This document shows, piece after piece, positions 1 to 64,000 of a DNA stretch of 64,000 nt; the first letter of the stretch is position 1, and each line of letters begins with the position of its first letter. A program made the translations under genes and the position numbers. The notes under the pieces were generated by a model. The model was not told the origin of the DNA and made no database searches. It was given only the letters and a program-made list of their open reading frames with translations. The stretch comes from Mobula hypostoma. Its lineage: Eukaryota. The DNA is taken from NCBI RefSeq assembly GCF_963921235.1, contig NC_086097.1, positions 159,528,001 to 159,592,000 on the forward strand, read 5' to 3'.

Positions 1-589
1 TAACATATCTGGGGCCCAAAACTGTCGACAATACTTCAAGTGTAGCCTGACTAGAGTGGCGATCAGCAATTCACAGTATTCGCGCAGTGTTTGATGGGAC
101 CATTCTAAGCCAGGGGAAATTATAACAGGGCAAATAATGAGTTTCCAATATTGCCAAAATACAAAAATCCAAAGAAATGAAGGAATGATAAAACAAAATG
201 TTTCTAAATATGAATTCTGATTAGGAATCTGTTGTAAATATGAATAATATTAGTTTTTAAGCATTTATAAAATTAGTTAAATTCATCCTCAGTTGTACGT
301 GCTAAACGCACAACATAATGGCAGTGTGGACCCTTTGGTTTCTTTTAAGCTGTGTTTCAGTTCTACTGATTTAACTGCTATAAGATGGCAGCATGCTTGT
401 TTACAGTGGCCTTTCTGGGTCCAAACAAAGCTGTATTTATTCATACTTTAATTTTTTTTATCATTGCAAGATACTACCCAATATTCAGAACATCAAGTAC
501 AGCAGGTCTACCTCACGAGTGAGTTGCGCGGTAACAGAGGAGCTGGACTTGTTGTGGTCCATGTTGCCACCTGCTACAGGAAGGTACCA

Positions 590-1205
590 GAGGCGGTCTG
601 CAAAGGAGGTGCATGGTCCAACAAATGGTGCAAATGATGGTCTTGGATGTTTTTCTTGCGATCGTAAGACTCTGTTCGACATTAGTAAAGCAGAACACTG
701 CAAATCCGGTTCACTGATTCATTGGGGAGAGCGGAGATGGGGGAAGCTGTGAGGGCCCGGTTGTTGCGTGGACCAGGCCCTCATGCCATGGGTCACCTGT
801 TGTAGCTGCCCAGAGAAGGAGAGGTGTGGAGTGGTGGGCATCCATTCTGGTTTGGGGTCAGGCCCCTCCCATTGGTATTGCCTTCCAGTATTGACTCGTT
901 GGAAGACAAGCTGAACTTCGTTCATCTGTGGCTGCACTAGTGGGTGATGATTGAACTGCTGCTAGCCTGTTCTTGCTAATAACATTCAATGCACCATCAA
1001 TCTACAGGACATGACACTCAGGGATATTGTTATTATGTTTTGTGACTGTACATCTGCTCCAATCGCAATTATATGTGCCTTGTGTCGTGTATGACTATTG
1101 GTATTGTGTTTGACACTTTGACCCTGAAGGAATGCTGTCTGAAAGGATTTGTGGGTATTCATCCATGGTGAATGACATTTAAACTTGATCTTACGTGAAA
1201 TGAAC
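590..1205 (+). mobile_element. Degenerate non-autonomous Rex1-related retroposon
   Basis: Rex1-like 5' coding remnant (…ttggaagacaagctgaac…) and an AAACTTGA-type tail near 1181-1205; heavily decayed. Confidence 0.35.
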
Positions 1206-2069
1206 TATTGGAAGTATAACATAGAGGACTGCAGAGAAGCTAAGAAAACCATGTTCACTCAATGAATTTTGGTGTTTGTTACTCATTGTCTGACAGGATT
1301 GTGGGGGCAGAAACTCTTGCCACTTTTAAACATAAGTTGATGAACATGTGAAAAGCCATAATACATGGGGCTAAGGAGAAAGGGCTGAGTAATGACAATT
1401 ATTTGAATTCCCTATTTGGCTTGCATGGAAACAGTGGGCCAAATAGCCGCATTCTGTGTTGTAAGCATCTTTGGTATCATGGATATATTAATGTATTGCA
1501 CATTTAGGACACTGAACTAAGAAACATCTCTCTGGAGGGTTACTGGGGATTACTGATCTGCCTGATGTCACATAAAAATAATAGGTCTTCCTTAAAATGT
1601 CCAGAAATGTTCTTGCTACCACAAGTCACAATTGATCATGGCTATGAATAATTCATTATCTTCATTGACAGTAAATTCATTATGTTAATTATGAGGCAAC
1701 TAAACTCTTCTAAAATATTGTTCACTACTGCAGTCACCACAATCCAAGAGCCCCATTTTCTAAACCTAAACTGTGACTGATGCCAACTGTAACAGGTTTG
1801 TGCTTTACAAATAAATCACATTTTGACAACCATAACCTTAGTGACTGTTCTTTAGCCGAGACACTGAATGTCAGCTGGTGATTTGACTGTATTTTCACTT
1901 GTTCTACTGCACTTAATTCCCAGTAAGACTCTCTTGGAGCATAATCCATGCCCCCAGGGATGCTGAGCTACTTCCACTGTTTCCAAAGTTAAACATAACA
2001 TCCATTTTTCCTGACACCGTATTTAACAGAGCACCATAGGTAGTGGGGATGTTCACTCTGCTTTCAACT

Positions 2070-2265
2070 GAAATGAGAACTGCAAGTGCTAGAAATACAT
2101 CATCGACATGGAGAGTAAAATAAAGTTGTTGCTTTAAAATGATAGGCTTCTGCCAGCATGCTGACCTGAACTATTATCCTCTACACAGAAGTTGCCTAAT
2201 CAGCTCAGTATATCCAGCTTTTCCTGTTTCTTCTTTCATCTGGCTTTCAATATCAACAGTGCTTT
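2070..2265. mobile_element. Old Penelope-derived terminal fragment
   Basis: actgcaagtgctagaaat … gttgcctaatcagctcagtatatccagc resembles the pLTR ends at 37613 and 58745. Confidence 0.35.
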
Positions 2266-3284
2266 GCTGCCAGTTTTGGAGGCTTATTTAGCACTAAATG
2301 CTTTTCTATTGGAAGATTTTTTTGAAAAGAATTAGAATCCTCAGAAACATTCTTAAACTATCGAAGTGCTGTGTTCAACACTTACCCTCAAAGATTGGGG
2401 TGTAAATGAAACATGAATCATTAGTTGCTGAAGTAAATTTCTATTGAGATATTCATCAAATTGAAAGTGGCCAACAACTTTGAATAGACACTGCTGTAAG
2501 TAAAATCGGGAAGGTAAAAAATTGTGAAAGAAAAATTGTACACGTCCAACTTGGAATGGATACTGCTGTAAAGTAAATCAGATTCATACTATAAAACTCC
2601 AATAAATTGCAGTCCTGTTGCATTTTCCCAATTGCAGGAGTCCCAATGGTTCAAGTACATGACTTAACTAGTTCTGTTGCCTGTCTGTCTCTAAACTCAC
2701 TGTTGCCCTATTGTAATGATACCTTCAAACTCAGAAGACCTCACTCAAAGTCAAATTTGAGTATATTGTCAAATGCACAAGTGTACTTAAGCCTATGTGC
2801 CATGGAAAGTTTACATTCAGTAGCATCACAAAGCATCAGATAGGCTCCCTATGAACTCCCCAGGGCTCTGTTTCCCATGCTTGCACAAAACTCAAGGGGT
2901 TTTCTTTCCTGCACTTCATTTAGATTTAACTGGTTCATTGTAAGATTTATAACACCACTCTGTAATATCTAAAAAGTTGTATGAATGGGAGCAATATCTA
3001 AAAGTAAAGAAACCCACTGTTATCAGACTCTTGAACAGATCTCTACGATGATAAGATTGGCTCTTTGCCTCACAATCTATCATGTTATGATCTTGCAGGT
3101 TTTCCATTTACCTGCACTGCACTGTTTTGGTAGATTTTGCATTGTATTCTGCATTATCATTGTTTACCTTATTCTAGCTCGATACCCTGTGTAATGATTT
3201 GAACCATATAACTAGTATGCAAACAAGCTTTTCACTGGATCTCAATACATGTGACAATAATAAACCGGCACCTAATCAAAAAGT

Positions 3285-3600
3285 AATCCTTCTCAATGAT
3301 AATCAATACAGGAGCGCATCAGGACTGCCTACTTAGCACCATGCCCTGTTCTCTCCATACCTAGAACTGTGTGGCTAATATTGCTCCAATGTCATGTACA
3401 AATTCACCAAAGACACCACCGATAGAGATAAAGAGAAGTACAGGGGTGAGGTAGGTCAGCTGGTGAGTAGTCGTGACAACAACCTTGTACTCATCAGTAA
3501 AGCCAAGGAGGAAGGAGAAGCCAAAATAGCACCAGACCTCATTTGAAGGTCTGCTGTGGAAATGATGTGCAGCTTCAAGTTCCTGATGTTAACCCTTTCA
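3285..3600 (+). mobile_element. Rex1/Babar LINE RT fragment, decayed
   Basis: Similar to the TGAPQGCVL…YKFADDTT…NNL segment of the 11654-12775 ORF. Confidence 0.55.
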
Positions 3601-3614
3601 TTCCACAAAGTTCA

Positions 3615-4930
3615 CGAGAATTAGTCTGGCAATAAAAGGGTTAACATATGAGGAACATTTGATGGCTCTGTACTCAGAGTTTAAAAGAATTTTTTTTTGT
3701 GGGGGGGGGAAGATCTCATTGAAACCTATTGAATATTGAAAGGGCTAGATAGAGTGGATGTGGAGAGGATGTTTCCTGTATTGGGTAAGTCTAAGACCTA
3801 AGGGCACAGTTTCAGAATAAAAGGATGTCCATTTAGAACATAGATGAAGAGGAATTTCTTTAGTCAAGGGGTAGTGAAGCAACTGTAGAGGCCAAGGCAA
3901 AGTTCAAAAGTTCAATGTACATCTATTATCAGAGTATATAGAAATTATACAACCTTGAGTTTCGTCTGCTTACAGGCAGCCACAAAACAAGAAACCCAAA
4001 ATAATCCATTGAAACAGAAAACAAACACCCAATGCAGAGAGAGAGAGAAAAAAAACAAATCATGCAAACTATAAAAGCAAGCAACAGCATTCAGAATGAA
4101 ATTGAGTCCTTAGACACGAAGCGCAAAGCATCCAAAGCAGACCCATAGCCTTAGTTCATCACACAGTGAGGGAAATCACCATGAAATTCACAGACATGAA
4201 GCCCAGAACAGCCAGAGCTGTAGAGAGAGGAGTAAATGTCGTGGAAAAGCAAGCGAAATCAGCCCGACCCTTGCCTCAAGTCCCGACATCCTGCTTTTTC
4301 AGTCTATCTGGGCCGGAATTTAAATTGTCCGAACACCAGGTGGTTCCGTGCACTAGGACCTGGGCCTTGCTGCAGTGATGCACTCTGAGCCTGGACCCTG
4401 CTCCTACATTCTGGCCTATATTTGACTTTTCCAAATCGGCACTTGGATTGATCCAATCTCACTCCTGATTTAGGTGGATGTGCTCCGAAACTACTCCGCT
4501 CCGACTCCTCTCTGGCTCGATCACTTCAACTCCATCTCTGAGTCAATCTCAATCATACCTCAACCTCACTCCGACCACTTCTCCTTAATGATGCCATGCT
4601 CCAACTCGCCTCGACCCTTGAGTCAGCCTTGCCTTCGCTCGCCTCTTCATTGTTTGCGGTGATAGCTTACCACGGGAAAAGTGTTATTAATAAAGTATTT
4701 AGTCATATTTCTTGCTTCATGAACCACTAGTAAGCTGTCACCCAACTTCAGCGGCATCATCTCAAACCATGTATATTTAAAGTGGTGGTTGACAGGTGCT
4801 TGATTAGTCAGGGACTGAAAGGTTACAGGGGAAGGTAGGAGAATGAGGTTGAGAGGGATAATAAATCAGCCACGATGGAATGACAGAACAGCCCTAATGG
4901 GCCAAATCGTTCCCATCTCTTATGTTCAAT
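3615..4930 (+). mobile_element. CR1 LINE 3' fragment interrupted by the 3897-4769 insertion
   Basis: CR1 ORF2 C-terminus (gatctcattgaaacctat…aggaatttctttagtcaaggg); resumes at 4770 with the CR1 3' UTR. Confidence 0.75.
3897..4769 (-). mobile_element. Non-coding non-autonomous retroposon with (TTTGAAC)n tail
   Basis: Tail aaagttcaaaagttcaa at the left end; its 3' ~130 bp resembles 60420-60552; interrupts a CR1. Confidence 0.6.
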
Positions 4931-5834
4931 ATCCTGGAGCATCTATTCTTGGCCCAGCACCTAGATGCAATCACAAAAGCAGAATTCCAGTGTCTCAGCA
5001 TTCTTAGGAATTAAAGACATCCACCATGTCATCGAAGACGCTGATGAACTTTTACAAATGTGCACTGATCCAGGTTGGTGCTGTATCCCAAAAGATAGAA
5101 TTTGTAGAATGCGTATGAGATGGTTTTTTGGAGCAATATGTTGTTGAGCCCACTGGGGAAAGGCAATTCTGGATGTGGTGTCATGTAATGAACCAGATTT
5201 GATTAAGGACCTTAAGGTAAATGAACTCTTAGGAGGCAGAGTTAATAATACAATGCGAGGGGACATTAGCAGGGATAAATGGCAACAACTAGAGTGTCTG
5301 GGGGCAGTTTGAGAGGCACTGGATAGGTGATGTACATCCCACAGATGAAGTATTCTAAAGGGAGGATGAGGAATCTGAGGCTGATAAGGGAAGTCAAAGA
5401 CTGCATAAAAGGGGGGGGGGGGGAAAGAGGGCATATAACATAGCAAAAATTAGTGGAAAGATAGAGGATTGGAAACCTTTTAAAAACCAACAGAAGGCAA
5501 CTAATAAAACCATAAGGAGAGAAAAGACAAAATAGGAAGGTAAGCTAGTCAATAAAATAAAGGAGATACCAGAAATTTTTATATATAAAGAATAAAAGAG
5601 ATGATAAAGAATAAAAGAGGCAAGAATGGATATTGGACTACAGGAGAATGTTGCTGGAAATGTAGTAATGGAGGACAAGTAAATGGCAGATGAACTTAAG
5701 TATTTTGTATCAGTTTTCACTGTGAAAGACACAAGCAGTATGCTAGAAATTAAAGTGTTTCAGCAAGCAGAAGTGATTGTAGTTGCTATTACCAAGGAGA
5801 AGTTGCTTGGGGAGTGAAAAGGTCTGAAGGTAGA

Positions 5835-7103
5835 TGTCAGGGCACTGGAGCAGAGATCCAATTGGAGAACCAGTACTGTGCACACAGTGATATTAATTGA
5901 GCAACAAATCCCGAGGTGCAAACAAAATTGGCATCAAAGTTCAGGCAGAGATCAAAACATCCAAAGAACTCCAAAAATCAGAATCAGGAAACAGGCAGAC
6001 TCAATATTCAGACAGATAGAATTCAGATACAAATTCTGGAAAGGCTCAGCAACACTCACTGTCACAATCTGTCTGTCTGTCTGTATCTTGTTTTACGGCG
6101 GTTGGCATCCAGCTTAATGGTGCATTACCGCCACCCTCTGCTCCAGAATGTGCACTAGACATACATTCTAAATCCCTTCACCCAATTGCGCACGCGCACA
6201 CATACATGCATATACACACATACACACACACACACAAACCTACACTTCACCCTCCCATCTTTGACCATCCTAGTATCCTATTCCTGTTTATTCGTCATAT
6301 TCTATAAAAAATCCCTGTACCCCTTAAAAACGGTAAAAATACCCGGACATGTGCTCTCTTACCCATGCCCAGCAACCCTTTTAATGTGAATTCCTGCATC
6401 CCCAACTCCCTTAATTTATTTCTCATCATCTCTCTCTGTATCCTATACTTCCTGCAACTCAGAACTACATGTTCTACTGACTCCTCTTCCTGACATTCCT
6501 CACACAATCCTGTCTGGTGTTTCCCTATCATTTTCAATGTTTTGTTTAATGCACAGTGTCCCAGCCTTAACCTAGTCCACACAATTTCCTCTCTTCTGTT
6601 TCCATTACCTACCCTAGTAACTGCAACACTCTTTTGTATTTGATATAAATGCCTCCCTTTCCCCTCCCTGTCCCATCTTTCTTGACTTTTCCCAGATTAC
6701 ACACTTAACCTCTGCTTTACTGATACTAATGTGCATTTCCACATTTTCTTTCTTTAACACCCTCTTTGTCAACTCATCCACCCTCTCACTCCCCTTCACC
6801 CCTACATGTGCTGGAACTGTCACAATCTGGCGAAAACACAGGACTAAAATACACTGAGCGGTAAACAGAGAGGCAGATGATATGTGGAGCACAACGAGAT
6901 AGAAGTGGCAACAAAACAGGTAATAATGAGAAACAGGTGAGAGGCAGAATACTCAGTAATACAAGGGCCAGAGTACAGCAGGATCGGGGACAGAAGCACA
7001 TGGGACATGAAAACAAACAAGAGCACATGGCAATACAAAACCACAGACTGACAGCTAGGGAAGGAAAATACAAAACGACAAATTTCAACTGGAGGTACTG
7101 ACA
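5835..7103 (-). mobile_element. Solo LTR containing a nested Nimb LINE
   Basis: TGTCAG…CTGACA termini; 5-bp TSD GTAGA at 5830-5834 and 7104-7108; orientation tentative. Confidence 0.8.
6072..6815 (-). mobile_element. Nimb/I-group LINE, 5'-truncated (RNase H end plus CCHC finger)
   Basis: VPAHVGVKGSERVDELTK and TRLRLGHCALN…CEECQEEESVEHVVLSC; (CAGA)n tail; 14-bp TSD actgtcacaatctg at 6058-6071 and 6816-6829. Confidence 0.8.
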
Positions 7104-8169
7104 GTAGATAAATAATCTGGACCAGATGGACTACAAACCTAGAGTTATGAAAGAGGTAGCTGAAGACATTATCGAGGCATTAGTAATGGTCTTTCAAGAA
7201 TCACTAGATTCTGGAATGGTTCTGGAAGAGTTGAAAATTGCAAATGACACTCCACTCAGTAAGAAGGGAAGAAGGCTGAAGGAAGGAAATTATAGGCCAG
7301 TAAGCCTGACCTCAGTGGTTGGAAAGATATTGAAGGCCATTATTAAGAATGAGGTTTCAGGATAATTGGAAGCACATGATAAAATAGGCTATAGTCAGCA
7401 TGGTTTCCTTAAGTGGAATCTTGCTTGACAAATCTGGTAGAATTCTCAGAGAAAGTAACAGATGGGATAGACAAAGGTGAGTCAGTGGATGCCGTTTGCT
7501 TGGAATTTTAGAAGGCATTTGACAAGGTGCTATACGCAAGTCTGCTTAACAAGATAAGAGTCTGTGGTATTAAAGATATTAGCATAGATAGAAGAGTTGA
7601 CCGACTGGCAGCAGCCAAGGAGTTGGAATAAAGGGGGCCTTTTCTGGTTGGCTGCCAGTAACTAATGGTAGTGTCCCCAATGGGTTGTTATTGGGGAAGC
7701 TTCTTTTCACATTAAATGTAAAAATTGATAGCTTGGTAGCCATGATTGTGGATGATACAAAGATAGAGGCAGGTGCAGGTAGTGTTGAGGAAGGAAGGAG
7801 GACCTAGCAGATTGGAAGTATGGGCAAAGAAGTGGCAGATGGAATATAGTGTATGGAAGTGTATGGTCATGCATTTTGGTAGAAGAAATAATGGCGTAGA
7901 CTCTAAATGGTGAGAAAATACAAAAATCAGAGGTGCAAAGGAACTTGGGAGTGCTTGTGTAGGATCCCTTATCAAAGAAAAGAAGTGCTGGCATTGGAGA
8001 GTGACCAGAAAATGTGCATGGGAATGATTCCTGATGAACATATGAGGAGCAGATATGATGATCTTTGCATCATCAATTGGGACAGGAGAGGTTCCGGAGG
8101 ACTGGAGGGTTGCAGATGTTAGACCGTAAGACAAAGACAAAGGAGCAGAAGTCAGCCATTCGGCCCATC

Positions 8170-10147
8170 TCCAGAGTCTCAGTAATCTCCTCCCTCTCCT
8201 CCCACAGTAGCCTGGGTTACATCTCGTCTGGACCCGGTGACTTATGGAACTTGATGCTTTCCAAAAGCTTCAGCACATCTTCTTCCTTAATATCTACATG
8301 CTCAACCTTTTCAGTACTCTGTAAGTCATCCCTACAATCCCCAAGATCCTTTTCCATAGTGAATACTGAAGCAAAGTATCTCTGCTATCTCCTCCAGTTC
8401 CATACACACTCTTCCACTGTCACACTTGATTGATCCTATTCTCTCACATCTTATCCTCTTGCTCTTCACATACTTGTAGAATGCTTTGGGGTTTTCCTTA
8501 ATCCTGTCCACCAAGGCCTTCTCATGGCCCAGTCTGACTCTCCTAATTTCATTCTTAAACTCCTTCCTGCTGTCCTTATAATCCTCTAGATCTCTATCAT
8601 TACTTAACTTTTTGAACCTTTAGTAAGCTCTTTTCTTCTTGACTAGATTTACAATAGCTTCTTTACACCAAGGTCACTGTACCCTACCATCCTTTCCTTG
8701 TCTCATTGGAGTGTACCTATGCAGAACTCCATGCAATTATACCCTGAACTTTTGCCACATTTTTTCCGTACATTTCCCTGAGAACATCTGTTTCCAATTT
8801 ATGCTTCCAAGTTCCTGCCTGATAACCTCATATTTCCCATTATTCCAATTAAACACATTCTTAACTTGCCTGTTCCTATCCCCCTCCCAAGCTATGGTAA
8901 AGGGGAGAGAATTGTGATCACTATCTCCAAAATACTCTCCCACTGAGCGATCTGACATCTGACCAGGTTCATTTCCCAATACCTGATCAAGTACAGCCTC
9001 TCCTTTTGTAGGCTTATCTGCATATTTAGTCAAGAAACCTTCCTGAACACACCTAACAAACTCCACCTGATCTAAACCCCTTGCTCTGGGGACATGCTAA
9101 TCGTTATTTGGGAAATTAAAATCTCCCACCACGACAACCCTGTAATTATTACACCTTTCCAGAATCTGTCTCCCTATCTGCTCCTCAGTGTCCCTGTTAC
9201 TATTGGGTGGTCTTTAAAAACACCCAGTAGAATTATTGACCCCTTCCTGTTCCTTACTCCCACTGAAAGAGACTCTGTAGACAAACCCTCCATGACTTCC
9301 TCCTTGCAGCCATGACACTACCTCTGATCAAAACTACTACAGCCCCACCTCCTTTGCCTCTCTCCCTATCCTTTCTGAAACATCTAAAGCCTGGCACTCA
9401 AAGTAATCATTCCTGCGCCTGAGCCATCCCGGTCTCTGTAATGGCCACAACATCATAGCTCCAAGTACTATGAGTCATCTGCTTTGTTCATAATACTCCT
9501 TGCATTAAAATAGACACATCTCAAACCATAGGTCTGAGCGTGTCCCTTTTCTATCACCTGCCTATCCTACCTCTCACACTGTCTACAAACTTTCACTATT
9601 TGTGAGCCAACCGCCTCTTCCTCCATCTTTTCAGTTCAGTTCCAACCCCCAGCAATTCTAGTTTAAACTCTCCCCAGTAGCCTTTGCAAACCTCCCCACC
9701 AGGATATTGGTCCCACTGGGATTCAAGTGCAACCCGTCCTTTTTGTACAGGTCACATCTGGCCCGAAAGAGGTCTTAATTATCCAGAAATATGAATCCCT
9801 GCCACCTGCTCCAATCCCTCAGCCACGCATCTATCCGCCACCTCATTCTATTCCTATACTCACTGTCATGTGGCACAGGCAGTAATCCCAAGATTATTAC
9901 CTTTGTGGTGCTGCTTCTCAACTTCCTTCCTATCTCCCTGTAGTATGTTTTCAGGACCACCTCCCTTTTCCTACCTATGTCGTTGGTACCACGGTCTCTG
10001 GCTGTTCTCCTTCCCGCTTCAGGATATCATGGACACGATTAGAAACATTCCAGACCCTGGCACCTGGAAGGCAAACTACCATCCGTGTTTCTTTCCTGCA
10101 TCCACAGAATCTCCTGTCTCACCCCCTAACTATAGAGTCCCCTATCA
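8170..10147 (-). mobile_element. CR1 LINE 5' half: ORF1 SGNH esterase and APE/tether remnants
   Basis: KVIILGLLPVPHDSEYRNRMRWRIDAWLRDW; KPTKGEAVLDQVLGNEPGQ…FGDSDHNSL; IKENPKAFYKYVKSKR. Confidence 0.85.
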
Positions 10148-11396
10148 ATACAAAAGTGAACAAGCCAATAATATTAAAGAGGATAGCAGACGTTTCTTCA
10201 GATACATAAAGTGTAAAAGAGAGGTGAGATTGGATATTGAACCACTGGAAAACAATGTCCCAGAGGTAGAAATGGGGGGGACAATGAAATGGTGAATGAA
10301 CTGAATAAATATTTTGTATTAGTCTTCACTGCGGAAGACACTCGCAGTATGGTGGAAGTTACAGGTGTCAGGGGGCATGAAATATGTGAAGTTACCATTA
10401 CTAGACAGAAGGGTCTTGGGAAACTGAATGGTCTAAGGTAGATAGGTCATCTGTACCAGATGATGAACACCCCAGAGTTCTGAAAAAAATGGCTAAAAAG
10501 ATTGCGGAGGCTTTAGTAAAGGTTTTCAGCAGTCACTAAATTTTCGAATGGTTCCAGAAGATTGCAAATGTCATGCCATTCTGCAAGACGGGAGAGAGGC
10601 AGAAGGAAACTATAGGCCAGTTACCTGACCTTAGTGGTTGGGAAGATGATGGAGTTGATTTTTATGGATGAGGTCTCAGGGTACTTGGAGGCACATGATA
10701 TAATAAGTGGTAGTCAACGTGTTTTCCTTGTTTGACAAAACAGTTGTAAGTCTTTGAAGAAATAATAAGCAGGAGAGACAAAGGAAAATTGGTTGACTTT
10801 GTGTACTTGGATTTTTAGAGGCCTTTGACAAGGTGCCACACATGAGCTGCTTAACAAGCTATGAGCCCATATTATTACAGGAAAGATTTTAGCATCAGTA
10901 AAGCAGTGGCTGATTGGCAGGATGCAAAATGTGGGAATGAAGGGAGAATTTTCTAGCTGACTGCTGGTGACTAGTGGTGTTCCACAAGGGTCTGTATTGG
11001 GATCGATTCTTTTTACATTATAAGCCAATAATTTGGATTTGGATGAATGAATTGATGGTTTGGTTGCAAAGTTTGAACACGAAATGAAGATATCAGCTGT
11101 GGCAGGTAGTTTTGAGGAAGTAGAAAAGCTACGGAAGGACTTAGCCAGATCAGGAGAATGGCCAAAAAACAATGGCAGATGGAACACAGTGTCGGGAAGT
11201 GTATAGTCATGCACTTTGGTAGAAGAAATAAATGAGTTGACTGTTTTTAAATGGATTGAAAATACAAAAAAACTGATATGCAAAGGAACTTGTGAGTCCT
11301 TGTTCAGGATTCCCTGAAGGTTAATTTGTAGGTTGAGTCTGTGGTGAGGAAGGCAAATGCAATATTAGCATTCATTTCAAGAGAGCTAGAATAAAC

Positions 11397-14368
11397 TTAA
11401 TACCTTATACATTATTGTTGCCAAACAATTGACACTAGAACGTACAATCATCACAACGATATTTGATTCTGCGCTTCCTACTCCCTGGATTACAAATAAT
11501 AAATATTAAAAATAGTAAAAATAGTAAAAATTAGCAAATATTAAACATTTAAATTATGAATCATAAATAGAAAATAGAAAAATGGAAAGTAAGGTAGTGC
11601 AAAAAAACCGAGAGGCAGGTCTGGATATTTGGAGGGTATGGCCCAGATCTGGGTCAGGATCCGCTCAGCAGTCTTATCACAGTTGGAAAGAAGCTGTTCC
11701 CAAATCTGGCCGTATGAGTCTTCAAGCTCCTGAGCCTTCTCCCGGAGGGAAGAGGGACGAAAAGTGTGTTGGCTGGGTGGGTCGTGTCCTTGATTATCCT
11801 GGCAGCACTGCTCCGACAGCGTGTGGTGTAAAGTGAGTCCAAGGACGGAAGATTGGTTTGTGTGATGTGCTGCGCCTTGTTCACGATCTTCTGCAGCTTC
11901 TTTTGGTCTTGGACAGGACAACTTCCATACCAGGTTGTGATGCACCCTATGGTGCATCTATAAAAATTAGTGAGGGTTTTAGGGGACAGGCCAAATTTCT
12001 TTAGTTTTCTCAGGAAGTGAAGGCGCAGGTGGGCCCTCTTGGCAGTGAACTCTGCTTGGTTGGACCAAATCAGGTCATTTGTGATATTGACCCCGAGGAA
12101 CTTAAAGCTTTTGACCTGTTCCACTTGCGCACCACCGATGTAAATTGCGTCGTGTGGTCCATTACTCCTTCTGAAGTCAACAACCAATCCCTTTGTCTTG
12201 CTGAAGGTGAGGGATAGGTTATTGTCTTCGCACCATGCCACCAGGTTCTTAATTTCCTCTCTGTACTCATCATTACCTGAGATACGGCCTACAATTGTTG
12301 TGTCATCAGCAAACTTATATATTGAGTTTGATGGAAACTTGGCTACACAATCATGGGTGTACAGTGAGTACAGCAGGGGTCTGAGTACACAGCCTTGTGG
12401 GGCACCGGTGCTCAGAGAGATTGTAGAGGAGAGCTTGTCCCCTATTTTTACAGCCTGGGTCCTGTCTGTGAGGAAGGTGAAGATCCAGCTGCAGATCTGA
12501 GTGTAAAGTTCCAGGTTCCAGAGCTTAGGAATCAGTTTATTTGGAATGATGGTATTAAAGGCAGAGCTGTAGTCAATGAAAAGGAGCCTTACATATGCAT
12601 CTTTATTCTCCAGGTGTTCTGAGGAGGAATGTAGGGCCAGAGAGATGGCATCTGCCATTGACGTGTTGCTCCGGTAGGCGAATTGCAAAGCGTCGAGGTT
12701 GACCGGTAGGCTGTGGTTGATGTGTGCCATAACCAATCTCTCGAAGCACTTCATAGCAATTGATATCAGAGGCACAGGTCAATAGTCATTCAGGCATACC
12801 ACCTTGCTCTTCTTCAGCACTGAGATTATTGTTGCCTTCTTAAAACACGAGGGGATCTTAGACTGAAGCAAAGAGCAGTTGAAAATGTCAGCAAACACTC
12901 CAGCTAGCTCGCTTGCACAGGTCCGAAGAACCCGTCCTGGGACACCATCCGGGCCTGTCACCTTCCTTGGATTTATCTTCAGGAAGGCCCTTCTAATGTC
13001 CTCCTTGGTGGCGATGATCTCGATGCTACCAGCTCCGGTTCATCCAGAGGGAGCAGGACGCTCCTCTTCTGTTCGAATCTTGCGTAGAATATGTTATGTT
13101 CATCAGGAAGAGAAGCGCCACAGTTATTGATATTCCCAGCCTTTTCTTTGTGCCCAGTGATCTCATTTAGACCCTGCCATAGTCTACTGGCATCCCTCTG
13201 GTTAGCCTGGCCTTCCAACTTAGCTCGATATTGCCTCTTGGCGCCCTTAATGGCTTTCCGGAGTTCACGCCTGGGTTCCGTGTAGCGACTGGTATTCCTG
13301 GACCTAAAAGACGCAGCTCTAGCCTTTAAAAGGGACTTGACCTCATAATCCATCCAAGGTTTCCGATTAGAGAATGCCCAGTTTGTCTTGCGAGACACAC
13401 AGTCCTCTGTGCATTTCCAAATAAAGTCCGTCACAGCTGAGGCATACTCATCGAGGTTAGCTGCCGAGTCATTGAATACTAACCAATCCACCAATTCAAA
13501 GGAGTCACGGAGGACCTCATCCGCTTCCTCTGTCCAACGCGACCGTACTTTTGTCACCGTGACCTCCCGCTTCAGTTTCTATTTGTAAGCCAGGAGCAGG
13601 AGTACGGCCTGATGATCCAATTTTCCGAAGTGAGGTCGTGGGACGGAACGGTAGGCATCCTTGACTGCTGTGTAGCAGTGGTCAAGTATATTCGGGCCTC
13701 TAGTGGGGCAGGAGACATGTTGGTATAACTTTGGCAGCACCTTTCTGAGGTTGGCCTGGTTAAAGTCCCCGGCTGTAATGAGCAAAGCCTCCAGATACCT
13801 GGTCTCAAGTTCACTGATGTTGGCATACAGTATGTTCAGAGCACACTCCACGTCCGCCTGGGGGGGAATGTAGACCGCTGTCAGTATGACCGAGGTGAAT
13901 TCCCGTAGCAGATAGTAGGGACGACACTTCACCGACAGGTGTTCCAGGTCCGGGCTGCAGGAGCTTGTCAGTGCCACTGTGTCCGAGCACCACGCAGTGT
14001 TGATCAGTAAGCAGACACCACCTCCCTTTGTCTTTCCCAAAGACGCCTTGCGGTCCATCGGATGGATTGAAAATCCCTCCGGTCAGATGGCACAGTCGGG
14101 GGTGGCAGGGGAGAGCCAGGTCTCAGTGAAACATAATACACAGCAGTTCTTCATCTCCCTGCAGTTGGTGAGTCTCCCTTTAAGATCATCCACCTTGTTC
14201 TCTATGGCTTGCACATTAGCTAGTAGGATAGTGGGCATAGGGACCCCGAAGCCTTTCAGCTTTAATCTGACCAGCAGCCCAGCTCTTTTCCCACGCTTCC
14301 TCTGTAAATAGTGCATCTTTCCAGGTTTACATCGATGCAGTGTGTTGTTGTCAGCTCTTTGCAGTTGG
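11397..14368 (-). mobile_element. Rex1/Babar LINE, near full length, APE-RT ORF broken by a few stops and frameshifts
   Basis: APE motifs CVLCFTETWL, GGGVCLLIN, AVYIPP, AGDFN; RT motifs [29 protein letters not shown]; 3' end nearly identical to 63811-64000. Confidence 0.9.
11654..12775 (-). pseudogene. Rex1 reverse transcriptase, 373-aa open segment of a disrupted ORF
   Basis: Non-LTR RT motifs including FADD; C-terminal [10 protein letters not shown]…FGNSFFP; upstream frame disrupted. Confidence 0.85.
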
Positions 14369-15109
14369 TGGACTATTGTAAGCAGGTTTGGGCCCCTCAT
14401 CTTACAAAGGATGTGCTGAAACTGGAGAGGGTTCAAAAGAAACTCATGAAAATGAATCCAGGATTAAATGGCTTGTCAAATGAAGAACATTTGATGGCTC
14501 TGGGCCTGTATTCACTAGAATTCAGAAGAATGCGGGGTGACCTAATGGAAATCTATCAAATGTTGAAAGGCCTTGATAGTGTGGATGTGGAGAGTATGTT
14601 TCCTATGGTGGGGGATTCTTAAACCGGTGGACACAGCCTCAGAATAGAGGGGCATCCTTTTAGAACAGAGATGAGGAGGGATTTCTTTAGTTGGAGAGTG
14701 GTGAATCTGTGGATTTCCTTGCCACAGGAAGTTGTGAAGGCCAAGGCTGTCTGTATATTTAAGTTAGAGATTGAGCGATTCTCAATTGGTCAGGGCATGA
14801 AGGTGGGAGACTGAGTCTGAGAAGAAAATTGGATCAGCCATGATGAAATGGTGGAGCAGACATGATGGGCTAAATGGCCTAATTCTGCTCCTGTATCTTA
14901 TGGTCTTATTGTCTAATGCCTTCTGCCTGGTTGCATCATGGCCCGGGATGAACTCTGTAGTGTACAGAAATGCAAGATGCTACAGAATACAGATCTCAGA
15001 TAGTTCCATCACAGATATGGATTGTCCACAGATGCCAGAGTGTGATAGTAGATGAAGCATATTCTACCTGGAAGTTAGTGACAAGTGGATTTTGCAAGAA
15101 TCTTGTCTG

Positions 15110-16330
15110 CTCTTTGTGATTATACAAATGGCTATGATGATGAAGTGGAAAGGTGAGGTAGTAAGTTTATAGATCACACAAAAGTTGGCAATGTTGTTGA
15201 TAGTGTAGAAGGTTGTCATAGGTTACAATGGGATACTGCCAGGATGCAGAGCAGGCTGAGAAATGGCAGATGGAGCTCAATCCAGAGAAGTGTGAAGTGT
15301 TGCACTTTGGAAGGTTAAATTTGAATGCCAAATACACAGTTAATGTCAGGATTCGTAGCAGTGTGGAGGAACAGAGGATCCCACAAAGTTGTCGTGCACA
15401 TTGATAGAATGGTTAAAAAGGCGTAAGGAACATTGTCCTTCATTAGTCAGGAGACTAAGTTCAAGAGTTGCAAGAGTCCAAAACTCTGGTTAGTCCTTTG
15501 TATATAGGCATCTGTTAGTCTCATGAAACGATGGATTTGCGCCTTGGAAGGTTTCCATGGTGCAGGCCTGGGCAAGGTTGTATGGAAGACCAGCAGTTGC
15601 CCATGCTGCAAGTCTCCCCTCTCCACGCCACTGATGTTGTCCCAGGGAAGGGCATTAGGACCCATATAGCTTGGCACCGGTGTTGTCGCAGAGCAATGTG
15701 TAGTAAAGTGCCTTGCTCAAGGACACGCATGCTGCCTCAGCCAACGTTCAAACTAGCAACCTTTGAATCACTAGACGAATGCCTTAACCACTTGGCCACG
15801 CACCAACACTTGGAGTATTGTGTTCAGCTCTAGTTGTCTTCTTATAGGAAGGATATGGAAGCTTTAGAGAGCGTGCAGGGGATATTTACAATGATGCTGG
15901 CTGGATTAAAGAGCATGTCTTGTGAGGAAAGGTTGAACAAGCTAGGACTTTTGTCTTTGGAATGAAGGAAGGTGAGAGGTAAATTGATAGAGGTGTATAA
16001 GATGAGACATAAATTGAGTGGATAGCCAGAGAATTTTTCCCAACTTGGAAATGGCTAATATGAGGAGGCATTATTTTAAGGTGAGTTGTGAAAAGTATGG
16101 GAAGGGATGTTAGAGGGAGGGTTTTTTTATGAAACACAGAGATTGGTGGGTGCATAGAATATACTGCCAGGGGTGTGGTAGAGGCAGATACATTAGGGAT
16201 ATTTAAGAGACTCTTAGACAAGAACATGGAGGAAAGAGAAATGGAGGGCTCTGTGGGTGGGAAACATTAGCATGATAGCGGAATGGTTATTATACAGCCA
16301 TGGACTAAAGAGTCTGCACTGTTCTATGTT
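15110..16330 (+). mobile_element. CR1-group LINE 3' part, split by SINE 15497-15803
   Basis: RT end and C-terminal remnants; aaaactctggttag … cacttggagtattgtgttcag continuity across the SINE. Confidence 0.75.
15497..15803 (-). mobile_element. tRNA-derived SINE with a putative RTE-like tail
   Basis: Minus strand begins ggtgcgtggccaagtggttaaggc (A-box), then B-box-like gtttgaac, then gtgtccttgagcaaggcac central domain. Confidence 0.75.
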
Positions 16331-16339
16331 CATTTCTCC

Positions 16340-16748
16340 ACACCACCGAAGTCATCTACAAGAGGTGATATCCATCATGAAGTAAACCCACCATCGAGGC
16401 CTTGCCCTCTTCTCACTGCTGCCATCAGACAGGAGGATACAAGAACTAGAGGACTTGCATCTCAAAGTTCAACAACAGCCACTTCCCCACTGTCATCAGG
16501 TTCTTAAAACAACCTGAAAAATTCTGGTTTGGACTACGGTGTATCATTCCGTCTCTCTCTTAACTTGCACTGATATTGTTATGTTTACTTGACATGCAAG
16601 GTATGTATAATATATGTTAATATAACATTATGTTAACTTAAGATTATTATGGTTATAATGTACTGTTCTACTGCTGCTTCAAAAAAATTCATTTGCATGG
16701 AATTTATACTCCGTGTACGTATGTCTATGAGAACAAACTTGAACCTGA
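16340..16748 (+). mobile_element. Rex1-type LINE 3' end
   Basis: caccca…ctcttctcactgctgccatcag…ttcaacaacagc; tail aaacttgaacctgaa. Confidence 0.55.
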
Positions 16749-17049
16749 AATCTGCTAGTGTGGCACCAAAGTTCCAGAAGTGCTGAATTATCGTAGTTTT
16801 ACAGTATATATAGGAAAGGTTTATGTTGTAGCTCAGACGGACATATGCACCTAAACCTAGATTGACATCCAGCTGTCACAAATGCTAAACAAATACAAAT
16901 AATATTTCTCCAGTCTGTTGTTTTTGTAATATTGAGCAGGTCATCACACAAAACAAAGATTACTAATGGTAAAAGGTTATTCTTGATAAATCTGAGAAAA
17001 ATCATCTTAAATTATATGTCTGACTGCCAGGATAGTAAGGAACAGTGGC

Positions 17050-17241
17050 GGCTACCTCAGTAAATATATTTAAGACAAGGTTGGATAGATTTTTGCATAG
17101 TAAGACAACTAAGGGTTATGGGGAAATTATGGGTTATGTGGACATGAATCCATGGCCAGATCAGCCATGATCTTATTGGAATGGCCGAGTAGGCTGGATG
17201 AGCCAGATGGCCTACTCCTGCTCCTGTTTCTTATGTTCTTA
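17050..17241 (+). mobile_element. CR1 3' end
   Basis: tatatttaagacaaggttggataga … ggcctactcctgctcctgtttcttatgttctta. Confidence 0.7.
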
Positions 17242-17652
17242 AACCAGGGGGCATCTATCATTTTTTTTCTGTAGATCTAGTAGGTACTTAATTCTATGGC
17301 TTTGTTTTCTACACCACAGGACAAATTAAAAAAAAATGTTTTTGCAGGGGAAGTAAAATACTGGAGGAGAGTATGAAGGATTAAATAAAAGTGTTTTGGA
17401 GCCTGAAATGTTTTTCTTCAACATTCTATATAAAGACCAATAATAATATAACCCCAGGTTGTACAACAAAGCCTAAATTACTCACAAGATAACACCATAC
17501 CTTCATGGAAAGTGACAATTGCGCGGGGTTGTACTTCCTTACTCTTACAATGACATTAAAATTTAACTAACAAGCTTATTTTTAATCTGTTGCTTGATAG
17601 TAATTATTTTTTCACACCCTTATGATTGCAGCTGGTGTCAGGCAAAACTTAC

Positions 17653-17773
17653 CTTGCTTTTGCAGCTGCTGTAACACAGCAGGACACAAAAGATGTCCCT
17701 GGGCTTTCCAGCCAGCAGTGACTGTGAACTGAATTGAGAATAGGATGACTGCAACTTGTGTCAGAAACGTGCA
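17653..17773 (-). CDS. Candidate internal exon of an unidentified host gene
   Basis: Long polypyrimidine acceptor (ttttttttaag|) and AAG|gtaagt donor; two open frames (CTFLTQVAVILFSIQF… or HVSDTSCSHP…); no homolog recognised. Confidence 0.4.
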
Positions 17774-18724
17774 CTTAAAAAAAAGAATTAAACAGAAAAA
17801 AAAGTGCTTGAGAGGCTGTCTGTTAGATGCCACCAGCAGCAAGTGGATAATGGTATCATTTAGAGTATGGCCTCTTTAGGAAAGAATGGAAGAGCAGAAG
17901 ATCTTTCTATTTTTGAACTGTATTGCCCCATTAATGTCAATAGGAAATACCACAGAAAGTTTAAAAATTCGCACATCACTTCAAAATTTGAAACAGTAGC
18001 TTTATTTCCCTGGGAAATGTCAGATAAAGCTGCAGGTTTTGAAAGGGTGGATTCCTCTTTATTATTTCAGCTTTTTCTCTTTCCACATTTTTTGTCTCTT
18101 TGCTCCAAAATGATAGTCAAATTTGAAAGCATCCAGGACAGAGGAGGCCACTTGATAGGCAACCCATCAAAATATTTATTCCTCCCTCCACTTGCGAAAT
18201 GATTTGCCAGCTGCAAAATGCACTGATGTATCTCCCAAACCTAGCTGGAAGGACAATGGCAGTAGATGAAAGGGAAGAAGGGCAACATGGTTTCTTTGTA
18301 AGTTGCACTGTACCTTGATTTGAAAATTATTTTTTGCTCATTCAGTATTAATGCATCAAAAGCCAGAAACTTCTGAAATGAGTTTTGAATTTTGCCTATT
18401 CTGCCATTTAAGACTTCTTCATGCAATTACATATCTTAATTAAATTTTTATCTAACATTATTCTGCTTACTTCAACATCTTGTCCAGCTTACTTTGTAAT
18501 TTCTGAGTTACATTTCCAAATTCCCACTGTGACTGTCTCTTCAGAAAATAGGCATAATACTTCCTCTCCGTTCCTACCCCTTTAGTGTCTAGAATGAGTA
18601 TGAATGTTACACAAAATCTCCTTTTTTCCCTATCAATGCATTTTTATATCTATAAATTTTAGCATCTAAAAGTATATAAATTTATAAGTTATAAAATCCA
18701 TAAGTTTGCTGACAGCACAACTAT

Positions 18725-19500
18725 TTCAGATGGTGATGAGAAAGTTTACAGTTGGTTAAGTGGAGTCGCAGTAACAACCTTGCACTCAATGTCAGTAAGA
18801 CCAAAGAATTAATTGTAGACTTCTGGAAGGCGATGGCGAAAGAACACATACCAGTCCACATTGAGGGATCAGAAGTGAAAAGGATGCGCAGTTTCAAGTT
18901 CCTGGGTGTCAACATCTCTGAGGATCTATATTGATGGACTTTCAAAGAAGACGTGGAAGTGGCTATACTTCATTAAGAGTTTGAGGAGAATTGGTATGTC
19001 ACCGAAGACATTCAGAAATTTCTATCGATGTATTGTAAAATGCATTCTACCTGGCATGGAGGGGCCACTGCACATGATCAGAAAAAACTGTAGAAAGTTG
19101 TGAACTCTTTCAGCTTCATCATGGGCACAAGCCTTCCCAGCATCCGGGATACAATCAAAAGGCAATGTGTTGAAAAGTTGGCATCCGTTATTAAGGGCCA
19201 CCATCACCCAAAACAAAACTTCTTCTCATTGATACCATCAAGGAGGAGGTGCAGGAGCCAGATAATTCAGGAACAGCTTCTTCTCCTCCGCCATCAGATT
19301 TCTGAATGGCCGATGAATCCATGAACACTACCTCACTGTAGTTTCCCCTCTCTTTTTGCGCTACATATTCGATCTAATTTTTTTTGCATATATACTTACT
19401 GTGATTTATAGTCTTTATTATTATGCATTGCAATGTACGCTACAGCAAAACAACAAATTTCATAACCTATGCCAGTGATATTAAATCTGATTCTGATTCT
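18725..19500 (+). mobile_element. Rex1/Babar LINE 3' fragment
   Basis: NNLALNVSKTKELIVDF…[13 protein letters not shown]; (TCTGAT)n tail. Confidence 0.8.
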
Positions 19501-19727
19501 ATCATTTAGTTTTGAGATTAATTTATTTTAAATCCTTTAATACTGCCTAGGGTTATCAAATTCTTTGTGTTAGAGTGAATATTTCTAAGTGCAGCTTGAT
19601 GAAAATATTTTGTTCCTTGCTTCTCTTGGTAAATGGCTGGAGGAATTCACTAAACTGAATATTCTATATTATCTATTATTCTCAGGCTCAGGCCGTTTGT
19701 ATTCTTTTTAAACTTCTATGCACCAGT

Positions 19728-20048
19728 AGCTGATTGGCAGGAGGCAAGGAGTGGGAATAAAGGGAGACCTTTCCGGCTGTCTGCTAATGACTACTAGTGT
19801 TCCACAGGGGGTCTGTGTGGGGACTGATTCTTTTTACGTTATAAGTCAGTGATTTAGATGATGGAATTGATGGCTTTGTTGCAAAGTTTTCAGATGATAT
19901 GAAGATAGGTGGAGGCGCTGATAGTTTTGAGGAAGTAGAGTGATTACAGAAGGACTTAGATTAGGAGAATGGGCAAAGAAATGGCTGATGGAAACAGTGT
20001 CGGGAAGTGTATAGTCACGCACTTTGGGAGAAGAAATAAAAGGGTTGA
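19728..20048 (+). mobile_element. CR1 RT fragment
   Basis: gtgttccacaggg…gcaaagttttcagatgatatgaagataggtgg. Confidence 0.7.
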
Positions 20049-20260
20049 CTGGTCGACTGGGGAAGCTACCGTCTGGAGGAGGAGTCCTGGGTACCTCGTA
20101 GTTACATCCTGGATTCATCACGCATCAGTGAGTTCTACCAGACCCATCTGCGTCATCCTGGGCCATCCGTGGGGTGGTGAGGTGGGCACCTTGTCAGGTC
20201 TGCATGTGCAGACACCTCCCACCGTCCACGCAGCTAATAGAATTTGTCACAACTATGGAT
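20049..20260 (+). mobile_element. Chromovirus-type Gypsy 3' fragment (integrase chromodomain, purine-rich tract, LTR start)
   Basis: LVDWGSYRLEEESWVPRSYILDSSRISEFYQTHLRHPGPS*, then a G-rich tract and TGTCAGG. Confidence 0.6.
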
Positions 20261-21182
20261 TTGGCAAAGCAGCAGATATGGCAATTGCGCTCGTGAATAT
20301 GCACATCAGATAATTATTATTTCATTGTGATAGTATTTAACTCCATTCATTCTGTCGTAGAATTGGGCGAGACTTGGACACAGCACAGCAATATCTAAAG
20401 TTTCCCTTGTTGCCTACTGTGTTTAGTTTCTGTTCTCTCTTGTTTTCTTTGGTTCCTCCTCGTTACATGTATCCTTTTCTGGTTGACTAAATGAAGATCT
20501 ACTGAATATACAGGGAGAGATCCTAATGGCATAACTGTGCACCTATGCTTGAACTGAAGTGAACAGAGAACTGGGACACTTTAGAAAGGCAACTTCAGAC
20601 CTAAATTGTGGGTGTTCGGGTAGTGCTTAATGAGACATTACCATCTTTTGCTCTATCTACATCCCAGAATCTGATATCAGCCCTACAGGCTGACATGACT
20701 GTGGCATCACACTGGCAAGGAGCTCCATATGACTTTCAAGCTTGAATGATTCACCAACCTAAAGGGTTCGGTCAATAGGCACTTGAGTAGTTCTCACTGT
20801 TCATCAAATCTACTCATTATAATCCACCTTCTTTGCAACAGCTCTTACTATACATCACTGCCAAGACTATGGCTGGAAACCTAGATAGTAGTAGTATTGT
20901 TGTACCAGTTCACAAAAAAAACTCCCCTTAAATGTTAATATGACTTTTAGGTAAGTAACATTCTTTGCACAATTACATCTCTTTAAGTAACCACAGCAAC
21001 ATCATAATCTAACATCCATCACAATCCAGGTCCTATTACGGTTTATTTTCAGTAACAGTGTAGTTTCAATTGTGATCCAACTCCAGTTACAATCCAGCTC
21101 GATTCCTTCCACAGATCCAGAAACAAGACATACTGCAGCTACCAGCCTGCAATACGTAATTAATAATGGCCAAGCCTAAATT

Positions 21183-21440
21183 GTGCAAGTTCCATGAGTG
21201 AGTAATTGGATATATGTATATTTTAGCCAATTGGCTGTTGTGGTTGTATTATAATGTGCTCATCCCATTATGATCTGGTATACGTGGACTGAGTACGAGG
21301 TCTTGTTGTGAAACATCTCAAAGTGTAATTTCTATAACATATGCACTTGTATGGCTGGGCACTCTGAAAAAGCTCGTACACTAGAGATAAGAGAATAAAC
21401 CTGTATTCTGGTTTTCATTTATTGGAATTTCTAGATAACA
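21183..21440 (+). mobile_element. Possible old solo LTR
   Basis: TG…ACA ends, ccaat and tataa motifs, AATAAA near the 3' end; no TSD seen. Confidence 0.3.
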
Positions 21441-23598
21441 TGGATATTTTGCATTGCACATAATCATTATTTTTGTGGAACACACGCTGTCCCTGAGGAA
21501 CTGAAATAATTCAAATGTAAGCTGCCATTTTCTGAAACTTGAAAAAAGAGCTGACCTTCATTATCTTTCCATGCGACAATATGAATATTTTTATCCCTCT
21601 TCATTTGCTATGCATTATTTCAATTTGACAACACAAAAAGGTCTCTGCACCTGAAGTAGGTATATGTCCAATAATGCAAATTTTGTAAATGAGTCAGTTG
21701 ATGACTAACAGGAACGAGATTCTGTAAAGTGCATCCCAGTGAGTTAGTTCATCAAATCCAGCAAACAGAAGCATTGTCAGTAGAAGAGTTTGGTTTGATA
21801 TTTACCTAAGATTAATCAGAAATGGCACATAACTGGTTTACTTAGATACAATCTAAGTCCAACTTGTAACTAGAAAAGTTGCACCTATTAGCAATCACAC
21901 AAGGCAGTTTATTAAGTAATCGGGAATCAATAATTAATGAAATAGTGCATTGGGTGGAATGTTATTGGGACAAGTGGTGTAAACTGTAATAACTTATGGA
22001 TCATGCTAACTTCATTGGGCTCTTTGAGAACCTACTATGGATGGGGACGCCAATGCTCACCTAAACACAATAATTAGGGGAAGGAAGGCAGTATCAATGT
22101 ACTTATGCATAGTATACGCTGCAATCGCACAAATTCCACTCTTCATGTGGAAGTCTTGATACAGTGTCATAGGCTGTTCATTCACAAGAGAGAGTTGTAG
22201 CTCATTGGACCCTCCCATGTTATCTTTCCCTATGTATCAGAAACAGATCTTCCAAAGGAGTTAACAGGAATGAGTGTACTAAATAATATTCTTGACAAAA
22301 GAGCATCATAATTAATTATATTGTGGCCTGCATCAACCATTATTCCATATATGAAGAAAAACACAAAGGAGCTGGAGGAACTCAAAGGATCAGGCGGTAT
22401 CTATGGAGGGGAATGAACCGTCAATTCTTTGATTGAAACCATTTATCAGGACTTCATTATTCTATTAATGAAATATTTTACACCATTTTCAGCCCAGAAA
22501 TCAAAATCTGAAAATTACTCACCATTTCCACTAAAGCCAAATAAAGACTGAGTTAAGCTGCAACGATGAATGACTTGGATTTGTAATTGACTTTGTAATT
22601 GACTTTGTGTTGTATTATCAGTTTAACTAAGCTGAATAAATCTAGCCATAGGACGATAAGACAGAGAAGAAGAATTGAACCATCTTACCCATCAAGTGTG
22701 CTCCAACATTCCATCAAGGCTGATTTATTATCCCTCTCAACCCATTCCCCTATCTTTTCCACACAACCTTTGATGTCCTGACTAATCTAAACACTATAGA
22801 TCTCCGCCTTAAATATATTCAATGACTTGGCCTCCACAGCCCTGTTGCAATGAATTCCACAGATTCACTACTCTCTGGCTAAAGAAATTCCTCTTCATTT
22901 CTATTCTAAACTGATGTCCTATTGTGAGAGATGTCCCTCTGGTCCTAGAGTCCTCCACTATGTATAGGAAACATCCTCTCCACGTCAATTCCATTGAAGC
23001 CTTCCAGTATTCAATAGATTTCAATGAGATTCCTAAACTCATTTTCATTTTCCTAAACTCCAGCGAGTACAATCCCAGAGCCATCAAATACTCCTCATGT
23101 GTTACTCTTTCATTCCCAGAATCATTTTGTGAACCTCCTCTGGATCTTCTCCAACACCAACACATCTTTTCTTAGATAAGGGGCTCAAATTGCTTACAAT
23201 ACTCTAAGTGCAGACTGACTCATGCCTTATAAATCCTCAGCATTACATCCTTGCTTTTATATTCTAGTTCTTTTCTGCTATGACTGCTAACATTGCATTT
23301 GATTTCCTTATCAATGACTCAACCTGCAAGTTAGCCTTTGGGGAATCCTGCATGAGGACTCCAGGTCCTTTGTACCTAGAAACATAGAAACATAGAAAAA
23401 CCTACAGCACAATACAAGCCCTTCGGCCCACAAAGCTGTGCTGAACATGTACTTACTTCAAAAATTAGCTAGGGTTAGCCATAGCCCTCTATTTTTCAAA
23501 ACTCCATGTGTCTGTCCAGGAGTCTCTTAAAAGACCTTATCGTATCCTCCTGCATCACCGTCACCGGCAGCCCTTTCCATGCACTCACAACTCTCTGC

Positions 23599-24455
23599 TG
23601 TTACGTACCCCGTAACTGGGTTGCCAAACCAGCAGAAATGGATCACTCAGTTGGAGTCTGGAGTACTAGGACTAAGAAAGTTTTATTAAAGAAACAAGCA
23701 ACACATTAATCGAAAGGATAATAAATGCAACAGTTCAGCGATGATAAACGCACATGTGCACAGAATTAAGATAACCGCATCAATCAAGCTCTATCGTTGT
23801 CTAGGGGTAAATGACCAATTTCAAAATGACTCAAAGTTCAGTCCAGTTTGTAGTTCAGTTCGCAGTAATCGTTGTCATGGCGATGGACAAGGTGGGGAAG
23901 AGAGAGATAGAATAGGAACAACTGATCATTCAGCACAGCTTCACTCACAGACCAGCGGGATGGCTCACAAACAGCTTTTGGGCGGGTCCTTGGTGATGTC
24001 ACCTGAGGTCACCGACTGTGACCCCTCCTCCAGATGCGGTCGATCCTCTGCAGTGAACCCGGCACCCAGGCAAGGGCGGACACACACCGGGTTCCCGCTG
24101 ATTGTACCTTTCCACCCTGTGCGTTGTCCGATACTTCTCACCACTCGTGAGAGGCGCACCGCTTCCAGGGTCTCGTTACCTCGGGTGGCGTGTGTGTCTG
24201 TCTTAGCGAACCTGTCCCTTTTTATCCCCCTGCTGGGGTATCGCCTGTCCATCACTTCAAACAGTTCAGGGTTCAAAGGGGGGAGCCGCTCCAGACAGCT
24301 CTTCCTCCCACATCCCTTCATTACACATCTCCAGACGCTGCTCCATTGTTCCTTATCTCTCCTTCCCCTGAGGGCAGGTGGCAGACCAACTGCTGATGCC
24401 ACTGATGCTAGCCCAGGCCAGCAAACATCTTAATTTTATGTGTATTCTCGTAACA
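23599..24455 (-). repeat. 3' LTR
   Basis: TGTTACG…CGTAACA; direct repeat of 27799-28656. Confidence 0.95.
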
Positions 24456-24467
24456 CTTCCCCCCTTT
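24456..24467 (-). promoter_or_regulatory. Polypurine tract
   Basis: AAAGGGGGGAAG on the minus strand abutting the 3' LTR. Confidence 0.85.
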
Positions 24468-24627
24468 AAGGATTTTTACCGGGAGGTAAAAATTACAAAC
24501 ATGACTACATTATCTGATACATACACAATATACATCTTTAACAGTTATTTAGCTAATACAGAGAATTTGAAATTGTCAACACCTTGACAGACAGTCATCA
24601 CATTTTCTGTTCCTTTTACACGTGTTA

Positions 24628-27600
24628 TTAATAATCCCTTAGACCAGGCTCCAACTCAGCAAACTTCATAGTGGCCAAAAACACTGATGAATTGCGACCA
24701 ATGTAACCTCTCATTTGGTTTTGTCCCGGACCACAACAACAAGGGTCGTCCCATTCCGACTCAATTTTCCCTCGCAAGGGCTTAGTAGGAGGGGGACGGG
24801 TATTGACCGCAGAGTTATTGCAAAACTTCCTGCAGTACCCCACCATCTCCAAAAGCCTTCTGAGGGCCCTCTTGTCTGTCGGGGTTGGGAGGTCAGCGAT
24901 AGCCTGCACTGTAGCTTGCATCACTGCCAGCTGCCCCTGTGTCACCACAATTCCCAGGTAAGTGACATTCGTGTGGCCGAATTCATTTTTTCCAAGGTTC
25001 ACTATCAAGCTGGCTTCAGACAGCCGTGTTAAATTGCCAATACACACCTCTGTGTTCATCAGCCCTTTAGTCACTGAATTACTCAAAAAATATGGGTGTT
25101 GTTTACTTGGCCGCCCTATTGTAACCACAATCACCCAACGTCCCAGTTCTTTGCATTTCCTCGGGACAATCAAACACATGGGTGCGAGTCGTTTAATTAC
25201 TCCTTCGGGGATTAAGGGAGAGACCTTATCAGTAGACCTGGCCAAAACAATAGCCTTCTCCCATCTGACCGATCCCATCCTAATCTTTTCAAAATGGTTT
25301 TTTCCTCTTAGCAGGGGGCCCCTAGCTTCATTGATTTCCACGCTAACACCGACTAGGTTTGTTAGCATATCAAAAGCCGGTGACCGTCTCAGTTCGCGTC
25401 GGTCATGATCAATAACATTTTTCCCCCTGGGCAGCCGGTAACTCTCTTTCATGATTCCACCAACTGTTTCCTCCAGCACCGCAAAATGTCCACCGGGGGG
25501 TACCTCGTGGGCCATGTTAAAAACCTCATCCCCATAACTCTTTTGCACCACCCCCCACTCCTCATCTGCGGATGCTGTACTTGATTTCCCTTTCTTCCTT
25601 AGCACCTCCTTATCCGCACAATAGCTTGTCAAGGCTGTGTCAGAGAGAGCGGTCTCGGCCAAAACCATCAGCCCCTCGTCTCGCTCCTGCGTCTGCACAA
25701 ATTCTTTCCTGGCTACTGCTACGTCTGTCCCAGCTCCCTCACTACCTCTTATCTCACTACACCCTGTCTCATACAAGGTTGGCAGAAATGTTTCAGCCAA
25801 ATTCACCATCGCGGGCGGGGCCTCCATGCTGGCAGGCTGACCCGTCAATCTCACGACTGGGAACACGATTCCTCCGGCGATGTCATTACCGAGCAAGACT
25901 TCCACGTCTTTCATCGGTAATTCGGACCTCACCCCGATCGTGACTAGTCCAGAGACCAGGTTGCTCTGTAAATGTATCTGGTGCAAAGGGACTGACTCTG
26001 TCCCTTCCCCAACACCTTTGACCTCTACCTCCCCAGTCTGGGTCTCTGAGCTAAACTCTAATACACTCTTCAGTATTAGTGACTGACACGCTCCCGTGTC
26101 TCTCCAGATCCGCACTGGAACTGGTTTTAACCTCTTTTTCACTGACACCAGTCCGGCCGAGATAAACCTCTCGCGCCCTTCCTGGACTTTTTCAGACCTG
26201 TCCTTCCCTAGCGGTTCGCTTAACAGCTCGATACAGCCATTCAAAATTTCCGCTTTTCCTTTCCCCGTCTCCTTCCTTGGGGCAAAGCACCTGGACGCAA
26301 AGTGTCCGACTTTCCCACAATTATAACAGACGACCCCAGGAGACTTCCTACCAGACTGCTCCCGGTCTACCTTATCCTTTTCACTAGTCCCCGGCTTACT
26401 TTCTGACTTTTCCGGTGGACTCTCCCCGCCGTCCTGACTACCCTTCTGGTAGCCTTTACTCGGGGCAACCTTCATTTTATGCGTCAACGCATACTCATCC
26501 GCTAACTTAGCAGTTGCGGCTAACGTGGCTGCCTCTTTCTCATCGAGGTAGGGTCTCATACCCTCAGGGACACAACCTTTAAACTGCTCAATCAGAATCA
26601 GTTGCAGCAGTCTGTCATAATCCCCCTCTACCCCTTTCGAGGCGCACCAACGCTCACAATATGTTTGCATCTCACGAGCAAACTCCAAATACGTGCGGTC
26701 CCACCGCTTCCTCGCATTCCGGAACCTCTGCCGGTATGCCTCCGGGACCAACTCATAAATCCTGAGGATGGCCTCTTTCACCACCTCATACCTCTGGGCA
26801 TCTTCCGCGGATAAAGCGGAGTAAGCTTGTTGGGCCTTCCCTTTCAGTACACTCTGAAGTAAGACAACCCACTTATCCCTCGGCCAGTCCTGACTTATAG
26901 CTACTTTTTCGAAGTGGAGAAAGTACCGATCCACATCGGTATCGTCAAATGGGGGAACCAGCCTAACCTCCTGGGTCGCCCGGAACCCTCCACCTTGGTT
27001 CGGCACGAGCCCCTGCTCGGCCCTTATCTTTAACTTCTCCAGCTCAAATTCCCTTTCCCTCTGTTTCTCCTCTCTCTCCAACTGCCTGTCCCTCTCTCTC
27101 TCTTCTCTCTCCAACTGTCTTTCTCTCTCTTGCCTTTCTACCTCTTTCTCTCTCTCCCGCCTTTCTAACTCTTTCTCTCTCTCCCGCCTTTCTAACTCTC
27201 TCTCTTTCTCCTGCCTTTCTAACTCTCTCTCTTTCTCCCGCCTTTCTAACTCTCTCTCTTTCTCCTGCCTTTCTAACTCTCTCTCTTTCTCCCGCCTTTC
27301 TAACTCTCTCTCCTGCCTTTCTAACTCTCTCTCTTTCTCCTGCCTTTCTAACTCTCTCTCTTTCTCCCGCCTTTCTAACTCTCTCTCCTGCCTTTCTAAC
27401 TGCTTCTCTTCGTGTTCTAACTGCCGTACCCGGAACTCGTGCTCGAGTCTCAGTTTTTCAAGCTGTACCTGTACCGCGTCTCCAGCAGGTTTTTCAATAG
27501 ACACCACCCCCAGCTCACCTTGGGGAAACACACCTTTAGATACATAGTGCTCTACAATAGCTCTGTGTATCTCCTCTCTCCTCATTGTCGACTTCACCTT

Positions 27601-27699
27601 GGCAAGATTCACCCGTTTGGCCACAGCTATCAATTCCGATTTCCTGGCATCCTCTAATGCCTCCAAGGTCGGCCCCTTTATAAATTCCTCAACCTCCAT
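24628..27699 (-). CDS. Gag (E/R/K repeats, SCAN-like domain, CCHC knuckle), aspartic protease and vestigial IN/RT/RH polyprotein, 1023 aa
   Basis: CYNCGKVGHFASRC; RDTGA…LLGND; IN remnant AHEVPPGGH precedes RT remnants (KQHPY, VTYLG, PTPTDKRALRRLLEMVGY), i.e. Gmr1 domain order; no YxDD. Confidence 0.9.
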   Translation of the reverse strand: MEVEEFIKGPTLEALEDARKSELIAVAKRVNLAKVKSTMRREEIHRAIVEHYVSKGVFPQGELGVVSIEKPAGDAVQVQLEKLRLEHEFRVRQLEHEEKQLERQERELERREKERELERQEKERELERQERELERREKERELERQEKERELERREKERELERQEKERELERREREKELERREREKEVERQERERQLEREERERDRQLEREEKQREREFELEKLKIRAEQGLVPNQGGGFRATQEVRLVPPFDDTDVDRYFLHFEKVAISQDWPRDKWVVLLQSVLKGKAQQAYSALSAEDAQRYEVVKEAILRIYELVPEAYRQRFRNARKRWDRTYLEFAREMQTYCERWCASKGVEGDYDRLLQLILIEQFKGCVPEGMRPYLDEKEAATLAATAKLADEYALTHKMKVAPSKGYQKGSQDGGESPPEKSESKPGTSEKDKVDREQSGRKSPGVVCYNCGKVGHFASRCFAPRKETGKGKAEILNGCIELLSEPLGKDRSEKVQEGRERFISAGLVSVKKRLKPVPVRIWRDTGACQSLILKSVLEFSSETQTGEVEVKGVGEGTESVPLHQIHLQSNLVSGLVTIGVRSELPMKDVEVLLGNDIAGGIVFPVVRLTGQPASMEAPPAMVNLAETFLPTLYETGCSEIRGSEGAGTDVAVARKEFVQTQERDEGLMVLAETALSDTALTSYCADKEVLRKKGKSSTASADEEWGVVQKSYGDEVFNMAHEVPPGGHFAVLEETVGGIMKESYRLPRGKNVIDHDRRELRRSPAFDMLTNLVGVSVEINEARGPLLRGKNHFEKIRMGSVRWEKAIVLARSTDKVSPLIPEGVIKRLAPMCLIVPRKCKELGRWVIVVTIGRPSKQHPYFLSNSVTKGLMNTEVCIGNLTRLSEASLIVNLGKNEFGHTNVTYLGIVVTQGQLAVMQATVQAIADLPTPTDKRALRRLLEMVGYCRKFCNNSAVNTRPPPTKPLRGKIESEWDDPCCCGPGQNQMRGYIGRNSSVFLATMKFAELEPGLRDY
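27061..27420 (-). repeat. Coding tandem repeat (27/21-bp units) encoding ER(Q/R)EKEREL
   Basis: cctttctaactctctctctttctcc(c/t)g repeated in frame. Confidence 0.9.
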
Positions 27700-27775
27700 T
27701 TCTGCTGTTTGTCTTTTCTTTCTTTCGGGAATTTTAACCCAATTGATTTACTCCGTCCCAAATTTAGCGTTCAAA

Positions 27776-27794
27776 ATCGCGGACGAGAACCCCA
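27776..27794 (-). promoter_or_regulatory. Primer binding site, tRNA-Pro-like
   Basis: TGGGGTTCTCGTCCGCGAT, 4 nt downstream of the 5' LTR, versus canonical TGGGGGCTCGTCCGGGAT. Confidence 0.75.
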
Positions 27795-27798
27795 CTTA

Positions 27799-28656
27799 TG
27801 TTACGTACCCCGTAACTGGGTTGCCAAACCAGCAGAAATGGATCACTCAGTTGGAGTCTGGAGTACTAGGACTAAGAAAGTTTTATTAAAGAAACAAGCA
27901 ACACATTAATCGAAAGGATAATAAATGCAACAGTTCAGCGATGATAAACGCACATGTGCACAGAATTAAGATAACCGCATCAATCAAGCTCTATCGTTGT
28001 CTAGGGGTAAATGACCAATTTCAAAATGACTCAAAGTTCAGTCCAGTTTGTAGTTCAGTTCGCAGTAATCGTTGTCATGGCGATGGACAAGGTGGGGAAG
28101 AGAGAGATAGAATAGGAACAACTCATCATTCAGAACGGCTTCACTCACAGACCAGCGAGATGGCTCACAAACAGCTTTTGGGCGGGTCCTTGGTGATGTC
28201 ACCTGAGGTCACCGACTGTGACCCCTCCTCCAGATGCGGTCGATCCTCTGCAGTGAACCCGGCACCCAGGCAAGGGCGGACACACACCGGGTTCCCGCTG
28301 ATCGTACCTTTCCACCCTGTGCGTTGTCCGGTACTTCTCACCCACTCGTGAGAAGCGTACCGCTTCCAGGGTCTCGTTACCTCGGGTGGCGTGTGTGTCT
28401 GTCTTAGCGAACCTGTCCCTTTTTATCCCCCTGCTGGGGTATCGCCTGTCCATCACTTCAAACAGTTCAGGGTTCAAAGGGGGGAGCCGCTCCAGACAGC
28501 TCTTCCTCCCACATCCCTTCATTACACATCTCCAGACGCTGCTCCATTGTTCCTTATCTCTCCTTCCCCTGAGGGCAGGTGGCAGACCAACTGCTGATGC
28601 CACTGATGCTAGCCCAGGCCAGCAAACATCTTAATTTTATGTGTATTCTCGTAACA
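27799..28656 (-). repeat. 5' LTR
   Basis: Direct repeat of 23599-24455; on the minus strand a TATA-like GATAAAAAGG (~28420) and AATAAA (~27885). Confidence 0.95.
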
Positions 28657-30678
28657 CTGCATAAAAAACTTACCCCTGCCGTTTCCTCTGTACCTGCTTC
28701 CAAGCACCTTAAAACTGTTCCCTTTTGTGTTAGTCATTTCAGCCCGGGGAAAAAGCTTCTGATTATCCACAGGATTACCTCTGATTATTGAATTTTCTCC
28801 CTGTTTAGAAAATAGTCTACGCCTTTATTCCTTCTACCAAAGTTCATGACCTTACACTTCCCTACACTGCATTCCATCTGCCACTTTTATGCCTATTCTC
28901 CCAATCTGTGTACGTCCTTCTGCAGACTCCCTGCAGCCTGATTTGCAGCACCTGGTCAAAGCCCCTTTGAAAATCCAAGTAAACAATATCCACTGACTCT
29001 CTTTCGTCCATCCTGCCTATTATTTCCACAAAGAATTCCAACAGGTGTGTCATGCAAGATTTCCCTTTGAGGAAACTATGTTGTCTTTGGCTTATTTTAT
29101 CATGTGCTTTCCAAGTACAGCAAAAACTCATCTTTAGTAATGGACTCCAGCATCTTCCCAACCACTGAAGCCAGGCTAACTGGCCTACAATTTGTTTTCT
29201 TCTGTCTCTCTTCTTAAAGAGTTGAATGACATTTGCAATTTTCCACTCTTTCGGAAACCATTCCGGTATCTAGTGATTCTTGAAAAATTATTACTAATGC
29301 CTTCCACAGTCTCTTCAGCTACTTCTTCCAGAACTCTAGGGTGTAGTCCATCTGGTCCAAGTGACTTATCTACCTTCAGCACTTTCAGCTTCTCAAGCAC
29401 CTTCTCTTTAGTAATAACAACTACACTTACTTCTGCACCCTGACACTCTCAGATTTCAGCATTGTGCTAGAATCTACCACAGTGAAGAGTGATGCAAAAT
29501 ACTTATTAAGTTCTACTGCCGCGTCTTTGTCCCCCATTAATACTCTCAAGCATCACTTTCTAGATGTCTGATATCCACTCTTACCTTTCTTTTACTCTTT
29601 ATATATCCGCAAATATTTGGTATCCTCTTTTATATCATTGTCTAGCTTGCCTTCATAGTTCATCCTTTATCTCCTTTTGGTCTTTTAGTTGCCTTCTGTT
29701 GGATTTTAAAAGCTTTTCAATCTTCCAACTTCCCACTAATTTTTTTATATTATTATGCTCTCCTTTCTTGCTTTCATTCTGTCTTTAACTTCCCTTGTCA
29801 GCCATGGTTGCATCACAGCATTATCCATAAGATATGCCACATTGACCAATAAATAAAGGAGATAAAAATTAATTAGAGTCATGGAGTTGTACCGCTTGGG
29901 AATTGGCTCTTAGATCTAACTCATTCATGTCCTGCCATGATGCTGATCTAAATTAGCCCCATTTGCCCGTATTTGCTCCATATCTCCATATATCTCAAGC
30001 CTTTTATATCCATGTACCTGTCCAAATATTAATCATTCATTAATGAAGTTCGATATTCCCCTAATGGGGTTAGCTTTCTGTTCTGAAAATGGAAGATATA
30101 GATTTAAGGTGAGGGGGGAAAGATTTAAAACGGACTTAAGCGGTAACTTTTTCATGGAAAAGGTGATGCTTTTATGGGATGAGCTGCCAGGAAGAATAGT
30201 TGAGTCAGGTGGTAGAATTCTATGGACTTCCAGAACACCAAAAGAAACCACAGTTAAAAATATTTTAAAATATTTTTTAACTCAGTTATTACATGCCCTG
30301 AAGGTTCCATTCATATCCTGCCAATGTCACATCAGAATTCCATGGGAGTTTCCATGAAGGTTCAGGATCTATGTTATGCAAGTTCCATGAAACGGAAATG
30401 ATTTCAAAGAAAATCCTGAAAAGATTCTCAATGTCATGTGTAAAAACTGCCTTCAATCAACAACACTCCTTCTGCATTGGAAAGCACTACTTTCAAAAAT
30501 AGCCATAGGAAATTAGTCATTTGCAAACAGGCATACTGTTAAAAATTCTAACTACATGGTTGTCTGGGAAACTCCCCACTGTTCTCTTTGTAAATAAATT
30601 GAACTGCCTTGGCCTTCTTTGTTTAAAACTTGCTCAGAGTCCATGCAGGGAGATAATATTACAGATAGACAACCTTAC

Positions 30679-30795
30679 AGCAGAACCATGAGGGAGATGA
30701 GTTGCTGCTCCTTCTGTGACAGTAAGGGAATCTCTTCTCAAAAGGACTGCTGTGATTAGATAATTTCTCAAAACTCCTTCTTCATGAAGTGAAAC
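30679..30795 (-). CDS. Candidate internal exon (phase 0-0, 39 aa) VSLHEEGVLRNYLITAVLLRRDSLTVTEGAATHLPHGSA
   Basis: tcatattcatatcag| acceptor, GCT|gtaagg donor, 117 nt, only one frame open. Confidence 0.45.
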
Positions 30796-30909
30796 CTGAT
30801 ATGAATATGATTGATAAATTACTTTCAAAACATGATAAAGGAGTTTGCTTTTATGCATGTTGAAATTGGCCCCATACTTCTGTTTAGCAGACCTATAGTT
30901 TTTAGGGTA

Positions 30910-33371
30910 TTAAGATGATTATTTTGTCTAAATTTCTATATGTATTTCAATTGGTTCCAATTTTTATTCCAAAATCTTTTTTTGGTAATGTTGATTCAAA
31001 AATTTCTTCATATATATGGCAGAACAAAAACCCTAGGTTAAGTAAAAGGCATTTACAGATGTAAGGGGGTTTCGACTTTTATGTTACTGCGGAGGCTAAT
31101 TAAAATGGAGTCTTTGTTATGTTAATCTGGGGAATGCGGCTTTGTTGTGTTAAATGCCGAGAAAGTTTGCGCTAGCAGCTTGTTTTTGCGTTAGAGTGTG
31201 ATAAGAGAGTGCTATTAACCAATTGGGATAGTTGTTATGGTTTTGGTGTATTTGAAGATACTGTATGCGCGGGGTTTTGGGGCAGAAGGTGGGAGAGTGA
31301 GACAGAGGATGGACGAGGTGCTGTGAGTCCGCTAACAGGGTCGGACCCCGAGCGAGACATTCGGTGAGGAGACGGAGACGGACTCGTGTGGAGCGTCTGG
31401 TCGGCCACCGTTGTTGGTCCCAGGCGGCCGGTCGAGTGGGTCCGAGGGGGTTGCAGGGTGAAGAAGAAGGTCCTTGAGCTCCAACGGTTTTTGTGCACGA
31501 AGAAATTGAACTTTGATAAGTGTGGCGCCTTTTATTTTCCTTTTATATTTTATTCTCTCTTAATTATGTAGTTCCAGTAATATCTATAAACTGTAAATCA
31601 TTTAATCGTATCTGGTCTTTTGTCTGTTATTTGGGCAGGGTGGGGTACCTCACACAGCATCCACACAAACGAATTATCCAGTTTGGCGGGGCCAAGGCTG
31701 TTTCCCTAGACGACAGCGAGCCGAGCGACCCTGAGGGTGGCCAGGGGGGCAACACAGAAATCTAAAAAAGAGGGGGGTTAGCGCTCCCAAATTTTAGATT
31801 CTACTATTAGGCAATTAATACTCGACACTTAAAATTTTGGTTACAAGACTTGGATGAAATTTCAAGTCCACATTGGGTAAATCTTGAATGTAATTCTTTA
31901 CAAGGGTTTTCATTGGGTTCTGTTTTAGGGACTTTGCTTCCTTTCATTCTTATTAAATTGTATAAACAAATGAATAATCCAATAGTTAAGCATACCTTAC
32001 GTATATGGTTTCAATTTTGAAAATTTTTTGGGTTGAACCAATTTATTTTAGCAAGTCCTATTATATCTAATTTCTTTTTTCAACGTTCCACTATGGATCA
32101 AGCTTATTTAGATTGGAGAATCAAAGATATAGTACGATTTCGTGATTTATTTTTGGATAATTGTTTTATGTCCTTTGATCAACTATCTAATAAATATAAT
32201 TTACCTTGATCTCACTATTTTAGATATCTACAGGTTAGAAACTTTTAAATTACTGTTTTTCCTAATTTTCCACACTTATATCCAATGGATATTTTGGAAA
32301 AAAATTTTAGATTTAAATCTTTCTTAGGAAGGTGTTGTAGCAATTATTTATAACATGATTATGAATTTATGTCCTGATGTATCTAATAGAATTAAAACTG
32401 ATTGGGAAAGAGAACTTAAGATTACTGTACTGATTGAAAAATGGGAAAAAATTCTTCAATTAGTTAATTCATCCTCTATATGTGCTAAACATGCGTTGAT
32501 ACAGTTTAAAGTAGTGCACAGGGCTCACATGTCCAAAGATAAATGATCTCGTTATTACTGTTATATAAATCCTGTATGTGATAGATGTCATTCCGAGATA
32601 GTTTCTTTAACTCATATGTTTTGGTCATGTCCTTTGTTGAAAAAATATTGGAAAGATGTTTTTGATATTATTTCAACGGTTTTGAATATAGACTTACAAC
32701 CTCACCCAATTACTGCTATTTTTGGGTTACGAATGATAGAATCAAATCAATTAACCTCTTCAGCTCGTTGGATGATTGCACTTCTTACTTTAATGGCTAG
32801 AAGATCCATTTTGCTGAATTGGAAAGAGAGTAATCCTCCTACCATATTCCACTGGTTTTCACAAACTATGTTGTGTTTAAATTTGGAAAAAATTAGAAGT
32901 GCTGTTTACGATGCCTCCATTAAATTTGAAAAGACTTGGAGGCCATTTATTCAGTACTTTCATATGATGTAATTTGCCCATTTCCAAACTTATTTTACTT
33001 CTCTTTATTGTTGGTTGAGAGGAACGGAGTCGTCGACACTAAGGTTTTCTTTTCTCTCATTTTTTACAATGTTATAAAACAGCCCAGGTCTTTTTTTTTA
33101 GTTTAGTTGATTAACTCTGTTTAGATTAGTTTTTTTGGGGGGGCGGGGTTATTATTTTTTTTTCCCTTTTTCACGATATTTTTTGATATTTTTCTCTGTT
33201 TTATATTATTCATTTGCGTCCTATATTATTGGGAGTTTTATCATTTAGGTATTATCTGGCTTTATAATCACTCATGTTAATTATAACAATGTATTCCCAA
33301 TAACTTTGTACTACTATCATGTTATGTTTGTATCTTTACGAAACTAATAAAAAGATTGAAACAGAAAAGAA
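30910..33371 (+). mobile_element. L1-clade LINE, 5'-truncated ORF2 C-terminus and 3' UTR, interrupted by a solo LTR
   Basis: LQKSKKEGGLALPNFRFYY; CAKHALIQFKVVHRAH; CDRC…HMFWSC; KFEKTWRPFI; T-rich UTR, AATAAA and A-rich tail. Confidence 0.85.
31060..31754 (+). mobile_element. Solo LTR (695 bp)
   Basis: TGTAAG…CAACA; 4-bp TSD CAGA at 31056-31059 and 31755-31758; L1 frame continuous across it; strand tentative. Confidence 0.85.
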
Positions 33372-34453
33372 TGATATGAATATGATTGATAAATTACATT
33401 CAAAATATGATAAAGGAGTTTGCTTTTATACAAATCGGTCCCATACTTCTGTTTAGCAGACCTGTAGTTTTCAGGGATCTCAGCACTTAGTGGCATTTTA
33501 ATAGTATTTCCCAGTGCTAGCCCACTGCTCCATCCCTGTACCTCAACGTACTTGTGCACTTGACGATAAACTCAACTTGATTTGACTTCACTTGATGTGA
33601 GATGAAACTGTAGGAGAAGGTCACATGGTCACAAGACAATCATGGAAGCTCCACACAACTTCTGAGGTCAATATTAAACCCACGTCACTTGAGATGTGTA
33701 GAAACAGCATTAATTCTGCAGCAATGTGCCAGCCTTATAATTATAAGATTACTTGTTACTAGCAATGTTAAAGATTAAGATAGTTCCGGAAATCAGTTGA
33801 AAAGCTATATTTCTACTTGTCTTATTGCAACTTCACTTATTAAAATCTCGTAAAATCATATGCATGGTGCTTTGGTTGTCAGAGGAAAGATAGAAATTGC
33901 ACTTATGTGGTTTCTCACGATCTTAGGATGTTACAAATGATTTCACAGCAAGATAGGCACGACTAAATTTTAATCACATATTACCAATTTTTGTGCAGCA
34001 AGAAGGCATAAGCAATAATTCCATAAATAAACCAATAATTTGTTCTTTTTAATAAACAGATTAACAAACTTCAGAAGTTAGGATAGCATTGGTGGAAAGT
34101 GAAACATGGTTCACACTTCAGTTATTCCAAAAATAACTGTTCACTTGTTCTATAAAAGTGAGAAAGGTTCTAAACTGTAGTGAGGAAGGGGAGCAAATGG
34201 ATAAGATAAAAGAAGTATCTTTCATTGGAATCATTGAAGCAGCCAAAGTCTTACCCAATCTGTACAGAGTTTTCTGGTAAATAGACTAATGTGTGCAGTT
34301 GGAGAGAGGGAAATTAAACAGTTAAAGCCGTGAAATGCAGAACAGAGCTGATGCCAGAACACAAAGTCAAATAGAAAATACAGAAAAAATGCAGGAAGAT
34401 AATCCTGTAATAATACAGGTAGGTGACCTTACAGCAGAACCATGAGGGAGATG

Positions 34454-37045
34454 ACCATAAGATATAGGAACAAAATTACGCCATCAAGCCTGCTCTGCCA
34501 TTTCATCATGGCTGATCCAATTTTCCTTTCAATCCCAATCCCAATCTCTAGTCTTCTCCCCATATCTCTTCATGCCCTGACTAATCAAAAATCTATCGAC
34601 CTCTGCCTTAAAAAAACAGAAAGGCTTGGCCTTCATAGCTGCCTGTGGCAAAGAATTCTACAGATTCACCTCTCAATGGCTAAAGAAATTCTCTCTGTTT
34701 TCTATTCTAAAAGGACACCTCTCTATTCTGAAACTGTGTCCTCTGGTCTTAGATTCTCCCACCACAGGAAATAGCCTCTCTACGTCCACTCTGTCAAGCC
34801 CTTTCAGCATTCCATAGGTTGCAATGAAGTTATCTCTTCATTCTAGTGAATATATACCCAGAGCCATTAAACACTCTTCATGTGACAAGCTATTCAATCC
34901 TGGAATCATTTTTGTGGAGCTCCTTTGAATTCTCCAGTTTCAGCACATCCTTTCTAAGATAAGGCATCCAACCCAGTTCACAATACTCCAAGTGAGGCCT
35001 CTCCAGTGCTTTATAAAGTTTCAAGATAACATCCTTGTTTTTATATTCTCGTCCTCCTGAAATGAATGCTAACATTGCATTTGTCTTCCTCACCACAGAC
35101 TCAACCTGCAAATTAACCTTTAAGGAATCCTGCACAAAGACTCCCAAGTCTCTTTGCACTTTTTTTTGTATTTTCTCTCTATTGATAAAAGAGTCAAACC
35201 TTTCATTTCTTTTACAAAAGTGCATGATCATACACTTCCTGACAATGTAATCCATCTGCCATTTCTTTGCCCATTCTTTTAATCTGTTTAAGTCCTTCTG
35301 TAGCCCCTCTACTTCCTTAAAACTATCTGCCCCTCCATCTATCTTCATATCATCTGCAAACTTTGACTTCTCTCCTTAGCCAGAGCTGTGTTGTCTTTCC
35401 TTTAGAATGATTCTTCATCTTTGGAATGTATATATCCTGTGCCTTCTGAATTGCTTCCAGAAATTCCAACCAATGCAGCTCAGCCTTCATCCCTGCCAGT
35501 GTTGTTTTCCAATCAGTTCTGGCCAACTACACTCTCATGCCTCTGTAATTCCCTTTACTCCACTGTAATACCAATCCCTCTGACTTTACCTTCTCCTTCT
35601 CAAATTCCAGGGTGTTTTCCTAAGTGTTGTTTTACCTTAAGCTCTCTAAACAATTCTGGTTCATTGCACAACACACTATTCAGAATGGACGATCCTCTAG
35701 TGATATCAACCACGATCTGCCTAAAAAGCCATCTCATCGGCACTCTAGAAACTCCCCCTCCTGGAATCAACCACCAACCTGATTTTCCCAATCTAGCTGT
35801 ATATTGAAATGCTCCATGATGATCGTAGTATTACTGTTTTGGCATGCATTTTCTATCTCATGTTGTAATTTGTGGGCCACATCCTTGCTACTGTTTGGTG
35901 GTCTGTATACAACTCCCACTGGGGTCTTTTTACCTTTGCAGCCTTTTAGCTTTATCCACAATGACTCAACACTTTCCGACCCTATGTCACCTCTTTCTGA
36001 TGATTTGATTTCATTTTTTACCAACAGCGCAACGCCACCCTCTCTGTCTTTCAATACAAGGTGTATCCTTGGATATTAAGTTCCCAGCTATAATCTTCTT
36101 TCAGCCATGATTCAGTGATGCCTACAGCATTGTACTTGCTAATCCGCAACTGTGCTGCAAGCTCATCTGCCTTATTCCATATACTGCACATATTCAAATC
36201 CAATTTTATGATATTTTTGTCTGCCTTTTATGTTGCAACTCACCTTGTTGACTGCAAATTTTCCCTATCAATGGTCTCTCCTCACTACACATTGCCTCTT
36301 TTTGTCAACCAGCTATCTCAGCTTCAACAACATTATCTGCCTTTCCTACAATACTTCATGCATTGAAATATAGGCAGCTCAGGACACCAGTCACACCATG
36401 CTCAACCTTCTGATTTCTAAGTTTGTCTGAGGTCTTACCAACATTTGCTTCTGCAACCTCTCTATTAACTGTTCTGGCGCTCTGGTTCCCATTTCCCTGC
36501 AACACTAGTTTGACCCCACCAGGCAGCATTAACAAACCTTCCCGCTAGGATATTAGTCCCCCTCTAGTTCAGGTGCAAACTGTCCTTTCTGTACAGATGC
36601 TACCTTCCCAGGAAGAGAGCCCAGTCTCCAAAAATCTGATGCCTTCCCTCCTACACCTGCTCCTTAGTCACCTATTAAATTGTATAATATTCCTAGTTCT
36701 TGCCTCACCAGCACATGGCGCAGGTAACAATCCTGAGATCACATCCCTGGAGGTCCTATGTTTTAACTTAGCAACTAACTTCCAGAACTCCCTTTGCAGA
36801 ACCTCGTCACTCTTCCTACCTATGTCATTGGTACCTGCGAAGACCTTGACCTCTAGCTGTTCACTCTCCCACTTAAGAATGCTGAGGTCTCAGTCTGAGA
36901 TATCCTGGACCCTGACATCCGGGAGGCAATCAATCACCTAGGAATCTCGTTCTCACCGACAGAACCTCCTGCTCATTCCCCTAACTAACGAATCCCATAT
37001 CACCACAGCATGCCTCTTCTCCCCACTTCCCTTCTGAGTCACATT
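34454..37045 (-). mobile_element. CR1 LINE, internally deleted, with ORF1 esterase, APE and RT C-terminus
   Basis: GGGVALL-type motif (REGGVALLVK), GVVYRPPN, RPHLEYC; 3' end at 34454. Confidence 0.85.
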
Positions 37046-37612
37046 TTGATTTTCTGTTCTTCAAGCTTATAAAAAGTGCATTACATATCATTAAGTTCTT
37101 CCAATTTGTTCTAATAGAGGCATAGAGTCGTAGAAAACTACAGCACAGAAAGTGGCCTTTTGGCCCATCTAGTCCATACTGAACCATTTGAACTGCCTAG
37201 TCCCATTGACCTATAACCACATTGCCCTGGATTCAGTTTTCACAACATAGTCTCCACAACATTGGATGAACCAAATGAAAATTAGTTTACTGATTATTGC
37301 ACCTGTGTTCAGTCTTAAATAAATAATTTTCTCTTTCAACTTTAATTCTCCATCCTGCTTTCACACTGGCAAACCTGTCTATGGCCTTCTACATTGTTCC
37401 AATAGCACTATGTAAGCTCAAGGTGCAGCACTTCATCTTCCATTTGGGCATGTTACAACTTTCAGGACTCAATATCAAATTCAACCATTTGAGAAAATTT
37501 GTTTGTTGTGTTTAATTTGGAATTCTCCAGCTGCCTTGTGATTCTAATGGATTTTCTATCTGTTCAGACACTGCTTGAACATAGCCATCAAGTGCTGATG
37601 TATCACAGACAA

Positions 37613-37805
37613 GAGAAAATCTGCAGATGCTGGAAATCCAAGCAAGACACACAACATGCTGGAAGAACTCAGCAGGCCAGGTAGCATCTAAGAACAGAGT
37701 ACAATCAACCTTTCAGTCCTGCCAAAGGGTTTCGGCCCAAAATGTTGACTGTACTCTTCTCCTAGATGCTGCCTGGTCTTCTGAGTTCCTCCAGCTTTTT
37801 CTGTG
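37613..37805. mobile_element. Small palindromic Penelope-derived element
   Basis: gctggaagaactcagcaggccaggtagcatcta … tagatgctgcctggtcttctgagttcctccagc form inverted arms. Confidence 0.65.
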
Positions 37806-38322
37806 AAGTGCTGATCTATCCTAATCCCATTTTCCAGGACGTGGCCCATAGTTTTCTATGTCTTGGCATTTCGGGCACTCATTTAAATACAACTTATATG
37901 TTGTGAGAGTATCTCCCCCAAAACCAGGCAGTGAGTACCAGCAAATTCTTTCTCAAATCTCCTCTAAACCTTCTTCCTTTCAACTTGCAACTGTACCCTT
38001 TGGTTTTACACACTTCTACTGTGGAGAAAAGTCCCTCTTTCTATGCCCCTTATATTTTATAACACAATCAGATTCAGCACTCCCCCCGAAACCTCTTCTT
38101 GATCACATCTTTTGCTACCTTAAAGGAAACAAATTAAGCCACACTCTCTCCTCACAGCTGGCTCTAGCTTCTCAACAGAACAAAAGTCCAGGTACTTGGG
38201 TCAGTAGCCTGGTAAGTCTATCACTTTTCTAGTAATTGAAGAGATTCTGTATGATAAAATCTTCATCAAGAAAGCATTCCTTTTTACTCAGTTGAAGAGG
38301 TAGTCGATGCTCGGTGACATAC

Positions 38323-38383
38323 CACTGTAGTGGGATTTAAGGCCATGACTATTGGATTCAATGGTAAGAAACAAAGAGCCAGA
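38323..38383 (-). CDS. Candidate exon (phase 2-0) LALCFLPLNPIVMALNPTTV
   Basis: GTG|gtatgt donor, weak acceptor; phase-compatible with 39698-39753 and 30679-30795. Confidence 0.25.
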
Positions 38384-38524
38384 CTTGTCAAATAGTATTG
38401 GTACTAATACTATTCTATTTTTGAATTACCTTTCAGTGCGTTTTCATTAGTAAGTAGTTTGTGGAGCTTCGTACTTTGCTAGTGTTTGGAGATTCACAAT
38501 GAACTGTATTAGAAGGAAATAACT

Positions 38525-39030
38525 CACACAAAATACTGGAGGAACTCAGCAGATCAGGCAGCATCTATGGAAATGAATAAACAGTCAATGTTTTGGGCTG
38601 AGACCCTTCATCAGGACTGAGAAGGAATGGAGGAGGTGGAGAAGCCAAAATAAAAAGGTGGAGGGAGGGGAAAGAGGCTAGCTGGAAGGTGAAGGTCAAG
38701 GGCTGAAGAAGGAATCTCATAGGAGAGAAGCGTGGATCATAGAGAAAGGGAAAGAGGAGAGGACACAGGGGGAAGTGTTAAAGGTAAGGTGAAAAGGTCA
38801 GAGTGGGGAATAGAGAAAAAGGTGAAGAAGTTATTTTTACTGGAAGGAGAAATCAATATTCATGCCATCGGGTTCAAGGCTACCCAGACAGAATGTAAGA
38901 TGTTGCTCTTCGACTCTGTGGGTGACCTCACTTTGCCACAAAAGGAGGCCATGTACTGATGTGTTGGAATGGGAACAGGTTAAAAATGTTTGACCACCGG
39001 AAAGTTCTGCTTCTGGCAGGTGGAGTGGAG
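38525..39030 (-). mobile_element. Penelope-like element 3' fragment (GIY-YIG C-terminus and pLTR)
   Basis: VHGLL…RVEEQHLTFCLGSLEPDGMNIDFS. Confidence 0.8.
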
Positions 39031-39697
39031 CTGCTACATCCAAAGTCAATTTTAGGTAAGTCACTTTCCTACTGTTATGCAACACAAATAGAATTGAGTT
39101 GTACAACAATAGAACACAGATAACTCTCAACAATGCAGCTACAGCTGAACAAACTTGAAATTGCCTCATACATAAAGTAACTTGGATATTTAAGTGTATT
39201 GCAGGATAAGAAGGATGATTTCCTATTTAATTGTCATCACAGTTAAAGAAGATTTTTTTTTAAAAATCCAATAAATGTCTTTACTTTTCACTTATTGTAT
39301 CTCAAAGAATTTTTGTTCACTTATTTTAATATGAACTTTATTTTGATTTAAAAATAATACATAACAATTTTTAAAAGATCAAAAACATTTTATTTTCTTT
39401 TTGATCTTTACTCAACCTCTTCTTGCTGAGGATTTTTTTTGAGTACTGACTGCCCTCAAGGGGTCAAAAATCTACTTTGTGATATCGCCACCTCAGACTG
39501 ATGTGCAGCAAATAGTTACGGCAGGGTAGAAGGATGATATCTCACAGGTAATCCCAATTAGGTATGGGATTACTCAGCAATGATTCCATCATTTTAATTT
39601 CAAGATATACTATTCTCGAATAGAGGACATCTTTTTTGCTGTTGAATAAAAGAATCACAAAATAAGTAAAATGAAAAGCTTAACACTGAAGACTTAC

Positions 39698-39753
39698 TTG
39701 AGTAGGCTCTCCACTATTTTACACATTTTCTCCAGATGACCATTAGACTCAGC
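39698..39753 (-). CDS. Candidate exon (phase 0-2) AESNGHLEKMCKIVESLL
   Basis: ttctaat…gttttactctaaacaag| acceptor, CAA|gtaagt donor, single open frame. Confidence 0.3.
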
Positions 39754-40348
39754 CTTGTTTAGAGTAAAACATTAGAAGTTTATTCTTCCACTAAAATATT
39801 TTCCAAAATATTTTAAGCATACAACACTTGTTCCATAGCTTTGAAAATTCTGTGTCCTCTTGTTTTTCAGCCGTCTGTTTCTATTTCACCCGTCAGTGAA
39901 AATCACTTGAAAGTGATTGAAAGAAAGTTTATGTTGAGTCATAAAGTCCTTATGTGCTTTACAGACTAAAAAAAGCTAGAAGTGCTCTTGTAATAATGCA
40001 GTTAATTTCTATGTGAAAATGGGACATGGAAAATATTATAAATTAATCATTTTGTAGAACTAATAGGCATCAAATAAGCAGGAAATTGTGCAAGGCACTG
40101 TACACTGTTTCCTAGTTTGAGAAATGAATGGTGAGAACGCTACCAATGAATCTGTGATAGAGGTAACTCTGGTCAGCTTGATGCTTTTCAGAAATAAAAA
40201 ATTGTTTGAATATTGTCTATTGAAATATTTTTGAACAAATCAAGTAAGACTGCTATGATGTGGTAAGTGGAACTTCTAGTAAATGATCTGCTATTAATGA
40301 GTAGCTCTGCCTTTCTGTTGATGAAATACACTGTATGATGAAAATTAC

Positions 40349-40433
40349 TGCCCAGTGTACTTCAGAGGAAATATGATATTCAGAAGTGTGATAAGCCTTA
40401 ATTTTAAAATGTTGCACATTGAATTTGCTTTCC
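40349..40433 (-). CDS. Candidate exon (phase 2-0) ESKFNVQHFKIKAYHTSEYHISSEVHWA
   Basis: tcctgctttatttttaatag| acceptor; weak GCA|gtaatt donor. Confidence 0.22.
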
Positions 40434-42562
40434 CTATTAAAAATAAAGCAGGATAAATAGTACACAATCATTATTTTCTACTTAATAATCATCAGCTTGT
40501 TTTGGTCACATTATTGCATGTGAAGCCTTCAATTCTTAATTGCCTGTCAAACAACACAAAGTATCTTGTTTCATTTTGACATGACATTTATTTCATCTTT
40601 AAAGCATAGTTTATCAATTTTAAGACTCCAGACCATTTTATTCCCTTTTTGATCATTTCTCCTCCTTTTTGCTGTGAAATTTTCTGAGCCCTGACTGACC
40701 TCCAAGGGAGAGAATTCTATTTCCAAATACTATCACCAGTCATACTTAGGTGAAGCAAGTTGTTGAAACAGATGGGAAGGCAGCTTTCTCATTGTTAACT
40801 CCACTAACAGGTGGGATGCTATATAATGATTTCAGGGGACTGGAATAGAATCATCCTACTTCCCTGCAGTGATATACTTTATCTATTGAAGAGAAGATTC
40901 ATAAAGAGTAAACTAAAAAAAATGACAGTGTTGGACCTACTTTAGCTAAGTTCATTTCTGGCACACATTTACATTTTCAAAGCATTCCTTGCCACCTTTC
41001 TTAGACTTGTAATAATTCTTTCACTATGTTCTGGTTTTATGTAACATAGAGCTAAGAGTTACTGCATGTACAGTAACTTTGAATGTCTGAAATATTGATC
41101 TAATATGAGTTTCACATCATTGCTAATTATAATGCAGTTTACTTTGTGTAGAACATTAAATGATTTGGTGATAAATGTGAAGCTTCAGTAATACATTCAG
41201 CATTCCAGTTCCAAGCAATATATTACAGGAATAAGTAATGAGATCAACAAGAAATAATCCTAAATCAATTCTTCTCATTAATTCTGATTATGCAAGTTCA
41301 AGATATAACATGCTAACTCATTATTACACTATGAATGAAAAGAATCTGAATGTGTCTAACACACAGTTTATTGTCTCATATATAAAATGTCAAAGCCATT
41401 TTGTAACATAATAGAGTAGATTTGGTACATTCCATGTTAAATATACGGTAGTTGCTTGGGTTGATACTTATTGTTAATCCCTTTATTTCTATCTGGGACA
41501 AAACACATAAGGGTATAAAATTTATCAAATGCATTGTAAAGCAAGCACTTTTGGGGAGTTTGATGTAATTCTATTTTAAGGTAACAGCTAGAGAGTTACA
41601 CCCTTTACATTTTGATAGGTATATAGTGTTCTATAATGGTCTTATGTTTATGCAGTAATTATAACCAAAAAAATTAAAATATTTTACATTTTTAAGTTGA
41701 AGGGGCTCTCCAGTGAGATTGTAAAAATATATTATGTTCCGCTGAACCTTCCAGATCAACAACAGCAAGGGTTTATCCTCAACTCCATGTGTGCTTTTAA
41801 AGTGGTTCCACCTGAGGGTAGAGTGAAGAATATTCTGACTCTAATGCCTTGTTAACAAGACACTGTTCACCCAAGACTTTGGATCAGCCCAAACTAATTG
41901 GCATCTACTCACTTATGACATTTTGTTAGATGAATATTGTTGCTATTATTTTGTTTTACATATTCTTCTCAGGAGTTTGCAATCAGCAGAGGCAAATCCT
42001 AAGTCTGTACTCACTGTCTGGGCTCACACTTGAAGAATGACACTTGGATGAAGTGTTGGATTACAAAGATGGAAATTATAATAAATCCTTGTCATTCTAA
42101 GTGTCATTTCAGTTTCAGTCTATCTATATATTATGAAAATAGGTGCATTCTGTTATTTTTTTTATTCATAGGTCCTATATCAAGAATCCTGACAGGATAT
42201 TCAGTGACTAAAGCTGGTGATATCCACTCTGTCACATTGTAATGTGTATGCTCTGATGTAGTTGTTGAAGGCTCACATCATTAGGCCACACTGAGCGGCA
42301 AGTGTATGATTATTCTCATACAATGTCACCAACACCACGTTGGATTTTCATCACAATTATTTTATTTCCAGTCCACATCCATTTCACTGTTATATTCAGG
42401 CTCCAAAAGGAGAAGTACACTGACTGTGTCCCTACAGCTTTACAAGTAAGTCAATGCACTTAGAAATGCTAATCTGCCCAGTCAAGAGGGTTATTTCCTG
42501 TTCACATGGATGCCATTTCACTGTGAGGCTAACTAAAGTGAACAGATAGAACTGATACTTAC

Positions 42563-42594
42563 TTAATTTGCCATTTTGCTCTCCATATTTTATA
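42563..42594 (-). CDS. Candidate micro-exon (32 nt) YKIWRAKWQI
   Basis: tcttcttttcacag| acceptor and TAA|gtaagt donor. Confidence 0.3.
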
Positions 42595-42774
42595 CTGTGA
42601 AAAGAAGATCCTTTTTTTCCATTTTCATCTCTCTTCTAGTGTCCTAGCATTTATCAAAACAGATCCAAGAAACCACAGATATTAGAATCTAGAACTAAAA
42701 AAACCTACTTCATGGGTCAAGCAGCATCTGTGGAGGCAAAGAGATAATCAGCATTAATTGCTGAAGGACAAACG

Positions 42775-44319
42775 CTGGGGTATACACCCCAGAGTTCTGA
42801 AAGAGGTGGCTGAAAGACTGGAAGCATTAGAAATGATCTTTCAAGAATCACTAGATTCTGGAATGGTTCCAGAAGACTGAAAATTGCAAATGTCATTCCA
42901 CTCTTCAAGAAGGGAAAGAAGCAGAAGAAAGGAAATTATAGGTCAGCTAGTCTGCTCTCGGTGGTTGGGCAGATGCTGGAGTCGATTATTAAGGATGAGG
43001 TCTCAGGGTACTTGGAGGCACATGATAAAATAGGCCATAGTCAGCATTGTTTCCTCAAGGGAAAATTTTGCCTGATAAATCTGTTGGAATTCTTTGAAGA
43101 AGTAACAAGCAGGATAGACAAAGGAGAATTGTGTACTTGGATTTTCAGAAGGCCTTTGACAAGGTGCCACACATGAGACTACTTAACAAGCCCATCGTAC
43201 TACAGGAAGGATTCTTGCATGGATAAAGCAGTGACTGATTTGCAGGAGGCAAAGAGTGGGAATAAAGGGCATCTTTTCTGACTAATAGCCAGAGATTAGT
43301 GATATTCCATAGGGGTCTGTGCTGGGACCGATTCCTTTTATGTTATATGTCAAGGATTTGGATGATGGAATTGATGGCTTTATTGCAAAGTTTGCTGATG
43401 ATATGAAGATAGGTGGAGGGTCAAGTAGTTTCGAGGAAGTAGAGAGGCTACAGAAGGACAGACAGATTAGGAGAATGGGTAAAGAAGTGGCAGATGGAAT
43501 ATAGTGTCAGGAAGTGTGTGGTCATACACTTTGGTGGAAGAAATGAAAGGGTTGACTATTTTCTAAATGGGGAGAAAATACAAAAAAAAGGAGGTGCAAA
43601 GGGACTTGGGAGTCTTTGTGCAGGATTCCTTAAAGGTTAATTTGTTGGTTGAGTCTGTGGTGAGGAAGGCAAATGCAATGATGGCATTTATTTCGAGAGG
43701 ACTAGAATATAGAAGCAAGGATGTAATGTTGAAACTTTATAAAGCAGTGGTGAGGCCTCAGTTGTGGTATTGTGAGCTGAGTTGAGCCCCTTATCTCAGA
43801 AAGGATGTGCTGAAACTGGAGAGGGTTCAAAGGACGTTCACGAAAATGATTCCAGGATTGAATAGCTTATTATATAAAAAGGGTCTGATGTTTCTGGGTC
43901 TGTATTCATTAGAGTTCAGAAGAATAAGAGGCAACCTCATTGAAACCTATCAAGTGGTGAAAGGCCTTGATATTGTGGATGTGGAGAGGATGTTTCCTAT
44001 GGTGGGAGAGTCTAAGACCAGAGGACACAACTTCAGAATAGCACGGTGTCTTTTTAGAATGGAGATGAGGAGGAATTCCTTTAGACAAAGAATGGTGAAT
44101 CTGGACAATTCCTGCCACACACAGCTGTAGAGACCAAGTCTTTCTGTATCTTTAAGGCACAATTTGAAATATTCTTGATTGGTCAGAGCATGAAGGGATA
44201 CAAGGAGAAGGGAGGACATTGGGGCTGAGAGGAAAATTGGATCAGCCATGAGGAATTGGTGGAGCAGACTCAATGGGCCAAATGGTCAAATTCGGTTCCT
44301 ATCTTATGGTCTCTGGTCT
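42775..44319 (+). mobile_element. CR1 LINE RT through 3' end
   Basis: IIKDEVSGYLEAHDKIG; IAKFADDMKIGG; LKLERVQRTFTKMIPGL; 3' tcttatggtc. Confidence 0.9.
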
Positions 44320-44905
44320 AAAAGAAAATCTGCAGATGCTGGAAATCCAAGCAATACACGCAAAATTGTGGAGGATCACAGCAGGGCAGGCAGCATCTCT
44401 AGAAAAGAGCAAACAGTCGATATTTCAGGCCGAGATCCTTCATCGGGACTGGAAAGGATGGGGGAACATGCCAGAGTAAGAAGGTGGGGGAACAAGGTAG
44501 TAGGTGATAGGTAAAACTGGGAGAGAGGGATGTTGAAGTAAAGAGCTGGGTAATCAGTTAGTGAAAGGGATGAAGGACTGGTGAAGGGGGAATCTGATCG
44601 GAGAAGACAGAACCCCATGGAAGAAAGGGAAGGGGGGAGCGCCAGTGGGAGGTGATAGGCTGGTAAGGAGATAATGTGAGAGAAGGAAATGGATATGGGG
44701 ATTGGTGAAATGGGGGGGGGACAATTACCAGAGGTTTGAGAGATCAATGTTTATACATCAGTTTAGAGGCTACTCAGTTGGAATATAAGGAGCTGCTCCT
44801 CCAAACTGAGTGTGGTCTCATTGTGACGGTAGAGGTGACCATGAACTTGCATGTTGGAATGGGAATGGGAAGTAGAATTGAAATAGGTGGCCACCGGGGC
44901 ATTTC
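44320..44905 (-). mobile_element. Penelope-like element 3' fragment
   Basis: PVATYFNSTSHSHSNMQVHG…LEEQLLIFQLSSL; pLTR end ctgcagatgctggaaatcc. Confidence 0.8.
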
Positions 44906-45255
44906 TGGTGAAGGTCCTGCCAGGGAAAACTTTGAACACTTCAGGCATAGACACAGTGAAGGCTTAGAGATACTTCAATGAAGGATGAGATATATGGGGT
45001 AATGTCCTCAACCACTTGTTGTCCTCGTCCTCATGCTGGGAGACATTAAGACCATAACACATAGGAGCAGAATTAGGCCATTTGGCCCATTGAATCTTCT
45101 CTGCCATTCCATTATGGCTGATTTATTGTCTCTCTCTACCCTATTTTCCTACTTCTCCCCGTAACATTTGACACACTTACTAACCTAGAGTAACCTGATT
45201 GAATAATGTGCAATTCTTTTTGTCTATACAGCACACTGCAACCAAGATTTAAGCT

Positions 45256-45598
45256 TCACTTAGCAATATTAATTAATTTAAACCAAGCCCAATCGTGAGA
45301 GATTTAAACAAATTGGAACATGTTCATTTAATTAATTGATTGGACTAGAAGACTGATGGAAAAAGTGAAGTGGGACTTTATGATAGTCAAAGTGCATGAA
45401 AAACTCTTTTAGCTACAGCTGGAGTACCGTGACTAATTCTGGGGAATATAATCAAAGCAACATGAAAGATTCTTAGGGAATACTCACTGTAGTGTTCCAG
45501 GGCTACAGGATTTCAGTTAACTGGGTGTATCAGAGAAACAGAGTAGCCATTCTTGGAACAGTGAAAGTTGAAACTGGATGTGAGAGAAGAAATCAAAA
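45256..45598 (+). repeat. Left arm of an old inverted duplication (partner 47396-47740)
   Basis: tcacttagcaatattaattaat…gatttaaacaaattggaacatgtt…gggaatactcactg…gagagaagaaatcaaaa matches the reverse complement of the partner. Confidence 0.85.
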
Positions 45599-45629
45599 GC
45601 AAAACATGGGATAACAGTTCAGAGTGGTG

Positions 45630-47085
45630 AATAATTGGATTGACTTTATCACATTCTTCATAAATATAAGGAGTAAAAATCTTTATGTTATCTCTCCGTC
45701 TAAATGTGCAATGTGCAAGTTATAGTAATTTGTAATGAATAGTATGTACAACAGGACAGACAATATAACGTAGAAATACAATTGTATCAGCGTGAATTAA
45801 TCAGTCTGATGGCCTGGTGGAAGAAGCTGTCCCGGAGTCTATAGGTCTTGGTTTTTATGCTGCAGTACCGTATCCCGGATGGTAACAGCTGGAGCAGTTT
45901 GTGGTTGGGGTGACTCAGGTCCCCAATGATCCTGCAGGCCCTTTTTACACACCTGTCTTTGTAAATGTCCTGAATAGTGGGAAACTCCTTTCTACAGATG
46001 CACTGGCTGTCCGCACCACTCTCTGCAGAGTCCTGCGACTGAGGGAAGTACAGTTCCCATACCAGGCTGTGATGCAGCCAGTCAGGATGCTCTCAATTGT
46101 GCCCCTGTAGAAAGTCCTTAGGATTTAGGGGCCCATCCTAAACTGCTTCAATTGTCTGAGGTGAAAGAGGTGCTGTTGTGCTTTTTTCACCACACAGCCG
46201 GTAGGTACAGACCACATGAGGTCCTCAGTGATGTGTATGACAAGGAACTTAAAGCTGTTTACCTTCTCAACCCCAGATCCATTGATGTCAATAGGGGTTA
46301 GCCTGTCTTCATTCCTCCTGTAGTCCATGACCAGCTCCTTTGTTTTTGTGATATTGAGGGAGAGGTTGTTTTCCTGACACCACTGTGTCAGGGTGATGAC
46401 TTCTTCTCTGTAGGCTGCCTCATTATTATCAGTGTAGTGTCATCAGCAAATTTAATTACCTGATTGGAGCTGTGGGTGGAGACACAGACATGGGTATACA
46501 GAGAGTAAAAGAGGGGGCTTAGGACACAGCCCTGACGGGCACCTGTGTTGAGGGTCAGAGATGAGGGAGCCCACTATTACTACCTGCAGTCCACGATCTA
46601 GCTGCTCAAGGAAATGTAAAGGCCGATGTCTCTGAGTTTCTTATCGAGCCTGGAGGGAATTATAGTTCTGAATGCTGAGCTGTAGTCCAAGAATGGTTGT
46701 GTCGTTAGGCAAATTGTAGGGGTCCAGTGTGGGTGGTAGCATGCTGCAGATGTAATCCTTGACCAGCCTCTCAAAGCATTTGCTTATTATTGAGGTGAGT
46801 GTGACAAGACATCAGTCATTCAGACATGTTATCTTATTCTCTTTAGGTTCAGGGACAATGGTGGGTGTTTTGAAGCAGGAGGGCACTCTACACTGGGAGA
46901 GGGAGAGATTAAATATGTCTGTAAACACACCTGCCAGTTGTGCCACACATATTCTGAGTACCCACCCTGGGATGCCGTCCGGTCCCACAGCCTCGCGGCT
47001 GTCCACTCGTTGGAAATGCCTCAAAGAAGACGAAGGTGCAGGTCGCGTCGGCAGCTCTCCTCGGCGGGCTCAGTGTTGGTGAATA
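45630..47085 (-). mobile_element. Rex1/Babar LINE 3' part, internally deleted
   Basis: [46 protein letters not shown]. Confidence 0.8.
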
Positions 47086-47395
47086 AGAAACTATTAAAAT
47101 GGTCTGTCTTGTTCTGGATGGTATTTGCAAGAAGAGAATATTCTATCATGCTCCTTGTACCTGGTGTAAAGATTTGAGTTCATGGAGAGAAGTTATTTAT
47201 CAAGAATATTCAGTGTCTAGGCCACTGTTGGCAATGATAAGCTCCAGGATGTAGGGAATGTCAAAAATAGGTGATTAAACTCTCACTTGAAGGAGATAGT
47301 CATTCTCTTGCATGAGAACATTTATCAATCATCTATGATTTCTTGACCCTTACAGTGAGGTCCGTTTCTCTTTATCATGTCCAGGCCTTTCATGG

Positions 47396-47740
47396 TTTTG
47401 ATTTCTTCTCTCATGTCCAGTTTCAACTTTCTCTGTTTCAAGCATGACAATCCTGATGCTCTGATCTATCCGGATAGCTGAAATCCTGTGTCCCTGGAAC
47501 AGTTCAGTGAGTATTCCCTGAGAATTTTTCATGTTGCTTTGATTGTATTCCCCAGGATTGTTCATGGTCCTCCAGTTGTATCTGGAAGTGTTTCTCAGGC
47601 ACTGACTTTTATAAAGTCCCTCCCTCTTTAGTCTCCCCATAAGTCTACCAGTCTAACCAATTAATTAAACAACATGTTCCAATTTGTTTAAATCTGTCAA
47701 TAATGGGCTTAGTTCCTGATTAATTAATATTGCTAAGTGA
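47396..47740 (-). repeat. Right arm of an old inverted duplication (partner 45256-45598)
   Basis: Reverse complement aligns over ~345 bp with the left arm. Confidence 0.85.
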
Positions 47741-49379
47741 TATTAATTAATCCTCAGTAATTAATATTCCCAATATGGCAGGACCCCTTCAGTTCATTCT
47801 CACGAATCTCTAATTAACCCATTCAACTTTTCTGTAGTCCATTTATCCCCACCAAACCTACTTGCTTTAATTAACTTAATCGGTATCACTTTCCTCATAA
47901 ATTTATGAATCTATATTACTGGTCAGCAGAGTCTCATCTAATAGTATTCCTGAGAGCAAGACTAACCTTTGACTGTTTAGTTTCTTTAGTGTCATGCATC
48001 AGTGAGTTGTGTGAATAAGACAACCAAAAGGCTTTTTCTTCAATCATAGAGGTTGAAAGACTGAGAAATGAACAACAGAAGGACAAAACAGATGGTCATG
48101 TATATTGAGTGAACATGATGTCATATTGGACACACAAAAGAAATGGAAAGAAGCAATGTTAACAATTTTAGAACTTGAATATGCATTGCATACATTGGAA
48201 TATGCATTCTATAGAATGCATCATTGATTTTAGGAGATAGGGCAACTTATCACATAAATTTAATCTTTGAATACAGTAAACGAGCTCAAATAGAATGAAC
48301 CACCAAGTTACAAGGTTTGGCACTGGTAAGGTTTTGATGTCTGCATCATTCTGGTAGAAACATAAAATAACACCAGGCAGATGTAGAAATTTCTTCATTT
48401 TTCCTTACACTGAACCTAGCCATTTGAAAGGCAGCAGCTGGTGCCAGAGGAAAAGCAGCAAAGAGGTTTAGATGTTGAAGACCAAGAATGAAAATCTGCA
48501 GAGCATTTGGAGCAGGAAAAACTTGAAGATTGTCCATGCTTAGTATTCAGATCATCATCTCCTAGCTAAGTTGACAAGTTTGCCTTTCTCCACACAGTTT
48601 ATAAGAGACTCCCAAATACACAGAGTCTTTTCATAACTAGCTTGAAAAACATTTTGCTCCATTTCAAACAAAGTGATGCTCTCTACACTCTAGTCATACC
48701 AACTCTTAAAATATATATAATCAAGCAGGACATCTTACATGGCAATCCTTTGCACTCTGCTTTGTGTATCCACCTCTACTAACGTGTGAATCCTGGTTCC
48801 TATTACTGAAATGCTTTGCAGCAAAAATTCTATATTCCCTGATGAGTTGCACTTCCCTAAAGAACTCTAATTCTGCATGATTTACGTGAGAATCTCCACA
48901 CTGCAATCATAAGTTGAGGTTGAGAGCTGGAACACTTTGATCTGTTATGCAACATCAATGTTACTATTTCAAAATTACAGCTAATAGAACTGAAAGGAAT
49001 GCACATCATGATCTTTAGATCATAATGAGTGAGGAGATGCATTGATAGACTAATTCTTCAAACCATTAGAGTTCACATTCAGTCAGCAATGAGAAATCCC
49101 ACATACAACCTAAAAGGTTAAGAGGCTATTAGATGGCCATAAAAATATGCATGGAAGAGAGGAATATGGATCATGTACAGCCAGAAGAGAATTAGCTTAA
49201 TTGTACCTTGGTGTTTGGCACAGATTTTGTGGGCTGAAGGGCCTGTTCTTGTGTTGTACATTACTATAAAATGCCATCACTTTCTATAAAATGGAAGCGA
49301 GATTAATTCTCAGCCAGAATGTCAGTTGACCATTTCTAGGTGTACATTGGGAAAGAATTGATAAAGATTGACATTATAA

Positions 49380-49612
49380 TACAGTGGACTCTGAGACTTG
49401 TACACTTTGGTCCAATTAAGTGGCTACCCCATTTAACAGAAGTTTGATGGAAATAGTTAAAATGAGTTAAAAAAGACAAACTATCATCTAACTGAGTTAC
49501 AGATAATGCATTTAAATGAAACACAGAATAAGTTAGAACACTACCAAAATTACTACAGTACTATAAAACTGTGTATTAGTTCCTATTAGTTATCAATGGA
49601 GGATTCCATTCG
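49380..49612 (+). mobile_element. Possible Tc1/pogo-type MITE end
   Basis: Starts TA-CAGTGGACTC; only one terminus visible. Confidence 0.3.
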
Positions 49613-49614
49613 GT

Positions 49615-50605
49615 GTACATGGCCTCCTACGGGTTCTGCAAAATCTATGTGAATCCTCTGTCAGCGTTCTTCAGGCCATTCCCATGGATGCAAAGAAGCA
49701 AGCTGAGGAACATTTCTCACTTGCTGACAATGTGGGCATGCTTTGGCCTTCTCTTCAATGGCTACATCCAGTCCTGGCCCCAACAAGTAGCTCCATGCGA
49801 TTTCCTTCATGAACACCACACTAGTGTCTTGCATGTAGCTTGTTAAGCACGTGCTTTCTTACACAGTAGCCCCATAGTAAACATCCTGCTAGGACTGTGA
49901 GCTCCTCCCATCGGGCCTGGTATGGTTTTAATTCTATAGTTGGCTCTCCTTTCCATTCATGAGTTACCATGTCCACTACTTTACATAGAACAGGGTCAGT
50001 ACATGTGTGCTTCCAGAGTTGTGCCGCAGTTGTTAGAGCTTCAGGTGTTTCCTTGAAGTAAAAGGTCTCTTTTGGGATGGTTCTAGAGCTGTAACAGCTA
50101 TGGGAAGTCCGGATAGTGCATCAATATCCGAATGGTGCTCGGACCTCCTGTACTTTATGTGCAATAGTAACAGATCCCAACGATGCAGACAGGGAATGAA
50201 TGCTCATATGTGGACCAAACATTGATGTTAAGGGTTGATGATTTGTCAAGAGTATAAATCGTCGACCAAAGAGGAATTGATGGAATTTTTAACTCCAAAG
50301 ACAATTGCGAGTGCTTCCCGCTCGAACTAGGCATAGCGACTTTCTGCCATGCTTAATATCCTTGATGTGGTTGGTTACCGTTCACCCGACCGCATTATGT
50401 GTCAGATAATTGCCCCCGCACCACAGATTGATGCATCGTGGGCTAACTATATGCGCAATGGCAGGTTGAAATGTGTGAGTGCTTCAGATTGTGACAAAGC
50501 TTTAATGGCCTTTTTAAAAGCCTCTTCACAGTGATCTGTCCACTGCCAGGGTGTTGATTTATTTAAAAGCTCATGAAGTGGTTTCAGCATGCTAGCTAAG
50601 TGTTA
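49615..50605 (-). mobile_element. Decayed Mag-like Gypsy pol fragment (RT end, RNase H, integrase N-terminus)
   Basis: LASMLKPLHELL…WQWTDHC; EREALAIVFGVK; PGLDVAIEEKAKACPHCQ…HPWEWP…RIHIDFA. Confidence 0.8.
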
Positions 50606-50794
50606 GGTACGTGGGTTATGACCAAAGAAAAGAAATGTCTAGTGGAGCTTAGCACTTTAGTGCAAAGGTGTTTACTACATACATCAAAAATCAAACTTAT
50701 GAAAATTTGCAAAAATAGCAAAAGAAAACTTCCAATATTTACAAAAAGGATATCTATCAGAAAACACAGTAATAACTTTCTACTATTTTTGTCC

Positions 50795-53700
50795 AGGATC
50801 AGAATCAGGGTTAATATCACTGGCATATATCATGAAATTTGTTAACTTAGCAGCAGCAGTTCAATATACATGATAAATAGAAAAATAAATACATGAATTG
50901 CAGTAAATTATATATATATGTGTGTATATTAAATAATTAAATTAAGAATAGTGGTGGAAAATCAGAAATTAAAAATAAAATGAGCTAGTGTCCAAGGGTT
51001 CAATCTCCATGCAGAAATTGGATGGCAGACGGGAGGAAGCTGTTCCTGAACCGCTAAATGTGTGCCTTCAGGCTTCTGTACCACCTCCCTGATGGTAACA
51101 ATGAGAAGAGGGCATGTCCTGGGTGATGGAGGTCCTTAATAATGGACACCACCTTTCTGAGCCTCTGTTGCTTGAAGATGTCTTGGATACTATTGAGGCA
51201 AGTAAACAATTTTACACTGACTAATTTTACACTTTTCTGCAGCTTCTTTTGATCCTGTAATGTAGCATTCCCCCCCTCCCCCGCCCCCCCCCCCCACCAT
51301 ACCAGCCTGATGCAGCCTGTCAAAATGCTGCCCATGGTACATGTGTAGATGTTATCGAGTGTCTTAGGTGACAAACCAAATGTCCTCAAACTCCTGACAA
51401 AATATAGCCACTGTCTTGCCTTCTTTATAGCTGCATTGGTGTGTTGGGACCAGGTTAGATCCTCAGAGATGTTGACATCTAGGAACTTGAAGCTGTTCGC
51501 TGTCTCCACTTCTAATCCCTCTATGATTATAGGTTTGTGTTTTCTCATCTTGCCCTTTCTGAATTCCATAATCAGCTCTTTATTCTTCCTGAAGTTGAGG
51601 GCAAAGTTGTTACTACCACACCACTCAACTAGCTGCTATATCTCACTCCAATACGCCCTTTCATCTCCACCTGAGAATCTGCCAACAATGGTCGTATCAC
51701 CAGCAAATTTATAGATGTCACTTAAGTGATGTCTAGCCATAAAGTCATGGGTACAGAGAGAGTAGAGCAGTGGCCTAAGCACACACCCCTGAGGTGCACC
51801 AGTGTTGATTGTCAGTGAGAAGGAGATGTTATCACCAATCCGCACAGATTGTGGCCTTCTGGTCAGGAAGTTGACAGTCCAGTTGCAGAGAGAGGTACAG
51901 AGGCCCGGCTTCTGTATCTTTTTGATCAGGACTATAGGAATGATGGTGTTAAATGCTGAGCTATAGTCAATGAACAGTATCCTGTCAGAGGTGTTTGTAT
52001 TGTCCAGGTGACCTAAGGCTACTTGAAGAGCCATTGAGATTGCATCTGCCATAGACCTATTGCAGTGGGTCTAGCTCCCTGCTGAGACAGGAGTCAATTT
52101 TAGCCATGACCAACCTCTCAAAGTATTTCATTACCATAGATGTGAGTGCTACTGGATGACAGTCATGAAGGAGGATCACAATACTCTTCTTGGGCACTAG
52201 TATAATTGTTGCCCCTTTGAAACAGGGGGGAACTTCCAAATGTAGCAGTGAGAGGCTAAAAATGTCTTTGAATACTCTTGCCAGTTGGTTGACACAATTT
52301 TTAGAGCCTTACCAGATATTCCATTGGGTCTTGCTGCCTTGTGAGTGTTCACCCACTTGAAAGATAGGCTAACATCGGCCTTTGAGACAGAAGTCACAGA
52401 GTCACCAGATTTAGCAGGGATCATCACAGCTGTGGTTATGTTCTCCCTCACAAAGCAGGCATAGCGGGTGTTGAGTTCATCCGGTAGTGAAGCATTACTG
52501 CAGTTCATGATGTTGGGTTTCGCTTTGAAGGAAGTAACAGCCTGCAAACCCTGCCAGAGTTGAAGTGCATCCGATGTTGCCTCCAACCTCATTCGGAATT
52601 GTTTCTTCACTCTTAAAATAGCCCTTTGCAAGTCATACCTGGTTTTCTTGTACAGACCTGGGTCACCGAAGTTAATGAAGTGTTGCAGATTTAGTTGTCA
52701 CAGTCCGATCCGTTGACTCCTCATTTCAGTTAATTTCCTTTTCCCCGTGTTCCACTGGGCTTCTTGATTAGGGCAGTATAAAAACTCTGGCTTACATCTA
52801 CTCGCTGCTGCTTCGTCACCATAGCCAGTGTGGTTATACTCGTCCCAGAGCTGCCGAGAATCGTGGACTCTAAGTTGCTTCAATGCCCGTGGCTGCTTAG
52901 TGAATTCAGTCCTTTCCGTGTCCAGCTGAGTTGCTGGCTGTTTTGCCATTACTCCGAGTAAAGATGCGAATTCTGTCATTTTCATGTCCGGCTGAGTTTT
53001 GCTGTCTGATTGCCACCACTCTGAGCCAAGATACAAATGGACTGTCATTGTTCGGTTTTTGTTATCTCGTTTCCAGCTGAGTAGGTCTGGCCATTTGCTG
53101 CTACTCCGAGTTGGGAATTCTGTCTCTTTGTGTCCAACTAAGTGATTGCTGGCCGTTTGCCACTTCATGAGCTAGTCCGTGTCAACATTTGTATTGTCAG
53201 TCATTGGTTGGTTTAGCCGTCACATTTCCAGTTGAGTAGGCCCGGCCATTTGCCACTGCTCCAAGTTGGGAAATCTGTCTCTTCGTGTCCAGCTGAGTGA
53301 TTGCCGGCTGTTTGCTGCTTCATGAGCTACCCAGTGTCAAGATATGGATTGTCTGTTGTTTGGTTTGGTCGCCTCATTTCCAGCAGAGTAGGTCTGGCTG
53401 CTTGCCGCTACTCCGAGTTGGGTATTCTGTTTCTCTGTGTCCAAGTCCAGTCTCGAGTCCAAGTCCAGGCTCCGGGTCCAAGTTCAAGTCCAAGTCCAGG
53501 TGCTGGGTCCAAGTCCAAGTACAGGCTCTGTGTCCAAGCTCCTCCTGGTTGTTGTCCCGCATCCTCGTCCATGTAAGCATTCTATCCTCGCTCCCCAGAT
53601 TTCCTGGCAACTATTATTAAACACACTTCTGTTAATGCTACTTACCTGTCTGTGCCCTGCCCTTGGGTCCGCTCCCTACACCCCATTGTAACACCAGCCC

Positions 53701-54475
53701 TCAGCAGACGATGCGCTTCTTGGTTCATCCATGGCTTTTGGTTTGGGAATGTACAAGTCTTTGTAGGTACACACTCATCCACACAGGTTTTAAGGAAGTC
53801 GGTAACAACTGCTTCATACTCATCCAGACTCGCAGATGACTCCCTGAACACAGTCCAGTCCACCATTCAAAGTAGTCCTGTAAGCGCTCCTGTGCTTCCC
53901 TTGTCCATACCCTCTTGCTCCTCATTACTGGTGCTGCAGTCTTCAGTCTCTGCCTGTACTCAAGGAGTAGAAGTACAGCCAGGTGATTAGACTTCCTGAA
54001 GTGAGGACGTGGAATTGTGCGGTAAGCACTCTTGATCTTGGTGTAACAGTGGTCCAGTGTGTTGTTTCCTCTGGTACTATAAGGAATTTGTTGATGGTAG
54101 TTATTTGGTGACTTTATCAAGCTTGCCTGGTTAAAATCCCGCAGAATAATGGGGAAGGTATTAGAGTGTGCTGTTTCATGCCTCTTGATTACATTGCTCA
54201 GATCGTCCAGAGCCTGTTTGACATTGGCCTGAGGTGGAATTTTCACCAATACCAAAATAGTTGCTGAAATCTCCCGCAACAGGTAAAATGGATGATACTT
54301 CACTGTGAGATATTCCAGGTCTAGAGAGCAGAATTGGGACAACACTGATACATTTGTTGATCATGAGGCATACACTACCTCCTCTGCTTCTGAGAGACTC
54401 AACTGATATACCTGATGGTGTATAGTAAACCCATCAATCTGAATCGCTGCATCCAGTGTGGAAGGAGTTAATCAG
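50795..54475 (-). mobile_element. Rex1/Babar LINE (APE-RT, decayed) interrupted by a solo LTR
   Basis: [37 protein letters not shown]; (TCTGAT)n-like tail at ~50795. Confidence 0.85.
52696..53693 (+). mobile_element. Solo LTR with internal tandem repeats
   Basis: TGTCACA…TGTAACA; tataaaa and attaaa motifs; repeated ccagctgagt…ctccgagttggg units and (CCAAGT)n; Rex1 resumes on both sides; TSD degenerate. Confidence 0.7.
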
Positions 54476-55174
54476 TGTAAACTCCTGGCAGCCACTATCT
54501 CTCTCTCCCACTGACAGTGAAGAAGCCTGTTCATTAGGCACCAGGACATACTGTCTTTAATTACCCACAGAGTTAACTTAAGATCACACCTGAATTACAA
54601 TATAACACATCCTACAATGTAGTTACAATTATATTACAAAAAATGTTACCTGTACAGTATAGAAACAACATATACACATTTACACATCCCCATTACTAAA
54701 CAATGGAATATTCTGCCGTTTGTGGCAAGAAAGGCAGCAGGAAGTGGATCCGAGTGCATCAGCTTGGTTTCGGACCCATTATGAGAATATATTGGGGGAG
54801 ACATTAAGTCCATACACTCAGCACAGCAACAGCAGAATGACAAGGCAATGTTTGTGTACGTAAATGTATGTGTGTGTAAGGAGTGCATTTATTGAGTACC
54901 TCTGTCACACTAGATCAGGAACAAATTTTGCGTAATGTGTTTATTTTAGTCCTAAGAAAGATCTTATTTGAATTGCATTCTGTGGTGATGGAGCCTCCTC
55001 ACCTGCCTTCACCTTTGGTGCCTTGTGAATCCCCGTTTTATCAATCACATAACCCAAATATTCAATCAAAGGTCAAAGGAGCTCACATTTATCCTTCGGG
55101 AGTCTTTGTCCATGTATTGCTTGAGTCATTGCAGTGTGGCATGCAAGTTTTGTAGGTGGTCATGCTCATTCACA

Positions 55175-55795
55175 GTATACAAGAGCAAGGATATGATGCT
55201 GAGGCTTTATAAGGTACTGGTGAGGACTCACCCTGAGTATTGTGAGCAGTTTTGGGCTCCTCATTGAAGAAAATATGTATTGGCATTAGAGAGGGTTCAG
55301 AGGAGGTTCACAGGGATGATCCCGGGAATGAAAGGGTTATCACATAGGGAATGTTTGTTGGCTCTGAGTCTCCACCCGCTGGAATTTAGAAGGATGGGTG
55401 GTGGGTGGGGGATCTCATTGAAACCTTTCAAATGTTTAAAGGCCTAGACAGAGTAGATGTGGAAAGGATGTTTCCCATGTGGGTGAGTCTAGGACAAGAG
55501 GGCACAGCCTCAAGATAGTGGCATCCATTTACAACAGAGATCTGGAGAAATTTCTTTACCCAGAGGGTGTTGAATTTGTTGAATTTATTACCACAGGCAG
55601 CTATGGAGGTCAGGACTCTGGGTGTATTTAAGACAAGCTTAATAGATTCTTGATTGGACATGGCATCAAAGGTTACAGGGAGAAAGCTGGGGAGTGAGGC
55701 TGAGGATGAGAAAAAAGGGATCAGCCATGAGTCAATGGCGAAGCAGACTCAATGGGCTAAGTGGCCCTCATGCTGCTCCTGTGCCTGATGGTCTT
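55175..55795 (+). mobile_element. CR1 3' end
   Basis: YKSKDMMLRLYKVLVRTHPEYCEQFWAPH followed by the 3' UTR. Confidence 0.85.
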
Positions 55796-57056
55796 TTCCA
55801 AGTCATGAGTTAGTCATTCAAATAGACTTGCACCCCGTCAATCTGCTCAGGATCTGCTCCATCAATTGCTGAAAAAGAGCAGGATCTGAGGTGATGCTGA
55901 ACAGAAGCCTCTGGTATCTCAACATTCCATTGTGAGTCACTATGTTCAGTAGTTCCTGTGACTCTGGCTCCACATGCATCTGCAAGTACGTTTGACACAA
56001 GTCAACCTTGCTAAATATCTGTCCTCTGGCCAATCCTGCAAAAACGTCATCAATGAGGGTAAGAGAGTATTGTTCAGATGTAAGAACTGTATTAGTGGTT
56101 ACTTTGAAGTCTCCATAAAGCCTTAAAGACCCATCCCTTTCTAGGAAAAGAACCATTGGAATTGCCCATTTACTTACACACAATGGTTCCAATACCTTAC
56201 TCCTGAACAAGTCTTTCCAATTCAGCATCTACCTTTGGTTTGGGGTCATATGGAATCAGTTTTGTCTTCAAGCATTTGGGTATTGTGTCAGGCTTAACAG
56301 CCAGTTTAACAGTCATCCCTTTTATACTGTCCAGTTCTCCGCTGAATACTTCTACATGTTTCTTCAATACCTCTTGTAGACCGGTGCTCTCATCAATCAA
56401 GTGCACCATGTCCGAATTGATTTTGAGCTGCTCCAACCACGAGCAGCCCAGAAGTGCTGGATAACAAGCTATAACATTGGAAGTTTCTATCTCTGTTTGT
56501 TAGTCCCACTGTAACGTGTACCGCTCCCCTCATTGAAACAACCTCGCCAGTGTAAGTCTTTAAAGCCAACCTTGCTCCTTCTGGGGTAAGAAGCTGCAAT
56601 TTCTCCTAAAACCATTTCTGACACCAGGGATACTGTAGTCCTGAGTCCTCACTGTGGTGCCATCCAACCATAGGATCATTGAATATCCGTTGTTACATCC
56701 TGAATCAAATTAACTATGCAAAGCATCTTCAACCTCAGAGTGAGAGTCACTCAGTTCATCCTCAGTATGCTCCATCTTGTTTACATGTTTCTTTGTGTTT
56801 TTCCAAAACTAATTTTTTTCTTAGCAGGTTCTATTATATTGCATAATAAATTAAACATTCTTGCACCTATCAGAGTCAGAAAAGTTGGAACATAGGCATA
56901 ATCAGAAATTTGATTTGCTAGTGCAAAATATTCAAACTTTGCAGCATTTGAAATCCATTGTTCTGTTGTTTTGACATATGGCCCCATACTTCAGAAAACT
57001 GTCACCATTTTCAAACACAATCACGTTCCAGAAAAGTTAACTAGTCTTATCCATAT

Positions 57057-58325
57057 GACCATAAGATACAGGAGCAGTAGTAGGCCATTCGGCCAATCAA
57101 GTCTGCTCCGCCATTCAATCATGGGCTGATCCAATTCTTCCAATCATCCCCAATCCCCTGCCTTCTCCCCATACCCTTTGATGCCCTGGCTAATCAAGAA
57201 ATTATCTATCTCTGCCTTAAATGCACCCAATGACTTGGTCTCCACAGCAACTCGTAGCAACAAAGTCCACAGATTTACCACTATCTGACTAAAGTAATTT
57301 CTCCGTATCTCTGTTCCAAATGGACGTCCTTCAATCCTGAAGTCGTGCCCTCTTGTCCAAGACTCTCCTACCATGGGAAATAACTTTGCCATATCTAATC
57401 TGTTCAGGCCTTTTAACATTCGGAATGTTTCTATGAGATCCCCCCTCATTCTCCTGAACTGCAGGGAATATAGCCCATAAGCTGCCAGACGTTCCACATA
57501 GGGTAATCTTTTCATTCCTGGAATCATTCTCGTGAATCTTCTCTGAACCCTCTCCAATGTCAATACGTCCTTTCGAAAATAAGAACCCCAAAACTGCACA
57601 CAATACTCCAAGTGTGGTCTCACATGTGCCTTATAGTGCCAACATTGCATTCGCCTTCTTCACCACTGACTCAGCCTGGAGGTTAATCTTTAGGTAGTTC
57701 CATGGGCTGTTATCTTGCTAAGCAGCCTCACGTGAGGCACCTTGTCAGAGGCCTTCTGAAAATCCAAGTACAGCACATCTACTGCATCTCATTTGTCTAT
57801 CCTGCCTGTAATTTCCTCAAAAAATTTTAGTAGGTTAGTCAGGCAGGAATTTCCTTTCAGAAAACCATGCTGGCTTTGGCCTATCTTGTCATGTGCCTCC
57901 AGGTACTGCATAATCTCATCCCTAACAATTGATTCCAACAACTTCCCAACCACTGATGTCAGGCTAACAGGTCTATAGTTTCCTTTCTGCTGTCTCCCAC
58001 CCTTCTTAAATAGCGGAATAACATTTGCAATTTTCCAGTCATCCGGTACAATGTCAGATTCTTGGAAGATCATTGTTAATGTCTCTGCAATCTCTCCAGC
58101 TACTTCTTTCAGAATCCAAGGGTGTATTCCATCGGGTCCAGGAGGTTTATCCACCCTCAGACCATTAAGCTTTCCGAGCACCAACTCAGTCATAATTTTC
58201 ACTGCACATACTTCACTTCCCTGACCCTCTTGAATGTCTGGTATACTACAGATGTCTTCCACTGTGAAGACTGATGCAAAATATGCATTCAGTTCCTCTA
58301 CCATCTCTGTTTCTCTCATTACATC
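57057..58325 (-). mobile_element. CR1 LINE, internally deleted, relatively young
   Basis: PGPDGIHPWILKEVA…NYRPVSLTSVVGKLLE; RPHLEYCVQFW…RMRGDLIETF. Confidence 0.9.
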
Positions 58326-58738
58326 CATCTCTCTCCCCCTCTCTTATTTCTTTTATTTAATTGTCCTGTTCTCATTTGTCCCCTAGGATCTTTCTGTCAC
58401 CTTGCTTCCTGCAGCCACGTTGCACTGTGATATACCAACAGCATTGCACATGAACTTTTCTTGCCAATATTAACAAAACAAAAATGTTGCATGAAAACTT
58501 GACACCTTGTTATGTTTGTGGTACTGGGAAGCCGGGTGGCCATGAATAATACACACAAGAGACAGAGAAGAGAGGAACAAAACGGTGCTGCTTTTAATTT
58601 TATTTGTAAGTCATCTACCCAGAATGCTCTCTCTCATTATGTTCAGTACATAACACATAGGGAAGTTTGACAACAAACTGTAAGGGTCAAAATATGAATG
58701 AATGTATAGTATAACACAAAGTACATTACCTCACACTT

Positions 58739-59674
58739 CAGGAATTCTGCAGATGCTGGAAATTCAAGCAACACACATCAAAGTTGCTGGTGAACGCAGC
58801 AGGCCAGGCAGCATCTATAGGAAGAGGCGCAGTCGACGTTTCAGGCCGAGACCCTTCGTCAGGACTAACTGAAGGAAGAGTGAGTAAGGGATTTGAAAGC
58901 TGGAGGGGGAGGGGGAGATGCAAAATGATAGGAGAAGACAGGAGGGGGAGGGATAGAGCCGAGAGCTGGACAGGTGATAGGCAAAAGGGGATACGAGAGG
59001 ATCATGGGACAGGAGGTCCGGGAAGAAAGACAGGTGGGGGGGGGGGTGACCCAGAGTATGGGCAAGAGGTATATTCAGAGGGACAGAGGGAGAAAAAGGA
59101 GAGTGAGAGAAAGAATGTGTGCATAAAAATGAGTAATAGCTGGGGTACGAGGGGGAGGTGGGGCCTAGTGGAAGTTAGAGAAGTCAATGTTCATGCCATC
59201 AGGTTGGAGGAACAACACCTTATATTCCGTCTGGGTAGCCTCCAACCTGATGGCATGAACATTGACTTCTCTAACTTCCGCTAGGCCCCACCTCCCCCTC
59301 GTACCCCAGCTGTTACTCATTTTTATGCACACATTCTTTCTCTCACTCTCCTTTTTCTCCCTCTGTCCCTCTGAATATACCTCTTGCCCATCCTCTGGGT
59401 CACCCCTCCCCCGTCTTTCTTCCCGGACCTCCTGTCCCATGATCCTCTCGTATCCCCTTTTCCCTATCACCTGTCCAGCTCTCGGCTCTATCCCTCCCCC
59501 TCCTGTCTTCTCCTATCATTTTGCATCTCCCCCTCCCCCTCCAGCTTTCAAATCCCTTACTCACTCTTCCTTCAGTTAGTCCTGACGAAGGGTCTCGGCC
59601 TGAAACGTCGACTGCGCCTCTTCCTATAGATGCTGCCTGGCCTGCTGCGTTCACCAGCAACTTTGATGTGTGTT
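58739..59674. mobile_element. Penelope-like element with inverted pLTRs (hairpin)
   Basis: Arms 58770-59210 and 59239-59674, near-identical; LEEQHLIFRLGSLQPDGMNIDFSNFR; flanking repeat (tt)acctcacactt. Confidence 0.9.
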
Positions 59675-59896
59675 ACCTCACACTTGCCTGGATTAAATTA
59701 CATCTATGGCCACTCCATCGAATGTTTTAAATTATCTAGGTCTTACTCTACTTTGAGTTCAACTTCTTTGTCATCTTTGACTCCACTATTTTGGTGTCAT
59801 CTGGAAACTTACTAAACAAATCATCAACATTCTCATCCAAGTCATATATTATATAAATAATAAATTTCCCAGCAGTAATTCCACTTACTACAGATT

Positions 59897-60552
59897 CCGC
59901 TTTAAGATGGTGCTAGTGAATCTCAGCGACTTCTGGCTCACTACTAACTAAACAAGGAAATCAACTAAATAATTTGTAAATCACACTTTTTCTGGCAAAC
60001 GATCGCTGCAAGAGATAGACTAACTTTCCTTTGGGCTTGGAAGCAACTTGATATGGTGGAACTGAAGCGAGGTGAGGCAGCGAGCCAGTCACCGAGAGTA
60101 AGGAGGACCCGAGGTTCGATCAATTAAAGTGCCTTGCCAAATCGGAGTAGTTGGGAACAGGCTGAATTGAGGTCGCAGGGTCTAGTTCCCAGAGTATCGT
60201 GCTTATTAAACCTGATGTTTGGATGTTGATTTAGACGCCGGGCCACAATGAAAAGTTCAGGGTGTCAGGGTCCGAGGTGATGGACAGACAGATTCAGTTT
60301 GCTGCTCCACATCATTTACTCAGCTCTGTGCTGAACTTTGGGTCTCAAACTGTCTTTTTGGACTTCAGTTCAGTACGCTATTTGCTTGCAGTTATTGTTT
60401 GCATGTTTTTGTTTTCTCTCTGCACATTGGGTGTTCTACGGTCTTCTTTCTTTTTTAATGGGTTCTTTGCGTTTCTTTGTTTCGTGACTGCCTGTTAGGA
60501 GATGAATCTCAAGGCTGTATAATGTATAGATAATAAATGTACTTTGAACCTT
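59897..60552 (+). mobile_element. Non-coding non-autonomous retroposon (AAGATGG start, ACTTTGAAC tail)
   Basis: 3' ~130 bp resembles the 3' end of 3897-4769. Confidence 0.6.
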
Positions 60553-61074
60553 AATGAATCATCCACCACAATCTTTTGCCTCCTTTCACACAAAGCCCAA
60601 TTTAGATCCAGTCTGTCAATTCTTGATATCTTGTGCCTTAACTTTCTGGCCCATCTGGTGGGTCCTTGTTAAGATCCTTACAAGCCTTATAAATTGTGTT
60701 TACCAATCTGCCTTAATTGCTTGTCAATACGATATATGAGGAGAAGATACTTCACTTGATGGAGAACCTAGAACCACAGAGGTTATGCATGAAATAAAAT
60801 CAGATTAGCAGCTAAATCTCTACAAATCCTGATGTGAGAATGCCAACTTTACATGAACCAGAAGAGAAATGAAACAGTAATATCGTGGCTTACAATGAGT
60901 GAATGATTAAATAGAGTTTGAATAAGCCACACCTGGACTAAGTTTTAGTTTACTGTACTCTTTGTCTATAATATCAGATGACCTCTTATTGAAGCAGGGA
61001 TCTGGGGGCATGCAATGAAGTCCACTACAGAGCAGATAGTGGAAGCATTTTAACAGTCTTTCCAAGCTGTGAAT

Positions 61075-61326
61075 TCTTGGGGTGTCAGAGTTCAGAGTTC
61101 AACTTCGACATCATCTGTAAGGAGTATTGTATGTTCTCCCTGTGGAACGTGTAGGTTTTCTCCGGGTGCTCTGGTTTTCTCCCACAGTCCAAAGATTCAC
61201 TGCTTGGTCATAATAAATTGTCCCATGATTAGGCTAGGGTTAAATCAGGGGTTGCTGGGTGGCATGGTTCAAAAAGCTAGAAGGACCTATTCCATTCTGT
61301 ATATCAATAAAATAAAGTAAATAAAA
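61075..61326 (+). mobile_element. HE1/V-SINE-like SINE
   Basis: V-domain-like ggttttctccgggtgctctggttttctcccacagtccaaag; CR1-like tail gaaggacctattcc; A-rich end. Confidence 0.75.
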
Positions 61327-62409
61327 TTCTGCTCTAAGTATAACTGATTCAGATCATCAGAGGGGGGTGAAAAGAAAAGGACTGCACTAGTATAACAACT
61401 TTTATGGTTTCAGGATGCTTGATATTATGATGTTCCTAAAAAGAACTTTTTAGAAATGTAATCACAATTGTAACATCTGATCAAAGATGGTTAAATAGTG
61501 CTGAAATATTGAACATCTACAGTCTAACCAGCACACACTAAAGGGGATGCATGGCCGTCTCAGTTCCTATATTTCTAGGTCAAACTTTATCTCTTCTATT
61601 TTTTTTGTAAGATGTAAGTTGCTTTCAACCTAGCTTCTGCAACCAATTTTCATATAAATGGCTTTCCTTTTAAACAGCACATTAAAGCTAGAAGGTGTCA
61701 TAGCATGTTGATAACCAAACTGGATGCAGTCCTCATCTGACTGACATCTGTACAGAGTAGATAAACAGACTCCAAATTGTAGTTGACTATCTTTATATTA
61801 TTATTCAATACTTTGTTTGTTTCATGTTTTCTGCTCATGAGTGAAAATTTTAAATGTGTCTTCTCGTTCAATTTTAGCATCAGCTTGTTTCAAGAGAAGC
61901 ATTTAGGAGTTGTTTTTGCAACAGCAGATTGGTTCTGAAACTCCACCACTGGAATTCAAGCTCATAATTATAGACTAGCTGTACTCCTGGGGGCAAAAAC
62001 ATCATTGTAAATATCCTTCAAAATTCACCACACAGAAGGAGTCCATTTGATTCATCACGTCAGCCAAGGAAATATGAAATTAACCTTGGTGAAATCCCTC
62101 CCAATGAAATGTCATTGATCTGAAACATTAACTCTCTCTCTCCTCAGATCCTGACTGAATTGCTGATTTCTGTATTTTCTGTTTTCTTTCAGACTGCTAG
62201 CACTTGCAAGGTTTAGTTTTAAATGTCAAATGAATAATTCTTTTATATTTACAGTAATTTTCCTTTCCTGCTCATGCAGAATATTGGATTGTTCCAGTGG
62301 AGAAGAGGCTGGAAAGACCTCCCTCTTGGTACAAATGCAAATTTTGACACAATTTTGGCTAAATGCACAAGTTAACATTCATTTTATTTTCTACTAAAGT
62401 TATTCCCTA

Positions 62410-63810
62410 AGACGATAAGATTTTGGAGCAGAATTAAGCCATTTGGCCCATCGAGGGTGCTCCGCCATTTCTGATCCACTTCCCTCTCTGCCCCAATCTC
62501 CTGCCTTCTCCCTGTATCTCTTTGTGGCCTGACTAATCAAGAATCTATCAACCTCTGCCTTAAATATATCCAATGACTTGGCCTCCACAGCTGCTTGTGG
62601 CAATGAATTCCACAGATTTACCACCCTCTTGCTAAAGAAATTGCTTCTCATCATTATTCTAATTGGATGTCCCTCCATTCCGAAGCTGTGTCCTCTGATC
62701 TTAGACTCCACCTGCATAGGAAACATCTTCTCCACATCCATTCTATCGAGGCCTTTCAACATCTGATAGGTTTCAAAATCAACCCCCCTCATTCTTCTGA
62801 ATTCCAGTGAGTACAGGCCAAGAACCCTTCAGATGATCCTCTTAGGATAAGTGTTTCAATCCTGGAATCCTTTTCATGAAGCTTCTTTGAAACCATTCTA
62901 ATGTCAACACATCCGTTCTTAGATAAGGAGACCAACACTCCTCACAAGACTCCAAGTGAGGCCTTACCTGTGCCCTAAAAAGTTTGACATTACATCCTTG
63001 CTTTTATATTCCAGTCCTTTTGAAATGAATGCTAACATTGCATTTGCCTTCCTCACTAGCAACTCAACCTGAAAGTGAACCTTTAGGGATTCCTGCATGA
63101 GGACTCCCAAATGCATTAGGACCTCAGACTTGCAAATTTTCTCCCCATTTAAAAAATATTCTACACCTTTATTTCTTTCACCAAAATGCATGACCATATA
63201 GACACTGCCACCATTCCACCTGCCACCTCTTTGCCTATTCTCTTAATCTGTCTAATTCAATCTGTAGCCTTTCTACTTCCTCAACACTGCCTACCCCTCC
63301 ACCTATCTTCGTATTGTCCACAAACATGGCCACAAACCCATTAATTCTATCACCCAGATCACTGACATATAGCATAAAAAGAAGAAGTCCCAACACAGAC
63401 CTCTTTATTCTAACTCTTTGCCTCCTGTTAATCAGCCAATGTTCTATCCATGCTAATACCCTTCCTGTAATACCATGGATGCTTAACTTGCTAAGCAGCA
63501 TCATTTACGGCATCTTATCAAAGGCCTTCTGAAAATCCAAGTACAAAACATTCACCAATTCTTCTTTGTCTATCCTGCTTGTCATCAGATACATCCTGCA
63601 TGATCCAACAGATCTGTCAGACAATATTTTTCCTTAAGGAAATCATGCTGACTTGGGCCTGTTCTATTATTTATCTCCAACTACCCCAAAACAACATCCT
63701 TAACAATGTTCCCAACCACCAATGTCAGACTAACTGCCCTATAATTTCCTCTCTCCCTTATTGAGCAGTGGAGTGATATTTGCAATTTTCCAGTCTTGCA
63801 GAACCATCAT
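62410..63810 (-). mobile_element. CR1 LINE RT through 3' end
   Basis: LLSKLSIHGITGRVLAWIEHWL; MFVDNTKIGG; NFFSKRVVNLWNSLPQ. Confidence 0.9.
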
Positions 63811-64000
63811 ACTTTATACTTTATACTGTATTGTCACCAAACAATTCATACTAGAACGTACAATCATCACAGCGATATTTGATTCTGCGCTTCCTGCTCC
63901 CTGGATTACAAATATTAAATATTAAAAGTAGTAAAAATTAGTAAATATTAAAAATTTAAATTATAAATCATAAATAGAAAATAGAAAAATGGAAAGTAAG
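63811..64000 (-). mobile_element. Rex1 LINE 3' end (same family as 11397-14368), runs off the window
   Basis: Nearly identical to 11400-11592; (TAAAGTA)n tail. Confidence 0.85.

Follow-up and report, generated by a model that had tools for sequence, protein, structure and literature searches.

In a window of 64,000 nucleotides from Mobula hypostoma (contig NC_086097.1), the minus strand carries at 23599-28656 a complete LTR element with LTRs, primer binding site (PBS), polypurine tract (PPT), and a CTGC target-site duplication (TSD), which is a young copy of an active, abundant non-autonomous family (Table 1). The account that we favor, with a probability of about 0.7, is that of a non-autonomous Gag-protease parasite of the Gmr1 type, which exchanges LTRs and capsid with a partner, would obtain Pol in trans, and would keep the frame of its pol-derived tail open for translation in cis. 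On the best reading of the sequence evolution, selection would act in cis on translation and not on the tail protein.

The first-pass annotation had placed the element at 24580..27699, which is too small. The stop-free 1023-aa open reading frame (ORF) that it reported was found again, and the quoted integrase (IN), reverse transcriptase (RT), and RNase H (RH) motifs are all present, in the order IN-RT-RH, when aligned with one of the full-length copies of this genome. Of the features that it called intact, the LTRs, PPT, and TSD were found again, as was the PBS, which differs from tRNA-Pro. As it stated, an RNase H end lies past the stop; a further RNase H piece is still in frame at aa 991-1012. 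The tail has no stop, as described, but is not free of frameshifts, a 14-nt deletion at codon 1011 having created the stop together with the 12 residues before it. Two short tail stretches also resemble compensated frameshifts relative to pol, depending on the alignment.

Table 1. Features of the element in the window (positions of the whole stretch)
Feature	Position	Strand	Evidence or remark
Target-site duplication CTGC, 5' side	28657..28660	.	Sequence
5' LTR, 858 bp, TG...CA	27799..28656	-	1.5% from LTR of autonomous copy L064
Primer binding site of tRNA-Pro type, in its mismatched majority form	27776..27794	-	tRNA-Pro genes with matching 3' end found
Single ORF, 1023 aa (Gag-protease-tail)	24628..27699	-	No internal stop
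Gag N-terminal helical domain and R/E-rich coiled coil (aa 1-212)	27064..27699	-	Model pLDDT mostly 80-97
Capsid, SCAN-like C-terminal domain (aa 241-408)	26476..26979	-	Pfam SCAN E 1.5e-12
CCHC zinc knuckle (aa 457-471)	26287..26331	-	Pfam zf-CCHC E 5.2e-6
Aspartic protease of a family-specific lineage (aa 505-610, DTG at 534-536)	25870..26187	-	Model pLDDT about 75-88
pol-derived tail (aa 629-1023), frame open, amino acids near neutral	24631..25815	-	
Integrase N-terminal remnant (HH retained, CC gone)	25396..25542	-	888-nt net in-frame loss of IN core and C-terminus after remnant
IN-RT linker and RT start remnant	25081..25371	-	Followed by net in-frame loss of 384 nt (RT fingers/palm)
RT end and thumb remnant, YxDD replaced, 54-nt in-frame loss	24739..25080	-	
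In-frame RNase H piece (aa 991-1012), after 258-nt in-frame loss	24664..24729	-	Terminates at 14-nt frameshifting deletion
C-terminal RNase H remnant, out of frame and part of the present 3' UTR	24577..24627	-	
Polypurine tract	24456..24467	-	Sequence
3' LTR, 857 bp, AATAAA at LTR position 770	23599..24455	-	
Target-site duplication CTGC, 3' side	23595..23598	.	Sequence

The loss of the IN DDE core, RT palm, and RNase H core was confirmed, Pfam finding no intact RT or IN core. With the whole ORF only SCAN and zf-CCHC were matched, and with the tail alone no domain was matched at E<=1. At the YxDD position, 93 of the 94 aligned copies have CIGN and one has a gap. Foldseek with the protease model placed aspartic proteases in the top rows; the lowest E was 3.8e-3, and no match reached E<=0.001. 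The R/E-rich repeat in Gag differs in length between copies, with net frame across it kept in 76/93. Alternative coding frames in the tail were rejected, with 7-32 stops each (30 and 32 in the two other sense frames). By hand count, the LTRs of the window copy differ by 8 substitutions and one 1-nt gap.

The RT-deletion junction gave 1,515 exact matches in the genome and its reversed control 0, so that the element is multi-copy, as proposed, and not single-copy. An intact YIDD pattern gave 66 matches, a ratio that is only rough because the two patterns differ in degeneracy. Since the first 60 copies, ranked by similarity, were biased, statistics were taken from a position-ordered set of 98 copies, with 4/98 rows dropped before alignment. 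In this set, 81/98 copies were complete with their own 4-bp TSD, 47 of them with LTR divergence under 0.5%. The tail was broken in 39/94 copies and gag-pro in 28/94, and among old copies (1.5-5% LTR divergence) the frame was open in 1/16. Many independent insertions, marked by their own TSDs, carry this one defective interior, in which RT (YxDD), RNase H, and the integrase DDE core are not intact. NCBI gene models include the ORF, one of them under a host gene name, as would suit a host-domesticated gene or a product of segmental duplication; for the family this origin is refuted by the TSDs and paired LTRs of the 81 copies and by the mostly broken state of the older ones. A protein-collection search with the tail returned six relatives only, all named Mobula hypostoma. 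Sequencing contigs (eight runs, guessed to be RNA) covered the LTR and flanking repeats much more densely than the internal region, as for DNA, and no conclusion on transcription was drawn from them.

In the Gmr1-like clade the integrase lies upstream of RT (PR-IN-RT-RH), and a SCAN-like capsid domain is linked to Gmr1 elements. The integrase precedes RT in the remnants of the window and, by Pfam order, in the autonomous partner L067 and in relatives, and a single continuous Gag-Pol ORF is found in partner frames of 1551-1580 codons. The best match of a profile search of PDB sequences was Ty3 Gag-Pol, which bears on the Ty3/Gypsy level only. The family is placed as Gmr1-type Ty3/Gypsy by domain order, single ORF, and SCAN capsid as read from the sequence.

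The partner copies have frames of 1440-1580 codons, up to 1564 aa from the first Met, LTR divergence of 0.000-0.007, and all Pol domains in the order IN-RT-RH (Pfam). They are rarer than the gutted family, co-exist with it, and have LTR, PBS, and PPT in common with it. Compared with the full-length copy L064, the window element is 96-100% identical in the LTR and gag, 80-90% in the protease, 69-85% in the tail, and 95-100% in the 3' UTR and LTR; copy L209 is the reverse mosaic. In trees of about 150 copies, the gutted/full-length label changed 18 times for the LTR, 17 for the capsid, and 10 for the UTR, and 3 times for the protease and once each for the IN remnant and thumb. Mosaic exchange between gutted and full-length copies therefore runs in both directions, for which co-packaging and template switching would be the route. 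The mosaics also suggest that RT, RNase H, and integrase are likely supplied in trans by the full-length partner. The earlier proposal of a parasitic family making its own capsid and protease is borne out by the many insertions and the partner found, its borrowing of Pol being probable on this reading. Three findings go beyond that proposal: late stops that recur in several copies, a second family (described below), and the swapping of LTR and capsid with the partner.

The inherited tail indels are multiples of three, as the first-pass annotation had expected, both in the old junctions and in the tally of shared indels. All nine net junctions in codons 629-1010 are in frame (36, 15, +3, 888, +3, 384, 54, +3, and 258 nt), which by chance gives (1/3)^9 = 5e-5, a test inflated because the element was chosen for its long ORF. 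The junctions of the large deletions are ambiguous in alignment and firm for net lengths only. For eight of the nine, fixation was checked across 94 copies, and a single misaligned copy deviated, at one junction. From codon 1011 onward, four indels are not multiples of three. Raw tail indels were in frame in 10/11 shared events (at least 3 copies) and 16/49 private ones, and shared UTR indels in 0/5. After 23 of the 49 private events were dropped as misaligned and the rest hand-merged, the counts were 8/9 shared versus 6/26 private (Fisher test, p 0.0009). Four in-frame deletions spread later, since copies retaining the segments are older. Inherited indels thus preserve the frame while the residues drift. 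Splicing was rejected as the source of the deletions, which are staged and whose best junction alignments are without GT...AG ends (one GT...TT; placements ambiguous).

About 240-280 substitutions accumulated in the tail with 0 stops, where 8-9 were expected (P 1e-4 to 5e-4). Within the family alone, where L157 and low-identity 60-nt windows were removed before substitutions were counted, the depletion was not significant, with stops in 1/113 shared and 10/297 private changes (p 0.30). A non-CpG stop at codon 863 was present in 5/95 rows, which represent at least four local haplotypes. Codon 976 had a CpG stop in 4 copies, and 4 copies had a 1-nt insertion at 993, three of these being fairly close relatives, so that late breaks may be inherited. 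These recurrences, the nonsignificant within-family test, and the ascertainment on a long ORF would fit a frame that is not selected at all, being that of a lucky founder amplified recently or merely hitchhiking. This is strongly disfavored and very improbable: inherited in-frame indels number 17 against 2 late out-of-frame ones, a second family replicates the pattern, and the tail, whose own branch has a length of about 0.25 substitutions per site, is therefore not recent.

The tail amino acids drift nearly neutrally. The tail branch has dS of about 0.27 and dN of about 0.245 over 345 codons (dN/dS about 0.9), and dN is 0.04-0.08 on the partner branches. The ratio of nonsynonymous to synonymous changes, shared relative to private, was 1.0 in the tail and 0.12 in the capsid (p 7e-7), which agrees with the contrast foreseen between a constrained gag-pro and an unconstrained tail. 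Part of the capsid constraint may come from the partner via recombination. A new function of the tail, which had also been suggested, is disfavored by dN/dS of about 1 and by a low-confidence structure model (pLDDT under 50 over 704-890 and 954-1023).

It is nevertheless conceivable, if unlikely, that the tail polypeptide itself matters. It might take the place of Pol as a bulk spacer in the particle, or an RT-thumb or pre-integrase subdomain left in it might bind RNA or the partner polyprotein. The RT end and thumb form the best-kept block (74% amino acid identity at 892-968) with own-branch dN/dS of about 0.5-0.6, and aa 630-776 have about 0.7; values below 1 make some protein-level constraint, past or present, possible. 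Weak structure (pLDDT 50-65) is predicted at 661-700 and 910-953, and the fusion protein of mouse IAP 1Δ1 is said in review passages to act in cis (PMC6466679, PMC7411935). Against such a role, the within-family ratio of the thumb is 1.56 (not significant), dN is at or above dS in aa 777-873 and 969-1011, the four later tail deletions spread, and the second family holds an open frame over a decayed capsid and protease.

The protease is constrained on its own branch (dS 0.24, dN 0.08, dN/dS about 0.33), which suggests that its product matters in cis. Breaks might then be purged because truncated or frameshifted C-termini harm the element's own Gag-protease through instability or faulty processing, and not its RNA. 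We regard this as improbable, since the present C-terminus itself derives from a frameshift and the second family has no recognizable capsid or protease needing protection.

The second, older family (L281, L290-L318) repeats the open-frame pattern independently. It had no SCAN, CCHC, or rve match in Pfam, and its capsid-protease is decayed too, with a ratio of 1.07. Non-CpG stops were found in 0/358 shared versus 52/1,383 private changes (p 1e-5), and ORF indels were in frame in 10/12 shared versus 73/230 private events. Two ins13/del1 events, apparently the reference copy's own compensated pair, were scored against the frame. A protein search with this family found three distant full-length polyproteins only, among 8,000 candidates scored.

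On the favored reading, translation almost to the 3' end would help the RNA in cis, whatever the residues. The open frame could spare the unspliced RNA, with its long 3' UTR, from decay triggered by a stop, in line with the NMD avoidance suggested in the first-pass annotation; we propose this tentatively, at somewhat below even odds. With a stop after the protease, the predicted length of the 3' UTR would be about 2.1 kb, compared with about 1.0 kb at present. Somewhat less probably, nascent Gag might keep its own RNA longer at the assembly site for co-translational packaging. Why the tail persists instead of being deleted outright is left unexplained by this account. Nearly an even chance is given to a cis rule for ray Gmr1-type elements, by which an element must be translated to ~200 nt from the 3' LTR or would not spread, and parasites would repeatedly evolve ~1,000-codon frames with nearly free residues, as in the gutted-pol tail here, the almost wholly decayed second family, and a decayed gag-protease tail in stingray proteins. 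If the rule is true, selection in such families would, naturally and over a long time, have favored the frame but not its sequence, and new in-frame fusions could readily arise there.

Neither the family nor frame-only selection in a Ty3/Gypsy element was found described, at listing level, in the literature covered, which lies outside most subscription journals and repeat databases. The closest likeness is IAP 1Δ1, a non-autonomous mouse element in which, according to the review passages, an internal deletion created one in-frame Gag-Pol fusion, Gag and Pol are required in trans, and the fused frame aids in cis, so that it outpaces its full-length partner (PMC6466679, PMC7411935). The ray family has the deletion-made single frame and a probable trans dependence; for a cis benefit of its frame there is an evolutionary signal. 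IAP 1Δ1 belongs to the class II endogenous retroviruses and has a single described deletion, of 1.9 kb. The ray element, with its Ty3/Gypsy-type polyprotein, is not a member; its family shows about 17 successive in-frame indels, a retained protease, and long neutral drift of the tail. TR-GAG and other plant elements retaining GAG/PROT have no working RT or IN, some with decayed pol remnants, in the part of the source consulted (PMC13570524). They too keep a Gag-protease ORF with the enzymes gone, but that category comprises GAG/PROT domains alone, with patchy remnants and no frame-preservation test in that part, whereas the vertebrate ray family has 395 codons of in-frame pol remnants and a uniform tail. 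In mouse hepatitis virus, defective interfering RNAs are described as requiring that a long frame be translated, even if its product may be irrelevant (PMC4395149, in part); that is experimentally shown in cytoplasmic RNA-virus replication, while the ray case is a germ-line retrotransposon judged from sequence evolution. Autonomous fish Gmr elements are given a single Gag-Pol ORF of 1506-1634 aa (PMC11117352, in part), which the ray partner resembles and from which the window element has departed by its lost cores.

The family separates selection on a protein from selection on being translated, which are usually confounded. Since natural copies exist in the thousands, along with a partner and a second family, sequence and RNA data alone would suffice to test how translation acts in cis in LTR retrotransposon replication, a question previously raised by IAP 1Δ1 and retroviral RNA decay work. 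The family is also a caution against deducing a functional protein from a long frame without stops, such frames being already annotated as host genes. In soybean, Du et al. 2010 reportedly described a partnership of autonomous and non-autonomous elements in which the parasite tracks its partner via LTR swapping. The ray family also swaps capsid and 3' UTR, keeps a private protease-plus-tail cassette, and shows flow back into full-length copies (L209), a vertebrate example of a parasite that follows its helper through LTR and capsid swaps yet holds a private protease.

The young LTR element of the window carried LTRs of 858 and 857 bp that differed, by our own count on the alignment, by 8 substitutions and one gap. 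The LTRs, a CTGC target duplication, the polypurine tract and the primer site were all found by reading the sequence, as the first-pass annotation had described them, and its stop-free frame was borne out at 1023 codons. A SCAN-like capsid domain and a CCHC zinc knuckle were the only Pfam hits up to an E value of 10, and the tail (codons 629 to 1023), searched alone, matched no family, in keeping with the reported absence of integrase, reverse transcriptase (RT) and RNase H cores. The label Gmr1 is a provisional one based on domain order, which we take to be the defining trait, a single ORF and SCAN. The structure model, built on a 46-sequence alignment, had high confidence over the N-terminal domain, the coiled coil, the capsid and the protease, with pLDDT <50 across most of the tail, where the alignment was possibly poor; the best structural matches were aspartic proteases (top E value 3.8e-3). 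NCBI proteins 99% identical to the polyprotein were assigned to Mobula hypostoma. The NCBI model P0003, annotated as "metastasis-associated in colon cancer protein 1 isoform X1", is actually the polyprotein of this element. The distance from the ATG to codon 229 was 687 nt, compared with 379 to 652 nt in other copies, with the frame kept in 76 of 93. The element had apparently inserted into one of the LINE-like fragments of the window.

Features and loci of the analysis (window positions unless a locus is named)
Feature	Position or handles	Strand	Basis or remark
Complete LTR element	23599-28656	-	sequence reading
Primer site	27776-27794		
R/E-rich repeat	27064-27420		units of 21-27 nt
LINE-like RT/endonuclease fragments	11654-12778, 53725-54360, 10714-11364, 22809-23165, 28862-29131		translations, by eye
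Exchanged segment of mosaic copy	L209:2700-3500		
Tandem arrays with common LTRs	L021-L023, L028 (G000:C18:110.88-110.89 Mb); L067/L068; L116, L165, L167, L170, L201, L203		gutted and full-length kinds alike
Second, older non-autonomous family	L281:3312-8867; L279, L280, L282, L284, L290-L318		frame up to 1110 codons
Stingray gene models with fused decayed gag-protease, related to second family	P0010, P0012, P0013, P0015, P0016, P0018		

The junction sequence left where the RT active site is deleted had 1,515 exact matches (reversed control, 0) and the intact-RT pattern 66; the element is thus multicopy, single-copy status having been named beforehand as contrary to the proposed reading. For the gutted family, with Gag, protease and a dead pol tail, 98 copies were sampled by position. 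Of the first 97 matches along the window's contig 95 were used, the window element and one tandem neighbour being left out, and 3 copies came from the next contig. A complete structure with its own 4-bp target duplication was seen in 81 of the 98. Frames of at least 900 aa were present in 29/47 copies with LTR divergence below 0.5%, 7/18 at 0.5 to 1.5% and 1/16 at 1.5 to 5%; gutted copies are therefore born open and decay later. Contigs from a second organism crossed the integrase and RT junctions and carried older-type variants, so the family is not limited to the window's organism. Replaced segments, larger deletions or insertions were seen in gutted copies L157 (codons 563 to 750), L133, L139 and L163, and the L157 segment, compared with the window element and the full-length copy L064, matched neither as a separate block. 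L123 and L207, which are not near neighbours, shared an identical 199-nt deletion at codon 498, either recurrent or recombined.

Full-length copies, recovered by an integrase-core search, had frames of up to 1580 codons with every Pol domain present in the order IN-RT-RH and LTR divergence as low as 0.000. Identity between the window element and L064 was 96 to 100% in the LTR and gag, 80 to 90% in the protease, 69 to 85% in the tail and 95 to 100% in the 3' UTR and LTR. When about 99 gutted and 52 full-length copies were placed on trees, gutted and full-length kinds were interleaved for the LTR, capsid and UTR (18, 17 and 10 label changes) and not for the protease, integrase remnant and RT thumb remnant (3, 1 and 1), and older gutted copies lay nearest to older partners. 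What persists as the family's identity is therefore a protease-plus-tail cassette between up-to-date partner ends. The reverse mosaic also occurs: L209 is full-length but bears the protease and the beginning of the tail of the gutted family, and represents flow from parasite to helper. We infer co-packaging and template switching as the route; the family resembles a reported soybean partnership by LTR swapping.

Nine net junctions within codons 629 to 1010, including losses of 888, 384, 258 and 54 nt, were all multiples of three, and four indels from codon 1011 onward were not; the eight junctions checked were fixed across 94 copies, except for one misaligned copy at one of them. Tail indels were in frame in 10/11 shared and 16/49 private cases before and 8/9 versus 6/26 after hand-merging (P = 0.0009), compared with 0/5 shared UTR indels. 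Later-spreading deletions of 27, 21, 12 and 18 nt removed segments that older copies retain, and the tail is shrinking by in-frame steps. About 240 to 280 tail substitutions had accumulated without a stop, with 8 to 9 expected from the private spectrum, and two short stretches resembled compensated frameshifts. On the other side stand the choice of the element for its long frame and a stop test that, taken alone within the gutted family, was not significant (P = 0.30). Since inherited indels keep the frame and private ones mostly do not, the selection for an open frame proposed in the first-pass annotation held up, and chance without such selection is scarcely credible. A non-CpG stop at codon 863 (5/95 rows, several haplotypes), a CpG stop at codon 976 (4 copies) and a 1-nt insertion at codon 993 (4 copies, three of them fairly close relatives) recurred; all breaks common to at least three copies fell inside the last 160 codons and none upstream. 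This pattern fits a penalty that would fade toward the frame end, and shows that the open-frame rule, as read from these copies, is not absolute.

Constraint on residues was estimated as the N:S ratio of non-CpG variants common to at least three copies relative to private ones, in 93 copies and the window element. The ratio was 0.12 for the capsid (P = 7e-7), 0.39 for gag-pro and 1.0 for the tail, so that Gag-protease is conserved and the tail residues largely are not. On the tail's own branch (345 aligned codons), dS was about 0.27 and dN about 0.245, with dN of 0.04 to 0.08 on partner branches; the protease region had dS of 0.24 and dN of 0.08 along the family's own branch. A role of the tail polypeptide itself is improbable. 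The thumb block (dN/dS 0.5 to 0.6 on the long branch) is under partial constraint, which counts against fully free tail residues.

In predicted stingray proteins (gene models from Hemitrygon and Hypanus), the Gag-protease runs on in frame into another gag-protease, which is decayed (E values about 1e-5 to 1e-14); in P0010 a tail of this kind follows a different gag and an in-frame protease deletion. With a stingray tail as the query, an LTR-flanked second family surfaced in the Mobula hypostoma genome, with frames of 817 to 1110 codons in four copies chosen for long frames. Its RT was partial and its capsid, protease and integrase were decayed, and Pfam found no SCAN, CCHC or integrase-core match. 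In a set of 30 copies ordered by their similarity to L281, the shared/private N:S ratio was 1.07 for the decayed capsid-protease, 0.3 to 0.5 for the constrained RT/RNase H end and 0.23 for the coiled coil (P = 0.02). Non-CpG stops made up 0/358 shared versus 52/1,383 private changes (P = 1e-5), CpG stops recurred, and ORF indels were in frame in 10/12 shared versus 73/230 private cases (shared UTR indels, 0/6). Judging from these counts, the family is under strong selection against stops, and the open frame is therefore kept with no capsid or protease left to protect. That bad C-termini damage Gag-protease is accordingly a highly improbable reason for the open frame.

The probable explanation (about 0.7) is, in our view, selection that acts in cis to have the RNA translated almost as far as its 3' end. 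The stop of the window frame lies 172 nt ahead of the 3' LTR, with AATAAA at LTR position 770; the predicted 3' UTR would be near 1 kb, compared with about 2.1 kb were the stop placed after the protease. The route tentatively favoured, by analogy, is that an open frame would spare the unspliced RNA stop-triggered decay; a review passage describes decay of unspliced Rous sarcoma virus RNA with early stops before packaging (PMC9143442). Tethering of its own RNA by nascent Gag, which would suit the constrained coiled coil of the second family, is possible though doubtful.

The evolutionary evidence for the open frame is unusually clean. Among the papers listed in a literature search, none described the gutted family or frame-only selection in a Ty3/Gypsy element. 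The family would work like mouse IAP 1Δ1, in which an in-frame fusion is described as helping in cis (PMC6466679, PMC7411935), and like coronavirus defective RNAs, which require translation and not its product (PMC4395149). It resembles TR-GAG elements and unlike them retains pol remnants (PMC13570524).

The primer site was polymorphic among copies (L111-L208, L061-L079 and L209-L248). One mismatched form was present in 66 of 95 gutted copies, the exact tRNA-Pro complement in 14 and a hybrid in 4; among 41 full-length copies, 17 had the mismatched form and 3 the exact complement. Since tRNA copying should erase a mismatch, the fact that it has lasted so long in gutted and full-length copies alike suggests that it is favoured, and escape from tRNA-fragment silencing may be the benefit.
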